This document shows positions 1 through 64,000 of a stretch of DNA of 64,000 bases, piece after piece (the stretch's first letter is position 1; each line of letters begins with the position of its first letter). This DNA comes from Promethearchaeota archaeon (lineage in GTDB: Archaea > Asgardarchaeota > Lokiarchaeia > Sigyniarchaeales > SOKP01), in NCBI GenBank assembly GCA_048940445.1, contig JBHLON010000002.1, positions 1-64,000 of the forward strand, given 5' to 3'. A program made the translations under genes and the position numbers. The notes beneath the pieces were generated by a model, which saw only the letters and a list, made by a program, of their open reading frames with translations, did not search any database and was not told the origin of the DNA.

Positions 1-48
1 TACAAAAATTAACAAAATTATACCAATAACTCATTAAAGAATGAATAT

Positions 49-261
49 ATGCTAGGACTAGCTTTTCAAATTTTTCGCTCAAATATTCTTCTTATTTTAG
101 CATTTGTAATCTTGCTTATTATTTCCTTTATTATCCTAATTAAATTGATAATTAATGAGTTGAAAAATCAATATTTTGAGCAAGAAATGCTGATATTTCT
201 ATTTGGGATCATATTCTTTTTGTTATTGGTTACAATATTAGGTATGAGTTTTATATCTTAA
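49..261 (+). CDS. small hydrophobic (2 TM) hypothetical protein
   Basis: 70-aa ORF with two hydrophobic stretches; in-frame stop at 10-12, so not a run-in from the window edge; could be spurious in AT-rich DNA. Confidence 0.4.
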   Translation: MLGLAFQIFRSNILLILAFVILLIISFIILIKLIINELKNQYFEQEMLIFLFGIIFFLLLVTILGMSFIS

Positions 262-436
262 TCCATCTCTGGTCATCTTATTAATCGTTTCTATACTACT
301 AATAGTATATATGATTCACAAAATAGCTTCACGGAAGGGTGAAATATCAAAGATTAATCAATTAACAACAAAAATAAGGAATTTGATCATTAAATCATAA
401 CAAATTAAATTATTAAGTTTCACGCTACGGAATTTC

Positions 437-2800
437 ATGAAAAGCGTAATTATTTTCTTAAGTGAAAAATTCCTTAAAACAATGTTTAATGAGGAATTTA
501 AATTCAAAGATAGAATCATTAATCTGCAAGAAGCAGTAAAATTGGATTCTTCTCTTAAGATAAAATCATATAAAGATAAATTACAAATGATGATTCAAAA
601 AAAAATTCCTCAAAAAGCAATAAAGGAAGTTATAGAACATCTATTTTTAAAAAATAATTTAATTTCTAAGAAAACTAAAGAATCTATATCGAAGATTGTG
701 TACTCTAAAGATGATCGTTTATTAATTCTTTTTACCAAATCTGGAAAGGATATAATCTATAATCGTGATAAATTAATCCAAATTTATGGCTGGTTTTTCT
801 ATATTGAAAAACCAGAAAAGAAGAAAAAGGAACATAAAAAAAGTGGTCTAAAAAAGGAAGAGAAAACTCTCAGTACAGAAACCTACTTCTACAATAATCA
901 TTCTATAATACTTAAAGAAAAATGTAATATGCGTTCTCTTTATAATACAAAAGAATACTTCTACTATAAAAAAATCTTAAAATCAGAACATATAATTCAA
1001 ATGTCAATCAAAGAAGTATTAGACGATTTTTTTCTTAAGAATGAAAAGGTACCTGTTAAAGAAAAAGAATCTATAAAGAAGATAATCTATTATCAAGAAG
1101 AAAGGGTAATAGTCCTTAAATCTCTTATTGGAGATATTATGTATGAGAATCTTAAAGAACTTGTTAAGAAATATGGATGGTACTTTTATATTACCGGAGT
1201 ACATGTAGGTTCTAGTGACCTCTCTATTGCTATTGATAAAATTGAGAAAAGATTTGATGAGACATATTTTAATAATGTTTCTCTAGGGTATGAAACAAAT
1301 AATAATGAAAAGATACGTCTTAGTATTTATCCAATTGTTTTAAAACCAAATCATAACTGTCACATCTTGGGTTTGGGAAAAATAAATATATTACTAGACT
1401 GTGGATTGACAGAACCTAACGAAGAACAGAACATTGAAGGTGATTTAAGACACATAGAGTTTTATCTAAAAAATTATTATGATTTAAGGAAAGAAGAAAC
1501 TAAAAATAAAATTGAAAATCAAAATGAAGACCAGTGTCATGAAGAAGAAATAAGGAATTATCAACAAAATACTAATTATAATCTCTCTTCTTATGAACCA
1601 AAAATAGATGCGATATATCTTTCTCACAGCCATTATGATCATGTTTCTGGTCTAAAGGAATTGATTAAACGTTATCCAAATACCCCAATTCTATGTTCAA
1701 GAATCACTCTCGATTTATATCTTCTTCGAGATTCTAATTTCTTAAAACAAGAGTCTCATAATGAAATTGAAGAAGAGGATTATAAAAATATTATAAAAAA
1801 TGTAATTTACGTCGAAAATGGTACAAAATTAAGATTTAAGGATAAAAAATGTTACCTTTCTTTTTATCATGGAGGCCATATGCCTGGAGCTTTAATGATT
1901 CTCGCAAAAGTAAAAGATTTTAGATTTTTGTATACTGGTGATTACACCTATCATGATATTACTCCATTTGCTGGCACCAGAAGATTTTTAGGTCAAATCT
2001 CTCGACCTATTGATTATCTTCTGATCGATGGAACAAGTGCTCGGGAGGATTTCGGTAATTTATCAGATCAGTTTCATAGTCTAATACTCTTCTTAGAACA
2101 GAAAGCAGAGTATGAAGATAATGTTTTAATAGGTGCAGATCCTTCAAGTTTGGCAATTACTTTCATGTTAATTTTCTGGAGATATTTCAGAAAATTACAG
2201 TTAAGGAGAGATTTCAAGAAACGCCCAAACATTTATGTTGATATGATGGTTCGAAAAAACATTCAAGTTATTAATCATAGATACGAATATATCTATGGAC
2301 CTATTTCTAATTTAATTCGTGAAAAAGCAAATCCATTTAATAGTATCAAATTTCGATGGTTTGATCTTGAAGATTTAGGTTTTTTGAGGGGGAAAAATAA
2401 TATCATTATATCCCACCCTCCAGATCTTTCTTATGGAATTATTAGAAATATTATAAATGTTATTGGACGTAATCCCCATAATCTCGTATTTCTGGCGGGA
2501 TCAGTCAATGAAAAGCCCGGTGAGGATTTAATTAAAGGAAGTAACGAAATAATTTTTTCAGACACGTGGAAAGTGCCTTTTCGAGCATTATTAATTAATA
2601 CTTTTGTGCCGTCTCTCAACATTAAGTTACATGCTGATAAGAATCAATTAACAGAGATGATAAAATCTCTGGAACCTAAACATGTATGCTTCTTTCATCA
2701 ATCTGCTAAAAATCTCGTTGAAGTGGCTGATTATGTAAAAGAATTAGGAGTCGAGAGGGTATCCCTCCCTAAGAAAAGAATACTATCTTTATTAAATTAA
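437..2800 (+). CDS. beta-CASP metallo-beta-lactamase ribonuclease (aCPSF1-like paralog) with duplicated degenerate KH-like N-terminal domains
   Basis: MBL motifs LLDCG, SHSHYDH, GHMPGA, YTGD, and beta-CASP motifs IDGT, LHAD, FFH; two N-terminal repeats each ending in YGW(F/Y)FYI. Confidence 0.8.
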   Translation: MKSVIIFLSEKFLKTMFNEEFKFKDRIINLQEAVKLDSSLKIKSYKDKLQMMIQKKIPQKAIKEVIEHLFLKNNLISKKTKESISKIVYSKDDRLLILFTKSGKDIIYNRDKLIQIYGWFFYIEKPEKKKKEHKKSGLKKEEKTLSTETYFYNNHSIILKEKCNMRSLYNTKEYFYYKKILKSEHIIQMSIKEVLDDFFLKNEKVPVKEKESIKKIIYYQEERVIVLKSLIGDIMYENLKELVKKYGWYFYITGVHVGSSDLSIAIDKIEKRFDETYFNNVSLGYETNNNEKIRLSIYPIVLKPNHNCHILGLGKINILLDCGLTEPNEEQNIEGDLRHIEFYLKNYYDLRKEETKNKIENQNEDQCHEEEIRNYQQNTNYNLSSYEPKIDAIYLSHSHYDHVSGLKELIKRYPNTPILCSRITLDLYLLRDSNFLKQESHNEIEEEDYKNIIKNVIYVENGTKLRFKDKKCYLSFYHGGHMPGALMILAKVKDFRFLYTGDYTYHDITPFAGTRRFLGQISRPIDYLLIDGTSAREDFGNLSDQFHSLILFLEQKAEYEDNVLIGADPSSLAITFMLIFWRYFRKLQLRRDFKKRPNIYVDMMVRKNIQVINHRYEYIYGPISNLIREKANPFNSIKFRWFDLEDLGFLRGKNNIIISHPPDLSYGIIRNIINVIGRNPHNLVFLAGSVNEKPGEDLIKGSNEIIFSDTWKVPFRALLINTFVPSLNIKLHADKNQLTEMIKSLEPKHVCFFHQSAKNLVEVADYVKELGVERVSLPKKRILSLLN

Positions 2801-2888
2801 ATAATCACAATTTAAGGCTAATCATTAAAAGCTTAATTTAATAATTCATAATTAGAAAAATAATAATCAAATTTCAAAGTGATTCAAG

Positions 2889-3266
2889 ATTTACTCTGAA
2901 AAAGTTATGGATCATTTTAAAAATCCTCGAAATATGGGAGAAATGAAGAACGCGGATGCAATTGGGCAATATGGAAATCCAGTTTGTGGGGATTTGATGT
3001 ACATATATATTAAAGTTAAGGAAGAAGGTGGAAATGAAATAATAGAAGATATTTCATTCCAGACATTTGGATGTGCGGCAGCTATAGCAACTTCTTCAAT
3101 GATAACTGAATTAGCGAAAGGTAAATCGCTAGATGAAGCCTATAAAATAACTAGAGATGATGTGGCTAGTTCATTAGATGGACTTCCTCCTATAAAATTA
3201 CATTGTAGCAATTTAGCTGCTGATGCTTTACATGATGCTATTGAAAAATATCGAAAAAAAAAATAG
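2889..3266 (+). CDS. iscU: Fe-S cluster scaffold protein IscU/NifU-like
   Basis: DHFKNPRNMG, GNPVCGD, FQTFGCAAAIA, LPPIKLHCSNLA; the conserved YSEKV N-terminus lies upstream of ATG 2907, so the start is extended to ATT 2889 (see findings). Confidence 0.92.
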   Translation: MYSEKVMDHFKNPRNMGEMKNADAIGQYGNPVCGDLMYIYIKVKEEGGNEIIEDISFQTFGCAAAIATSSMITELAKGKSLDEAYKITRDDVASSLDGLPPIKLHCSNLAADALHDAIEKYRKKK

Positions 3267-3446
3267 AAAACCTGTCCGGTTAAATTTATAGTACTACACC
3301 CTATTATTAATATTTTAATTATTAATAAAAAAAATATTTCTGAAATTATTAGCCATAAAAGCATTTTATTTAAGTTTTATAATCAGTATTTATAATAATT
3401 TCATTTTCTTTCTTTTTTATTGATGTTCCTAAATAGGTGAATTTTA

Positions 3447-6275
3447 GTGGAATCTAAAGAAAAAGTAAAAATAAAGCTTGGCGGTATGACATGTGCTTCA
3501 TGTGCATTAAAAATAGAAACCAAATTGAAAAATCTCGAAGGAGTGAGTAGTTCAGTTGTGAATTTTGCTAATGAGGAAGCTACTGTAGAATACAATCCTT
3601 CTAAAACAAATTATAACACATTTAATTCTGCTATACGCAACTTGGGATATAAAGCATCACTGGCAAAAATGGATCTTAAGGTAGTTGAAAGTCTAAATAT
3701 GGACGATTTTAAAACTCTTGAAACTAAGATCTTACAGATTAATGGTATTAACAGTATTAGAAGCAATTTTGAAACTAAGAAGTTCTTTATCGAGTTTAAT
3801 GAATTAAAAATAACTGAAAATGAAATATTTTCAACAGTTAAAAGCTTTGGCTATAAAATTGAAAAAGCAGCAGGAGCTATAGATAAAGAAGTTGAACAAC
3901 ATAAAAAAGAAATGAGATACAGGTTGATTCTACTTATTATTTCAATAATTTTTGCAGGAATTATTTCGCCAATTAATTTTGTTGTTCCATTCTCCTTTAC
4001 AAGAAATCTTATCCTTACAATTTTAGCGACAGCTAACTATGGAATTTCGGGCTCATTTTTCTTGAATGGAGCTTATAAGTCTCTCAAAAATAAAACAACG
4101 AATATGGATGTTCTAATTGTCTTAGGGACCACAACAGCATATATATATTCATTATTGACAACTTTTTTCATCAAAGGTGAAGTTTTTTACGATGCAATGA
4201 GTATGATTCTTGCTTTTATCTTAATAGGTAAATATTTAGAACATAAAACGAAAGGTCAAGCTTCTGAAGCAATAAAAAAACTTATAGGATTACAACCTAA
4301 GACTGCAACCTTAATAAAAGATAATCAAGAAATCGAAATTCCAATCGAAGAAATTGAGATTGGGGATACACTGTTAGTTAGACCGGGTGAAAAAGTTCCA
4401 GTAGATGGGAGAGTAATTGAAGGTAAAACCAAAGTTGATGAATCAATGATTACAGGGGAAAGCAAATATGTAAAAAAAGGGATAGGAGACAATGTCATTG
4501 GAGCCACGGTAAATCAAACAGGATTAATAAAGATGACAACAGAAAAGATTGGTAAAGAAACCCTTCTTTTTCAAATTATTGATTTTGTTAAAGAAGCTCA
4601 AGCTCGAAAAGGATCAAGACAACGCTTGGCAGATAAAGTGAGTAGTTATTTTGTTCCAATTGTTATTATAACCGCAACTATTGCTTTTTTGGGTTGGTAT
4701 TTCTTTGGAGGCCCAGATATTGGACTTGAAGGCGCTTTATTGGTTTTCACCTCTGTTGTTGTTATATCTTGTCCCTGTGCCTTGGGTTTGGCAATACCAA
4801 CAGCAATAATGGTTGGAACTGGGAAAGGTGCTGAAAATGGAATTTTAATGAAAGGAGGAGATTCTTTAGAAGCTATAAATGATATTAACACAGTAGTTTT
4901 TGATAAAACGGGTACTCTAACAATAGGAAAACCAAAAGTTACCAGTATTTTTTCTGAAAAGGATTTAAAAGGTACAGGGATAAACTCAAAAGAAGTACTT
5001 TATTTTGCTGGTAGTGCTGAAATGGGATCTGAACATCCCCTAGGACAAGCTATAATTGAAGAAGCCAACCAACAAGGTCTATCTCTTATCACTCCAAATG
5101 ACTTTGATGCTATTCCGGGAAAAGGAATAATAACTAATATAGATAGTATGCAGATTATGGTAGGTAATGAAAAATTATTTTCTGAAAATAATATTTCATT
5201 TAATGAATATAATTCTAAGTATAATGAATATCAACAACATGGATACACCACTGTATTGATTAGTATTGATGAAGAAGTTAAAGGTTTGATTGGAATAGCT
5301 GATAAAGTGAAAGATCAGGCTCCATATGCTTTAGAACAACTGAGAGAAAAAGGATTAGATATCTATATGTTAACTGGTGATAATAAACAAACAGCAATGA
5401 GCATTGGAAAAGAGTTAAATTTTGATTCAGAACATATATTAGCAGAAATACTGCCTAATGAGAAAGCTCTTACAATAAAAAATATTCAAGAATCTGAGAA
5501 AAAAGTAAAAGTTGCAATGGTTGGAGATGGTATAAATGATGCTCCTGCATTAGCACAAGCAGATGTTGGAATAGCAGTTGGATCTGGAACCGATGTAGCA
5601 ATTGAAACTGCTGATATTGTGTTGATGAGAGGTGATTTAAGAAATGTAGTTGCAGCAATTAATTTATCTCAGAAAACATATCGAAAAATGATAACAAATC
5701 TATTTTGGGCATTTATATATAATATTATTGGAATTCCACTAGCAGCTGGGTTATTATATACATTTACTGGATTTTTCCTTCCTCCATATTTAGCTGCTAT
5801 ATTTATGGCTTCAAGTTCTGTTTCAGTTGTTACAAATGCGTTGTTTTTGAAAAGGTATGAGCCAAAAACTAAACAACAAATCGAAGAAATGAAACGTTTA
5901 ACTGAAAAAAGAGTAATAGATCCTATATGTGGAATGGAAATTATTCCCAGTCAATCAATTGAATATAAATATAATGGAAAAGAATATTATTTCTGTAGTG
6001 CCGCATGTGAAAAAGAATTTAAATCAAATCCAGAAAAATACGCTAACTTTGATAATATTAATCCAAAAATTATGCAAAAACCAGTAGATTCATCAACATT
6101 AGTAACTGATCCTGTTTGTGGAATGACTGGAAAACCAGAAGATTGGATTGAATATGAATATTCGGGTAAAAGGTATTATTTCTGCAATCAATCTTGTTTA
6201 ACAGAATTTAAAAACGCTCCTGAAAAATTCATTTCTAATATCCAAGATTCTGAAAAAAATATTAATAAATTATAA
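3447..6275 (+). CDS. copA: copper-translocating P1B-type ATPase with N-terminal HMA domains and two C-terminal YHS domains
   Basis: [33 protein letters not shown] and MASSS Cu(I) transmembrane ligands; two DPxCGM...YYFC repeats; SD-like AGGTGA before the GTG start. Confidence 0.95.
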
Positions 6276-6293
6276 AAGGAGGAAAATAAAAAA

Positions 6294-6461
6294 ATGGCAA
6301 AATTGGTATGTGATGAATGTGGATTCGAACAAACAATCCCAATGCATTGTGGTAAACCAATGCATCAAGAAGGAGACCAACTAGTTTGTTGGATGGGTGA
6401 TGCTTGTGGTTCTGAACCTATTCCTATGCATCATGGTAAGGCCATGAAGTTGGTTCAATAA
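6294..6461 (+). CDS. 55-aa Cys/His/Met-rich tandem-repeat metal-binding microprotein (not in ORF track)
   Basis: AGGAGG at 6277-6282, ATG 6294, TAA 6459-6461; MAKLVCDECGFEQTIPMHCGKPMHQEGDQLVCWMGDACGSEPIPMHHGKAMKLVQ. Confidence 0.88.
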   Translation: MAKLVCDECGFEQTIPMHCGKPMHQEGDQLVCWMGDACGSEPIPMHHGKAMKLVQ

Positions 6462-6466
6462 TTTAT

Positions 6467-7747
6467 TTAACTTTTTTTTCTTTTTATCAAGATTTCTAAT
6501 AATATAATAATTAACAAGCCGAATTCAGTAATTAGTGCTGCCATATTAAATGAAAATTGATATGCAAAAACTTCGTTTAATCCTTTATTTAACAATAAAT
6601 CAATAGTTGGTCCGGAAATTAAAGTGCCAGCTAATCCCCACGAAAGAAAGAATGTAGTATTATATACACCAAATAACTTTGCTCTTACTTTTTCAGGGAT
6701 CAAATTTGACGCGAGAGTGTAAGATGAAGCTGTTATGATAACGTCTCCCGCTCCAAAAATAAAACTACCAATATAAATTAAAGATAGATCTACGGTAAAA
6801 GCTGTAATAATTAAAGCAATAATAGCTAAGCAAATACCAAATATAAATGTAGTATATTGCCCTAACTTTTTACTAAAAAATCCTGTACTAAATCCAATAA
6901 TAAGAACTGCTAACGAACGCGTATTGGCAATATAACTTAAATTTATACTGTCTACATTAAATCCTGAATCCAAGACGAGATATTGGCTGTATGTAGTAGC
7001 TATTGAATTTCTCCCAAAATTGATAAAGATTAGAGCAAATATAAATATAATAAAGATCCACTTAAATTTGGAATTTACTTTCTTATGATTTATTTCATTC
7101 ACTTGAGAGTTAGGTTTTTTACGCATGTGAGTTATGCCCCCTTCTGGAGTAAAAAGCATCGGTAGAGTGGAAATAAACATTACGAACGAGGCTATAAAAA
7201 AAAGTGGACCATTTCTAAACCCAAAACCATTATCATAAAGATAACCACCTATTGTTATTCCAATTATTCGGCCAAGTCCCCCAATACTAGTTAATTGTCC
7301 CATAATTCTATTTCTATCTTGTGATGGGTAAAGATCGCTTATAAGAGCACTCCATCCAATGTTAGACATTGACCAAAAGGCTTCAATACAAGTCAGCCCT
7401 ATGATGATCACCAAACCAGCAATAAACAAATTATCAAATCTAGTATGAATAAACCATACTATAATTGTTCCCACTCCTGCTAAAATTTCACCTAAAATTA
7501 TTAATGTTCTACGCCTTTGAAATTTATCACTTATAGGACCCCATACAAAATTTTGGAAGATTACGCTCATTATCATAGGAAAAGTTGCATAAAGTGTAGT
7601 CATTGTTACTGAAAGTGACAGAAAATCTCGCATGTAGATTGATAAGTAAGTGTAAAATAATCCTCTTCTAAACATTGCCAGCATTTGAAAAGAGGATAAC
7701 CCTAAAAATGTCTTAGTTATGTTTTTCTTGATCCTATTTAATCCCAA
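6467..7747 (-). CDS. MFS transporter
   Basis: About 12 TM segments, motif A-like WGPISDKFQRRR, two-fold pseudo-symmetry; TTG start. Confidence 0.88.
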   Translation of the reverse strand: MGLNRIKKNITKTFLGLSSFQMLAMFRRGLFYTYLSIYMRDFLSLSVTMTTLYATFPMIMSVIFQNFVWGPISDKFQRRRTLIILGEILAGVGTIIVWFIHTRFDNLFIAGLVIIIGLTCIEAFWSMSNIGWSALISDLYPSQDRNRIMGQLTSIGGLGRIIGITIGGYLYDNGFGFRNGPLFFIASFVMFISTLPMLFTPEGGITHMRKKPNSQVNEINHKKVNSKFKWIFIIFIFALIFINFGRNSIATTYSQYLVLDSGFNVDSINLSYIANTRSLAVLIIGFSTGFFSKKLGQYTTFIFGICLAIIALIITAFTVDLSLIYIGSFIFGAGDVIITASSYTLASNLIPEKVRAKLFGVYNTTFFLSWGLAGTLISGPTIDLLLNKGLNEVFAYQFSFNMAALITEFGLLIIILLEILIKRKKS

Positions 7748-7860
7748 TTTATTTCATGGAGTAAAGTAGATTAAAATTTAAAACATTAAAATATTGAATA
7801 CTTCTTGAATGTTTACGAAAAAATATTGTATGCAAAACACCCTAAAATTTATATTTTGCG

Positions 7861-10173
7861 TTATACAAAAATATCTATTTGCTTTTTTGGAAAAACAGCA
7901 AAAATTTTGGAAATTGGTTCACCAACTAATAGTTTTTCTTGAACTTGCAAATGGATTGGAAAATAATCATTCAGAATTTTATAAATATAATTCCATTGTT
8001 GTTGTTCTTCTGTTACATTTTTTATTTTTGTTCTTATTTTAGAAAAGTGAGTCTTTGATTTTTTTCTTTTAAGATTCCTTATAAATTGCTTAACTATTTC
8101 TATTTTTTCTCCAGCAAATTCTTTTGGTCTAAAATTTGCATATGAATAAGCTAAGGCATCATCTACAATCGGAATAAAACTTACTACTTTATCCTCAGGC
8201 TCATCGGGATTTTCTAGAAGCCTAAACTCAATATCATGTTTACTAATACTTTCAAGGATCGGATAAAGTTCTCCTGGTGTTATTTTTGTTCTCAATTGAA
8301 TTTCTGAAGCTACTTCAGATATCGGAAATTGGAACAAAGGATATTTATCTTTATTTTCAATTCGATAAATGTATTCACTTTTTAACATGTTAATTATTGA
8401 ATCTTTTAATACTTCTGGGACATCTCTTTTTGTGAATGAAATGGTAGCTTCTTTCTTTTTTTTCTCAGTTAACCTTTCCTCTTTTAATTTTTTACTATAA
8501 GTGCTGGTAAGTGAAGACACAAAAATATCTGAAGCTTTATCTGGTTCTGAAACCTTATTCAATTTAAATAGATCTGGTGATTTTTTTGTCATAGTTTCAT
8601 ATAATCTCTTAGATAAATATGATTTAGCTTTTTTTTGCGCTACTTCCTTTTTATCAAACTTTTGTATGACTGATACAAAATCTATAAACTTTTGGGTTCC
8701 ACCGTGCTCACTCCTTGCTTTTCTAACTATAATATCGATATCGCTATCAACTAATTCATTGATAAGTGAATATATTGCATTTTTAGGTAGTTTCGTAGCT
8801 TTTATTAACTCACGATCCAAAATTTCGATAGGATATGCTTCACCTCTCCTAATATATTCGCTTTTCAATAAATTATAGATAATATCCATTTTTTCCGCTT
8901 CTTTGTCGATTGTTTCTTTTTGTAATCGAATGAACATCGATGTTTCATGAGGTTTTATATAATATACCAATAAAGTAATTCCTAGAAACAATATCATAAG
9001 AATCGAGACTATGTATTTATCAAACATCAAGAAATTTCCAATAATACTTATTTCTTGGTTAAAGATTTGAGCTTGTAATCCGAAGCGGGTTAATGTTTGA
9101 GCAATAACACATCCTAGAATTAACATAATCAATCCATCTCTCTTAAATACAAATATTTGCCACCCTAGAGACCTCCCTAATTTAAGAATGATCCTATATA
9201 AGAAAAGCATAGAAATTATGAACTCAAAAATAAAAATATATGAAACTGTAGAGCTTGTAGCACCAAATTTGGCTTTTAAAGCATTTATGGTTTCAGGTCT
9301 TAGTAGTAAAAAGATACTTACTTGAAATATTTGGAAGAAAAAAATGAAGAATATAATCAAAGAAAAGGTATAATTGTCATATAACCCTGCTCTTTTTGTT
9401 TCTGCCTTTCTACGAGTGAATATAAATTCAAAAATGATAAATAATAGTGTCATAATTAAACTAAAATAAATTAATGGCATTACTAATCTCATTTCAGTTT
9501 GATATACTTCAACTGCTTCTTGGGGGTTAGTAGATCCAAGAAAATCTAAAGAAATAAATACAAGTCCAAGACGATAAAACAAAGCTAATAAAATTAATGA
9601 GCCTAAAATTAAATAAGGAGAGATTCCTGCCAAAAATTTACGAGAACTTGAATATTTTGCTATTAATTTTGCTTCTAATTTAGTAGCAAATTTTCTAGAA
9701 TACATATAAAATCTTGTACTCAATAAGATCAACCAAATTGAAGATAACAGAAACAAATAAGTCATTAAATTTAAGTTCGTAGTGAATAAAACTAAGAAAA
9801 AAAAGTAGAATATAACTCCTACTCCCAGATAAATTATTGTTTGCTTAATAACCGAATGCTTCTCAAAAATAAAACTTCTTATCTTATTATTACTATAAAG
9901 AAAAGACAAAAGAATAAATAAAGCAACTACAGCATTTCCAACTAAAAACACTTGTTCAAAGAGTAATGGAAACGTAATTTCGGATGTATTCATTAGGGTT
10001 AATAATAGTAAAGAAGTTAAAGTAAACAATACATAAATTCCTATAAACTTTTTACTAAAAGCATAAGATTTTGATGGCTCCTTTCCTTCTAAATAAACTT
10101 CTTTAATGAATAACTTCTGATAAATTGGTTTTAATTTATTCTTAATTTTTTGTATGGACTCTTTAGATTTCAT
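7861..10173 (-). CDS. polytopic membrane protein with large cytoplasmic C-terminus containing two related winged-helix-like repeats
   Basis: About 400 aa of multiple TM helices followed by two repeats starting N(L/M)LKSEYI. Confidence 0.75.
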   Translation of the reverse strand: MKSKESIQKIKNKLKPIYQKLFIKEVYLEGKEPSKSYAFSKKFIGIYVLFTLTSLLLLTLMNTSEITFPLLFEQVFLVGNAVVALFILLSFLYSNNKIRSFIFEKHSVIKQTIIYLGVGVIFYFFFLVLFTTNLNLMTYLFLLSSIWLILLSTRFYMYSRKFATKLEAKLIAKYSSSRKFLAGISPYLILGSLILLALFYRLGLVFISLDFLGSTNPQEAVEVYQTEMRLVMPLIYFSLIMTLLFIIFEFIFTRRKAETKRAGLYDNYTFSLIIFFIFFFQIFQVSIFLLLRPETINALKAKFGATSSTVSYIFIFEFIISMLFLYRIILKLGRSLGWQIFVFKRDGLIMLILGCVIAQTLTRFGLQAQIFNQEISIIGNFLMFDKYIVSILMILFLGITLLVYYIKPHETSMFIRLQKETIDKEAEKMDIIYNLLKSEYIRRGEAYPIEILDRELIKATKLPKNAIYSLINELVDSDIDIIVRKARSEHGGTQKFIDFVSVIQKFDKKEVAQKKAKSYLSKRLYETMTKKSPDLFKLNKVSEPDKASDIFVSSLTSTYSKKLKEERLTEKKKKEATISFTKRDVPEVLKDSIINMLKSEYIYRIENKDKYPLFQFPISEVASEIQLRTKITPGELYPILESISKHDIEFRLLENPDEPEDKVVSFIPIVDDALAYSYANFRPKEFAGEKIEIVKQFIRNLKRKKSKTHFSKIRTKIKNVTEEQQQWNYIYKILNDYFPIHLQVQEKLLVGEPISKIFAVFPKKQIDIFV

Positions 10174-10297
10174 AACCTAAGGATATTTAATTTAAATTTA
10201 TATAAATGATTTTTTTCTTTTATAAATTAGTATACATTTCGGTGTAATTAAAAAGTGAAATATTATGAAATTATTTTTATTTAGATAAAACCTTAAG

Positions 10298-10609
10298 ATG
10301 AAAATTTTAAAAATATTCAAAAATAATAATAATATGAGCATGGAAAACGAGCAAGATAAAGAAACGATCTTAAAATTAGTCAAACAAGCAATTGAGATGC
10401 TCTGCGAAAAAAATATTTCTGAGGTAGTTGTACTTTCTTCATATAAAATTAACTCCATTTTAAAAGAGAATTATGGAGCAGATATTAGAGTAGATAAAAT
10501 TGGTAGAATATTAAGCAATATTGCAGAGAGAAATAAGTTGAAAAGGCTAAGTACAAATATTCCAAAATATAAACTTAAAATTTCAAAACTTTCATCATTA
10601 GAATTTTGA
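10298..10609 (+). CDS. small basic winged-helix-like hypothetical protein
   Basis: Helix-helix-helix-strand pattern (SSYKINSILKENYG...VDKIGRILSNIAE...KYKL); the real start may be a later Met. Confidence 0.6.
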   Translation: MKILKIFKNNNNMSMENEQDKETILKLVKQAIEMLCEKNISEVVVLSSYKINSILKENYGADIRVDKIGRILSNIAERNKLKRLSTNIPKYKLKISKLSSLEF

Positions 10610-10627
10610 AGGTAGTATCAGAACTAT

Positions 10628-12019
10628 TTACTTTAATTGTCTAAAATCAGATATTACCTTTTGGAGACGTTCAATTAAATCCTCAATCTCTTTATATTTC
10701 TCTCTTATTGGATTAGTATCTAAATTCAATTCCTCGATTTCTTTATTCAAGCCTGCGGTAAACCTTGAACTCAATATTTTGATTTCATTAATAATATTCT
10801 CAGAAAGATCATTGGTATTTTTATCAACTTCAGTAATAAGATTTGTAGATTTAATAACTAAGGGTTTAATTTTAGAATCTGTCTGTTTGATGTTATATAA
10901 TTTTACTTCTTCATAAGAGATTTTTTCTTTTAGATTTTCAACAAGCTCCAGTAAATTTCTTTCAATAATAGTCCTAGTCTCTTCAGAAATTTCTTCAAAT
11001 AATTTTAAAATGTTGCCAGTAAAGTCCTGTTGAGATTTAATTCTCCGGTCTATATATTCTGAGACATTTTTTATAAATACATTCGAAATCTCAGTAAAAC
11101 TTCTATTAAAATAATTTTGAATGTCTTCAAGACCATTCTCCACTGAATTTTTCATTTGGTTTGTTGCACTTCTAATATATTCTGTACCTTTTAGAGATCC
11201 ATTTCTAATATCCATCATCCAACTACTTAGTTGCTGTTTATATGTATCTATAAAAGAATCGGTAAATTTTGAAGTTCCTTCCCTAAACCCTGAAAAAATT
11301 GGTTCTATTAGCTCTTTAAACTCATCAACCTCACCATTTAAAATAAGCTGAATTTTAGGAATTTCCTGAAGCTCATCAAGGGCTGGTTTCCTAATTTCAT
11401 CGAATTCATTAATAATTATAGGAGTTTTTCTTTGTGTATCTTCGACAAGTTCTTTTATCCACTTATAAAAATCTAAGGTATGAGGTAATTCTATTTCATA
11501 TGGAACTTTTAAATATTCGCTTTCTGTTCCTCTTGAAAAATCTTTTAACCTAAAAATTTCGAGCCCGAAATTATTTTTTGCATTGAGTAAAGAGCAATCA
11601 ACAATTACGATAAATCTATCTGGATTTTTTTCATTTTGGAAATACAGCTGATTACTTTTATCAGCATGAGAAAGGAAGAGTCCTCCCTTTAATCTTGAAT
11701 GGTACCATCCAAGAATTTCAAAGTTAGTGGTATTGACACTCTCTTCAATCTGAATAATTTTCTGATGAAGTTCTTGAGAAAATCCTAATTCTGCTATATC
11801 TCCGTGCGATAGAGGAATCACATTTAAAATATTTAGTCTTTTATCTAATCTTTCACCTACACAAATTCCCATAACTTCCTGATTTTCTTCCAGTGATTCA
11901 TTTGCGAACTTTGATACGTGGGTTAGTATTTTCCTAAAAGCATCATTTCTGAAATAAACCTTCCAATCTTCCGCTACTTCTATATCTTCTCCTTCTTTTT
12001 TATTATCTTGATTTATCAA
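10628..12019 (-). CDS. MPN (JAB1/Mov34) domain protein with degenerate JAMM motif and long helical/coiled-coil C-terminus
   Basis: EVMGICVG and GWYHSRLKGGLFLSHAD (second Zn-ligand His replaced by Arg); about 240-aa amphipathic helical tail. Confidence 0.85.
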   Translation of the reverse strand: MINQDNKKEGEDIEVAEDWKVYFRNDAFRKILTHVSKFANESLEENQEVMGICVGERLDKRLNILNVIPLSHGDIAELGFSQELHQKIIQIEESVNTTNFEILGWYHSRLKGGLFLSHADKSNQLYFQNEKNPDRFIVIVDCSLLNAKNNFGLEIFRLKDFSRGTESEYLKVPYEIELPHTLDFYKWIKELVEDTQRKTPIIINEFDEIRKPALDELQEIPKIQLILNGEVDEFKELIEPIFSGFREGTSKFTDSFIDTYKQQLSSWMMDIRNGSLKGTEYIRSATNQMKNSVENGLEDIQNYFNRSFTEISNVFIKNVSEYIDRRIKSQQDFTGNILKLFEEISEETRTIIERNLLELVENLKEKISYEEVKLYNIKQTDSKIKPLVIKSTNLITEVDKNTNDLSENIINEIKILSSRFTAGLNKEIEELNLDTNPIREKYKEIEDLIERLQKVISDFRQLK

Positions 12020-12031
12020 GTTAGAACACGC

Positions 12032-13489
12032 TCATTTTTTTAACCCTTTAATTTCATTCTTTAAATCCCTAATAGTATTGACAAGATTTTTCTTCTCAGT
12101 CTCTAACTTTTCAATCTTATTAAGGACTGGACTTTTAGAACCTTCAAGAACTAAAATAGCTGCTTTAAGATCAGCTAATACTTTTTTTAAATCTTTATCT
12201 AAATCAGAGAAAATAGCCTGAACATTCGAAATTCTTTTCTTAAAGTTATTTAAAATACCTTCTTGGTTTTCTTCAATAGCTCCTTTGATTCTAGACTTGA
12301 TTGGATCAATTATGTTATTGAGGTTCTCTATTTTATTATAGTGACTTGCTAAATCTTTAAAAACCAATTCATTTGCTCTATAAATTTCCTCTAAATTTTC
12401 TAAATTATTATTGAATTTGTTTAACATTTCAGTAATATTAGGTAAAAATTTGTTATCAATTCCCTCATGTATAGAATTAATAAGATTTTGTTTAAAAACC
12501 TCAATTTTTTTTTCCATATCACTGAATGTAGCATCAAAATCATCGAGTTTATCATCAATGTAGAAATCCAATCCTTTCAATTTGTCTTGTAATGAGAAAT
12601 TGTATGATTTTTGAAGGTTGGCTATTCCATTACTTAAATTTTCCTTAAGTTGGACTAAATCATTTCTTATTTGTGAATTATTGTAAAAAGTTTTTTTTAT
12701 AATATCTTGACTCCACATATTAAGAATCTCAATTAATGGTTCAATAGATAAATCGATAAATACCCCAAAACTTTTTTTAAGATTACTCAATAGATCGGGA
12801 ATTGACAATTCTGGGATATTACCTTCCAATTGTTTCTGTTCAGGAAAGAATATATCCCCAAATAGTTCCGTGGTTTCGTTCAACTCTAGAATAGGCGCTT
12901 CTTCTGAGTAGATACTATTTATCAAATTAATTATTTTCTCGTAAAACTCAAGGTTATTTGGTGGTTCGACTATTGCTTTAACTTCATAGTATTTAGAATT
13001 GAGCCCTTTTGAAGGGTCTTCTAATCTAAAGACTCTAAACCCTAAATCTCCTGTTTTTTCTAAGTAAGCATGATCAAACACAATTCCTAATCCACTCGGG
13101 TTTTTATCTTGCCAAAAAAGTTGATTAAAAATATCAGTGCTTGAAAAAAAGATTCCCAGATTAGGGTGTGAATGATACCATCCTACTGTAAACCAATTCT
13201 TATTGCCATGCTCTTCCCAGATTTGCTTATCTATCTCTCCAAAAGCGCCAAGTTGATCTGGGTTAAATTTTACTTCAATTGATCCACCGTGCGATATAGG
13301 AATAACATCTTCGATTATTACGTCTTTAATTTCTCTTTCACCAATTTGATGTCCTATAAGCATCCCCATAACTTCCTTATATTCATTTACTGCTTGTGTT
13401 TTGGATCCGAATCTAAGGACATGAACAAGCATTTTATAATATGCCATTGGTTTGATAGTAACGACACTAGTATCTGTAATTTTACCCAT
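12032..13489 (-). CDS. MPN+/JAMM metalloisopeptidase (Rpn11/CSN5-like) with long helical/coiled-coil C-terminus
   Basis: EVMGMLIG and VGWYHSHPNLGIFFSSTD (complete E...HxH-x7-S-x2-D); helical tail. Confidence 0.9.
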   Translation of the reverse strand: MGKITDTSVVTIKPMAYYKMLVHVLRFGSKTQAVNEYKEVMGMLIGHQIGEREIKDVIIEDVIPISHGGSIEVKFNPDQLGAFGEIDKQIWEEHGNKNWFTVGWYHSHPNLGIFFSSTDIFNQLFWQDKNPSGLGIVFDHAYLEKTGDLGFRVFRLEDPSKGLNSKYYEVKAIVEPPNNLEFYEKIINLINSIYSEEAPILELNETTELFGDIFFPEQKQLEGNIPELSIPDLLSNLKKSFGVFIDLSIEPLIEILNMWSQDIIKKTFYNNSQIRNDLVQLKENLSNGIANLQKSYNFSLQDKLKGLDFYIDDKLDDFDATFSDMEKKIEVFKQNLINSIHEGIDNKFLPNITEMLNKFNNNLENLEEIYRANELVFKDLASHYNKIENLNNIIDPIKSRIKGAIEENQEGILNNFKKRISNVQAIFSDLDKDLKKVLADLKAAILVLEGSKSPVLNKIEKLETEKKNLVNTIRDLKNEIKGLKK

Positions 13490-13613
13490 TATTTGTCACT
13501 TAATCTATCAAGTTTAGATATAGTTAACGTTTGTTATATTTATAATTTATCTCATTTAAAAATTGATTTAAACAATTATAAAAATATAGCTAGTGAATAA
13601 TTTAATATCTATT

Positions 13614-14243
13614 TTAATGCGGAAGTTTTCCACCACAATAAGGACAATATTTCCAATCTAAATCTTTTCCGCAATGAGGACAGAATGTTGATGGACCTTC
13701 TTCGGCTTTAGGTATAGAAGGCAAATCTCTCGAGGTTTTAATCGTCTCAGCTCTTCTTTCTGCTTCTTCTTGTTTTTTATGTATCATTCTTTCTTTAAAT
13801 GCTTGACGTTTTTCTTCTTCTAGTTCTTGTATAGACTTCATTCCTTCTTCCTTTACCCACCCTACGGTTTGTGGTCTTTTTAATTCACTTTGTGGAACTT
13901 TCTCTAATTCTATTTTTTTAGTTTCTTCTAAGGGTGCCATTACTCTTTTTTGTTCTTTCTTTTCAAGGGCTTGTTTCACCAATGCCTGTGTGGTCTTCAT
14001 GACTTGGTGTGGATTTATATTTGGAATAGCAACAGTTCGTAAAACCCAACCTACAATTAAATTTTGATTAGGAAAACCTCCATCTGAAATATCTTCATCT
14101 TTATATATGTATGAATCTATAACTGACTGTCCTTTTAATAATCTTGAAGCCCACATTTTATTAATAAGCCCTAATTGTATTCTATATGATGTACCGGGTA
14201 TTCCCAACTGACTTGTTAATGGTTCAAAACCTTTTTCTGTCAT
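13614..14243 (-). CDS. hypothetical protein with charged linker and C-terminal zinc ribbon
   Basis: CPHCG...CPYCG at the C-terminus; ATG 14243 preferred over TTG 14252. Confidence 0.75.
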   Translation of the reverse strand: MTEKGFEPLTSQLGIPGTSYRIQLGLINKMWASRLLKGQSVIDSYIYKDEDISDGGFPNQNLIVGWVLRTVAIPNINPHQVMKTTQALVKQALEKKEQKRVMAPLEETKKIELEKVPQSELKRPQTVGWVKEEGMKSIQELEEEKRQAFKERMIHKKQEEAERRAETIKTSRDLPSIPKAEEGPSTFCPHCGKDLDWKYCPYCGGKLPH

Positions 14244-14450
14244 TATTATCAAAAGATTGTAGTTATCTTCGAATCAGAAATATTCTGATATTAGTAATAA
14301 TATAATGGTAAATTATGAATTTAAATAATTTTATGTTTTAATTGACAAAATGGAATTAGATATCATTTAATTCAAGAAAAAAATAGACATAAATATAGGT
14401 AATAGTATAAAAATATCAATTAGAAAATTATTTTGACTTAAAATAGAATT

Positions 14451-15404
14451 ATGACAGTGATCATTCCAAAAGAAGCATATTTGACAGTTGTGGCGGCTTC
14501 AGTTAGATTTGCAAATAGAAGGATTCCTCAGGATGATTGGTTAGAGGTTAATGGAGTATTTATTGGAGAATTTAGAGAAGAGGATGTCATAATAAAAGAA
14601 GCTTATCCCATTATGCATCAAAAACTAGATAAGACCGCAGTAATCGATAAATATGAATGGTCTGAAGAAGATAATCTTTCTTACACTTTAATCGATGATG
14701 AGGCTTACTCAAGAAGCCTCTTCACAGTCGGATCTTGGCATTCACATCCAGGCTTTAAAGTAATGCTAAGTCATATTGACATTAGACACCTTGCATTCCA
14801 TCAAGGAGTAAACCCAAAGTATTTCACATTGGTATTTAATCCTAAAAGATTAGAAAGTCAAATAGAAATGCCTGAGAAGAAAGGTAATCCAGAAATTCCG
14901 CTTAAGGATGATCCTGGATTTAAAATTTTTAGCCTAGATGATGTAAATAGAGGAATTGAGGCTTCTTATCATACTCTTCAATATCAAATAGAAGGTTATG
15001 ACTCGATGGAACAATTAGTTAATTTAACTCAAAAATTCGCTATTGAAATCACTAATTTCTTTCCTAAGGAAAACCTTCTTGAAACATATGAAAAAATTAT
15101 AATGGAAAAGACACAAAATTTAGACTCCCTTCTTTTAGGTACGGAGGAATATCTTGCTACTTTAGTAAGAAAAGGAGAATCACCAAGGATTCCCGAAGTC
15201 TTAGAGAATCAAACAAGAGACATTAGAAAATTTATTGCTGAAACATTTATTAAAATTGATAATATTAAACAATTTTTGAATTATCTAGAATATAAAGAGA
15301 GAGATAACACACTCCCTCAGTTAAGTGAGATTTTTTCAAGATGGGATGAAAAAATCTCCATTATTGATTTAAAATTAAATAAGTTAGCAAAGCAATATGA
15401 ATAG
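14451..15404 (+). CDS. MPN+/JAMM metalloisopeptidase with helical C-terminus
   Basis: EVNGVFIG and VGSWHSHPGFKVMLSHID (complete JAMM motif). Confidence 0.88.
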   Translation: MTVIIPKEAYLTVVAASVRFANRRIPQDDWLEVNGVFIGEFREEDVIIKEAYPIMHQKLDKTAVIDKYEWSEEDNLSYTLIDDEAYSRSLFTVGSWHSHPGFKVMLSHIDIRHLAFHQGVNPKYFTLVFNPKRLESQIEMPEKKGNPEIPLKDDPGFKIFSLDDVNRGIEASYHTLQYQIEGYDSMEQLVNLTQKFAIEITNFFPKENLLETYEKIIMEKTQNLDSLLLGTEEYLATLVRKGESPRIPEVLENQTRDIRKFIAETFIKIDNIKQFLNYLEYKERDNTLPQLSEIFSRWDEKISIIDLKLNKLAKQYE

Positions 15405-15524
15405 GTTCCCAAATTTTTTAAAAACCTATTTTTAATCTAAGGATTAAAAGGAAAATCTTTATTATGATTAATATCATTTTATTCAAAAGGATGTTTAACT
15501 AAATTATTACATTTAAAGATTAAA

Positions 15525-17729
15525 ATGAAAAAGATTAACTTCCCGTTTACAGCGATACTTGGTCAAGATAGAATGAAAATGGGCCTTATACTTAATGTTA
15601 TTGATCCACAAATAGGAGGGATTTTACTATCAGGTCAGCAAGGTACTGGAAAATCAACTGCAGTTAGAAGCGTAGTTGAGGTAATGCCTGAGATTAAGGT
15701 TGTTAGAGACTGTCCATTTTCATGTGATCCAAAATCTAGCATTGATGATTTATGTGAAGAATGCCGTAAAAAAAAGGAAAAAGGCAAAATAGAAATAGAT
15801 ACACGTGAGATGAAATTAATCAATCTCCCTCTTGGAGTGACTGAAGATATGGTATGCGGAAGTCTATCTATTGATAAGGTTTTAACTGAAGGAATAAAAA
15901 GTCTTCATCCTGGGTTACTCGCTAAAGCAAATAGAGGGATTCTCTATATTGATGAGATTAATCTTTTGCAAGATCATATTGTTGATACATTACTGGATGC
16001 AGCAGCATCAGGTGTTAATATTATAGAAAGGGAAGGAATTTCAGTTATGCATCCTTCAAGATTCGTTTTGGTAGGCTCAATGAATCCAGAAGAAGGCGAA
16101 TTAAGACCACAAATTGCTGATCGCCTTGGATTAGAGGTGAAGATCAAAGCCCCAAGAGATCCCAGATTAAGATCAGAAATAACACGTCGAGTAATTGAAT
16201 TTGATGATAACCCAAAAGATTTTATTAAACAGTATGAAAAAGGGGAAGAAAAGCTACGAGAAAGGATTAAACAAGCGCGAGAAATTTTAAAGGATGTGAA
16301 AGTCCCCGTATCAGTTTTTGAATTTGTTTCAATGATAGTTAATGAATTGGAGATTTTTTCTCAAAGAGCAGATATCACATTCATTCGATGTGCGAGAGCT
16401 CATGCTGCTTTTAATGGGAGAAAGGAAGTAGCTGAAGAAGATTTAAATATTGCGATGGATTTAGTTTTCGAACATAGAATTCAATCACTACACTACGAAA
16501 TGACTCCTAAAGAAATAAAGGCAAAAATTGCAGAAGTTTATGGAAAAATACAGAAAGCTTATGAAGATCCACAGGCTTACAAACCAAATAAAAATACAGA
16601 AGGTCCATTAAAGTATGACGATAAGATTCAAAAAGAATTTAAACGTCAATCAGTAGATCCAAAAAAAGTGAAACTTCCAGAGACTAAAGAACAGAAATTA
16701 CCACCACCTAAATATCCTGATAATAAAAAAAGAAACCCTGCTCCAGCAGGAGGATGGAAAGTCAAAAATATTCCTTTTGATGAGTTAGACCTCAAATTTT
16801 TTGAAAACGAAATTGAGGATTTACCATTAATTTATAGAATGGAGCAAAAAATGAGTTCTATCTTAGATAATATTCGAAAAGAAAGAAAAGTATCTGATTA
16901 TGGTGGACGTGGTATAGGAAGACGTATCAAAATATCATCTTCTCAAAAGGGTAAATATATATCATATCGAGCTCCATTGAATAAACCAAAAAGTCTAGCT
17001 TTAGATGCTACTATTAGGAATTACTTAAAAAATACAATATACAATCAGACTGATATTGAGTTTCCAATTAAATTTGACAAATACGATTTAATGGATAAAA
17101 TATTTGAATATCGATCTCCTTTATTATTATTCTTTGTACTCGATAGTTCAGCTTCAATGTACTATGTAATCAAGCAAATGACTGATGTAATTTTATCCTT
17201 ACAAAAGGAAGGATATAGAAAACGCGATAAAATAAGTTTAATAATCTTCAGAGGGAAAGAAGCTATTGTATTAGAAAAGCCAACGGTCTACTTTAAAAAG
17301 GCTGTAACTAAATTAAAGAATATTGAGGGTAAATCTTATACACCTATGGCAGCGGCTCTGACAAAATGTATTAAATTAATAAATGCCGAAAAACTGAAGA
17401 ATCGGAACATTATTCCCGTTATTTTTATATGTTCAGATTGCGGAGCAAATATATCTGTTAAGAATCCTGGATTGATTGCCCAAATTCAGAGTGATTATAC
17501 TATTATCATTAATGAATTGCAAGAATTAACAAAATCCTTATCAAAAAAAGGAGTTCATCTTGTAGTTTTAGAGCCTAAAAAAAGTTATGCAACTCAAGCT
17601 TTAGGTGTTAATACATATGCTGCTGATAAAATCAAAAAGAATTTTAAAGAATTTGGAAAGGCTCAAATTTTTCAATTTGATAAGTATAATCCAGAACGGT
17701 TAATTTTAGAATTAAAACGAATTTTATAA
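15525..17729 (+). CDS. chelatase subunit ChlI/ChlD-type AAA+ ATPase fused to vWA domain
   Basis: FPFTAILGQ, GQQGTGKST, GILYIDEINLL, NPEEGELRPQ, Pro-rich linker, MIDAS DSSAS. Confidence 0.88.
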   Translation: MKKINFPFTAILGQDRMKMGLILNVIDPQIGGILLSGQQGTGKSTAVRSVVEVMPEIKVVRDCPFSCDPKSSIDDLCEECRKKKEKGKIEIDTREMKLINLPLGVTEDMVCGSLSIDKVLTEGIKSLHPGLLAKANRGILYIDEINLLQDHIVDTLLDAAASGVNIIEREGISVMHPSRFVLVGSMNPEEGELRPQIADRLGLEVKIKAPRDPRLRSEITRRVIEFDDNPKDFIKQYEKGEEKLRERIKQAREILKDVKVPVSVFEFVSMIVNELEIFSQRADITFIRCARAHAAFNGRKEVAEEDLNIAMDLVFEHRIQSLHYEMTPKEIKAKIAEVYGKIQKAYEDPQAYKPNKNTEGPLKYDDKIQKEFKRQSVDPKKVKLPETKEQKLPPPKYPDNKKRNPAPAGGWKVKNIPFDELDLKFFENEIEDLPLIYRMEQKMSSILDNIRKERKVSDYGGRGIGRRIKISSSQKGKYISYRAPLNKPKSLALDATIRNYLKNTIYNQTDIEFPIKFDKYDLMDKIFEYRSPLLLFFVLDSSASMYYVIKQMTDVILSLQKEGYRKRDKISLIIFRGKEAIVLEKPTVYFKKAVTKLKNIEGKSYTPMAAALTKCIKLINAEKLKNRNIIPVIFICSDCGANISVKNPGLIAQIQSDYTIIINELQELTKSLSKKGVHLVVLEPKKSYATQALGVNTYAADKIKKNFKEFGKAQIFQFDKYNPERLILELKRIL

Positions 17730-17772
17730 ATATCCCAAAATTTCTTAAAATTCAAAAATTTCTTATCAATTA

Positions 17773-19026
17773 ATGGATAGAAAAGAGAACACTGTTTTAA
17801 TAGTGGGTTTTAACACTCGCCCTCTTGCTTATTCTCTGTACAAATCAGGTTATTTAGTATATGTGGTAGACTTTTTTGGGGATCTAGATTTATTTCCCTA
17901 TATCGAAGATGGATTAATTATAACCAAAGAAGTAGGTAGTTCATATAATCTAATCAAAAATAATTACCAACAATTCTTAATAAATTGTGCAAATAAATTA
18001 TTAGAAAAGCACCCTGAAATTGCAAATTTAATTATTGCTAGTGGTCTAGATGATAATATTGAAGATCGTATTCAACTCTTAGAACATATTAAAGATCAAA
18101 ATTATCGAATAAAAAATCTTAATAATGACATAGAAAATATCAAAAATGCTCGCAATGTCATAGATATATTTGAGTTTTTAGAGAAAAATGGATATAAAAC
18201 TCCAACTACGAAGCCGTTTGAAAATTCAAGCAAATCGTTCCTTTCAATTTCACCCCCTCTTATCTTTAAAAAAAGAAAGAGTTCTGGAGGAACAAATGTA
18301 TATAAAATTGAAAGTAAAGAAAAATTAGAATTTTTGGTTAAAACTCTTGAAAAAGATGACTTTAACCCTTCTGATTGGTTAATACAAGAATATATTGAGG
18401 GGATTCCAGTTAGCTGTACAACAATTTCTAATGGAAATGAGACAAGAATAATTTCAATAAATCGTCAAGTTATTGGATTAGATTTCTTAAATCCAACAAA
18501 AGAATTTATGTATTGTGGGAATATGGTTCCCGGAAATCTATTACCTGATGACAATAGATTGATTTCTGAAATATCTATCCTACTAGCGAATACACTAAAA
18601 TTAAAAGGAATAAATGGATTTGATTTTGTATTAAAACATCATTATCCTTATTTAATGGAAATAAATCCTAGAATTCCTGGTTCCATTAGTGCCTCAGAAA
18701 ATTCAATGGGACTTAATTTGATAGATTTGCATGTTAAAAGTTTTAAGAAAAATAATTGGAATGAAATTGGGAAAATATTAGATAACGCTACTTATAAAAA
18801 GTATGCTACTAAATTAATATACTTTGCTCCAACGGACGTCGATATCGATAAAATAGAACAAGTTAATAATCTTAAATATATTCATGATAAAACTGAACCA
18901 CTCAAAAAGATAATGCGGGGAGAACCAATATGTTCTATTTTATTTATGGATCAGTCGTTCTCTAATTCTTTTTTTGGAGCATTAAAGATAGCAGATAATA
19001 TAACTAAGATTCTAACAGAAATATGA
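17773..19026 (+). CDS. ATP-grasp domain protein (archaeal/C1-cofactor-associated family)
   Basis: VDFFGDLD, KKRKSSGG, LIQEYIEG, GFDFV, MEINPRIPGS. Confidence 0.82.
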   Translation: MDRKENTVLIVGFNTRPLAYSLYKSGYLVYVVDFFGDLDLFPYIEDGLIITKEVGSSYNLIKNNYQQFLINCANKLLEKHPEIANLIIASGLDDNIEDRIQLLEHIKDQNYRIKNLNNDIENIKNARNVIDIFEFLEKNGYKTPTTKPFENSSKSFLSISPPLIFKKRKSSGGTNVYKIESKEKLEFLVKTLEKDDFNPSDWLIQEYIEGIPVSCTTISNGNETRIISINRQVIGLDFLNPTKEFMYCGNMVPGNLLPDDNRLISEISILLANTLKLKGINGFDFVLKHHYPYLMEINPRIPGSISASENSMGLNLIDLHVKSFKKNNWNEIGKILDNATYKKYATKLIYFAPTDVDIDKIEQVNNLKYIHDKTEPLKKIMRGEPICSILFMDQSFSNSFFGALKIADNITKILTEI

Positions 19027-19761
19027 TTATTTAATTATTGATTTAATTTTCGCAATGTAGGATCCTAATTTTCTTTCATCAGCTTCAGGTACAGCTATAG
19101 CAAGAAGCCTAGTTTCATCTAACTCATGGATTATAATTGAACCATTTTCCCCTCCAATTATAGAAAACTCTAAACTTGCTTCCAATAAAACGCTTGATAA
19201 ACTATATATCGCAGAAGTAATTGCTGAAAGTATTGGTTCAGGCATTGTTGATTGAATTTTAATTGGTAACCCATCTTTGGTTATTATTGCAATTACTAAG
19301 GCATTTGGGATTGTTCTTTTTAGTGCCACAAAAATCTCTTCTTTAATAAGGTCAGAAGTTTCGATTATTGCAGAGATCTGTATTGCAAAATTCTTTAGAG
19401 AATTTATATATGAATCTAAACCTTCAAGTTCAGCTAATTCTCTGTTTAAATAGGACATTAAAGCAATATTTTCGGTTAAAATAGAAACAATAATTCTTTC
19501 TTTTCCAGTAATAAGATTATAAGAAAGCCGTTGATTTAAAGAATCGTGTAAAATTTTTGATGAGAGGAAAACCATACTACTGCTAGCTGCAGAAATTTCG
19601 GTTTTGGACAGCTTTATATCTTTTTTGAATTTGCTCGCTAGGTGTGTTCCACCATGAGATGAAATAGAGATGCCAAGTATCCCATGCTTTTCATCTATTT
19701 CCTTTTTAATTAGATTTATTAAATCATTTTCTAAATCCTTACTTTTCGGTTCCACGCTCAT
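19027..19761 (-). CDS. tandem roadblock/LC7 (MglB/LAMTOR-like) domain protein
   Basis: Two roadblock repeats (SISSHGG...EISAASSS; IAIITKDGLPI...LSAITSAI...IIGGENG); ATG 19761 is the likelier start. Confidence 0.82.
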   Translation of the reverse strand: MSVEPKSKDLENDLINLIKKEIDEKHGILGISISSHGGTHLASKFKKDIKLSKTEISAASSSMVFLSSKILHDSLNQRLSYNLITGKERIIVSILTENIALMSYLNRELAELEGLDSYINSLKNFAIQISAIIETSDLIKEEIFVALKRTIPNALVIAIITKDGLPIKIQSTMPEPILSAITSAIYSLSSVLLEASLEFSIIGGENGSIIIHELDETRLLAIAVPEADERKLGSYIAKIKSIIK

Positions 19762-20029
19762 GAATTTATAATAAGAGTGATCGCATATAAAAATATTTCT
19801 AATTGTACACATCTAACAGTTTAAAAATTCAGAAGCTGGATGAGAATAAGGTAATGTTTCCTTCAATATTAAAAAAAAACATTAGAAGGTTATCTTCATT
19901 TTTCCGAAGTCAAATAGGATTGAATTTTTGAATTTTATTATATATGATAAACCCAATATTTAACTAAGAAATATAAAGGAATTCTTTCTTAATTATTTAT
20001 AAATTAGATAAAAAAATAGGATATAACCT

Positions 20030-20926
20030 ATGGAAAACAACGATGATCTAAATCAAAAACAAGTGAATACGATGCAAAAAGAAATAGAGATTAAAGAACT
20101 CAAAATAAAGACCCAAGAGCAAATTATAAAAACTAAAGATGAAATGATAGAAAACCTACAAAACTCCATAAATCTTAAAGAAGATCAAATCCAAACCCTT
20201 AAAGATTCTTTAAAGTTAAAATCTGAACAAGTAAATACTTTAGATAATTCAGTTAAAATTAAAAATGAAAAGATCCTCACGTTAGAAAAATCAATTGAAC
20301 TAAAAGAAAGACAATTAGATACGTTAAGTGATTCTACGGTTGATAAAAATGTCATACTTGAAAGAGATAAGATAATACAGGATCTTGAAACGAAAATTGA
20401 AGCTTTAGGTAAAGAATTGTCAACAGCAGATGAAGATTTAGAAGCATTGGAACAAGAGAACGAAAAGCTAAGGAATCAATTCGCTGCAGTTTCAGGAGCA
20501 AAAATAATCGACTGGACAGCGATTGAAATTCCTAAATCAAGAATCTTGGAAAAAATGAAGGAAATATTGATGAAAGCATTACATAATGTCACGATAGCTG
20601 TACCAAATATTAAGGATCTACAAAAGTTATATTTGTATGAAGTAAAATCCTCTGTTAATATGAAAATCTCATGTTTAATTGATCCTAGTTTAGAAGATGA
20701 TGCAGAACTTTTAGAAGAATTCGAGAGCCTTGATAATATTTCAATTCGAATGTATGAAGGCGAAGATAGATACATTATAGATAGAGATGGAGAAGAGTTA
20801 TTATTTGCAGTAATTGGTAAGAATGAGAGCAATCATTTAGTAATTCATACAAAGGATCCTAAACATTTGAAGCTATTTCGCTCCCTTGTTATGGAAAGTT
20901 GGCTTCGTTCCAGAAAGATAGAATAA
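20030..20926 (+). CDS. coiled-coil protein with C-terminal TrmB-effector/PLD-like domain
   Basis: 14-residue periodic heptads in the N-terminal 150 aa; ILMKALHNVTIAVP and IIDRDGEELLFA resemble a PLD-fold domain lacking HKD. Confidence 0.7.
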   Translation: MENNDDLNQKQVNTMQKEIEIKELKIKTQEQIIKTKDEMIENLQNSINLKEDQIQTLKDSLKLKSEQVNTLDNSVKIKNEKILTLEKSIELKERQLDTLSDSTVDKNVILERDKIIQDLETKIEALGKELSTADEDLEALEQENEKLRNQFAAVSGAKIIDWTAIEIPKSRILEKMKEILMKALHNVTIAVPNIKDLQKLYLYEVKSSVNMKISCLIDPSLEDDAELLEEFESLDNISIRMYEGEDRYIIDRDGEELLFAVIGKNESNHLVIHTKDPKHLKLFRSLVMESWLRSRKIE

Positions 20927-21013
20927 AATATAAACACCTCATCTAAATTATGGACAATTCATGCTAGTAACGTAGCACATATTACAATCTTTTACTCAAG
21001 ATGGTTTTAATAT

Positions 21014-21736
21014 CTAATAAATTGGGCACCTAATCCTTTCACATTTATCATTTAATTTCGAAAATAAGCACGCTTGAGGTCTATAATCTAGGTTCATGTT
21101 AAATTTCTCTTTTAGAAATTCTAAAGTTTCTTTGATTGTTAATTTAACAGATCTTTTACAACAATGCTCTAGATTATCTGAAATTTTGTTTAAAGATCGA
21201 GAAGTTGCTTCATTTGCAAGACTTCTAGGAATATTAGTTGATGGTGTTGCTCCGGTAAATAAACTGACTGTAATCCCAGATCCCATGCCTGCACCACATG
21301 ATCCATAAAAGCCACACCAACCTCCCGGTATTTTTGAGGCTCTCCTTATTGCTTCCTTAATATCAAATAGATTAATCTCATCCCCATTTGACTTTTTTAT
21401 TTTATTATTTTTCAATGCTGTTAAAATAACGGTTGGCACTAAAACATGATGTTCTGGTCCATACATCTTAAATTTTGGATGCTTCATGATTATATCTGCC
21501 AATTTAAATGGATCTTTAATAGACGTACTCTCACAGATTTCTTCAATTATTTCAATAGGATCTTTCATATGGCAAATATCGCATATAAAATGGTCATTTT
21601 CGCAATATATGTTAGTAGTAAATACATTACAACAAAATTCACATTTTAATTTTTTATGATCACTGGCTTCTGTAGCATAAACTAACGATCCTCCACAAAT
21701 CTCGCAAATATCTTTTCTTTTTTCCATCTCAATCAC
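21014..21736 (-). CDS. cysteine-rich DUF5714-like protein
   Basis: N-terminal Cys clusters, GPEHH, GGWCGFYGSCGA, CCKRS. Confidence 0.75.
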   Translation of the reverse strand: MIEMEKRKDICEICGGSLVYATEASDHKKLKCEFCCNVFTTNIYCENDHFICDICHMKDPIEIIEEICESTSIKDPFKLADIIMKHPKFKMYGPEHHVLVPTVILTALKNNKIKKSNGDEINLFDIKEAIRRASKIPGGWCGFYGSCGAGMGSGITVSLFTGATPSTNIPRSLANEATSRSLNKISDNLEHCCKRSVKLTIKETLEFLKEKFNMNLDYRPQACLFSKLNDKCERIRCPIY

Positions 21737-21773
21737 TTTAGCATAAAATCATTAAACATATAAAATATATACA

Positions 21774-22625
21774 TTAAATTTCAACAAATTTTAATTTTCT
21801 TTTTTCGAAAAAGGCTAAATAATTATACCCAATTTCTTCAATCAATTTAATAATATTTATAAATTCAAAACCTAATTCATCAGGATGATGTGCATCGGAA
21901 CCAAGCAATAGAGGGATATCTAATTCATACATTTTTCTTAAAATATTCTCATTTGGATATTGTTCTTTAATAGGTTTTCTTAAACCGCTGGAATTTACTT
22001 CAATTACAAGATTCTTTTTCTTGACTAGTTCTAAGATTTTAATAACCTGATCATCAATTTTTTCTGAATTTTCTGGTCGTTTATTAAACTTTTTGGGCAA
22101 ATCGAAATGACTTATGATATTAAAATTAAATTCTGTTGAAGTAATCATATTCTCTAATGTATGATAATAATCTAAGTATAAATCTTCTACGTTATCATAC
22201 AAATCATAATTATTCAAAAATCTACTATCATCAAAGGCGAAAAATCCATGTTTTCCTAGAAGAATATGAACAGAGCCTAGTACATAATCCAATCTCTTAA
22301 TATATTTATTAAGGTATTTTTTATGTGCACTAGTTTGATGTTCTATAAAATCTAATTCGAAGCCAATTTTAATATCAATCTTTCCCTCATAAATAGATCT
22401 TAGTCTTTCAACCCCAGAAATGTAATTTTCTATTTCGCTTACTAACATACCATATTCTTCATATGGTATCTGTTCAATGCCTTTAAGGAATTCATAGGGA
22501 AAGTGATCACTAAATCCAATTAAATCTAAATCTAATTCAATTGCCCTCTTAACGTAATCATTGACTGTTCCAGAAGCGTGCCTACACAGTGAATTATGTG
22601 TGTGCCAATCTTGCAAAAGACACAT
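21774..22625 (-). CDS. hisK: histidinol-phosphatase HisJ/HisK family (PHP domain)
   Basis: DWHTH, CRHA, GFSDH, GFELD, LGSVH, SHFD, EVNSSG, GSDAH. Confidence 0.85.
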   Translation of the reverse strand: MCLLQDWHTHNSLCRHASGTVNDYVKRAIELDLDLIGFSDHFPYEFLKGIEQIPYEEYGMLVSEIENYISGVERLRSIYEGKIDIKIGFELDFIEHQTSAHKKYLNKYIKRLDYVLGSVHILLGKHGFFAFDDSRFLNNYDLYDNVEDLYLDYYHTLENMITSTEFNFNIISHFDLPKKFNKRPENSEKIDDQVIKILELVKKKNLVIEVNSSGLRKPIKEQYPNENILRKMYELDIPLLLGSDAHHPDELGFEFINIIKLIEEIGYNYLAFFEKRKLKFVEI

Positions 22626-22687
22626 TATTTAACTCTATTAAATAAATAAGATAAAACTTATTATTACATAATAAAGGTGTAATAGAT

Positions 22688-23497
22688 TTGGAATTTAAAG
22701 AAAAGCAATATGATGGAACTTATGAAATTTCAGAGGTTGAAATTCAAAATGAAGGTCAAATTATCAGAGGAATTCTCTACTTTCCCCCGGAATCTTTTAC
22801 AAGACCTTATCCTTTAATAATTTACTTTCATGATTTTCCTCAACTCTTCACTTTGAAAGAAATTGTAATTGAACATCATTATTTATTAGAATTAGGTTTT
22901 GCTTTTCTTGTTTTCAATCGTAGAGGATATAATTATAGTGAAGGCTCAGTATCGATAGAATCTCAAGTCTCTGATTCTTTAAAAGTAATAAAATTTGTAC
23001 AAATCATGTCAAAAAATGACAATTTTGATATATATGATACAAATATTTTGGCTAAAGGTTTTGGAAGCTATATTGCATTAAATCTTTGCTCACAAATCCA
23101 ATTTATAAATAAATTATTACTATTAAGCCCAATCTTAGATTTAGAAAAACGCGTAAATAATGAGAACTTCTTAAGATCTCTTAATTATATTAATCGATTT
23201 CTTCCTGGTCATATTAAGGGAATTGAGAATGTTAATCTATTTATTGAAATGACTAAAGCTGAATTAGAGCAGAAGAAATATAATATCTACGATTTTATTA
23301 ACTCTATTAAATATAATCAATTAAAAATAATTCTGGGAGATTTAGATAAAGTTACCCCCTTAAGTGAAGTTAAACAGATACTAAAAAATCATTTGAAGAA
23401 CCTTGAATTAGTGATAATTGCTAATATGGACCATGATTGTATCGAAGATAATGATTTTACTAGAATAAATAAAGAAATAAAGAAGTTTTTTCAATAA
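22688..23497 (+). CDS. alpha/beta hydrolase fold protein, probably catalytically inactive
   Basis: FNRRGYNYSEG, GDLDKV and MDHD present, but the nucleophile elbow reads AKGFG rather than GxSxG. Confidence 0.75.
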   Translation: MEFKEKQYDGTYEISEVEIQNEGQIIRGILYFPPESFTRPYPLIIYFHDFPQLFTLKEIVIEHHYLLELGFAFLVFNRRGYNYSEGSVSIESQVSDSLKVIKFVQIMSKNDNFDIYDTNILAKGFGSYIALNLCSQIQFINKLLLLSPILDLEKRVNNENFLRSLNYINRFLPGHIKGIENVNLFIEMTKAELEQKKYNIYDFINSIKYNQLKIILGDLDKVTPLSEVKQILKNHLKNLELVIIANMDHDCIEDNDFTRINKEIKKFFQ

Positions 23498-23625
23498 ATT
23501 TTGCCCTATCAACTATTATTAATGAAAACCAAAATTATGTTTGTTTTTATATATAAGGCAAAATTTTTTAAGATTAGAAAAAAATCCTATTACTTAACAT
23601 CAGTAAGAATAATTTATTTTTTAGG

Positions 23626-26600
23626 GTGCGAAAAAGTTTGAGTTCCATTAAAAAACTATCTAGTCTGAATTTCTCCAATTTATTAGGAGATGATCAAAAA
23701 CTGGTTTTTCTTGTAGGAGCTGGATCATCAATAGATTCACCTTCTTTAATGCCTAGTGCCCATGAAATTATGAAAAGTCTCATTAAATTTTCAAGTGCTC
23801 CTTCAGAAATAGAAAAGATAAATCAGATTGAGGAATTGAAGTTCGAGACATTATTAGAAATTTTTTACGAAACGATGGATAATGAACTTTTATTTGCAGA
23901 CTTATATCTGCAAAATAATATCCCCAATGTTGTGCATTTTTTTCTAGTAGAAATGGCTGAAAGAGGGCACTTTATCATGACAGCTAATTTTGATTCACTT
24001 ATTGAGTATGCGATGATAAAGGCTGAGATTCAAAAAAAAAGAATTATTCCTGTTATTACAGAGAAAGATTATGAAAAGTATTATGATCCAGAAAAATTGT
24101 ATAAAGGAGGAAAATATGCGATATATAAAATTCATAGCTCTCCAAAAAATATCATTACAGGTGAAGATACTAAAACTGCTTTTATTAATACTATAAGGTT
24201 ATTAGGACAAAATTACGATAAAAATAATTTGGTACAATTAGAACCTTTTAAAGCTCAAGTATTTGACCATATCTCAAAAGATCGAACTTTAGTAATTATT
24301 GGATATTCAGGGAAAAATGATTTTGATATTAGATCTACACTTAAAATAATGAAATCCTTGAAAAATCTAATTTGGATAAATCATTTAACTTCTTATACCA
24401 TAAAAGAAGAGGTTTATGAAATCGAACTTCCTAAAAAAGAGGTAAAAAATTTAGATGAATTAGATGCTTTCCTACTAGACGTTAAACAATTAAACGATTC
24501 AGTTAATGTCTATAGAATGGATACTCATACAAGTAAATTGTTAGAGAAATATTTGGAAAAGAAAGATCTAATATCCTCTGAAAAGTTTTCTTTTGACTTA
24601 ATGGGGTGGCTTCAAGAAAATATTACAAAGCCCGGTGAAATAAAGAAATCATATTTTTCCTTTAAAATATTTCATGAAACTAAACAATATAATGACGCAT
24701 TGAGATGTTTGGAAAGAATTTATCGCATGGCAGATGAAGCAGGAGATGATTTGTGGAGAGCAATATCATTATTGAATATGGGTATTATTAATCAAGAACA
24801 AGAAAAATATGATAAAGCTCTTGAATGGTTAAAAAAATCGCTACAAGCACAAATTAAACTTAAGAATGTTGAACAAAAAGTAGCCATTTTTAAAAATATT
24901 GGAATTGTTTATAGTAATTTAAAAAACTTCGAGGAAGCACATAAATATTTAATGCAAGCTTTAAAGGCAAACGAAAAACTTAAAAATCTTTCTACTAAGG
25001 CAGAAATAATTAACAATATTGGTTTATTATTTCAAAAACAAGGTAATTATATCGAAGCTTTAAAACAATTCGAAAATGCGTATAAAATTAATGAAAAACT
25101 TCTAGATTTAAGACAAAAGGCTCTCAATCTTAAAAGTATGGGCAATCTATATCTATTAAAAGAAAACTACCCTGAAGCATTGAGATTTTATGAAGAAGCT
25201 TTTGAAATTAATGATCAATTGGAAAATTTAAAAGATAAAGCTCAAATACTCAATACTTTAGGATATATTTATCACTTAAAAGATGATTCTTTAATAGGTT
25301 TAGAAAAGTGTTATGAAGCTCTTGAGATATTTAATAAATTACAAATTAATGATGGAAGTATAAACTCACTTCGAAATATTGGTATAATTTATAGAGATCA
25401 ATGGAATTATTCTAAAGCTTTAGAAAGCTTTGAAGAAGCCTATCAATTGGCTGAGGAAATTGGAGATGTGGAAAAGAAGGGAGAACTATCCAATCAAATT
25501 GGGCTCATTTTTCAAAAGCAAGATAAATTTACGGATGCTTTAGAATGGTTTGAGAAATCATTGGGAATTTTTGAGAAATTAGAAAATCTTAAAGGAGAAG
25601 TTGAAGTTCTAAAGAATATTGGTTTGATTTATAAGGATAAGAGAAATTTCTCAAAATCATTAACTATCTTTAATCAAGTAATAAAAATTTACGAGCAATT
25701 AAAATATAAAAATAGCAAAGCAGATTATCTAAATGTGATAGGATTAATACATTTAGAACAACGTAACTTTACAGATACTTTGCGAAATTTCCAAGATGCA
25801 TTAAATATTTATACAGAATTAAATAATCGAGAAGGAATTGCTGATACATTAAAAAATATAGGAACATTTTATCAAGAACAAGCAAACTTTTCTGATTCTC
25901 TAAATAGATACAATGATGCCCTTAACATTTTTGAAGAATTAGAAATAGAAGATAAAATGGCAGAGCTTTTAACTAAGATTGGTACAATACATCAAGATCA
26001 AGGGAATTATCAAGAAGCTGCTAAACTATTTAATAAAGCACTTGCAATTTTTGATCAGTCAAAAAATTTAGAAGGTAAAATAGATACCCTTCATAATATT
26101 GGTCTAAATTTCCATTATCAAGGAGATGATACAGCTGCTTTGGAGAATTTGGATGATGCGGTTAAGATATGCGAACAAATTGGAAATCTACAAAAGAAGT
26201 CTAGCTGTCTTATCTTTGTTGGAAATATCTATAAAGATCAGTGGAACTTTTTAGAAGCTTTAAGAAGATTTGAAGAAGCATTATTGATTGTCGAACAACT
26301 TGGGAATCTCCAAAAACAACTTGAAATTTTAAATATTATTGGAAAAATTTATCAAACTCAAAAGCATTATCCAGAAGCCATAAGGAGATTTCAAGAGGCC
26401 CTTTATGTTGCAGAACAAATCGGAAATCTAGAAATAAAAGCAGATGTATTGAATAGTATAGGAGATATCTATTTTGATGAAGAAAGCTATACTGAAAGCC
26501 TTAAGTGGTATGAGGATGCCCTCAAAATAGATGAACAATTAGCAAATCTGAAGGGAAAATCAATGCGTTTGACTAATATTGGTAAAATCTATTTAATTCG

Positions 26601-27693
26601 GAAAAATTATCCTGAAGTGTTAAAAAGATATAAAGAAGCATTAGATATTGAAGAAAGACTAGGAAATTTAACACGAAAGGCAACTATACTACGGAATATA
26701 GGAATGATTTATTTTAATCAACAATATTATTCAGAAGCACTAAAATGGTTTGAAGATGCTTATACAGGATTTTCAGAAATTGAAAATCTGGAAGGTGTAA
26801 CTGATTGCTTTAATAGTATTGGATTACTTTATAAAGATCAAGGGGAATTTAAGGATGCTCTTAAATGGTATGAAGAAGCTCTAAAAATTTCTGATAAGAT
26901 CTATGATTATGACAGAAAAGCGAATTTATTAAATGAAATTGGATTAATTTTCTATCAACGTGGTGTTTATAAGGATGCGATCAAGCGATATAAGCAAGCA
27001 TTAGAAATTTTTGAGAAAACTGGAAATCTTATTGGTAGAACTTTCAGTTTAAATAAAATTGGTTTAATATATCAAGATCAAGGTAATTATAATGAAGCAA
27101 TAAACTACTATGATAGAGCAATTAAGTTTTTTAAAGTTTTAGAGGATTCTAACGAAAAAGCTGAAAATCTATTTAATAAAGCATTGATTTATCGAGATCA
27201 GGGAGTATATCTTGATGCCCTGAAAAGTTTTGAAGCAGCTTTAACAATTGATGATAAACTTGGCAATCCTGAACGTAAAGCAGAAAGCCTGAATAATATA
27301 GGATTAATTTATTTAGATGAAGGAAATTATACCGTTGCTTCGAAGAGATTTGAAGACGCTATTGCAATTGCAGCCCATTTAAATAATGATGAATTGAAGG
27401 CAAAATACTTAAACAATTTAGTCTTAATATATTTAAACCAGGGAGATTATACTCAAGCTTGGAAATCTTGTAATGAAGCACTTAAGATTTTTGAGGAATT
27501 AACAAATTATAAAGGTATAGCGGAAACAAATTATAAAATGGGATTAATTTATTTAGATCAAAAGAGTTATACGGAAGCTTTAAACAGGCATGAAGAAGCA
27601 CTTAATATTCTCAATGATAATCATTTAGGTAAACTTCCATTAGCTAAAGTGCTAAAAAGTAATATAAAAACCATTAAAAACTACATTAAATAA
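23626..27693 (+). CDS. SIR2-like (SIR2_2) domain protein with long TPR array
   Basis: FLVGAGSS, TANFD, YKIHSS, IIGYSGKND; then roughly two dozen 40-aa TPR repeats. Confidence 0.9.
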   Translation: MRKSLSSIKKLSSLNFSNLLGDDQKLVFLVGAGSSIDSPSLMPSAHEIMKSLIKFSSAPSEIEKINQIEELKFETLLEIFYETMDNELLFADLYLQNNIPNVVHFFLVEMAERGHFIMTANFDSLIEYAMIKAEIQKKRIIPVITEKDYEKYYDPEKLYKGGKYAIYKIHSSPKNIITGEDTKTAFINTIRLLGQNYDKNNLVQLEPFKAQVFDHISKDRTLVIIGYSGKNDFDIRSTLKIMKSLKNLIWINHLTSYTIKEEVYEIELPKKEVKNLDELDAFLLDVKQLNDSVNVYRMDTHTSKLLEKYLEKKDLISSEKFSFDLMGWLQENITKPGEIKKSYFSFKIFHETKQYNDALRCLERIYRMADEAGDDLWRAISLLNMGIINQEQEKYDKALEWLKKSLQAQIKLKNVEQKVAIFKNIGIVYSNLKNFEEAHKYLMQALKANEKLKNLSTKAEIINNIGLLFQKQGNYIEALKQFENAYKINEKLLDLRQKALNLKSMGNLYLLKENYPEALRFYEEAFEINDQLENLKDKAQILNTLGYIYHLKDDSLIGLEKCYEALEIFNKLQINDGSINSLRNIGIIYRDQWNYSKALESFEEAYQLAEEIGDVEKKGELSNQIGLIFQKQDKFTDALEWFEKSLGIFEKLENLKGEVEVLKNIGLIYKDKRNFSKSLTIFNQVIKIYEQLKYKNSKADYLNVIGLIHLEQRNFTDTLRNFQDALNIYTELNNREGIADTLKNIGTFYQEQANFSDSLNRYNDALNIFEELEIEDKMAELLTKIGTIHQDQGNYQEAAKLFNKALAIFDQSKNLEGKIDTLHNIGLNFHYQGDDTAALENLDDAVKICEQIGNLQKKSSCLIFVGNIYKDQWNFLEALRRFEEALLIVEQLGNLQKQLEILNIIGKIYQTQKHYPEAIRRFQEALYVAEQIGNLEIKADVLNSIGDIYFDEESYTESLKWYEDALKIDEQLANLKGKSMRLTNIGKIYLIRKNYPEVLKRYKEALDIEERLGNLTRKATILRNIGMIYFNQQYYSEALKWFEDAYTGFSEIENLEGVTDCFNSIGLLYKDQGEFKDALKWYEEALKISDKIYDYDRKANLLNEIGLIFYQRGVYKDAIKRYKQALEIFEKTGNLIGRTFSLNKIGLIYQDQGNYNEAINYYDRAIKFFKVLEDSNEKAENLFNKALIYRDQGVYLDALKSFEAALTIDDKLGNPERKAESLNNIGLIYLDEGNYTVASKRFEDAIAIAAHLNNDELKAKYLNNLVLIYLNQGDYTQAWKSCNEALKIFEELTNYKGIAETNYKMGLIYLDQKSYTEALNRHEEALNILNDNHLGKLPLAKVLKSNIKTIKNYIK

Positions 27694-27711
27694 TCATTAT
27701 ACTAATCTTTT

Positions 27712-28548
27712 TTATTTTTCTTGAATTTCTAATTCAGTCTTATAATACAGCTTACCTGTTCTGAGTTTTTTACTAATAAATGGTAAAATTTTATCCAATA
27801 ATAAGTATAAGTATGGAGCTCCCTGATTAAATAAGATGAGAGTTTCATATAATAAAAAAGTAAACCCCGCAGGCCTAATTCCTGAAATAAGTAATGGAAA
27901 TTCCATAAAAAAAGATCCAAGGCAACCTAATAAAAATATATATCCGATTACTTTAGGATCTTTTGATTTAAATCTATTAGTACCATATATTATAATTAAA
28001 ATTGAGTATCCGATAACAACATTTACAATCCATATTATCATTTGTGTATCCATGTGTCTGACAGTAAAGACAACCGTATTATCAAGATCAACTAGGTTTG
28101 ATAAAATGGGGACTAATAACCATGATCCAAAAAAAATAAGAGTATATTTGATCATTTCTTTGTAATACTTATTTATATAATTCTGTACCATAATCCAAAA
28201 CCATGAAAATATGAACATAGAGTAAGAGATAGTCATCATAAAATCCGCCCCAAACTTTAACAACCAAAATTCACCGATAGGATGCGGCATTTTGATTCCT
28301 CCAATCCAATATTCTCTTATAGTTGTACCAAGAGGATAATTAATACCCGCGGGGGCGTTCCACCACCATACCGCATCTATAATGTATACACATATCCCTG
28401 TAATTAATCCAAATTTCAATGGATTCCATTTTTTATTTTTGATTAATAATGAAATCCATATTGTTAAAAATATTAAATCAATATAAATGTAATCATATTC
28501 GAACTTCCTTGATACTTCATTAAAAGATTGGAGAGCGGTATTTAACAA
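27712..28548 (-). CDS. hypothetical multi-pass membrane protein
   Basis: About 7 hydrophobic segments; no recognised motif. Confidence 0.7.
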   Translation of the reverse strand: MLNTALQSFNEVSRKFEYDYIYIDLIFLTIWISLLIKNKKWNPLKFGLITGICVYIIDAVWWWNAPAGINYPLGTTIREYWIGGIKMPHPIGEFWLLKFGADFMMTISYSMFIFSWFWIMVQNYINKYYKEMIKYTLIFFGSWLLVPILSNLVDLDNTVVFTVRHMDTQMIIWIVNVVIGYSILIIIYGTNRFKSKDPKVIGYIFLLGCLGSFFMEFPLLISGIRPAGFTFLLYETLILFNQGAPYLYLLLDKILPFISKKLRTGKLYYKTELEIQEK

Positions 28549-28664
28549 TCTGATTCTCCTGAGTCACAACTTAAGTACAATGAACTTAATTATATCAAAA
28601 TGGCAAGCCTTTTAAAGAGAATGCGATGATTAAACTAATCAAAATTAGGATAGTGGTAAGAATA

Positions 28665-29327
28665 TTAAGGACGATTTTGCATCATATAATTTTTAATATA
28701 GTCTTTAACTTTATTTGCGGGTTGAATAATACCAAAATGCCCTTCACATAAAATATCTGCTTTTAACTCTAACAATTTCTGCATAGAAATTTGATAATCA
28801 CTCAGATTTGATCTAAAACTAGCCATAAATGGGCCATGAATATCTTGACCGAATAAAACTTTAGTTCCTTCAATTTCAATAAACACTGAAATTGAACCAG
28901 GAGTATGACCAGGTGTGTGAATACATCGAAAATCTATGTCACCGAACTTTAATATCTCAACTTCTAGCTTTAATCGCTTCTCCAATTTAATCGGTCTATA
29001 TTTAATCCCATACCATAGAGCAGCGGTTTCTTCATTATGACCTTTTTCTTCAATTGCATTTGCATCTAATTCATGTGCATAAAATTTTACCTTACTGTTA
29101 AATTGTTTTAGATCAAAACAAGCTGCAATGTGGTCAATATGGAAATGAGTTAAGATACAATGCTTTATATTCATTGGATTTAAATCTAATTTTGTAATAT
29201 TCTTAATATTTTGAAGACTCATCCCGCAATCAATTAATACAAGACCATCATTACTCTTAGTATTAACTAAAAATACTGAACAACCTGAATCACCTACATA
29301 ATATACATTATTAATAATTTCTTTCAA
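28665..29327 (-). CDS. MBL-fold metallo-hydrolase (glyoxalase II-like)
   Basis: LIDCG, THFHIDH, TPGHTPGS, FGQD, EGH. Confidence 0.88.
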   Translation of the reverse strand: MKEIINNVYYVGDSGCSVFLVNTKSNDGLVLIDCGMSLQNIKNITKLDLNPMNIKHCILTHFHIDHIAACFDLKQFNSKVKFYAHELDANAIEEKGHNEETAALWYGIKYRPIKLEKRLKLEVEILKFGDIDFRCIHTPGHTPGSISVFIEIEGTKVLFGQDIHGPFMASFRSNLSDYQISMQKLLELKADILCEGHFGIIQPANKVKDYIKNYMMQNRP

Positions 29328-29340
29328 ATCCCATCACTAA

Positions 29341-30138
29341 TTAAGGTTCTCTATTCGAATAAATTTTTCTGTACAGAAATATAGTTATAATTGAGGCAAA
29401 TCCCGTAGAAAATAAAACATCAGAAGCATAATGAGCTCCTATAATAATTCTAGATAATGCTACAAACATACCCCACCCAAAAATCGAGAGAGCTAATAGC
29501 ATTCTTAACCAAACATTAATCTTTCTATCTCTAAAATGTATCATGAAAGGTAAAAACATCCATCCCATTGCTGCATGACCACTAGGGAAACTGAAATTGC
29601 CAGTAATACCAAGTGGAATAAACCATGGTGTAAAGTTTGAATAATTAATAGCAAGATTTCGAAAGCGAATTCTTCCCCAGAATAGTTTCATTAATTGAAC
29701 TAATAAAAAAGGATTAATTATTGCTAGAAATGATATTACAGCTGAAAGTTTTCTATAATCTCCCCAGTCTTTATTCCATGTAAAACCTAAATACAAAAGA
29801 GGAACAATGATTAAGCCACTTCCTAAAGAAATATCTGTATTATTATTATTAAAAACACCAAGTATCAATTTTACCGCTCCTGTAATTATGGCTAATATAA
29901 TCGGAGTTTTTTGCCTTTTAGTATCTTTTATGTAACTTCCTAAATACGTGGTTAGGGATATAGCAATTAATATATAACCTGGAACTTCTCCATAATTTGC
30001 ACCGAAGTTGCCCCAACTTGATTGCTCATCTATTAATATAATAGAAATTTGTAGATCATAAATCCCAAATAGGGAAGCTAGGATGATCCAAATAAATATT
30101 AGCAAGATCAATAGTTTTATAGAATTAGTAAATTTCAT
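29341..30138 (-). CDS. PAP2 family membrane phosphatase
   Basis: KLFWGRIR, SFPSGH, SRIIIGAHYASD. Confidence 0.9.
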   Translation of the reverse strand: MKFTNSIKLLILLIFIWIILASLFGIYDLQISIILIDEQSSWGNFGANYGEVPGYILIAISLTTYLGSYIKDTKRQKTPIILAIITGAVKLILGVFNNNNTDISLGSGLIIVPLLYLGFTWNKDWGDYRKLSAVISFLAIINPFLLVQLMKLFWGRIRFRNLAINYSNFTPWFIPLGITGNFSFPSGHAAMGWMFLPFMIHFRDRKINVWLRMLLALSIFGWGMFVALSRIIIGAHYASDVLFSTGFASIITIFLYRKIYSNREP

Positions 30139-30214
30139 CTAAAATCAATATTTTTTATTTTTTATCTGATATTAGATAATGATCTATTTAATTATTATTC
30201 TTAAACCTTTTTGA

Positions 30215-30958
30215 TTATGAATAATGCTTATCTATTAGCTTAATTAGAACATCTGGATAATCTGTATAAATAGCATTTACGATTTCATCATTATACTTTA
30301 GATTCAAGGCATCTTTCATTTGTCTTTTTGAATTTACACCCCAAATATAGCACTTTAATCCATTATCAATGATTTCTTTAAAATTATCTTTAATGCGATG
30401 TCCAATTCTAATGTTTATCCCTTCAACCTTTAAATCTTTTAATTGTTCAAAATTAACTGATAACTGATTCACTCTAATAATCCATGTTGGAATAGTATTT
30501 ACTATTTTTACATCTTCAGCATAGTCTCTAATTTCTTTCAATATATTTATTCGCATATCTGTAATTGTAATTTGCATTAATTTATCAAAAGATTTCGCGA
30601 TCTTAATGATTTCAAAACCAGAATTTTTATCTCTTATGTCAAAACTATACTTTAAGTTCTTGTAATTCTCATCAAAGGTTGAGAATAATTGATGCACAGT
30701 TGGAATGGTTCTTTTATCCTTAAATTTAATACTTAATAATTTCTTTAATGTTAGATTTTTAATATAATGGGATTTTGAATTTATTCTTAGATAGTAATCA
30801 TGAAAACAAATAAGAATGTTATCTTCTGTTAATTGTACATCAGTTTCAATTCCAGCACCCATTTTAACTGCTTTTTTAAAACAAGGGATGGTGTTTTCAA
30901 TACAATAACCCATGGCCCCTCTATGACCATATACTGTGGGTTTTACAAAATTACTCAT
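30215..30958 (-). CDS. glycerophosphodiester phosphodiesterase
   Basis: GHRGA, ENT, ETDV, FHD, WGVN, TDYP. Confidence 0.9.
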   Translation of the reverse strand: MSNFVKPTVYGHRGAMGYCIENTIPCFKKAVKMGAGIETDVQLTEDNILICFHDYYLRINSKSHYIKNLTLKKLLSIKFKDKRTIPTVHQLFSTFDENYKNLKYSFDIRDKNSGFEIIKIAKSFDKLMQITITDMRINILKEIRDYAEDVKIVNTIPTWIIRVNQLSVNFEQLKDLKVEGINIRIGHRIKDNFKEIIDNGLKCYIWGVNSKRQMKDALNLKYNDEIVNAIYTDYPDVLIKLIDKHYS

Positions 30959-31038
30959 AATTAACTTAAAATCAACTGTGATATTATAAAAACTAACTTT
31001 TATAGAAATTAAAATTACATACTTTAAAACTTTATTAA

Positions 31039-31884
31039 ATGTTGATGAAAATGGAACAAACTGATGATAAATTAAATGAAAAAAAGCCGTTTTCTGAGAG
31101 ATTAAGACAATATGTAAAGAATCTTCTTGATTTTTCCCAATATGATAAAAAAACTATTGTATATATTGTTTTCTTTATTTGTTTGATTGGATTTTCGATA
31201 TTCTTACTTTGCTATGTTTACTTTATTGATAACACTCTTTTATATCGAATAGTGATTGATTGGTTCGTAAATCCAATTTATTATTTAGGTATATTTGGCA
31301 TTTTATTATTTATAATTATAATGGCCGTTCAAGGTTTATTAATTCCAATTCCATCTGAAATAATACTTCTAGCGACAGGTATAATATGGGGTTTAATTGG
31401 TGGTGGAATAATGGGTATAATTGGGTCAATGTCAGCAGCAATATTATGTTATTATATCAGTAAAAGAGGAGGCCGTCCATTAGCGAAAAAATTTGTAGGA
31501 GAAAAAGCGATAAATTTGGCTGATAATTTTATTCATAAATATGGCATGGGAGCAATTATAATCGCAAGGTTTTTACCTGTTATACCCTTCGATGCTATTA
31601 GTTATGTTGCTGGATTTGTAGATACTGATTTTAAAAAATATACAATTGGAACCTTTTTAGGTTCAATTGCACGAGCTTTTTTTTTCTCTTGGTTAGGCTC
31701 AACTTTAGGTATTACACCTCCAGTGGATTTAGCAAGCTTACCTTTGGCTACAATTGAGGCCCAGGCTGCGTTTTTTAATAATATTTTGTTGATTATTTTG
31801 GGATTATTCGTTGTCATGTTTGCAATATATTACTTTATAAGTTGGTACTACGGGAAAAAAACAAATACGGAAAAAACTTCCTAA
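31039..31884 (+). CDS. DedA/VTT (TVP38/TMEM64) family membrane protein
   Basis: PIPSEII, YYISKRGGR, ARFLPVIPFDAISYVAG. Confidence 0.9.
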   Translation: MLMKMEQTDDKLNEKKPFSERLRQYVKNLLDFSQYDKKTIVYIVFFICLIGFSIFLLCYVYFIDNTLLYRIVIDWFVNPIYYLGIFGILLFIIIMAVQGLLIPIPSEIILLATGIIWGLIGGGIMGIIGSMSAAILCYYISKRGGRPLAKKFVGEKAINLADNFIHKYGMGAIIIARFLPVIPFDAISYVAGFVDTDFKKYTIGTFLGSIARAFFFSWLGSTLGITPPVDLASLPLATIEAQAAFFNNILLIILGLFVVMFAIYYFISWYYGKKTNTEKTS

Positions 31885-31997
31885 AATTTTTCTTTAGACT
31901 TAATTTCAATAATTAAAATCCTACTTTTTTCTATTATCAAAACGATATTATTGTGATATCATTTCCTTTTTTTACCTTTTTAATTTGAATTAGCCAT

Positions 31998-32171
31998 ATG
32001 GAAAACGTAAAGGAATTACAAAATAAAGAAGAAATTTTTGAACATAGCGAATCTTATGTGATTAAATTATATAATGATTTGACAAAGGCAATAAGTTCTA
32101 ATGATTACAAGTCTATTTGGGAACTTTCTAAGGCAATTACAAGGTATCATTTTAAACAATCAAATGAATAA
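31998..32171 (+). CDS. 57-aa hypothetical protein (not in ORF track)
   Basis: ATG 31998 to TAA 32169-32171; MENVKELQNKEEIFEHSESYVIKLYNDLTKAISSNDYKSIWELSKAITRYHFKQSNE; fills the intergenic gap in the same orientation as its neighbours. Confidence 0.5.
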   Translation: MENVKELQNKEEIFEHSESYVIKLYNDLTKAISSNDYKSIWELSKAITRYHFKQSNE

Positions 32172-32285
32172 TATAATAATCGTATATATTTTTATTTAGA
32201 TTTTCAAAATACGAAATTATTTATAGCCACACCCTTCTAGAATATTAAAATATAATCACTCTTAGTAATAATTTTCCAAGGGGTT

Positions 32286-32543
32286 TTGTATTTGTACTAT
32301 TGCGGGGATTATGATGATCTTTTGGAAGATTCTCTTATTGAGGAATTAAAATGGCTACAAGAAGAATTTGCATTATTATTTAAATTCAGGAAACAAGATA
32401 CTTCTGAAAAGGATAAGAGACTCGCAAATCAAATGATTGAAATTATTGTTAATAGAGTAAAATATTCAGATAATAAAAGAATCAATGAGATACTAATTGA
32501 AGGAATAGAGAAAATAGAATATAAATTTCCGGGACTTTTTTAG
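32286..32543 (+). CDS. small helical hypothetical protein
   Basis: 85-aa ORF, TTG start, amphipathic helices. Confidence 0.6.
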   Translation: MYLYYCGDYDDLLEDSLIEELKWLQEEFALLFKFRKQDTSEKDKRLANQMIEIIVNRVKYSDNKRINEILIEGIEKIEYKFPGLF

Positions 32544-32645
32544 ATAATTTACTTCTTTTTTTCCAATAGCCTTAATTATATCGTCTACTTCTTAATTTAT
32601 ATAAAAGTCACTTTAAATTATTCATTAAGGTTAAGCACTCTCATT

Positions 32646-33719
32646 ATGGAAAGACTTATCATTGTGCATTGGAATAAAAGTACAGGTCCTGAACCATTAA
32701 TTCAATATCCTCCAGAGAAAGAATTTCCTACAAAAGATTTATTTCTTAAAATTTGGGCTCAACATGAATTAGATAAAGAAAATTCTCTTATAGATCTCGA
32801 AGATCAAAATAAGTTTTTTATTTCGACGATTCAAGAATTTGAGAGCGAATTATACTTTCTCGTTATTGTATTAAATAATAAAAAGAAAAAGGAAGAAGTA
32901 ATATCTCCTGATATATTAGCTATCATTGGCAAGAATTTAATTGAATTGATGAATACAAATAAAATTACGCGAGCTATTTCTGAAGCATTTAACACAATTA
33001 AGAATTATAATAAATTAGAAAGTGAAGATTTGATCAACTTCTTTCAAGATAAAATTAAATTTACTATTTTACAAATTTTAAGAAATGGTGTAGTTTCTAA
33101 AATAGAATTGACAAATGCATTAAGATTTGATTATGGATTTTCTACTGCTAATATTGATTTACTTTTGATATCATTCTTAAGGGAAAATCTAATTATTAAA
33201 AAAAATGTTCCTGGTAGTAAAGAATGTTACTTTTTAATTAAAGACATTACTAGTGCAAGAGTTCCTCCAAAAAGAATTCCCCATGAAGATGGTATTGATG
33301 AAAAAGTTCTCAAAAAATATAAAAAAGAATTCGCAAAATTTTATTCACATTATAATTGCTCCCAAGAATTAGAAAATAGAACAATTCTTAACTTTTTAGT
33401 TGAAAAAGATGTGTATCTTTTAATGAAAAATTTAAGAAATACAAATCTCTCCGTAAATGAATGTTTAAGTTTATTAAATAATCGGCAAGACTTATTTGAT
33501 GAGTTAATCGAAAAAAGAATAATATTCGAGGCAAAAGGGATAGTATATTTATTTTCTGATATTCGATTCATAAAATTTTCTCCATTTTATATCATAAAAA
33601 CCTTAATTAATAGGTATCACAATCAAGAAATCTCTCTGAATCAATACTTGGCTCATATTGAATTATTATTAAATGAAATACATGAAAAAACAGATATTTT
33701 TGATTATATAGTCATCTAA
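32646..33719 (+). CDS. longin/uDENN-like domain protein with C-terminal winged-helix-like domains (NPRL2/NPRL3-like architecture)
   Basis: N-terminal LIIVHWNKSTGPEPLIQYP matches the longin hairpin GP...P pattern; two wH-like segments follow. Confidence 0.65.
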   Translation: MERLIIVHWNKSTGPEPLIQYPPEKEFPTKDLFLKIWAQHELDKENSLIDLEDQNKFFISTIQEFESELYFLVIVLNNKKKKEEVISPDILAIIGKNLIELMNTNKITRAISEAFNTIKNYNKLESEDLINFFQDKIKFTILQILRNGVVSKIELTNALRFDYGFSTANIDLLLISFLRENLIIKKNVPGSKECYFLIKDITSARVPPKRIPHEDGIDEKVLKKYKKEFAKFYSHYNCSQELENRTILNFLVEKDVYLLMKNLRNTNLSVNECLSLLNNRQDLFDELIEKRIIFEAKGIVYLFSDIRFIKFSPFYIIKTLINRYHNQEISLNQYLAHIELLLNEIHEKTDIFDYIVI

Positions 33720-33826
33720 GTTTCGCTCTAAGTTTTATTGAAAAGTGAATAATGGAAAAATCCAAAAGAAATATATACATTTTGATTTAATAACTAATTA
33801 TTTAAAATCAAAAAAAAAGTGATATT

Positions 33827-34585
33827 ATGGTTCTTCAACTTGTTGACTATTTACAAGGACTTTTTAGCTTGATTTTTGTAATTATTTCGCTAGTTATAGG
33901 TTTTACAATACTCTCAAAATATTCTAAATATAAATCACGATTATATGTCCTAGTAGGAATCTCTTGGATTGGTGTCGCCAATCCTTGGTTTCCGGATTCT
34001 ATTAGTTTCTTAATGAATTTATTTTGGCATGAATCTTTGAATATAAGCTGGTATTTTATTATTGGTAATTGTTTCATTCCCATCGCTCTTTTAGCCTGGT
34101 TAACAGCATTTACAGATATGATTGGTAAAAAAAGACAGAAACTAGTTCTTTCATTAACTATTATTTTGAGTCTTGCGTTTGAAGGTATGTTTTTTTACCT
34201 CTTTTTTACCGATATCGATGCTATTGGAGTCATTAATCCCCTAAGACCGTTTACAGTGGATTTTGGTTTCTTTATCTTAATCTATTTAATTATCGTCATT
34301 ATTGTTATGGTTTTAACTGGAGTAATTTTTGCTCAAAAATCAGTAAAATCTGATAATAAGGAAATAAGAGTAAAGGGAAAATTATTAAGAGCCGCATTTA
34401 TTACATTTACGGTAGCCGCTATTTTTGATTCATTGTTAGGTGCCATTTTTGAGGATCCTACTGATCCAATCTTAGCAATAATGGTCGTGGTTATAAGAGT
34501 ATTATTAATATTTAGCGCTATAGAGTTCTATGGAGGATTTTTACTTCCCAGATGGATGCATTCAATCTTTATAAGAGAAAAGTAA
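33827..34585 (+). CDS. stand-alone 7-TM membrane protein (putative receptor)
   Basis: Seven hydrophobic helices, basic loop between TM5 and TM6 (KSVKSDNKEIRVKGK), no fused output domain. Confidence 0.7.
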   Translation: MVLQLVDYLQGLFSLIFVIISLVIGFTILSKYSKYKSRLYVLVGISWIGVANPWFPDSISFLMNLFWHESLNISWYFIIGNCFIPIALLAWLTAFTDMIGKKRQKLVLSLTIILSLAFEGMFFYLFFTDIDAIGVINPLRPFTVDFGFFILIYLIIVIIVMVLTGVIFAQKSVKSDNKEIRVKGKLLRAAFITFTVAAIFDSLLGAIFEDPTDPILAIMVVVIRVLLIFSAIEFYGGFLLPRWMHSIFIREK

Positions 34586-34612
34586 TCTATCTTAAAATTT
34601 TAATCTTTTTAT

Positions 34613-35320
34613 TTATATATTCAAATCATCAGGAAAATCATCAGGAAAATCCTCATCTATGGAAAAGCCTGGTGCTTTTCCATCTCCATAAATTTGATAT
34701 AAAGCAGTTCTTCTAGCACATTCATGGAAGCTGCGATATATTTCCTTTTGTTGGTCATATAAAGCACAAGTCTCATAAATTATGGGATTCCATCGATTTA
34801 GACGATTTTCGAGGCTGTACCATAACTTTTCGTTTTTCAAAATTTGGATAAATACGTCTTTATCAATAACTTCTTCAAGATCTTGTTTATTTAGCATGAC
34901 AATAAATGGAATTTCCTTTATTAATTTATCATCAACGATACTCTTTAATTCTCTTAATGACTCAATATTGTCTTCAAGATATTTTGTTTGCGAGTCAGCG
35001 ACAAAAATGACAGCATCCGTCTTATCTTCAGGTTTATTAAATAACTTGATTCTTAATGGAGAAAAACTAGTTTGTCCAGCAACAGTAAAAACTCTATAGT
35101 AGACTTTTTTCTGTTTTGTAGATTGGAATAAACCTCTATCGAAGTATAAAGTTGCTCCACTTTCTCTGGCAATTATTTGCAAATTTCCAATTGGAACAAT
35201 ATCTTTTTTGGTCGTTTTTGTTAATTTATAAAGTGTCTGAAGTATTGTGGTTTTACCTGAACCAGCCATACCCCAATAAACAACTTTTAGACATACTTTC
35301 CCGTCTTTATATAGAACCAT
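34613..35320 (-). CDS. MglA-like small GTPase
   Basis: KVVYWGMAGSGKTT, TLYFD, TVAGQ, FVADSQ, NKQDL, ETCA. Confidence 0.88.
   Translation of the reverse strand: MVLYKDGKVCLKVVYWGMAGSGKTTILQTLYKLTKTTKKDIVPIGNLQIIARESGATLYFDRGLFQSTKQKKVYYRVFTVAGQTSFSPLRIKLFNKPEDKTDAVIFVADSQTKYLEDNIESLRELKSIVDDKLIKEIPFIVMLNKQDLEEVIDKDVFIQILKNEKLWYSLENRLNRWNPIIYETCALYDQQKEIYRSFHECARRTALYQIYGDGKAPGFSIDEDFPDDFPDDLNI
34623..34651. repeat. 12-bp tandem repeat (AAATCATCAGGA x2 plus partial) encoding acidic DFPDDFPDD tail
   Basis: Direct inspection. Confidence 0.8.
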
Positions 35321-35593
35321 GATATAGTATCCTTGTTGATATCGCCTAAGTTTTGGATATATAATAAGTATTTTAAATAATGATGTTTGTAAAAAAAATT
35401 TCTTAAATAATAAATATTTTCCTTTTTATTTAGAATTCATGCCATTTAAATAAATAACATAAAATATTAGCTTTTGAAATTAAATAATATTAGTGTACTT
35501 CATTACAATACTTAATCCAATAATTTTTTTAATATGAACTATGATTAATCTATAGCAATCGAAAAACAATTTTAAAACATATTTATTTTTATC

Positions 35594-36106
35594 ATGGATG
35601 AATATTCAGACTCAGAATGGAACTGGGAGTTCTATAAAGAACTTACTAAAGATGTAGATGAAAATAAGAATTTAGTACAGTGCATTAACTGTGGAAAATG
35701 TGTAGGAGATTGCCCTGCTGCTAAAGTTTCTAATTTTAATATTAGAAAGATCATTCAAAAGGTTCTTCAAGGGGATAAGAGTGTTCTTAAAGACTCTGAT
35801 ATCTGGTACTGTTATTTATGTGAAAGATGTAAGAGAGTGTGTCCGAGAGAAGGAATTAACATACCTATGTTAATTATAAATCTAAGAAATGAATCTTTCA
35901 GAAAGGGTTTTGGACCTAAATATAACGACCTTAGAAAATATGTAGAGATGGCTGAGAGATTCCTCACAAGCGGGGTTGTGCTAGAAGAGCCATTAGGAGA
36001 AAAATTATCGAAAGAAAGAATTAAAGAATTAAATGAAATATGTAATTTTGCTCGCATAAAGTACGTGTTTAAAGCAAGCAAAAACAAAGGAAAAAAGAAA
36101 AAGTAA
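35594..36106 (+). CDS. hdrC: heterodisulfide reductase subunit C-like 2x[4Fe-4S] protein
   Basis: CINCGKCVGDCP and WYCYLCERCKRVCP; directly upstream of hdrB. Confidence 0.85.
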   Translation: MDEYSDSEWNWEFYKELTKDVDENKNLVQCINCGKCVGDCPAAKVSNFNIRKIIQKVLQGDKSVLKDSDIWYCYLCERCKRVCPREGINIPMLIINLRNESFRKGFGPKYNDLRKYVEMAERFLTSGVVLEEPLGEKLSKERIKELNEICNFARIKYVFKASKNKGKKKK

Positions 36107-36131
36107 AATTAACTCAAATATCCAAACCATT

Positions 36132-37145
36132 ATGGAAATATATAATCTAGCACTTGATATTGAACATATTGAAAAAAGTTTTCCAGAGAACCCCCTTGAT
36201 TTCTTTAGAGACAAGAAATTGTGTTTATTTAAAGCATGTTTAGAGAAATATTTCCCTGGAGTAAGATGGGGTATTCAAGATCTACTTGAATCATTTCATT
36301 TAGAGATATCAACCTGTAAAAACCAATCTTGCTGTTCTGGAACGTTTTTTCAAAGAAATCTCATAACTCGTGCCCAATTTGCTGCAATAAATGAGCGAAA
36401 TTTAAATGAAATTAATCAACAAGCAGACATATTATTATTCTCCTGTAATGGGTGTTACAATTCCCTCTTGAGAGGGAGAGAATTTTTAAAGACGCCTCAA
36501 ATTAAGAAAAAGACGCAAGAAATTTTAGATCAATTAAAAAAAAGTTCAAAAGGGAATAATTACCCAGGCAAGTACGATATTCTAGAAAATCCAAAAGTAC
36601 GATTTATTCATGACTTAGATTTTCTGTATCTTATCAGAAATGAAGTAATTAATTCCTTAAAGTTTGATTTACGGGACCTTAATGTTGCTATTCATTATGG
36701 GTGTCATTACTTAAACTTATCCCGCGATAAAAGAACGATAGATCCCTATTTAAAAGACAAAACTAAGATGGAAGAACTAATTCATCTTTTTGGAGGCCAT
36801 CCCGTTGATTATCAAGAAAGAGAATCATGTTGTGGCTGGGGAGCCTCACAACTTATAATAAATCCACGAGAAGCGTTAAAGATTACTGCAAACAAATTGA
36901 GAAGTGCGCAAGATGTTGGAGCCGACTTTATTGTTATGCCATGCCCCACTTGTTTATATACTCTAAGTAAACCAGAATATAGAGAAAAGATGAAAAAATG
37001 GTTCAATGAAGAATTAGATATTCCCACTATTCATCTTAATGAATTAATTGCGATCTTACGAGGTTGTGAAGAAGAACGTTGTATTACCTTACGTAGAAAA
37101 ACTCCTCGTTTAGAAGAAATCTTTGATATCATAACACAACAATAA
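36132..37145 (+). CDS. hdrB: heterodisulfide reductase subunit B-like (two CCG domains)
   Basis: SCCSG, CNGC, HYGCH, CCGWG, CPTC. Confidence 0.87.
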   Translation: MEIYNLALDIEHIEKSFPENPLDFFRDKKLCLFKACLEKYFPGVRWGIQDLLESFHLEISTCKNQSCCSGTFFQRNLITRAQFAAINERNLNEINQQADILLFSCNGCYNSLLRGREFLKTPQIKKKTQEILDQLKKSSKGNNYPGKYDILENPKVRFIHDLDFLYLIRNEVINSLKFDLRDLNVAIHYGCHYLNLSRDKRTIDPYLKDKTKMEELIHLFGGHPVDYQERESCCGWGASQLIINPREALKITANKLRSAQDVGADFIVMPCPTCLYTLSKPEYREKMKKWFNEELDIPTIHLNELIAILRGCEEERCITLRRKTPRLEEIFDIITQQ

Positions 37146-37268
37146 GTATGACATTTGGTTAGAGGAATATATGCGTGTTAATTATATTTAATCTCTAAAA
37201 AATTGTTTATAGTTAGATTTTAATTTCTTTGATTTTTGCATTATTTAAACAGTTTTTCAATATATTTT

Positions 37269-38174
37269 ATGGAAAAAAATAAAGAAAAATCAATACAAGA
37301 TTGGCGGAAACCATTCGCAATTGTTTTACTAATACTTACTACAGTATTATGGGGCACTACTTTTATAATTACAAAGATGCTAACCCAATCTATACCAATT
37401 TTCTTCTATTTAGGGTTGAGATATCTAATTGGATTATTAGGATTTATTCCATTATTTTTCCACTTTAAATACCTCAATAAGAAAATATTAAGCACAGGAA
37501 TTTTAACAGGTATTATTTATTATTTATCAATGATCTTTCAAACGTACGGTCTTCAGACAACCACAGCCGGAAAAGCCGGCTTCATAACAGGGCTTAGTAC
37601 TATAATGGTGCCTTTTATTACCTGGATATTTTATAAGAATAGAGTGCAATCAAGGATTTGGGTAGCAGTTCTTCTTTCTGTTATAGGTATGGCATTGTTA
37701 CTTCTAGAAGGGGAAATAAGAATTATCATTGGTGACATATTAGTTTTAGGGTGTGCAGTTTTTGTAGCAATTTTCATCGTATTAAACGATAAAAACGTCC
37801 AAATTGTTGATGTTTATCTTTATACCATCGTACAATTAATAACTTTAACGATATCATGCTTTTTGTCTTCATTACTACTTGGTGAATCATACAATCTTTT
37901 TACGACTCAATTAAATTTCTGGCTTATCATGCTTTATATGGGATTTGGAACAACAAGTTTAACATTTATTTTCCAGAATTGGGGTCAAAAGTATCAAGGA
38001 CCTTCGCAAACGGCCATTATTTTTACTTTAGAGCCCGTATTTGCTGCATTATTCGGGTTTTTACTTGGAAATGAGATATTAACTACATTTAATTGGATTG
38101 GTATGAGTCTGATTTTTATAGCTATTTTTATAACTGTTATAAAAAGCAATAGTAGGAAAAATCGTACCGATTGA
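37269..38174 (+). CDS. DMT/EamA family transporter
   Basis: LWGTTF, TTAGKAGFITG, IIFTLEPVFA; 10 TM; ATG 37269 preferred. Confidence 0.9.
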   Translation: MEKNKEKSIQDWRKPFAIVLLILTTVLWGTTFIITKMLTQSIPIFFYLGLRYLIGLLGFIPLFFHFKYLNKKILSTGILTGIIYYLSMIFQTYGLQTTTAGKAGFITGLSTIMVPFITWIFYKNRVQSRIWVAVLLSVIGMALLLLEGEIRIIIGDILVLGCAVFVAIFIVLNDKNVQIVDVYLYTIVQLITLTISCFLSSLLLGESYNLFTTQLNFWLIMLYMGFGTTSLTFIFQNWGQKYQGPSQTAIIFTLEPVFAALFGFLLGNEILTTFNWIGMSLIFIAIFITVIKSNSRKNRTD

Positions 38175-38326
38175 ATCTAATTCAATATATAAAAATAAAC
38201 GATTAACTAAATCTTTAAACGAAATATTTCTTGAGCAATTTATAGGAAGAACTGGTAAGTACGTTTTACTAATATAATTTATTTTTCATAACGTAAATTT
38301 ATTAATGTTTAACCTATGTAATAAAC

Positions 38327-38392
38327 ATTGCATAAGTGTTAATATCTTCCAACACTTTTGTGTGTAAGAATATATTAAGATTATATGTCAAT
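38327..38392 (+). promoter_or_regulatory. long 5' leader hairpin upstream of zinc-ribbon gene
   Basis: ATTG/CAAT, CATA/TATG, TTAATAT/ATATTAA, ACAC-TTTT-GTGT; begins about 25 nt after a TATA-like TTTATTAA (38298-38305). Confidence 0.5.
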
Positions 38393-38429
38393 TTCAATCA
38401 AATCTTCATTTTACAGATACCTAATAGCA

Positions 38430-38585
38430 ATGCAAAAAGTTAAGGGAAAAGGTTTGAATATCTGCAGTAAATGTGGTAACGTAATGGTCACAAGAGTCGT
38501 TAAAAGAGGCGTAAATCCTAAAAGAAAAGAATTAGAGAAGATACTTCAATGTATTGTGTGCAAACATTGGGAAGATATTGATTAA
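38430..38585 (+). CDS. small zinc-ribbon protein
   Basis: CSKCG...CIVC; ATG 38430 preferred (ATG 38385 lies inside the leader hairpin). Confidence 0.7.
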   Translation: MQKVKGKGLNICSKCGNVMVTRVVKRGVNPKRKELEKILQCIVCKHWEDID

Positions 38586-38621
38586 ACTTCACGTAACTTT
38601 ATAAAAATTAGATCTAATTAG

Positions 38622-38805
38622 ACTTTCTTATCCTGAATATGATTTATTATTGAAGAAAGCATAACTGAATCATTATAAAAAAAGAAAGTAGATGGGAACG
38701 ATCGTTTGAGCAAAAAACAAAATCAGGGAGAGAATTAAACTCAAGGAGTTTAATAGAGGGCGAAATCCAATGTTAGCTCAAATTATCGTATTAAATTCCC
38801 ATCCC
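38622..38805. ncRNA. candidate structured non-coding RNA (two adjacent extended stem-loops)
   Basis: ACTTTCTT/AAGAAAGT (38622-29/38682-89); GATGGGAA/TTCCCATC (38691-98/38796-803); TTTGAGC/GCTCAAA; ATTAAACTC-AAG-GAGTTTAAT; no ORF; TATA-like boxes on both sides. Confidence 0.55.
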
Positions 38806-39285
38806 AATGAGTAATATAATTTTATCTATAAAAATTCATGTATTATAAATTATAGTAAACTTAATATTTTGAAAACAACCTAAAAATTATTTCTAATCCA
38901 CTACTAAAAGAAAATAAATATTTTTATTTAATCTTTTTTTAATGATTTTACACACAAAAATCTATTTAAATTATTTATAAATCATAACGTAAAACTTAAA
39001 CTAAAGAAATCTTCTTAACATTTTTTGTTTATATTTATAAATATCTAAGTTTAAATTTGGGATCAATTTAATTTTAATTTACAATCAAATCCCGATTTTT
39101 TTACCCCATTTTTAGACTGCTATTTAACTTTATATTGAGATCATGTACACATAATAATCCTAACTTTAGCACAATAAAAAATATTTAACGCCTCAACTTA
39201 TATTTCATACTATTACTCATATCTTTTTATTCACGGGAAAAAAGTAAGTTTTATATATTGAGTTAATCTTAATTTTTAATTACTA

Positions 39286-39356
39286 AAGAAGACTAAATGA
39301 TCAACATTTTAATTGTGATCAATACTTGACTTCTTGAGGAGATGTGATTTAGCATC
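39286..39356 (+). promoter_or_regulatory. 5' leader hairpins of first metalloprotease gene
   Basis: AAGAAG/CTTCTT and TGATCA/TGATCA stem, then GATGT/GCATC; TATA TTTTATATA at 39249-39257. Confidence 0.45.
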
Positions 39357-39409
39357 GAAAAAACATCAATATAAAATCTAATCAAAATTAAAAAATTTGG
39401 AAATGGAAA

Positions 39410-41521
39410 ATGGAAAAAAAACGAATAGCTATATTATTGATAATTTGTATGTCTTTTAGCGCGATTCCGCTTGGACTCTTTGGTTTTGTTGTTGCAAAAC
39501 CTGCCGTTTCTTATCCCGATTATCAAGCAGTAGATTGGCAAAGTGGTCTAGCTGGGGATATAAATATGCCAGATATAGCTGATACAACTTTTAAAACGTC
39601 TATGGCACAACCTCATACTGCTGCTGCACCAGAGGTAGGTGATGTTGTATATGATTGGTATTTGTCAGCAATACAAGATAATCCTTACATGACACTTAGG
39701 GCAATTGTAGGAAATGCTGAAGTTTGGGTTGCCAACGACTTAAGTTATCCAGATGGAGACCCAAGAAATGCTGATATCTTTAATTTAAATATCACAGATG
39801 CGATGTGTGAATATTTAGCTGCTCAATTTAATGATGTGATCTATCCGGCAGATACTAATTATTTTGGAATGCCTGAAGATAGGGATGGTACAAATACCAT
39901 TTTTGAACAGATTGATGGAACTAGCTTTCCTCCATATACCTACGATTGGATAAATGCAACCGATAATCCACAACGTACGATTATAAAAGTATTTAATATT
40001 CAGGATGCGAATTACTATGATCCAACTTATCCTTATTTTGTAATTGGTTTCTTTAGTTCTGGATATGATAATTATTATAATCGAAATATGATTCATATTG
40101 ATTGTTGGCAATGGTGGAGACGAGTAGGTGATTTAGGTCAATCATGGTTTCCGGATTATCCTGATAAGGTTGTGGAAGAAGGTCATGCACATGATTATGA
40201 ATCAACAATAGCTCATGAATATCAACATTTAATTCATCATGATTGGAACCCAAATGATGATGCATTCATGAATGAAGGGTGCAGTATGTATGCTGAATTC
40301 GTAACTGGTTACGGGATCGCTGATAACTACTTCAACAGTTATTTTGCTACACCAGATAATTCATTGACAATATGGGGTGATCAAGGAGATATCAATATTC
40401 TCGCTGATTATGGTGTTGCAGCTTTATGGACGATGTACTTAAGTGACCATTACGGTGGTGCTGATATTATACGTGATTTTGTTCAAGCTGGAATACCTGG
40501 AATTGATGGAATTAATGCTGCTCTAGCTGATAGGGGGTATAAAAGATCAAATTTCTATACTGTATATCATGATTGGAGACTGGCGAATTTAATCCGCGCT
40601 AGTCATGGAAAATATGGTTATGATAACGTTGATTTTACCAATTTGGATCCAATACGTATATATGATGTATCTGGATTACCCGTACCATCAACTAGTGGAG
40701 CTCAAGGATTTGGAAGTACACATACTATACTAGATTATGATACTGGAGTCTCTATGCTTGGTCCTTTTGGAAGTGATTATATACAATTCAGTGATTGGAA
40801 CAAGCCAGGATGGTTCTACTTTAATGGAGATGATCAAGCTTATTTAGGATGGCAACCAATAGCTGATGGATTTTGGTCTGCTTTTGGGGATGAACAAGAC
40901 AAGTCACTTACCGGTGAGGCATTTGTAGATCCAGCTAACCCAACTCTTGAACTTATAACAAAATATAGTATCGAACCGTATTGGGATTTTGGCTTTATAC
41001 AAGCATTTAATGAAACTTCTGGTGAATGGGTGTCCCTCGCAAACGAATATACAACATACGATCATGATCCTTCTGCTTATCCTGCTATTGTAGCAGAACT
41101 TCCAGGTTTGACAGGACAAAGCCCTGGTTGGGCTTCAGATGAATGGACAACGATGGAATTTGACCTATCCTATTGGGCTGGTCAAACTGTACAACTTAAT
41201 TTTAGATATATGACAGACTGGTCTACAACTGCTGCTGGCTGGTATATTAATCAAGCAAGCGTAAGTGGTACTCCAGTAGCTTTGACTTATGAATCAGGTG
41301 CGGCTGATTTCATGGTAACTGTAGTGCAAGTTATTCATACACGTTGGTTTAACCTGTATCTCCCATGGGATTTAAAGCTTAATGATGCTACAAACACGGG
41401 GCTTTTCTTAGGAATAGCTCATAAGCATTTTGACTTCATAGTAGTAGTGAGTCCAACTATGCTAACTGGTTTTACAGATTATTCTTTTCAAGCACAAAAG
41501 TTAAAATGGCATTGTCATTAA
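39410..41521 (+). CDS. secreted zinc metalloprotease (M30/immune inhibitor A-like)
   Basis: N-terminal signal/anchor, AHEYQHLIH, FMNEGCS, C-terminal InhA-like beta domain (IEPYWDFG, FDLSYWAGQ, FRYMTD). Confidence 0.85.
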   Translation: MEKKRIAILLIICMSFSAIPLGLFGFVVAKPAVSYPDYQAVDWQSGLAGDINMPDIADTTFKTSMAQPHTAAAPEVGDVVYDWYLSAIQDNPYMTLRAIVGNAEVWVANDLSYPDGDPRNADIFNLNITDAMCEYLAAQFNDVIYPADTNYFGMPEDRDGTNTIFEQIDGTSFPPYTYDWINATDNPQRTIIKVFNIQDANYYDPTYPYFVIGFFSSGYDNYYNRNMIHIDCWQWWRRVGDLGQSWFPDYPDKVVEEGHAHDYESTIAHEYQHLIHHDWNPNDDAFMNEGCSMYAEFVTGYGIADNYFNSYFATPDNSLTIWGDQGDINILADYGVAALWTMYLSDHYGGADIIRDFVQAGIPGIDGINAALADRGYKRSNFYTVYHDWRLANLIRASHGKYGYDNVDFTNLDPIRIYDVSGLPVPSTSGAQGFGSTHTILDYDTGVSMLGPFGSDYIQFSDWNKPGWFYFNGDDQAYLGWQPIADGFWSAFGDEQDKSLTGEAFVDPANPTLELITKYSIEPYWDFGFIQAFNETSGEWVSLANEYTTYDHDPSAYPAIVAELPGLTGQSPGWASDEWTTMEFDLSYWAGQTVQLNFRYMTDWSTTAAGWYINQASVSGTPVALTYESGAADFMVTVVQVIHTRWFNLYLPWDLKLNDATNTGLFLGIAHKHFDFIVVVSPTMLTGFTDYSFQAQKLKWHCH

Positions 41522-41535
41522 ACAATAAATTCAAA

Positions 41536-41550
41536 TTTTTTTTTTATTTT
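41536..41550 (+). terminator. archaeal oligo-T terminator
   Basis: T10 run starting 15 nt after the stop codon. Confidence 0.6.
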
Positions 41551-41608
41551 ATTATATTCGCTATTTTTAATACCTTTCTACATGACTTAATATAAAATTT
41601 TTACGACG

Positions 41609-41815
41609 AGACTGGAGAGTCTAGATTTGCTTCAAGATGTATAATAGTTAACCGGTTTAAAGTTAGCTAGACTTTCTTGAGAGAGGGAATTAATAAGTTT
41701 AAAACAAGAATATTTACTTCATTGAATTGCTCTGAAATCCCCATTATGAAGTAAGTTTCGCTTTAAAAATGAGATATATATTGGAGATTATTATTAGAAG
41801 CTCTAATCTTTTTTT
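41609..41815 (+). ncRNA. candidate structured RNA between the protease paralogs
   Basis: GAGAGTCTAG/CTAGACTTTC (41615-24/41667-76), TTACTTCAT/ATGAAGTAA within 41708-41759, ATTAGA/TCTAAT followed by T7; TATA-like box at 41587-41596. Confidence 0.35.
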
Positions 41816-41897
41816 AATAAAATTCCAGAAGTTTTAAATTTAAGTTTTTATTTTTAGAATATTTAAAATGACTTTAGTTTATTCTTGACAATATTAT

Positions 41898-42037
41898 AAA
41901 ACTTATAAGTTTTCGAATCTAATTCTCAAATACACAATTTAGCGAAAGTTCCTTGAAAATTCATTTAATTTCAAGAATTCTAATTTGTGTTCAAAATGAA
42001 GATTTAAAAATGAAAAAGAATGCATTTTTTGAATGCA
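41898..42037 (+). promoter_or_regulatory. palindromic TATA element and 5' leader hairpins of second metalloprotease gene
   Basis: Perfect 16-bp palindrome AAAACTTATAAGTTTT (41898-41913); stem ACACAA/TTGTGT, TTAG/CTAA, CTTGAAA/TTTCAAG (41932-41990); TGCATT/AATGCA (42021-42037). Confidence 0.5.
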
Positions 42038-42079
42038 AAGTGAAAAAATCTATAACAAATTAAAAAAAGAGATGGAAAA

Positions 42080-44215
42080 ATGAGAAAAAAATCATTTGTT
42101 TTGTTATTAGCAACATTCTTAACTTTAAATAGCGCTACTTTTGGATTTCTATTAATTCCAACCACAGCTAAAATTGTTAATGAATTACCAGAATATATTC
42201 CTGTGGATTGGGATAGTGGACTTGCAGGTGAAGTTAAAATGCCCGAACTAGACTTGGACTCTTTAGGAACAGCGGAAACTGGTTTAGGATCATCCGCTCT
42301 CCCTATAGGAACTACTGTATGGGATTGGTATATCGGATCAGTAACAGGTAATCCTTACATGACACTTAGAGCAACTTCTACGTATGCTGAAGTATGGGTT
42401 GCTGAAAGTCTTGAATTTCCAGCGGGGGATCCGAGAAATTCTGATCCGAGAAATTATTTGGTTACTGATGAAATGGCTCAATATTTAGCTGAACAATTTG
42501 ACTCGTTTATCTATGAGAATTGTGTTAACTATTTCGGTGCTCCTTTTGATAGAGATGGGAGTGATACACTTTTTGAGGCAGTTTGGCCTACACTTCCAGA
42601 GAGATGGGATTGGATAGCATCAGAAAATCCTCAAAGGGTCATATTGAAAGTTTTAAATATAAGGGATACTAACTACTATAATGCATCTTATCCATACTAT
42701 ACAATTGGCTTTTATAATGTGTTGTATACCGGTACCTATTATAATAGGAATATGATCCATATTGACTGCTGGCAGTGGTTTGATAATTTGGGTCCTGATG
42801 GATATAATTGGTATCCAGATACTGAGGTAACAGACGCTTATTCGATTGAATCAGCAACAGCTCATGAATTTCAACATAATATTCATAGAGATTGGCAACC
42901 TCACCCTGAAGCTTTTATGAATGAAGGTTGTTCTATGGCTGCTGAATTTCTATCTGGATATCCTTACCCATGGAGTTATGTACCTTATTTCTTAGCAACT
43001 CCAGATAACTCTCTCATTGAATGGGGTGATCAATCTGATAATAACATTTTAGCAGATTATGCTCATTCTTTGATGTGGTGTACATATTTAGCGGATCATT
43101 ATGGTCCAGAATTTTTAACCCAATATGTACAATCAGGCATAGCAGGTATAGAAGGTATTAATGCTGCTCTTGATTATTTGGGTTACACCGAATCTTTTGA
43201 TGATATATTCCACGATTGGAGAATTGCGAATTTAATACATTCAGACTATCCGGGAAAAGGCAGATATAACTATAAATCAATTGATTTAGGTGAGTTTTTA
43301 GCAGGCGATTTTACCTGGGAAATACCAAGAATTTATGAAGTAGGGGGAAGAACTGTACCTTGGACTTATGGTTCAGATTTTGGGAATACAGTTGTTTACA
43401 ATGGATTATTTGTACTAAATAATATTAATATTGGGTCTTATGGTACTGATTATATTTCTCTTACCGACTTAAGAGGGCTAAATCTGGTCTTATTTGATGG
43501 TGATAAGGGAGCTACTACTCCAGGATGGGAATATGGCGTTTTTGAATCATTTGAAGCATATGGTGAGGTATGGTATTCTCAGGCCCAAGATCTTATGAAT
43601 GCTTTAATCGCAACTGAAGTTTTTGTAGATCCCCTTGATCCTTACTTATACCTTACTACATATTGGGATATTGAAGATTACTGGGATTTCGGGTTTGTTC
43701 AAGTTTCAACTGATGGAGGAAATTGGGATTCAACTTGGACATCTTTAGAAAATGAGTATACTACCTACGATCATGACCCAAGTGCTATTAGTTGGGCAAT
43801 AGAAAATCTTCCAGGACTTACAGGGATAAGTGAGCCAGTTGTAGAAATGACTTTCGATCTCTCTGCGTATGCAGGAGAAACGATTCACCTTGGTTTCCGT
43901 TTTGTCACAGACTGGGGAACTTATTACGAAGGCTGGTATCTTCTAGAAGGAACAGTTGGAACTACTGATATTCTACCTACTCTTGAACATGTATATCCAA
44001 GTGTCAATTGGATGGTTAGTCTTGTTGAAAGAAAAACCCTCCCAAAAGGACGAGTAAGTTATAATGTTCATGATATGCATATGTGCGATAATTGGGGAAT
44101 AGACTTTACTTGTGTTAATCATCTAGAAGACATTATCCTAGTTATAAGCCCTATAATGGATATAGGTGTCGCAGACTACCATTTTAGAACATTTCATCCT
44201 TGGTGTAAGAAATAA
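42080..44215 (+). CDS. secreted zinc metalloprotease (M30/immune inhibitor A-like), paralog of 39410..41521
   Basis: Signal/anchor, AHEFQHNIH, FMNEGCS; colinear similarity to the upstream gene. Confidence 0.85.
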   Translation: MRKKSFVLLLATFLTLNSATFGFLLIPTTAKIVNELPEYIPVDWDSGLAGEVKMPELDLDSLGTAETGLGSSALPIGTTVWDWYIGSVTGNPYMTLRATSTYAEVWVAESLEFPAGDPRNSDPRNYLVTDEMAQYLAEQFDSFIYENCVNYFGAPFDRDGSDTLFEAVWPTLPERWDWIASENPQRVILKVLNIRDTNYYNASYPYYTIGFYNVLYTGTYYNRNMIHIDCWQWFDNLGPDGYNWYPDTEVTDAYSIESATAHEFQHNIHRDWQPHPEAFMNEGCSMAAEFLSGYPYPWSYVPYFLATPDNSLIEWGDQSDNNILADYAHSLMWCTYLADHYGPEFLTQYVQSGIAGIEGINAALDYLGYTESFDDIFHDWRIANLIHSDYPGKGRYNYKSIDLGEFLAGDFTWEIPRIYEVGGRTVPWTYGSDFGNTVVYNGLFVLNNINIGSYGTDYISLTDLRGLNLVLFDGDKGATTPGWEYGVFESFEAYGEVWYSQAQDLMNALIATEVFVDPLDPYLYLTTYWDIEDYWDFGFVQVSTDGGNWDSTWTSLENEYTTYDHDPSAISWAIENLPGLTGISEPVVEMTFDLSAYAGETIHLGFRFVTDWGTYYEGWYLLEGTVGTTDILPTLEHVYPSVNWMVSLVERKTLPKGRVSYNVHDMHMCDNWGIDFTCVNHLEDIILVISPIMDIGVADYHFRTFHPWCKK

Positions 44216-44247
44216 AATCATGACTACGTTTTGAAATAATAATTAAA

Positions 44248-44259
44248 TTTTTTTTTTTT
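44248..44259 (+). terminator. archaeal oligo-T terminator
   Basis: T12 run between convergent genes. Confidence 0.6.
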
Positions 44260-44278
44260 AAAATTAAGTAAAATAAGA

Positions 44279-45112
44279 TCATGCTTTATGGATTAAAGTC
44301 GCTATTTTTAACTTTAGGCCATCTTCAGCAGCAACAATATTTTTGATTAATGTTTTATTTCTTAATTTCTCAATCTGGCTTGGAATAAAGTTTTTGGATG
44401 ATAAATACGAATCCATGTAAGCTCCAAAATGGGTAATGATTAATGCATCTAAATTTGGTTGTATTTTATTCAAATAAGGAATGACTTCATCAGTACATAA
44501 ATGTCGTCGGCAGGTAATTGAATCAGGTCTTAATAAGTTTAAAATAAGAATGTTTACTCCATTAAATTGTTCCGAAAAGCCATCAAATACCATTGTATCA
44601 CTTGTAAATGCTATAGAATAATCTTCTAGATTAAATCTAACGCCAAAACCCTCCATATCAGTAGAATGAACGACTTTTGTGGCTAAAATCTCTGCATCGT
44701 TATATACATACTTATCCCCAATCCTAAAAACTTCTACTTTTTTCAACATATTTATGTGATACTCAGAGATGAATTTCAAAACATCCTTAGTGGTGATTAA
44801 AATCCCCTTTTTGTAATAATGATAATGTTTATCATGTAAAATCTCCCTTGAACTTTCAATTAAAGCTGCTAAGTCATTATAATGATCGACATGGGCATGT
44901 GTTACAATAAATAAATCAGTCTTAGTTGGATCCTCTCCAAATTGATTAATTCGTACAATGGCACCAGGACCAGGATCTATGTGTGCTTGAGATCCATTAA
45001 ACTTATATAAAATTCCTCCTGTAGCTCTGTATTGAGTTCTGATATGGTGTCTCCCTCCACCAGATCCAAGAAAAACTATTTCATCATCCATCATATTTAG
45101 AATTAGAATCAA
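44279..45112 (-). CDS. MBL-fold metallo-hydrolase (RNase Z/PhnP-like)
   Basis: FLGSGGGR, IDPGPG, THAHVDH, TSDT, RHL, ITHFG. Confidence 0.85.
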   Translation of the reverse strand: MILILNMMDDEIVFLGSGGGRHHIRTQYRATGGILYKFNGSQAHIDPGPGAIVRINQFGEDPTKTDLFIVTHAHVDHYNDLAALIESSREILHDKHYHYYKKGILITTKDVLKFISEYHINMLKKVEVFRIGDKYVYNDAEILATKVVHSTDMEGFGVRFNLEDYSIAFTSDTMVFDGFSEQFNGVNILILNLLRPDSITCRRHLCTDEVIPYLNKIQPNLDALIITHFGAYMDSYLSSKNFIPSQIEKLRNKTLIKNIVAAEDGLKLKIATLIHKA

Positions 45113-45143
45113 ACTTGTTATGAGAATAAATTATTCATTTAAT

Positions 45144-45668
45144 CTAATATTTTCTTTTTCTCATTAATTCTTTTGCGATTGATTCAAACACGAAATTAAC
45201 ATTATGACCTGTTTTTGAAGAGGTTTTGATAAAATCTAACATATTAAAAGTATTTTTAATATCTAAAGCAGTATCATCATCCATACTAATAGCATCTTTA
45301 AGGTCCAATTTTGTTCCAACGAGCATGATAGGAAGATCTATATCATGTAATCTGATTAAATTAACCCAGTTTAGTATATTACTCATTTGAGGCATTTTGG
45401 TAAGATCTGTTAGAAGGAGAGCGCCTCTTGCACCCATAACGAAATTACCAAGTAAATGTCTAAATCTCTCTTGACCACCTAAATCCCATAACTGTAATGA
45501 ACAATTTCCAGTATCTAGGGAAATTTCCTTAAGAAAAAAGTCGACACCAATTGTAGCTATTGTGGATTCATCAAAAATTCCGTCTACATATCTCCTCAAT
45601 AAAGTTGTCTTACCAACTCCGCCATCTCCTGCTACAAGCAATTTAAATACAAAATTTCTCAGTGTCAT
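45144..45668 (-). CDS. Rab-like small GTPase
   Basis: GDGGVGKT, TIGVDF, WDLGGQERF, GTKLD, TSSKTG; no C-terminal Cys prenylation motif. Confidence 0.92.
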   Translation of the reverse strand: MTLRNFVFKLLVAGDGGVGKTTLLRRYVDGIFDESTIATIGVDFFLKEISLDTGNCSLQLWDLGGQERFRHLLGNFVMGARGALLLTDLTKMPQMSNILNWVNLIRLHDIDLPIMLVGTKLDLKDAISMDDDTALDIKNTFNMLDFIKTSSKTGHNVNFVFESIAKELMRKRKY

Positions 45669-45763
45669 TTTACAATAACAATTTTGGGATGCAATAAAAT
45701 GTATTTAATATATTACAAAAAAATTAACAATTTTATATTTTAATATAATATTTGCTACTTATT

Positions 45764-48016
45764 TTAAGATTGGAATTCCTTGATCACAAAATTATCAATT
45801 TTAGTGAGGATAGGTTTCAATTCTTTCTCAATGATCTTTTGTAATTTTATTTTTGAAGGAATTTGATGTGTAGTTTTAATTATATTGTTAAAAGTGCTCT
45901 CAGCAATAAGTTGGCCCTTCTTACCTAAATTCGCGATGATATTATGATTCTTATCATTTATATTAAACTTTTTTATAGGACATTCAAACGGAATTTTAAA
46001 TATATGCCTTGTACTCTTTTTAATTCTAACTTGGTTGTTGATTAAAGGTGAATTCAGAATAGCTGTTAAATAATAAGCTTCCTCAAGAGATTTTGCATCA
46101 TAGAAACTCAAATCTCCAGTAATTATATAGTCTCCTTGAATAATTGCTGAATTTAGAACGGATCCAGAATTATTATATACAACTTTTATTTTAGCTTTTT
46201 GGCGGCTATTGATCAATTTGGACCAACGATTCAGATTATCCATTAATGAATTATTATTTGTTGTTTCTTTTTTATAATTCAAATAAATTTGATTGATCTT
46301 ATCATAAAAAGCTTTAGAATTTTCACTTAACCTATCATAATTGAAGCTTAGATCCTTCTTTGATAGTGGTAAGAAAACATAATAAAAATTATATACTAAA
46401 AATCTAACTAATTCCGTGCTTTTTACAACTTTAAAAATATTATCATTCTCAATTACCTCATCCTTAAATTCAAAATCATTCCAAGGTGATTTTGCTCTTT
46501 TAAAGATATTTGGGTCTGGATTAATTTTAACTAAGGAATCATTAAGTTTTTCACATTGGACAAAGATCAGATTCCGAGGATTTAAATCTGCTCCTTTATG
46601 AAATAACTTTTTATAATCACTGGGCTTAAAAGGCAATAAATTTCGAAATTCCCCTTTAGATACTAATTTTTGAACATAAGTTTTATTTCCTTTTCTTTCG
46701 ATATGATAAGGTATAAAGTTCTCCACATTTTTAAATCTTAATTTAAAGTCTTGAAAATAGGTAATATTGGCATTTCTTTTTATACCAAAATAGTAAACAG
46801 GAATCTCAAGTGGTTCATTCACTGCCTCAGAATTCGAATTTTCAGCATATAAGCAAATAAAATCAATATTGAATATTTTTTCAATTTTTGAGTCGAACTT
46901 CCAAATTTCTAAATTTTTAAATCCATAGAAGTTACGAAAACGCGATGCATGAGACCCATTAATGATTCCTTTAGTTATTACAAAAAAGATTTTGGCATTT
47001 TTCTTCATATAACTTTTGGCTTTATAGAAAAATAATGATGAAATTTCAATGTTTAAAACATTCTTTGGACTCGGCTTGATATTTAACTTTTCTGCTAAAT
47101 CTTTTATCTTATTCTGATATATAATTGATCCTATATCTCTTAAAGTGTACCAAGGTGGATTACCAATTACCAAATCAAATCTTTCTCCAGAATTGGAATC
47201 TTTTTCTAAAAACAACGAATCCTTTACAAATAAATTTAATTTAATTATTGATATCTTGATTCGCAATAACAAGAAAAAATTAAGTTTTGCTATAAATATA
47301 GAAATGGGGTTAATATCATACCCATATAATCTACTTATTGCCAAATTTTTTTCATTTTCTGTTTTATTTGAATATAGGATACTTTTTAAGATCTCTATTA
47401 AGAAGTTAGCAGTACCGCAACTTGGATCAAGTACAAAATCTCCGAATCGATATGTAGAGTCAACCATCTTTTTTGTTAAAAACATTGGAGTATAATATTC
47501 TCCTGATTTATGCCTTATGAGACCTGAAATAAACTTTTGGATAATAACATTAAAAAAATATTCTTGTGGTATCTTCAATGAAAATAAATCTCTTTCGATA
47601 AAAGTTAAAAAATCTTCGTAAGTAACATTGGTTAATTCTTCTAAAATTTCAAAAAAAGGAATAAAGTAATCATCTGAAAGAAAAATATCTTTCTGATATT
47701 CGGTTTTAATTTTTTTTCTTACCACTTCAAACTTTTCTATTGTAAATTTCTCAAGATGAGCGAAACTCTTTTCACTTAATATAAACTTTAAAATAAAAAA
47801 ATAACCAATGCAATATATTAAACCCAGTAAAAGATATAAACGTAAATTTGTAGATTCTTTCCCATATATTTGTGTGAAACATTTTTGCCATTTAATATAT
47901 TCTCCTGTATTTCGAATATTTTTGAATTCTGATATTTCTTCAAGCTCCTTTAATAATTTTCTGATATATTTAAGGTGGGAATCCAAATTATTATCAAAAC
48001 TTGAAATGTTAACCAT
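45764..48016 (-). CDS. N6-adenine DNA methyltransferase with C-terminal target-recognition region (Type IIG-like, no evident nuclease)
   Basis: GEYYTP, DPSCGTANF, GYDINP, IGNPPW, YLTAILNS. Confidence 0.85.
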   Translation of the reverse strand: MVNISSFDNNLDSHLKYIRKLLKELEEISEFKNIRNTGEYIKWQKCFTQIYGKESTNLRLYLLLGLIYCIGYFFILKFILSEKSFAHLEKFTIEKFEVVRKKIKTEYQKDIFLSDDYFIPFFEILEELTNVTYEDFLTFIERDLFSLKIPQEYFFNVIIQKFISGLIRHKSGEYYTPMFLTKKMVDSTYRFGDFVLDPSCGTANFLIEILKSILYSNKTENEKNLAISRLYGYDINPISIFIAKLNFFLLLRIKISIIKLNLFVKDSLFLEKDSNSGERFDLVIGNPPWYTLRDIGSIIYQNKIKDLAEKLNIKPSPKNVLNIEISSLFFYKAKSYMKKNAKIFFVITKGIINGSHASRFRNFYGFKNLEIWKFDSKIEKIFNIDFICLYAENSNSEAVNEPLEIPVYYFGIKRNANITYFQDFKLRFKNVENFIPYHIERKGNKTYVQKLVSKGEFRNLLPFKPSDYKKLFHKGADLNPRNLIFVQCEKLNDSLVKINPDPNIFKRAKSPWNDFEFKDEVIENDNIFKVVKSTELVRFLVYNFYYVFLPLSKKDLSFNYDRLSENSKAFYDKINQIYLNYKKETTNNNSLMDNLNRWSKLINSRQKAKIKVVYNNSGSVLNSAIIQGDYIITGDLSFYDAKSLEEAYYLTAILNSPLINNQVRIKKSTRHIFKIPFECPIKKFNINDKNHNIIANLGKKGQLIAESTFNNIIKTTHQIPSKIKLQKIIEKELKPILTKIDNFVIKEFQS

Positions 48017-48122
48017 TTGTTTAATTCCTAATTTTATAAATTAGCAATGATTTAATATTTAATTTTAAATTTATTTTTCCTATATTTATTTATTAATTAA
48101 TATTATATGAAATATACTTCGA

Positions 48123-48725
48123 TTGAAATCTACAGAGATTAAGGTTTCTAAATTTTTGGAAAATGGTATTGAATTCTCTTGTCAAATGTGTGGAGATTGC
48201 TGTAGAGGGTTAAAAGAGGGTGAAGTTTATCTTTTTAAAGATGATATACAGCGATTAGCTAATTTCCTTGATTTGAAAGGAGAACAAGGATATCGAGAGT
48301 TTGCAAGAACCTATCTGAAAGTGATTGAAGACTCTTTTTATTGGAGGGCCCCAGAAGAAACAAGAGGAAAAACATATAAATTTAAAACTCTCGCATTTAA
48401 ATTTACAGGAAAGGATGAGCATTGTCATTTCTTAAAAGATAATTTTTGTAATGTCCATCATGCTCGTCCATTTCAATGCAGATGTTTTCCTTTTTGGAAA
48501 ATGATGGTTACAAACAAGAAAAACCTACTTAATTACTCAAAAAAATGCAAAGGACTACAATTATTAAAAGGACGTTATTACTCTAAGGAAGAAATTTTAG
48601 AATGGGCCAAAAAAGAATATAAAATAGAGAAGGAATATTTTCTGGAGATGAAAATCCATAATTTCAATATCTTAAAAGTATATCCCTTTCTTACGAAAAA
48701 AATAGTAGAAGATTTAGAGCTATGA
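48123..48725 (+). CDS. YkgJ family cysteine-cluster (CxxCxxCC) protein
   Basis: FSCQMCGDCC, CHFL...C...RPFQCRCFPFW. Confidence 0.88.
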   Translation: MKSTEIKVSKFLENGIEFSCQMCGDCCRGLKEGEVYLFKDDIQRLANFLDLKGEQGYREFARTYLKVIEDSFYWRAPEETRGKTYKFKTLAFKFTGKDEHCHFLKDNFCNVHHARPFQCRCFPFWKMMVTNKKNLLNYSKKCKGLQLLKGRYYSKEEILEWAKKEYKIEKEYFLEMKIHNFNILKVYPFLTKKIVEDLEL

Positions 48726-48890
48726 TGATATTATTTATTCTTATTAATAAGTAATAAGCAACAATCTAGATTTTTTTATATTTGGGAAAAGTTAAAATTA
48801 ATTTATTTAACTTATTAGCAATAATTAAGAAACTTAAATTTTTATATATTATAAGTTTGCGTAAATTCATTCCTTGTAGGTGGTTTTAAA

Positions 48891-51290
48891 CTGAAAATTG
48901 GATTATTCATCTGTGATTGTGGCAAAAATATTAGCGGAGTTATTAATAATAAAGAGCTAATTGAATACTTCTCTAAATATGCTAATGTTCATATTATTGG
49001 AGATCAATATCTATGTTCTGAAACTGGATTAAATAAAATTATTGATGAAATAAAAGAGAATAATGTTGATCGTGTGGTGGTTGCAGCATGTTCTTTTAAA
49101 TTACATGGCCTATTGTTTCGTAAAACCATCGAAAAAGCTGGTATCAACCGGTTTCTCATCTCATTTGCCAATATTCGGGAACAAAATTCTTGGGTACATA
49201 GTGATGAACCAGAAAAGGCAACAAGAAAAGCTATTGATCAAATAAGTATGGCAATTGAGCAAGTGAAGCTTTTAGAACCGTTGGAGGTTCAATTTTCAGA
49301 AGTGATCCCCTCTACTTTAATTATTGGTGGAGGTATTGCTGGTATTAAAGCCGCGTTAGTTATAGCTGATGCAGGATATAAAGTCTATCTGGTTGAGAGA
49401 GACCTAACTATAGGAGGTCATATGGCTTTATTTGACAAGACTTTTCCTACGCTTGATTGTTCAATTTGTATTCTTGGACCTTTGATGAGTGAAGTCAAAG
49501 ATCACCCAAATATTACACTCTATAGCTATTCCGAAATAAAAAAAGTAGAAGGTTATATTGGAAATTTTGATGTATCAATTATAAAAAAACCTCGGTTCAT
49601 AGTTGAGGAAAATTGTGTCGGTTGTTTTGATATTTGTAGAGACGTTTGTCCAATTGATGTAAATGATACATATTTTCCCCGAAAAGCCATTGATGTTCCA
49701 TATCCTCAAGCAATTCCGCTCATTCCAAACATTTTAGAAGAATATTGTGTTGGTTGTAAGGCATGTGCTCAAGCTTGTGATCGGGAGGCTATTGATTTTG
49801 AACAAAATGAAGAGGAAATCAATTTTAAGGTAGGATCTATCATTGTAGCTACAGGTTTTAAAACATTTGATCCAAGTTTACTTGGAGAACTCAATTATGA
49901 AAAATATCCTGATATAATTACCACTTTACAGATGGAGCGTATGTTGAACAATGATGGTCCTACGCGAGGAAGAATTGTAAAACCTTCTGATGGAAAACCT
50001 CCGAAAAAAGTTTCTTTTGTACTATGCGTTGGATCAAGAAATCAAGTGATTCACCACGATTATTGCAGTCAAGTATGTTGTAATGTTGCCATAAAAGAAG
50101 CAATCTTAATAAAAAAAGAATATCCCGAAATAAAGATCACAATCTATTATAATGATATACGAGCTGTCGGAAAAAATTGTGAAGAATTTTATAATAGAGC
50201 TCGAGAAGATTTTGGGATTAGATTTATTAAAAGTAACATTTCTGCGATTTTAAAGAGTGATATATCTAAAGAGAATGAATTTATCGTACGTGGTGAAGAT
50301 GTAATTGAAGGGAAATTATTTGAGAATCAATCAGATTTAATTGTCTTGGCAGTTGGAATGGAACCAGCATTAGGTACAGACAACCTAAGTAAAATTTTGA
50401 ATATCTCTCAAGATACTTATGGATTTTTGCTAGAAAGACACTTAAAGATAAAACCTTCTGAGAGTTCTGTAAATGGGATATTTTTAGCTGGTGCAATCCA
50501 AGGTCCGAAAGACATTCCTAATAGTATAGCTCAAGCAGAAAGCGCAGCTTCAAAAGCAATTGCTTTAATTTCGAAAGGTAATGTGGAACTAGACCCTCAT
50601 ATCGTATATTTTAACGCTGAGGATTGTGACCTATGTAGATTATGTGAACAAATTTGCATTTATAATGCAATAAAAATAAAAGGGCGCAAATTAACTCTTA
50701 CACAAGCTAATTGTTCTGGATGTGGTGCGTGTGCAGCAATGTGTCACAAAGATGCACTTTATATCCCAGGTTTTAAAAAAAGTCAGATCTCCACTCAAAT
50801 AAGAACAATTCTGAGTAGAGAAAAGTCAGAATACCCTTTAATCATAGCATTTTTATGCAATTGGTGTGCTTATTTGGGAGCGGATCTAGCTGGTACAAGC
50901 AAAATCTCTTATCCATCAAATGTAAGAGTAATCCACGTTATGTGCACAGCAATGTTAGACCCAGCTTTAGTGTTTGAAAGTTTCTTTTTAGGAGCAGATG
51001 GGGTTTTAATTGCTGGTTGTCATGAACAAGATTGTCATTATGATAAAGGTTTCCTAAAAGCATCAGTACGTTATAGTAGTATCAAAGAAATGTTAGGGGA
51101 AACTGGTATTAATGAAAATCGCGTAAAGATTATTAGTATTTCTGCTGGTGAAGGTGAAAAGTTTGCAAAAAGTATTATAGATTTTAAGAGAGAATTAGAG
51201 ACTTTAGGTCCAATAAAGCCCGGAGAGTTTACTAAACCTTCTATCCAAGAAGATATTACTAAAGAAAAAGCAAAACTAGATGAATTATAA
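48891..51290 (+). CDS. hdrA: heterodisulfide reductase subunit A fused to MvhD/FlpD hydrogenase Fe-S subunit
   Basis: KIGLFICDCG N-terminus upstream of the tracked ORF, GGGIAG FAD motif, DKTFPTLDCSICIL, ferredoxin inserts, GPKDI, then FLCNWC, VMC, GCHEQDCHY (MvhD); start extended to CTG 48891. Confidence 0.92.
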   Translation: MKIGLFICDCGKNISGVINNKELIEYFSKYANVHIIGDQYLCSETGLNKIIDEIKENNVDRVVVAACSFKLHGLLFRKTIEKAGINRFLISFANIREQNSWVHSDEPEKATRKAIDQISMAIEQVKLLEPLEVQFSEVIPSTLIIGGGIAGIKAALVIADAGYKVYLVERDLTIGGHMALFDKTFPTLDCSICILGPLMSEVKDHPNITLYSYSEIKKVEGYIGNFDVSIIKKPRFIVEENCVGCFDICRDVCPIDVNDTYFPRKAIDVPYPQAIPLIPNILEEYCVGCKACAQACDREAIDFEQNEEEINFKVGSIIVATGFKTFDPSLLGELNYEKYPDIITTLQMERMLNNDGPTRGRIVKPSDGKPPKKVSFVLCVGSRNQVIHHDYCSQVCCNVAIKEAILIKKEYPEIKITIYYNDIRAVGKNCEEFYNRAREDFGIRFIKSNISAILKSDISKENEFIVRGEDVIEGKLFENQSDLIVLAVGMEPALGTDNLSKILNISQDTYGFLLERHLKIKPSESSVNGIFLAGAIQGPKDIPNSIAQAESAASKAIALISKGNVELDPHIVYFNAEDCDLCRLCEQICIYNAIKIKGRKLTLTQANCSGCGACAAMCHKDALYIPGFKKSQISTQIRTILSREKSEYPLIIAFLCNWCAYLGADLAGTSKISYPSNVRVIHVMCTAMLDPALVFESFFLGADGVLIAGCHEQDCHYDKGFLKASVRYSSIKEMLGETGINENRVKIISISAGEGEKFAKSIIDFKRELETLGPIKPGEFTKPSIQEDITKEKAKLDEL

Positions 51291-51395
51291 AATTTAAATA
51301 ACAGAATATTAATCCTTGTAAATCTTACTAATAAGTCTTCTTTATAAATCCATCAATTAAAAATAAAAGATTAGATTTTATTTAATTGTTATAAT

Positions 51396-52679
51396 ATGAG
51401 AATTCGAGCAATAACAATCGGACAAAAATTACCTTTTTTAGTCGAAGATAAGGACTTACAATCCTCTTTAGAAGGAAAACTAGAGACTTTTTATTCTCTT
51501 AATGGCGAATTAACCAGAAGGTTCAAAGATATAAATATAGATGTCCAAACTAAAAGATTATGTTCTCAACCAATTTTAACATATGAACAGCAAGTATATG
51601 AAAAAAATTTAAATGAAACTCTTGCCAGAATTCACATTCAGCTAGAAATTATAGAGCGATTAATAAAAGAGTACGAAATAGACTATTTTGCTGCTTGTAC
51701 AGTCCTTGCAGACATTCAAATTGAAAAATATGGAGTCTATGAAAAATTATTTTTAAATGAAGTTCCAGAATTCATAAAACGAAAAGAAAAATTTTTTACT
51801 TCGCTCCATGTTGCTTCTTCAGATTATGGATTGAATCTCTCTGCTCTTAGATCAGCGGCAAAGATAATAAAAAGTCTGTCGGAACCAGACCCATTTAATA
51901 ATTTAAAATTTTGTGTAAGTTCAAATATAGTTCCTGATACTCCTTTCTTTCCAGCAGCCTATCATTTAGCCGAACGTCCCTCATTTGGACTGGCTTTAGA
52001 AATGGCAGACGAGGTTATCGCAATTTTTGAAAACTCGAAAACCTTAGAAGAAGCTCAAATAAATTTAAAAGCAAAATTCAATGAGATATACAATGACTTG
52101 GTGCTAATTTGTGAACAAGTTGCCAAAAATTACAATATTGACTTTCATGGAATAGATTTTTCTCCGGCTCCTTATCCTACCATTGAAAAAAGCATCGGAA
52201 CTGCTTTTGAAAAATTAGGCTTTGAATATTTTGGAGCATATGGTTCATTAATAGGAGTTGCATTAATAAAAAATGCAATTCCACGGAAAGAAAAGGTAAT
52301 TGGATTTTCGGGATTTATGCCCTCAGTTTTAGAAGATTATGCAATTTCTAGAAGCGTATCAGAAGATAAATTAAATCTGGATACACTCTTATTATATGCT
52401 ACGATTTGTGGTACCGGTCTTGATTGTATTCCTTTACCAGGAGATATCTCCCCCAAGGAGCTTTTTTACATTCTTTTGGATATGAGTATCATTTCAATTA
52501 AATTTGATAAACCACTAACTGCAAGACTAATTCCCATACCCGGTAAAGAAACGGGAGATCCTGTAGATTTTGATTTTGAGTATTTTGCTTCTTCAAAAGT
52601 GATGGATATTAAGAGATTAGCAAATTCCAAAAAGGATGATATTTTTTCAAGAAAAGAAAAAAGTTTTCGGTTCATTTGA
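51396..52679 (+). CDS. DUF711 (UPF0210) family protein
   Basis: MRIRAIT, PFFPAAYH, GIDFSPAP, GFSGFMPSVLED, ICGTGLDCIPLPGD. Confidence 0.85.
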   Translation: MRIRAITIGQKLPFLVEDKDLQSSLEGKLETFYSLNGELTRRFKDINIDVQTKRLCSQPILTYEQQVYEKNLNETLARIHIQLEIIERLIKEYEIDYFAACTVLADIQIEKYGVYEKLFLNEVPEFIKRKEKFFTSLHVASSDYGLNLSALRSAAKIIKSLSEPDPFNNLKFCVSSNIVPDTPFFPAAYHLAERPSFGLALEMADEVIAIFENSKTLEEAQINLKAKFNEIYNDLVLICEQVAKNYNIDFHGIDFSPAPYPTIEKSIGTAFEKLGFEYFGAYGSLIGVALIKNAIPRKEKVIGFSGFMPSVLEDYAISRSVSEDKLNLDTLLLYATICGTGLDCIPLPGDISPKELFYILLDMSIISIKFDKPLTARLIPIPGKETGDPVDFDFEYFASSKVMDIKRLANSKKDDIFSRKEKSFRFI

Positions 52680-52764
52680 AAATTTATAATAATAAATTTT
52701 AAAATGAAAATATACTAGATTCCATAGGAGAAAAAATAATTATTAAAATTTATTAATGTAAAGA

Positions 52765-53220
52765 ATGACTGAAGAAGAAATAAAAAAAAAAAATTCGAAT
52801 AATCTCATTTTTTTCAATGAAGCATTAGAATATTTAGAGGATTCCGATCAGATAGAAGCTCAAAAATGCAAAATCCTTTCTCTGAAGCGCTCGAATATTT
52901 TACGGGATGAAATGCTTGAAGAATTAAACCATTTGAAAGAAGTTATCATTAATAATCCAGATTTAAAACTAGAATCTTTAAATGAACAGGAAAAAGCAGT
53001 ATTTTTTGATTTTATTGAATATTATTCCATTTGTCCGATATGCAGAAAAACGAATCACTATTCCAATTTAAAAAGAATTTATTTTAACGATACATTGGAG
53101 TCAATTAAAAAGATTCTGATACGAATCATGAATTTTGATGATTCGAAGCGAAGTATTTTCAATTTAAGTTTTGGCATTCCTTGTTGTAAATGTTATAAAA
53201 AATACTTTAATGAAACTTAA
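52765..53220 (+). CDS. hypothetical zinc-finger protein
   Basis: CPIC...GIPCCKC. Confidence 0.65.
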   Translation: MTEEEIKKKNSNNLIFFNEALEYLEDSDQIEAQKCKILSLKRSNILRDEMLEELNHLKEVIINNPDLKLESLNEQEKAVFFDFIEYYSICPICRKTNHYSNLKRIYFNDTLESIKKILIRIMNFDDSKRSIFNLSFGIPCCKCYKKYFNET

Positions 53221-53224
53221 TTAA

Positions 53225-53551
53225 TTAACGAAGATACTCAACAACTTTACCAGATTGAGTTATGCTGTATTGTATTTCTCCATCAACAAACTTCTTTTCA
53301 ATGCATAATGCTTTAAGGAGAAAATCAACATGATAATCTAAAATAGAAAATTCTGTTAATAGCTTCTTTTCAGATACTATATCAAATAAATCATTTCTTG
53401 AAATTTTTTTTGAATTATTAATAATATTAAGAAGTTCTTTCCTAATGGGATGATTTACCGCTTTTAAGTAAAGCGTATGATATTCACGACTTCCATTAAG
53501 AGTTTCGCATGCTTCTTCTACAGTCTTATAATTCTCAGACTCATCTGGCAT
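53225..53551 (-). CDS. ArsR-like winged-helix transcriptional regulator
   Basis: KAVNHPIRKELL, LDYHVDFL, YSITQSG. Confidence 0.8.
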   Translation of the reverse strand: MPDESENYKTVEEACETLNGSREYHTLYLKAVNHPIRKELLNIINNSKKISRNDLFDIVSEKKLLTEFSILDYHVDFLLKALCIEKKFVDGEIQYSITQSGKVVEYLR

Positions 53552-53648
53552 ATATGATAAAAAATATCAATTAAGAAAAACTTTTACTCATAAATCTATT
53601 AAAATTAAATTTAATGATTAAAAATAATCTAGAAGAGATGATATAAAT

Positions 53649-54710
53649 ATGGATTTAAGTGAAATCAAAAAGATACTAGGTTCAGAAGCAGAAGACTTAC
53701 TAAGTCATACATGTACAGGTATTCCAAAAAATATGATTCATATTCCTGGTCCTGATTTTATAGAGCGTATATTCGAAAAATCGGATCGAAATAATATAGT
53801 TTTGGGAAATATGGAACGTTTATTTAATCAACGTGGGAGGCTAGCAGGTACGGGTTACTTATCCATCTTACCTGTTGACCAAGGAATTGAACATAGTGGC
53901 TCAGCAAGCTTCGCAGCAAACCCATCTTATTTTGATCCTGAAAATATTATAAAGCTGGCACTTGATGGGGGGTGTAATGCAGTAGCCTCTACTCTTGGGG
54001 TTTTAGGAGTAACGAGCAGGAGATATGCAAGAAAGATTCCTTATATTGTAAAAATTAATCATAATGAACTTTTAACGAAACCAGAAATTTCTGATCAAAC
54101 TCTCTTTGCAAGTGTAGATCAGGCATGGAGTATGGGAGCTATTGCTGTAGGAGCAACCATCTACTTCGGATCTAAAGAATCTCGGAGACAGATTCAAGAA
54201 GTTAGTGATGCATTCCGTTATGCTCATGAACTTGGATTAGTTTGTATTTTATGGTGCTATTTAAGAAATAAAGAGGAATTTATAAAGGATGGGAAAGATT
54301 ATCATACAGCTAACGATTTAGAATCCCAAGCAAATCATATTGGAGTGACTATTGAAGCAGATATAGTAAAACAAAAGATATCTACAATTAGTAGAGGTTT
54401 TCTTGATTTAAGGTTCGGGAAAACTGATAATCTTGTTTATGAAAAACTTGCAAAAGATAATCCTTTAGAATGGAATCGATACCAAGTAGCAAACTGTTAT
54501 ATGGGACGTGTGGGCTTGATTAATTCCGGTGGTGAATCTGGCGGTAATGACCTTCAAGATGCTGTAAAGGCTGCTGTAATTAATAAGCGTTCAGGTGGTA
54601 CGGGACTTATTCTTGGACGAAAAGCATTTAAAAAACCAACACCAGAAGGAATTAAAATTCTGAATGCAGTACAGGATGTATATTTATGCGATGAAATTAC
54701 AATTGCCTAA
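53649..54710 (+). CDS. fbaB: class I fructose-bisphosphate aldolase (DhnA/FbaB type)
   Basis: [55 protein letters not shown]. Confidence 0.93.
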
Positions 54711-54867
54711 CTAAAATTTAAACAAACATTTTTTCTCTTTTTATAATCTCAGTCGGTGAATCAAGTAATAAATATTGGACTACAATAACTTAAATAAATG
54801 TAATTTTCATATAGATCATAAGCTAAAAGAAGATAAAAGAAAATGATCAAAATAAGAGAGTTAAAAA

Positions 54868-55545
54868 ATGGGTAAAGAATATTATCGGCCTGCAGGAGAA
54901 AATCCTTATAAAGTGAGAAATACTCCTTCAAAAGTGCAAAATCAAACTCCACCAAAAGATACTCCAATAAATTTTAAGACGGAGCGTGTTTGTCCTGCAT
55001 GCGGTAAAATCATTAAAATTAGCCACAATTTTTGTAAATTTTGTGGAATTGACTTGAGCACTATTATTCCATTGGGTGATTCTGATAGAACCGTAATAGA
55101 GTTAGCTAAAACAGCCTTAACTGACCAAGATGCAGATGTAAGAAGAGATGCTGTTAATACAATCGGAGACTTAGGAGAACGTGATGTTCTTGGTATTTTA
55201 ACATATATCTTAATAAATGATATTGATGCTTTGGTAAGAAAAGAAGCAGCTAATGAATTGGGAAATAAACATAATACAATTTCGATCGATATACTCACTA
55301 AGGCCTTAAAAGATAGAAGTCCAATTGTTAGAAAACAAGCAATTGAAGCTTTAAAGAGAATTAAAAAGCTGGCACATCCAGAGCAAAAACATGATAAGAT
55401 AGTTGAACAACAAGTACCATTAGAAAGGGAGGTAGAGAGTGAACAAAAAGCTGATTCTAATCATGAAGTATCTGAAGAAGAGGACAAAATAGAAGATCCC
55501 CTAAGAGAAATAGACCCTCATGACGATGATTTCTATAACGTATAA
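54868..55545 (+). CDS. zinc-ribbon plus HEAT-repeat protein
   Basis: CPACG...FCKFCG; three DxxxxVRxxA repeats; acidic tail. Confidence 0.82.
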   Translation: MGKEYYRPAGENPYKVRNTPSKVQNQTPPKDTPINFKTERVCPACGKIIKISHNFCKFCGIDLSTIIPLGDSDRTVIELAKTALTDQDADVRRDAVNTIGDLGERDVLGILTYILINDIDALVRKEAANELGNKHNTISIDILTKALKDRSPIVRKQAIEALKRIKKLAHPEQKHDKIVEQQVPLEREVESEQKADSNHEVSEEEDKIEDPLREIDPHDDDFYNV

Positions 55546-55565
55546 GTTGATACTAATTAAATATA

Positions 55566-56501
55566 CTATTTATTTGCGCTTGGGACTTTAGGTAGTTTTC
55601 GTTTTACTGGTTTAGAGTTGCCTTCCACTTTATTTTGTTTATTAGAGATTGTTTTAATTTGTTTCAAATCTTCTGCCCTTTTTAAAACTTCTATAGCCTC
55701 TACAATCCCTTTTTTCTCATCAAAATAAATCCTAAATTTATTTTTATCTAGTATCATCACTTCCTTTGGAACCTTCTTAATCTCTTCCCAGGAAGTGTCA
55801 ACTACGTTCTTTCCAAATACTTTGACAACTTTTGAAACAGCTCCATAAAGAGAATGCCCTAAAATTAAATTCTGGCGTTCATAATTGGCAGGAACATCTA
55901 ATTCTAATATCCTCTTCTTAATTTTCTCTTTCTCCTCTTCAGATAAACTAATAACCTCTTTAGTATAGGGAGTTCTTATATGTTGAGTACCTATTCTCTT
56001 ACCAGGTTGAGCTTCTACAGCAAATGAAGAAATAATAACATCATCAGTAATATTTTCCAAACCGGGAGAATAATAAACTTCTTTCGTGTTCTGTTCTTCA
56101 ACTTTACCCAGAGTTTTAAATTGTTGTTTTTCAATATTTCGAATATAACGCATATCTGGTAATCGTTCTTTTACTTCCATTGATTCCAATTTAAACGCGT
56201 TGAGAAATTCTTGTAGTTCATCACCTTGATCAATTGACACTATCTTACATCTATGATATCGTGGATCATCCATAAGTTCTTTTTGTAATTCTTGAGCAAC
56301 TTTAGAACTAATAAATCTTTTCCTTACAGGAGATTTTGAGCCTTTCCATATATATATTCTTCTCAAATCTTCACGTATAATTATTAAAACTTGTTCGGGG
56401 TTTAAATGAGTTTGAAGTTCATCTTGTTTTATTTTTAGAATCTTGCGTTCCCCTGTATTCTCTAAATCAAATACCACGAATTCATCATATACTTCTACCA
56501 T
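55566..56501 (-). CDS. gelsolin-like domain protein (Asgard single gelsolin domain plus X domain type)
   Basis: VLII...IYIWKGSKS...RFISSKVA...IDQGDELQEF. Confidence 0.8.
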   Translation of the reverse strand: MVEVYDEFVVFDLENTGERKILKIKQDELQTHLNPEQVLIIIREDLRRIYIWKGSKSPVRKRFISSKVAQELQKELMDDPRYHRCKIVSIDQGDELQEFLNAFKLESMEVKERLPDMRYIRNIEKQQFKTLGKVEEQNTKEVYYSPGLENITDDVIISSFAVEAQPGKRIGTQHIRTPYTKEVISLSEEEKEKIKKRILELDVPANYERQNLILGHSLYGAVSKVVKVFGKNVVDTSWEEIKKVPKEVMILDKNKFRIYFDEKKGIVEAIEVLKRAEDLKQIKTISNKQNKVEGNSKPVKRKLPKVPSANK

Positions 56502-56686
56502 AAAAAATTCCCAACTTTTTACGTACTAATAATTATCGAAAATATTAAATAAGGAAATTGTTCCCTTTCTATTCTTTTCAGTCTACCAAAATATAAAATT
56601 ACTAAAATAAAAATTTATTTAATCAATTAATTTGGATTACTATTAAAATTATAACCTAAACTTTTTCTATCAAATTATTCAATTGT

Positions 56687-57487
56687 TTAGAATGTTCTAG
56701 GAAACCTTCCACCTCTTCGATAAGGGCCTCTCCAAACTGGGCCTAGTCTAAATCCTGGACTAGGTCCCATAGTGTCGTGCAACACGTTATCTATAGATAA
56801 AACAAATCCTACTAAAATACGACGATCTGTTTCGTTATCTAAGATTTTTAGAGCATAAATATCAGTGAAGTCAAAAATACCTCCTAAAAAAACATCACGC
56901 CAACGATCTGCTTTTTCGATTTCTGCAATTAAGTTTCTTGAGGTTACTTCATAAATCTTAAAAGACCAGCCCATAAAATCCCCTTCAGCTGTATACCATC
57001 TCTGTCCCGAAGGATCTTCAAGATAGAAGACATTTCGAAAGAATGTTAAAATTTTTCTTTTTATTCTCGCAATCAACTTTCCTGATGGATCTTTTAAATC
57101 TTGCGCTCCACGTGCTGAAATAATTTTACTATGGATTGTAGCAGCAACAGTTCCATCGACTTCTTGAAGTTCAACTCGCCTTCTAATACTAAAAATTACT
57201 CTATTCATTTTCCCGATTAAATTTCCTTTTTCATCCTTTATATCACCAAATCCCATATCCCACATTCGTTCTTTGATCAAGTAATAATTCCTGTTAATAT
57301 CAAATAAGCTTGTTTCCTCACGTTTTATAGATTTAGTATCCATTTCTTGGGGTTTAATCTTTATATTTGGGGAAATATCTCTTTCCGGTTGTCCTCTTAA
57401 CTCAGTTCCACATTTTTCGCAATACTTTTGATCACGTGAAGTAATTTTTTCACCACAATTCTGACAAAACAATTCTTCTCTCTCCAA
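56687..57487 (-). CDS. zinc-ribbon plus LURP-one/scramblase (Tubby C-like) protein
   Basis: FCQNCG...YCEKCG; repeated beta-hairpins (DEKGNLIGK, DPSGKLIAR), GDFMGWSF, terminal helix; Arg/Gly-rich tail. Confidence 0.8.
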   Translation of the reverse strand: MEREELFCQNCGEKITSRDQKYCEKCGTELRGQPERDISPNIKIKPQEMDTKSIKREETSLFDINRNYYLIKERMWDMGFGDIKDEKGNLIGKMNRVIFSIRRRVELQEVDGTVAATIHSKIISARGAQDLKDPSGKLIARIKRKILTFFRNVFYLEDPSGQRWYTAEGDFMGWSFKIYEVTSRNLIAEIEKADRWRDVFLGGIFDFTDIYALKILDNETDRRILVGFVLSIDNVLHDTMGPSPGFRLGPVWRGPYRRGGRFPRTF

Positions 57488-57614
57488 CTGAAAATCTTTA
57501 TTTAAGCATCAAAAAGTAAATTAATTTAATAAATTTAAGGATAAGGTGTAAAGGAAATTTTTTAATAAACTAAGCTTTTATTTATAATAAAAAGAAAAAA
57601 GTTATAATCATTTT

Positions 57615-58382
57615 ATGTCTACGATTCCGAAATCATTAAAATTAAAAGATTATATCACATTGGTTGGTACAACTTTAGGGTTGATTGCTATAATTTTTGC
57701 TGGTATAGGGAGGCGTGATGCAATTTCTTTTGGATTTTTTCTTATTACCCTTTCTTTAGGTACAGATTTGATCGATGGATATATTGCTCGGAAAACTGGG
57801 ACTGTAAATGAAATGGGGAAACAACTTGATTCGCTAAGTGATAGTTTAACTTTTGGAATTGCCCCTGCAATTCTAACTTTTCAAGGCTTTAAGAGGGGTA
57901 CTCCTTATGATATTATCTTATTGATCGCCTGTATTCTTTTTGCCATGGGTGCCATGCTAAGACTAGCTAGGTTTAATATTCAGGAAGCAAAAGGCTATTC
58001 TGGTGTCCCTAGCCCTGCAAGCGCTTTAATGATGATTGTATTCTTTTATGCTAATTATTTCTATTCATTTGCTTTAGGGGGAATAAACTATCCATTTCTA
58101 GAGATAGCCTATTATACGATCCCCTTTTTCTTAGTGTTTATCAGTTGGTTAAATATTACCACCCATATAAGTTTTGGAGAGAAAGGAAAAACCACTTATA
58201 TAGTTATTATTTTATTTGCCCCTACTTGTCCTGTTTTTGGAATTATTGGAATTCTCAACCCAAATTTCGTAATATCAATTGTAGCAGCGATCTTTTTTAC
58301 AAGCTCTTTTTTTGGATTATTAATTTATGTAATCTACCGACTTTTTCATAGATTTTATAAAACTAAAAAAAAAACCACATAA
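57615..58382 (+). CDS. pssA: CDP-alcohol phosphatidyltransferase, archaetidylserine/phosphatidylserine synthase-like
   Basis: DLIDGYIAR...GKQLDSLSD..TFGIAPA, LRLARFN, GVPSP. Confidence 0.85.
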   Translation: MSTIPKSLKLKDYITLVGTTLGLIAIIFAGIGRRDAISFGFFLITLSLGTDLIDGYIARKTGTVNEMGKQLDSLSDSLTFGIAPAILTFQGFKRGTPYDIILLIACILFAMGAMLRLARFNIQEAKGYSGVPSPASALMMIVFFYANYFYSFALGGINYPFLEIAYYTIPFFLVFISWLNITTHISFGEKGKTTYIVIILFAPTCPVFGIIGILNPNFVISIVAAIFFTSSFFGLLIYVIYRLFHRFYKTKKKTT

Positions 58383-58397
58383 TTGTTAATTAGGACT

Positions 58398-60311
58398 TTA
58401 TAAAATATGAGTTTTCCATTCTTCAATATTAATCATAATTTCTCTTACGTTATCAGGAGTTAAGAGATTTAATTGTTCTTTATATTTATTTATCATACTA
58501 CGTAATTTATGGAGGGTAACCGAAAATCCTTTAGTTTCTAAAATTAAATCTGCAACTTTTTGCAATTCAATGCTAAATTCTTCCCCTTTCAAAGTACCTA
58601 ATTTTTGGATTAAAATATTAAATGCATTATTAATCAACATGGATGACTCATCTAGCGCTTTAGGTGTTACTTTTGATATGAATTCAGAATGTTGCTGAAC
58701 TTGTTGAGGTAAATTTGTCTCTGCCGTGTAATTGAGGGGAATTTCTTGAGGTGGTTGCGCTTTAGGCATCCTTCCATAATTTGGGTGATCGTCTTGAACA
58801 TCTAAAGCCTTGGGAAGAATATTTACATTTGTAACATCTGTTTTTATAGGTTTTGTAGTTGAAAAATATTTTGGAGCTTGGTGTAATTCATTAACTGCCT
58901 TTGTCCAAAATGAATCTATGATGGGGTTTAATAATTCTATGAAAGGTTTATAATTTGTTCCAATTCCTATGAAATTATTGAGTTTATCTTTCGATTCAGT
59001 TACGCTAATACCTATGATTAAATAGTTGGTATTTGATTTTACTATAAATAGATTATCATTTTTAAGAGTTCGATATTCAAAATTTTGAATTTCTTTTAAT
59101 TTCCTAACACTACTATTAGTAAAAGCCTCTGAGGATGCTACCTTTACCTTTACGTTTCGGGATACTGGTTTGAACTCTTCAAATATTAAATTATCTTCTA
59201 ATTTCGGAATTATTAAAAGAATTTCTGTTTTAGAATTCTTAACTAAATTTTGAACTTCTTCATTTACCTTTAAAATACTATTAACAACCCATAAATTATT
59301 CATTTGTATATTTTCAGGTTTAAAAATTTTTTTAAAATCATTCATTACATTGTTTATCGGATTGCTCAGAGCAGCAACAGAATCTACAGAATTTTTAATA
59401 ACCCTATCAAGATTTTTTATAATGCTCTCCTGGAATTCTTCTAAGTCCCTTGATAACAATTCTTTCTTTTTCTTTATTAAATCGAAAATTGAAGTCATTT
59501 TTAATTCGAAACCATTTATAGTGTTTATTAAAAGCATTTTAAAATCATCCCTAAATTGGAGGCTAGATTCGATAATATTATTTAAAGATTCTATTTTCTT
59601 ATTAATCTCTTCTTCGATATGACCATGTAAATCCTCAGCAAATTTATTTATAGAATTATTTATTTTTTTATTGAATGCATCTTCTACAATCATTTTGACT
59701 TCTTTTTCATACTTTTTAAGGCCCAATAATTCAAGTTCATTAAGTATATCTTTTTTTATATTTAATAGAGTCTTATTTAAAGTTTGAAATTGGCTGTTAA
59801 TTACTTTAATGATAGTTTGATGGAGATCATCTAGAACTTCTTCCATCATTCGGAAATTTTCCATTCCCTTAACGATATCTTCAACTTCTTGCTTTTGAAT
59901 AATTGTTTCTTCCTGAATATCGTTTCTAATATCTTGAGATGCATTAAGGATTGTATTTAATTCAATTAGTTTATTATCTTTAAATAGTTTACTTAAAGAA
60001 TTAGCTAATAATTGGTGTAATTGATTTTTGATACTTCCAAGGTTAGCATTTACGTTAGTTAAGTACTTTACGATTGGATTAAAGGGGGGTAGTACCAAAT
60101 ATTGGGTTATATCCCCTCCTCTTTGAGGAGTTATTGATAATAATAGACCTGCAGCCTCTAATTCTTTGATTACTTTTAGAAATTCTTGTTGGGAGATTAT
60201 AGGTATTAATGAATACAATTCATTTGAAGATAAAGGTTTTCTACCTAATGAATCAATGTAAATTTTTATAGCGTACTCTGAGAGCTGAATTTGTTTTAAA
60301 AATTCCTCCAT
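58398..60311 (-). CDS. TrmB-like wHTH, long helical rod and PLD-like domain protein
   Basis: N-terminal LSEYAIKIY...LSSNEL wHTH; about 250-aa amphipathic helical region; LVKNSKTEILLIIP PLD-like start; C-terminal helical domain. Confidence 0.72.
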   Translation of the reverse strand: MEEFLKQIQLSEYAIKIYIDSLGRKPLSSNELYSLIPIISQQEFLKVIKELEAAGLLLSITPQRGGDITQYLVLPPFNPIVKYLTNVNANLGSIKNQLHQLLANSLSKLFKDNKLIELNTILNASQDIRNDIQEETIIQKQEVEDIVKGMENFRMMEEVLDDLHQTIIKVINSQFQTLNKTLLNIKKDILNELELLGLKKYEKEVKMIVEDAFNKKINNSINKFAEDLHGHIEEEINKKIESLNNIIESSLQFRDDFKMLLINTINGFELKMTSIFDLIKKKKELLSRDLEEFQESIIKNLDRVIKNSVDSVAALSNPINNVMNDFKKIFKPENIQMNNLWVVNSILKVNEEVQNLVKNSKTEILLIIPKLEDNLIFEEFKPVSRNVKVKVASSEAFTNSSVRKLKEIQNFEYRTLKNDNLFIVKSNTNYLIIGISVTESKDKLNNFIGIGTNYKPFIELLNPIIDSFWTKAVNELHQAPKYFSTTKPIKTDVTNVNILPKALDVQDDHPNYGRMPKAQPPQEIPLNYTAETNLPQQVQQHSEFISKVTPKALDESSMLINNAFNILIQKLGTLKGEEFSIELQKVADLILETKGFSVTLHKLRSMINKYKEQLNLLTPDNVREIMINIEEWKTHIL

Positions 60312-60465
60312 ATTAATACACTTATTATTCTCTTAGTTCTAATTATCAATCTCACTTACATTAATAAGTAATATCAAATTTTACTTTTTAAAACTTTGGA
60401 AGAAAAAAATATTTAAAAAATTAAAATCTTAAACTAAATTAAAACGAATTTAAGTTTATAATTTT

Positions 60466-61659
60466 ATGAAAACACTTTATGAAGAAATTTATTTCTATTT
60501 AGATCTAACAAAAGATCTGATAAAAAAAAAAGATCTGATAAAGGCAATTAAATTTTACATCTCTGAGAAAAATAAAAGTAATCTCAAAGGACACTATGGG
60601 TTATTAATTTTTCAAGAAGAAGGTAATCCAATATTCATTATTGAAAAAAAAGATTCTAATATTATAACGAATGCCATAGAAGAAAATTGGAAATCACGCC
60701 CTAAGAAAAAGTCTTATTTCGAAAACGGTCTATTCTATATTTTTTCTTATATTGCGGAAACTGTGAGAAAGAAGTCAAAGATGAATAGAATAATTGTAAT
60801 AACTGATACCCCCAGTGATTTATCTGAAGATTATACTGAAGCTCTTTTCAATTTAATCTCAAAAATCAAAACATTCCCTACTTTTATTGATATTGTTCGA
60901 ATATCTAAACAAGATGAAAGATTTTTTAAAGATGATGTGAAATTGAATATCTTAGCGAGCGATACTAAAGGAAGCATTTTTTATGTACATGATAAAAATA
61001 GTTTTTTTGATATTATAGAACATCTAATCGAATCCAAACAAATGACTTTAACTGAACAGAATAAGCTTAAAATTAAAAAAGAGGATTATAAATTTTATTC
61101 CAAGTTAGCTAAAGATTTAATACACCCTTCTGAAAGATTCACAGAAGTAAAATGTTATTTATGTCATGAAGCTATCTGCCCTGTTTGTACTGATATATTT
61201 GACATCCCAAATTATTGTGAAAATTGTGGTAGTGCTTTTCATAACTGTTGCATTACAAATTTTACAATTCAAAACAATATTGGTATCCCTCATATTTTCA
61301 GATGTCCAAAATGTGATGTTCTATTAAAGATCAAACAAGATGAGATAGTTGAATTGAAAGATGATAGGACAAAATCGGTTGAACAATATATTGAGAGTGA
61401 GTTTACTGGTTTAAAACCTGAGGTTGTAGAATCAAAGAGTCACCTAAAACGAGTTAAAGTCGGTGGTTTTTTCGGGAAGTTTTATTCTGTAAAAAAGGAA
61501 GCCGATAAACTGGTTTATAAAAAAATCTCTCATAAACCTCAAACCTACCTAAAAAGTAAAAATGGGAGTACCTTTACTATTTGTCCTGAATGTAATACTC
61601 AAATAAAGGGAACTAAAGAGCATTTTAAGCATTGTCCTTATTGTGGGCATAAATTTTGA
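60466..61659 (+). CDS. vWA-like domain, C4HC3 RING/PHD-like finger and zinc ribbon protein
   Basis: FYLD, YGLLIF, IIVITD, IDIVRI, LASDTKG (vWA strands); CxxC..CxxC..CxxCx4HxxC..CxxC; terminal CPEC/CPYC. Confidence 0.75.
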   Translation: MKTLYEEIYFYLDLTKDLIKKKDLIKAIKFYISEKNKSNLKGHYGLLIFQEEGNPIFIIEKKDSNIITNAIEENWKSRPKKKSYFENGLFYIFSYIAETVRKKSKMNRIIVITDTPSDLSEDYTEALFNLISKIKTFPTFIDIVRISKQDERFFKDDVKLNILASDTKGSIFYVHDKNSFFDIIEHLIESKQMTLTEQNKLKIKKEDYKFYSKLAKDLIHPSERFTEVKCYLCHEAICPVCTDIFDIPNYCENCGSAFHNCCITNFTIQNNIGIPHIFRCPKCDVLLKIKQDEIVELKDDRTKSVEQYIESEFTGLKPEVVESKSHLKRVKVGGFFGKFYSVKKEADKLVYKKISHKPQTYLKSKNGSTFTICPECNTQIKGTKEHFKHCPYCGHKF

Positions 61660-61807
61660 CATAATTTCATTTAATTTCGGGAAGAGATACACTATTTTTT
61701 AAAAAAATATAGAATAAGATAAGATCAATAAAAATAAATAAAAATTCTATTATTATTTTATATAAACTAATAACTTTTTTACGTAATTTTTTTTAATTGG
61801 TGTTGAG

Positions 61808-63109
61808 ATGTTTGGGAAAGCTTCGGTTAATTCAGAAGAATTCATATTCTACATTGATCTTTTATCGGATTTCTTAAAAAAGAAGGTATTAACGAGAGCT
61901 ATTAACATATTTATTAAAGATAGAGAAAAATTTAATAGTTTAAGTTCATATGGGATAATTTTATTCCAAGAAAAGGGGGCTCCTGTGACTTTATATGATC
62001 AAAAAGGAGCAGATCCATTAGTCAAGACTATAGAAGAATATTGGGACAGTCGAGAAATTAATATGAGTTATCTGGAAAATGGCTTATTCGAAATCTTATC
62101 ATACGTATTTAGGAAAATCAGGACAGCTAGGAAAAATTATAGAATAATTATAATATCTGATACACCAAGTTCTCTTTCTGAAGAATATCATAATGCATTA
62201 TATGATTTATTATTAAAAGCTAGAAAATTTGACACATTTATTGATATTATTAGATTGGGGGACCAGAAATTTTATGATGATGATGTAAAGTTAAAAGTAA
62301 TTGTTTCAGAAACTCATGGTGGTGTATTTTACTGCAATGATGCTAAATTATTTCAAAATATTTTAGGGTCTTTAATTCAGAGTAAGACAGAATTTAATGT
62401 TATCCACTCAAATGAAACAGAACAAATACTTAAAGAAGATAAATTATTCTATGAAAAACTTGCAGTAGATTTAATATCTTTAGGTTCTGATGAATCAGAA
62501 AAATGTGATATCTGTGAACAAGATTTATGTCCAATATGTGAAGCTTATTCTGACGAAATCCATAAATGCTTTAATTGTAATGCTAAATATCACGCATGTT
62601 GTGGAGCAGAATATTCAATTGCTAATAATATTGGATTTAAACATTTATTTAGATGCGTAAAGTGTGACACTCTATTGAAATTGGATGAGGATTTTGTAAA
62701 TTTAATCTATCAAGAGAATCATGCAGAACAAATAGAAGTTGATTATGAGGAGCAATATATTGAAGAAATTAATGTTCAATCTACCGAGAAACTAGCTAAT
62801 GACGTTCCAATAGAACAAATTGTGCGTGAAAGTGAACCCAATTATAAAAAAGTCCGAGTAGGTGGATATTTCGGCCCAGAAATTATTATCGAAACAAAAA
62901 ATGGTAATAAACCAAAAATATTAGAGCCTATGACAAATCCTGTAATAAGAGATTCTGAAGACTCTGAAACATCTACATTAATGCAAGAAAAAATATCTAT
63001 TACGTCATTAAGGCCTCCTAAGAGAAAAACAATCAATCTGTGTAGAATATGTGGCACAACTCTTAGAAATACTTCTATTTGCCCAAATTGTGGAGCAAGA
63101 GTTGATTAA
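61808..63109 (+). CDS. vWA-like domain, C4HC3 RING/PHD-like finger and zinc ribbon protein (paralog of 60466..61659)
   Basis: Same domain order and Cys/His spacing; shared ENGL, DTPS.LSE.Y, DDVKL, NNIG..H.FRC. Confidence 0.75.
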   Translation: MFGKASVNSEEFIFYIDLLSDFLKKKVLTRAINIFIKDREKFNSLSSYGIILFQEKGAPVTLYDQKGADPLVKTIEEYWDSREINMSYLENGLFEILSYVFRKIRTARKNYRIIIISDTPSSLSEEYHNALYDLLLKARKFDTFIDIIRLGDQKFYDDDVKLKVIVSETHGGVFYCNDAKLFQNILGSLIQSKTEFNVIHSNETEQILKEDKLFYEKLAVDLISLGSDESEKCDICEQDLCPICEAYSDEIHKCFNCNAKYHACCGAEYSIANNIGFKHLFRCVKCDTLLKLDEDFVNLIYQENHAEQIEVDYEEQYIEEINVQSTEKLANDVPIEQIVRESEPNYKKVRVGGYFGPEIIIETKNGNKPKILEPMTNPVIRDSEDSETSTLMQEKISITSLRPPKRKTINLCRICGTTLRNTSICPNCGARVD

Positions 63110-63183
63110 ATGTTTTTCTACCTAATTAAAAGATTTAATTTTATCGTATTTTTATTTATTATTAGAAAAATATAAAATTAGAT

Positions 63184-63720
63184 ATGGAAAATACAAATAA
63201 TATTCATTCTTTGATTAGGAAATTTGATTTTGATGACCTTAAATTCATAATAGAAAATAGTCAGGATGAGAATCTAAGAGTTAAATGTATAATACGCATT
63301 AAGAATTTAGGTTTAAGAAACGAAAATTCATTTCATTTTTTGGAACGTTTATTGATTTGCGATTCAAGCGAATCTATAAGAAGAATTGCATTTAAGTCAT
63401 TAATTCTTCTTAATTCCAATAAAGTTGTTAAAACAATTCTCCATGCGATTCTTAATGAGTCTGGAACGTTTTTAATAGATTTAATCGAATTTTTATTTAG
63501 AATTAATCCTTTTTTATGTAAACATATATTAATAAAAAAAATACAAGATATAGAAAAAAAAACACCCCAAATTTTATTCAAAAATATACATCCAAGAAAG
63601 TTACATCTTTATCAATTAAAAGAGCTCTTATATAATTATCAGTTAAATAATTCTTTAGAACGTCTCTACTTTCATAGACATTCAGTCCCTATAGCTCTCG
63701 ATCTTTATGGAATAGAATAA
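63184..63720 (+). CDS. HEAT-repeat-containing protein
   Basis: DENLRVKCI, DSSESIRRIA. Confidence 0.65.
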   Translation: MENTNNIHSLIRKFDFDDLKFIIENSQDENLRVKCIIRIKNLGLRNENSFHFLERLLICDSSESIRRIAFKSLILLNSNKVVKTILHAILNESGTFLIDLIEFLFRINPFLCKHILIKKIQDIEKKTPQILFKNIHPRKLHLYQLKELLYNYQLNNSLERLYFHRHSVPIALDLYGIE

Positions 63721-63732
63721 AATAATACAATA

Positions 63733-64000
63733 ATGATTTTAATGAAAGCCAAAAACCATTATTTCAGCCCAACTATCTCGAAAATTAGTATGTTTTTATC
63801 GGGTATTTTTATGGGGAATGTGGGATTATTTATAACTTTTTTATCAAACTTTTCAATTTATACTATTGTATTGCTTAGAGGTATATTTGGGACTCTCTTT
63901 TTAACACTCTTTATGTTAATTTCAAAATCTTTATCAAAAGAATTTTTAAAGCAAAGTTTTAAAATGCATTGGAAGTATTTACTTCTTTTAGGTATAACCA
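63733..64000 (+). CDS. DMT/EamA family transporter, 5' part (runs off window end)
   Basis: Open frame MILMKAKNHYFSPTISKISMFLSGIFMGNVGLFITFL...IVLLRGIFG...LLLLGIT with no stop before 64000. Confidence 0.7.
   Translation, partial: MILMKAKNHYFSPTISKISMFLSGIFMGNVGLFITFLSNFSIYTIVLLRGIFGTLFLTLFMLISKSLSKEFLKQSFKMHWKYLLLLGIT

Follow-up and report, generated by a model that had tools for sequence, protein, structure and literature searches.

A stalked JAMM protein and its often inactivated paralog in a Lokiarchaeia lineage: an apparent archaeal counterpart of eukaryotic enzyme and pseudo-enzyme pairs

The locus belongs to a Lokiarchaeia (Promethearchaeota) archaeon and lies in a window of 64,000 nucleotides, the whole stretch of DNA analysed (assembly GCA_048940445.1, contig JBHLON010000002.1). 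Three reading frames reported in an earlier note on this DNA, here named genes A, B and C, were recovered at the same coordinates and on the same strands, and each product matches Pfam JAB above the cut-off. B starts with TTG, 12 nt past the stop codon of A, and a promoter scan stayed at chance level. The features are as follows.

7861..10173, minus strand: conserved neighbour of A and B, 770 aa, hydrophobic in its N-terminal half and likely a multi-pass membrane protein
10298..10609, plus strand: small conserved gene, convergent with B, without a family match
10628..12019, minus strand: gene B, 463 aa, a paralog that follows the head-linker-stalk plan of A but has a degenerate JAMM motif
10634..11296, minus strand: B stalk, residues 242-462, whose phase agrees with that of the A stalk at offset +8 and whose charges anti-covary with those of A
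11693..11695, minus strand: Arg109 codon of B (AGA), replacing the second zinc-binding His
12032..13489, minus strand: gene A, MPN+/JAMM protein of 485 aa, with MPN head, linker, long stalk and an A-only C-terminal zipper
12035..12133, minus strand: A-only heptad zipper, residues 453-485, reaching beyond the end of B, with Asn/Lys at core a positions
12134..12766, minus strand: A stalk, residues 242-452, a continuous helix with 11-residue periodicity over its first ~140 residues
12905..13465, minus strand: A head, residues 9-195, zinc site intact, Ins-1 (residues 64-75) near-invariant
13614..14252, minus strand: zinc-ribbon protein, 212 aa, ribbon C-terminal, upstream of A here and adjoining C in genomes without A-B
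14451..15404, plus strand: gene C, 317 aa, intact JAMM, from the same Lokiarchaeal MPN expansion but in a subfamily of its own

The 770-aa neighbour is also present in one genome of another family, and Atlas and NCBIfam searches assigned it to no family.

A and C both combine an MPN fold with the motif E-xn-H-S/T-H-x7-S-x2-D, which is complete in A (E39, H106, H108, S116 and D119), as first reported, and in C (E32, H97, H99, S107 and D110). The five motif residues are invariant in 118 of 118 homologs of A, and the A model matches BRCC36, Rpn11 and CSN5 with a Foldseek fold-match probability of 1.00; its fold also matches that of CsRpn11. B has the MPN fold and retains E48, H107, S117 and D120, and the zinc ligand that it was said to have lost is the second His (His109→Arg). 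Helices alpha1 and alpha4 are kept in B, and its Ins-1 strand, near-invariant in A, is relaxed. The earlier note held that its reading would fail if this change were confined to the strain or an assembly error, and neither is the case. The AGA codon differs from the His codons at all three positions. Arg109 stands unchanged in contigs from two further samples, one of another study, and the same change is found in nine genomes; an error of assembly is therefore excluded. With dN/dS of 0.13-0.16 in the head, B of this genome falls among the MPN- proteins and, to judge from its sequence, is a selected pseudo-enzyme in the host lineage.

A family survey yielded 124 A-B pairs in 123 genomes. Synteny, which had been named as a check on the first reading, holds well: A and B are separated by -35 to +48 nt in 123 of 124 pairs, and A occurs without B at contig ends only. 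A GGAGG-like site for B sits within the last codons of A in most pairs, and the two genes appear to be translationally coupled. Many A proteins end in Gly-Gly; this was rejected as a ubiquitin-type end because it is encoded by that same site. Every one of the 120 pair copies of A that could be scored in full has the motif intact. The motif of B is broken in 81 and intact in 42 of 123 scored pairs, deep-branching genomes being among the intact, and its state has changed by differing routes at least 11 times, with eight changes forced by strong branches. The description of the locus as an obligate enzyme/pseudo-enzyme pair therefore stands in part: B is a pseudo-enzyme in this lineage, but about one third of the genomes keep its full motif, so inactivity of B is not required. 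Despite the motif loss, B is under purifying selection, its dN/dS of 0.13-0.17 being tighter than the 0.21-0.24 of a neighbouring ATP-grasp gene.

Single-chain models predict a continuous helix at residues 242-484 of A and at 242-431 and 436-462 of B. The stalk helix spans about 220-240 residues with 11-residue periodicity. Helical tails of more than 200 aa had been described in the earlier note and are predicted here too, each as one continuous helix and not as a bundle, and the compact short C-terminal bundle of eukaryotic MPN+/MPN- heterodimers is not seen in these models. Stalk length is nearly fixed: 103 of 121 pairs have a W259-K452 span of 194 residues in A, and in a second A-B pair carried by one genome both stalks are shortened together. 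Fold searches returned no match beyond the MPN head. The zipper is missing from A copies outside the family and may mediate A-A pairing.

Charges on the two stalks anti-covary. Relative to 200 simulations on the tree, in which A and B evolved independently under a simple substitution model, z is -11.4 at offset +10, -6.6 at +6 and -5.8 at +13, with a background sd of 1.43. Charge pairs predicted at these offsets include A433-B439 and A347-B353 (+6) and A436-B446 and A354-B364 (+10). The signal is seen in all four stalk quarters and in the intact-B and dead-B subsets alike. The same test found no antiparallel A-B peak of comparable size, nor did A-A or B-B give such a signal at 2 or 5. The offsets were picked in these data and replicated across subsets: in three disjoint taxon sets, +10 gave the most negative value among 217 offsets every time. 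With offsets chosen on the same data, cognate A-B pairs score 12.4, whereas non-cognate pairs score 4.1 and homo-pairs 5.3/5.7. Mutual information between the stalks gave a near-diagonal excess of 4.96 against 2.75 ± 0.32 in simulation; more than half of this excess is an artefact of column type that random pairing produces too, and the signed charge test was therefore preferred. Individual top head-head covarying pairs were not interpretable. The charge pattern is evidence that the A and B stalks co-evolve as a parallel hetero-coiled coil, including where B is intact, in line with the coiled-coil scaffold of the earlier note.

Prediction of the A-B complex gave a score of 0.60, compared with 0.00 for the best control in a set free of homodimers. 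Of 80 solved complexes, 58 reach the mark applied, as do 2 of 110 mismatches; only seven of the solved complexes, but both mismatches, do so at scores of 0.60 or less. At least 77% of contacts are common to the runs, and partner pLDDT is at least 69. This result gives weak support to the complex and may pass through likeness to solved MPN dimers. Physical pairing of A and B is suggested by strong stalk covariation together with a weak complex prediction. A and B might otherwise form separate homo-oligomers, or B might be a fading spare, their adjacency reflecting tandem duplication only; tandem duplicates are adjacent by origin, the active site of B decays by many routes, and the low complex score fits as well. 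Such a reading is quite improbable in view of the strong selection on B, the confinement of B-less A to contig ends, the charge covariation between A and B but not within either at matching spacings, and the higher score of cognate pairs.

Gene C has the intact JAMM motif and divergent orientation first described, but its tail reaches 2 bits or less against the A/B stalk, i.e. no detectable homology. C and the zinc-ribbon protein had also been considered as partners of A-B. Clustering of their genes with A and B is common to most genomes within the genus and recurs in a further genus of the family, as one larger obligate complex of all four proteins would predict. That complex is nonetheless very improbable, since C and the zinc-ribbon gene occur together without A-B in some genomes and on another contig in one genome, and since C is stalkless and divergently transcribed. 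C appears to be a separable module that probably does not belong to the A-B complex.

A and B form one clade (96/88) within a Lokiarchaeal MPN expansion (100/96), with a single-gene stalked relative as sister, and are best read as sister paralogs from a duplication inside Lokiarchaeia. Rpn11 and CSN5 cluster with other Asgard MPNs (100/97), and a grouping of A with Rpn11 and CSN5 is rejected (AU p=0.011), which speaks against orthology of A to either in a tree without BRCC36. Rpn11 and CSN5 were its eukaryotic members, and Rpn8, CSN6, BRCC36 and Abraxas were left out because the metagenome scan returned the former two only. Scans of viral contigs (three) for eukaryotic MPN patterns found none. 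Orthology of B to Rpn8, CSN6 or Abraxas is likewise not indicated: B is sister to A in this tree, which holds no eukaryotic MPN- protein, and its profile favours MPN+ members (Rpn11 46.6 bits, Rpn8 22.5; CSN6 and Abraxas outside its top 60). RPN11_C, CSN5_C, BRCC36_C and MitMem_reg domains had no match in A or B, and eukaryotic C-terminal Pfam families are absent from the 25 commonest matches of B homologs. No stalked pair was found among 151 sampled genomes of other Asgard orders, and no match to A in two complete genomes.

The locus had first been taken for a candidate precursor of eukaryotic JAMM complexes. An Asgard host, best solved matches to Rpn11, BRCC36 and CSN5, and the active/inactive logic in common with eukaryotic pairs would suit A and B as direct precursors of Rpn11-Rpn8, CSN5-CSN6 or BRCC36-Abraxas. 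This descent is extremely unlikely, because A and B sit in the Lokiarchaeal expansion and A is separated from Rpn11 and CSN5; the bit scores of the B profile, the C-terminal families and the other Asgard orders also tell against it, and the losses of the B motif are recent and numerous. The pair looks like a separately evolved archaeal counterpart of eukaryotic enzyme-plus-dead-twin pairs, not their ancestor, since the B site was lost repeatedly and the stalks co-evolve.

We propose, with a probability of about 0.68, that A and B are tandem duplicates forming a stalked heteromer in which A is catalytic and B a structural partner. One stalked JAMM gene would have been duplicated in tandem inside one Lokiarchaeia order. 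The MPN heads of A and B would pack together, and their stalks would lie side by side as a parallel, 11-residue-repeat coiled coil of near-fixed length, about 30 nm, in a complex that may be AB or A2B2. The most likely activity predicted for A is that of a zinc isopeptidase acting on ubiquitin-like conjugates, and B would have a dispensable catalysis that was lost many times, here by His109→Arg. By analogy, A may be active alone, because CsRpn11 is monomeric and dispenses with its C-terminal helices.

The substrate of A-B is probably a ubiquitin-like conjugate. As the earlier note stated, ubiquitin, E1 and E2 genes are absent from the window; genome-wide searches place all matches elsewhere in the genome, and the pair thus lies outside a CsRpn11-type operon. 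The heteromer might be real and act on another substrate, or its stalks might mainly be lipid-binding amphipathic helices or a structural strut, as apolipoprotein-type profile matches of the stalks, the lack of nearby ubiquitin system genes and the probable membrane protein as conserved neighbour would allow. We consider this unlikely. The apolipoprotein matches follow from the 11/3 periodicity common to both, and the stalks are poor in prolines, carry a narrow hydrophobic stripe and show charge pairing between the chains. In addition, the near-invariant Ins-1 of A lines up with the Ins-1 of BRCC36 and CsRpn11, and E1, E2 and ubiquitin-like proteins are all encoded in this genome. The ubiquitin-like proteins include a precursor with a Gly-Gly-Ile end (C62:34908-35162), one at C110:23530-23784 and two on C68.

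Among known systems, BRCC36-Abraxas and BRCC36-KIAA0157 (ABRO1), the cores of BRCA1-A and BRISC, likewise combine an MPN+ head, a pseudo-enzyme paralog and C-terminal helices, and in Foldseek the A model has its two best matches in BRCC36 complexes. The BRCC36 enzyme is activated by its partner and requires a dimer of heterodimers (PMC4579573). Its short coiled-coil bundle packs on the heads, whereas A-B has a linker of about 45 residues followed by an extended stalk of about 200. Unlike the BRCC36 partner, B is often intact, and activation of A by B would be a hypothesis. No BRCC45/MERIT40-like genes were seen beside the pair. Rpn11-Rpn8 and CSN5-CSN6, of the proteasome lid and COP9 signalosome, have the JAMM fold and motif, the alpha1/alpha4 helices and an inactive twin in common with A-B; they differ in that A does not group with Rpn11/CSN5 and B is not Rpn8-like. 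No PCI-type gene is linked to A-B, PCI matches sitting on other contigs. The best PDB sequence match of A is CsRpn11 of Caldiarchaeum subterraneum, an archaeal Rpn11-like JAMM that is short, monomeric in solution and encoded in a ubiquitin operon, with unnecessary C-terminal helices; the active/inactive MPN organisation was stated as not known in archaea (PMC6043591). Asgard ubiquitin-operon JAMMs are kept separate from A-B in this genome, where both ubiquitin-like operons carry their own JAMM gene. As a structural analogy, with no homology claimed, the E-G peripheral stalk of A/V-type ATPases is also a parallel heterodimeric coiled coil of 11-residue repeats, with a tail of 120 Å (PMC3293630); the A-B stalk would reach about 300 Å, and E-G is without a protease head.

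A bolder version of our proposal, which we regard as rather unlikely, is an independent BRISC-like archaeal machine: the A-only zipper would join two heterodimers into A2B2, B would activate A, and the ~30-nm stalk would space the heads from an anchor, possibly the 770-aa membrane neighbour. The states found in living genomes, with a single gene, with two active genes and with one of the two dead, would then retrace the path along which eukaryotic enzyme/pseudo-enzyme pairs presumably evolved.

We found no published description of the pair in the full-text literature, a search with subscription papers and supplements outside its scope. The A-B family would represent an active/inactive MPN arrangement in an Asgard lineage as a parallel invention, with a long, near-fixed-length stalk that the eukaryotic complexes lack, and it gives no reason to place the origin of the proteasome lid, CSN or BRISC in archaea. 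Living genomes retain each of the three stages: the single stalked gene, the both-intact pair and the pair with a dead second site. Loss of that site took place at least 8-11 times and struck the same partner every time. Therefore, it becomes testable whether a heteromer precedes a neutral pseudo-enzyme status or whether the dead partner gains a regulatory job.

Pfam JAB matched all three MPN genes above its cut-off at the positions read in the earlier note, and its description of the JAMM motifs, complete in A and C and without the second His in B, was borne out by motif alignment. The three genes are as follows.

12032-13489, minus strand: gene A, 485 aa, full JAMM motif
10628-12019, minus strand: gene B, 463 aa, E48, H107, S117 and D120 retained, Arg109 replacing the second His
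14451-15404, plus strand: gene C, 317 aa, full JAMM motif

The Arg109 codon of B differs from the His codons at all three positions. The same codon was found in contigs from two further samples and the His-to-Arg change is common to 9 genomes, indicating that the replacement is real and not unique to the strain. Most named homologs and related loci bear the label Promethearchaeota/Lokiarchaeota, which places the host among the Loki-type Asgard archaea.

An ortholog of A is present in 122 of the 134 other genomes of the host family; in the other families of the order, 5 of 19 genomes have one. In the 151 genomes sampled from other Asgard orders, the best match to A reached an E-value of 1.9e-28, whereas true orthologs give 1e-107 or better, and a head-profile search of 33 genomes from these orders, with 28 loci read, revealed no stalked tandem pair. 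The census comprised 124 A-B pairs from 123 genomes. Synteny in relatives was confirmed, as 123 of the 124 pairs are spaced by -35 to +48 nt. Most pairs carry a GGAGG-like site within the last codons of A, and A without a neighboring B was seen at contig ends only. The sole pair with A and B apart, by about 6 kb, is L135:3494-12356 (genome G155). Genome G039 possesses four consecutive MPN genes (L059:5446-9670), two of them short, tail-less, fully degenerate and directly upstream of an A-B pair with both JAMM sites intact; its second pair (L061:7194-9270) has a degenerate B and both stalks about 100 residues shorter. In one subclade (L044:10063-11523 and related loci), three residues are inserted into the motif of A after the second His and before the Ser; the B partners have a one-residue insertion at the same place plus a Glu-to-Gln change. 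Across the family B is flanked by a 770-aa probable membrane protein and a 103-aa gene, for which database searches gave no family match. A heavy-metal P-type ATPase-like ORF is located at 3447-6275, and its ortholog in a related locus matches HMA, E1-E2 ATPase and YHS.

Single-chain AlphaFold2 models using family alignments (mean pLDDT 77, pTM 0.42-0.45) predicted the same plan for A and B, with an MPN head reaching to around residue 195, a linker modeled at low confidence (about 200-240) and then a helix. The long helical tails claimed previously are thus predicted in both proteins, the form being one continuous helix in each, at 242-484 in A and at 242-431 plus 436-462 in B. In fold searches the head alone was matched, to BRCC36, Rpn11, CSN5 and CsRpn11; apolipoprotein-type matches of the stalk are due to its periodicity. 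The hydrophobic period of the stalk is 3.67, corresponding to 11-residue repeats, across the first ~140 residues, and becomes more heptad-like in the last part of A. The hydrophobic patterns of the two stalks are in phase when the B position equals the A position +8 (r 0.66). Among 121 sequences of each protein, the conserved stalk anchors are 194 residues apart in 103 for A and in 110 for B; with a rise of 1.5 Å per residue this spans about 29 nm. Only A has a C-terminal extension, of 30 residues, which follows a regular leucine-zipper pattern with Asn/Lys in the core and hints at an A2B2 stoichiometry.

Association of the stalks was assessed by charge covariation. A and B were aligned separately and paired by genome (119 pairs), and charge covariance was summed per diagonal of the stalk-by-stalk matrix, the null being 200 simulations in which columns evolved independently along the joint tree. 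Anti-covariation was found at three parallel offsets, +10 (z -11.4), +6 (-6.6) and +13 (-5.8), against a background sd of 1.43. These lie at +2, -2 and +5 from the in-phase offset, fitting the flanking salt bridges of a parallel coiled coil. At +10 the signal does not differ in strength between the four stalk quarters and matches the within-helix i+3/i+4 signals; in each of three disjoint taxon sets this offset is the most negative of 217. No comparable peak appeared for the antiparallel A-B orientation among the 119 pairs, and A-A and B-B covariation at spacings 2 and 5 was little. The +10 signal is seen in pairs with intact B (-4.5) and with dead B (-10.5), and heteromer formation would be independent of B being dead. 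Complex prediction scored A-B at 0.60 and the best control at 0.00, a result which may owe its pass to resemblance with MPN dimers of known structure. Of 80 solved complexes 58 attained the mark, as did 2 of 110 mismatches, but only 7 of these solved complexes and both mismatches did so with a score of 0.60 or below. At least 77% of contacts agreed between runs, with partner pLDDT of at least 69, and the prediction gives weak support to a heteromer. Taken together with the shortening by ~100 residues that hits both stalks of one genome's second pair, covariation and complex prediction make a parallel A-B heteromer likely.

Every one of the 120 census copies of A that could be scored in full has an intact active site, as do all 118 of the 118 homologs from databases. 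In the census B is intact in 38 copies, has a Ser-to-Thr change only in 4, and has lost the Glu, a His or the Asp in 81, by many different routes. At least 11 state changes of B are required on the tree from A alone, where strong branches force 8 and intact B is present in deep branches, and at least 7 on the B tree with the motif masked. In the His-to-Arg clade dN/dS is 0.13-0.17 for B, 0.10-0.12 for A and 0.21-0.24 for the neighboring ATP-grasp gene. Helices alpha1 and alpha4 of B stay conserved, and its Ins-1 strand is relaxed, though near-invariant in A. Judged from these dN/dS values, the helix conservation and the many-route losses, B appears to be retained as a structural protein whose catalysis is dispensable.

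The MPN phylogeny against eukaryotic families was built from 95 heads without tails (175 columns), with Rpn11 and CSN5 taken from metagenome contigs; Rpn8, CSN6, BRCC36 and Abraxas are absent from it, and for this reason and its small number of columns the deep branches need the usual caution. A and B are sisters (96/88), and their own sister (96/79) is a stalked gene from another family of the order, which has no adjoining second MPN gene in the two loci that extend far enough to judge. Together with C and several further paralogs they form one Lokiarchaeal group (100/96). Rpn11 and CSN5 fall apart from A and B, among short and C-terminally hydrophobic Asgard MPNs (100/97), and grouping of A with them was rejected by the AU test (p=0.011). 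Beside Rpn11/CSN5 branch MPN+ proteins of other Asgard orders with a hydrophobic C-terminal stretch, possibly a membrane anchor (L112:6281-7018, L114:6426-7088, L116:5958-6632, L127:5400-6251, L131:5353-6210, L132:5586-6437). The B profile scored Rpn11 at 46.6 bits and Rpn8 at 22.5, with CSN6 and Abraxas outside the top 60. A duplication within one order with many recent losses of B cannot have given the eukaryotic MPN- subunits, and the proposal that the locus is a precursor of eukaryotic JAMM complexes therefore does not hold. In its way of working A-B is likened to Rpn11-Rpn8 and BRCC36-Abraxas/ABRO1 (PMC4579573), though it is a member of neither. An active/inactive MPN organization was stated as unknown in archaea by Fuchs et al. 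(PMC6043591), and no later account was found in the literature searched.

No stalk homology was detectable in C. C adjoins the zinc-ribbon gene in genomes without A-B or with A-B on another contig, and the two are therefore a separable module distinct from A-B. In C orthologs of two separate subclades, the Ser and Asp of the motif are one residue further apart (L039:11966-12925, L040:13592-14542, L041:12155-13105, L050:8125-9228, L051:10770-11873); those in L039, L040 and L041 are 57-59% identical to C of the window, below the identity of neighboring genes. Downstream of C, 15525-17729 encodes a 734-aa ChlI/ChlD-like AAA+ protein with a vWA domain, 80-95% conserved in the genus. MPN genes number at least seven in the host genome. 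One MPN+ paralog among them (L068:7535-9061, 508 aa) gives weak TPR/SNAP-like matches in its C-terminal part. In another Asgard order, L109:3780-5867 (G049) encodes a 695-aa protein in which an MPN domain that apparently lacks a JAMM motif is fused to a type II/IV secretion (PilB-like) ATPase. Protein P0276 (L356:4001-5662, 553 aa) joins TPR repeats and an MPN domain in a single chain that also gives a weak winged-helix match, loosely reminiscent of the lid and CSN with their PCI and MPN components; its gene lies downstream of that for a small GTPase, with another JAB gene nearby.

The host genome contains a stand-alone ubiquitin-like gene and two ubiquitin-like/E1/E2 clusters that both include a JAMM gene of their own (loci L084, L070, L086 and L067).

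Contig C62, 34908-35162: stand-alone ubiquitin-like gene ending Gly-Gly-Ile
Contig C110, 21574-23784: JAMM-E1-E2-ubiquitin cluster
Contigs C68, 33390-34463, and C70, 40-2091: ubiquitin-like (Ala-Gly end)-E1-E2-JAMM cluster, split over two contig ends

None of them is linked to A-B in this genome. Ins-1 of A aligns with Ins-1 of BRCC36 and CsRpn11 and is near-invariant among A sequences, and on this basis a ubiquitin-like isopeptide would be the likeliest substrate of A.
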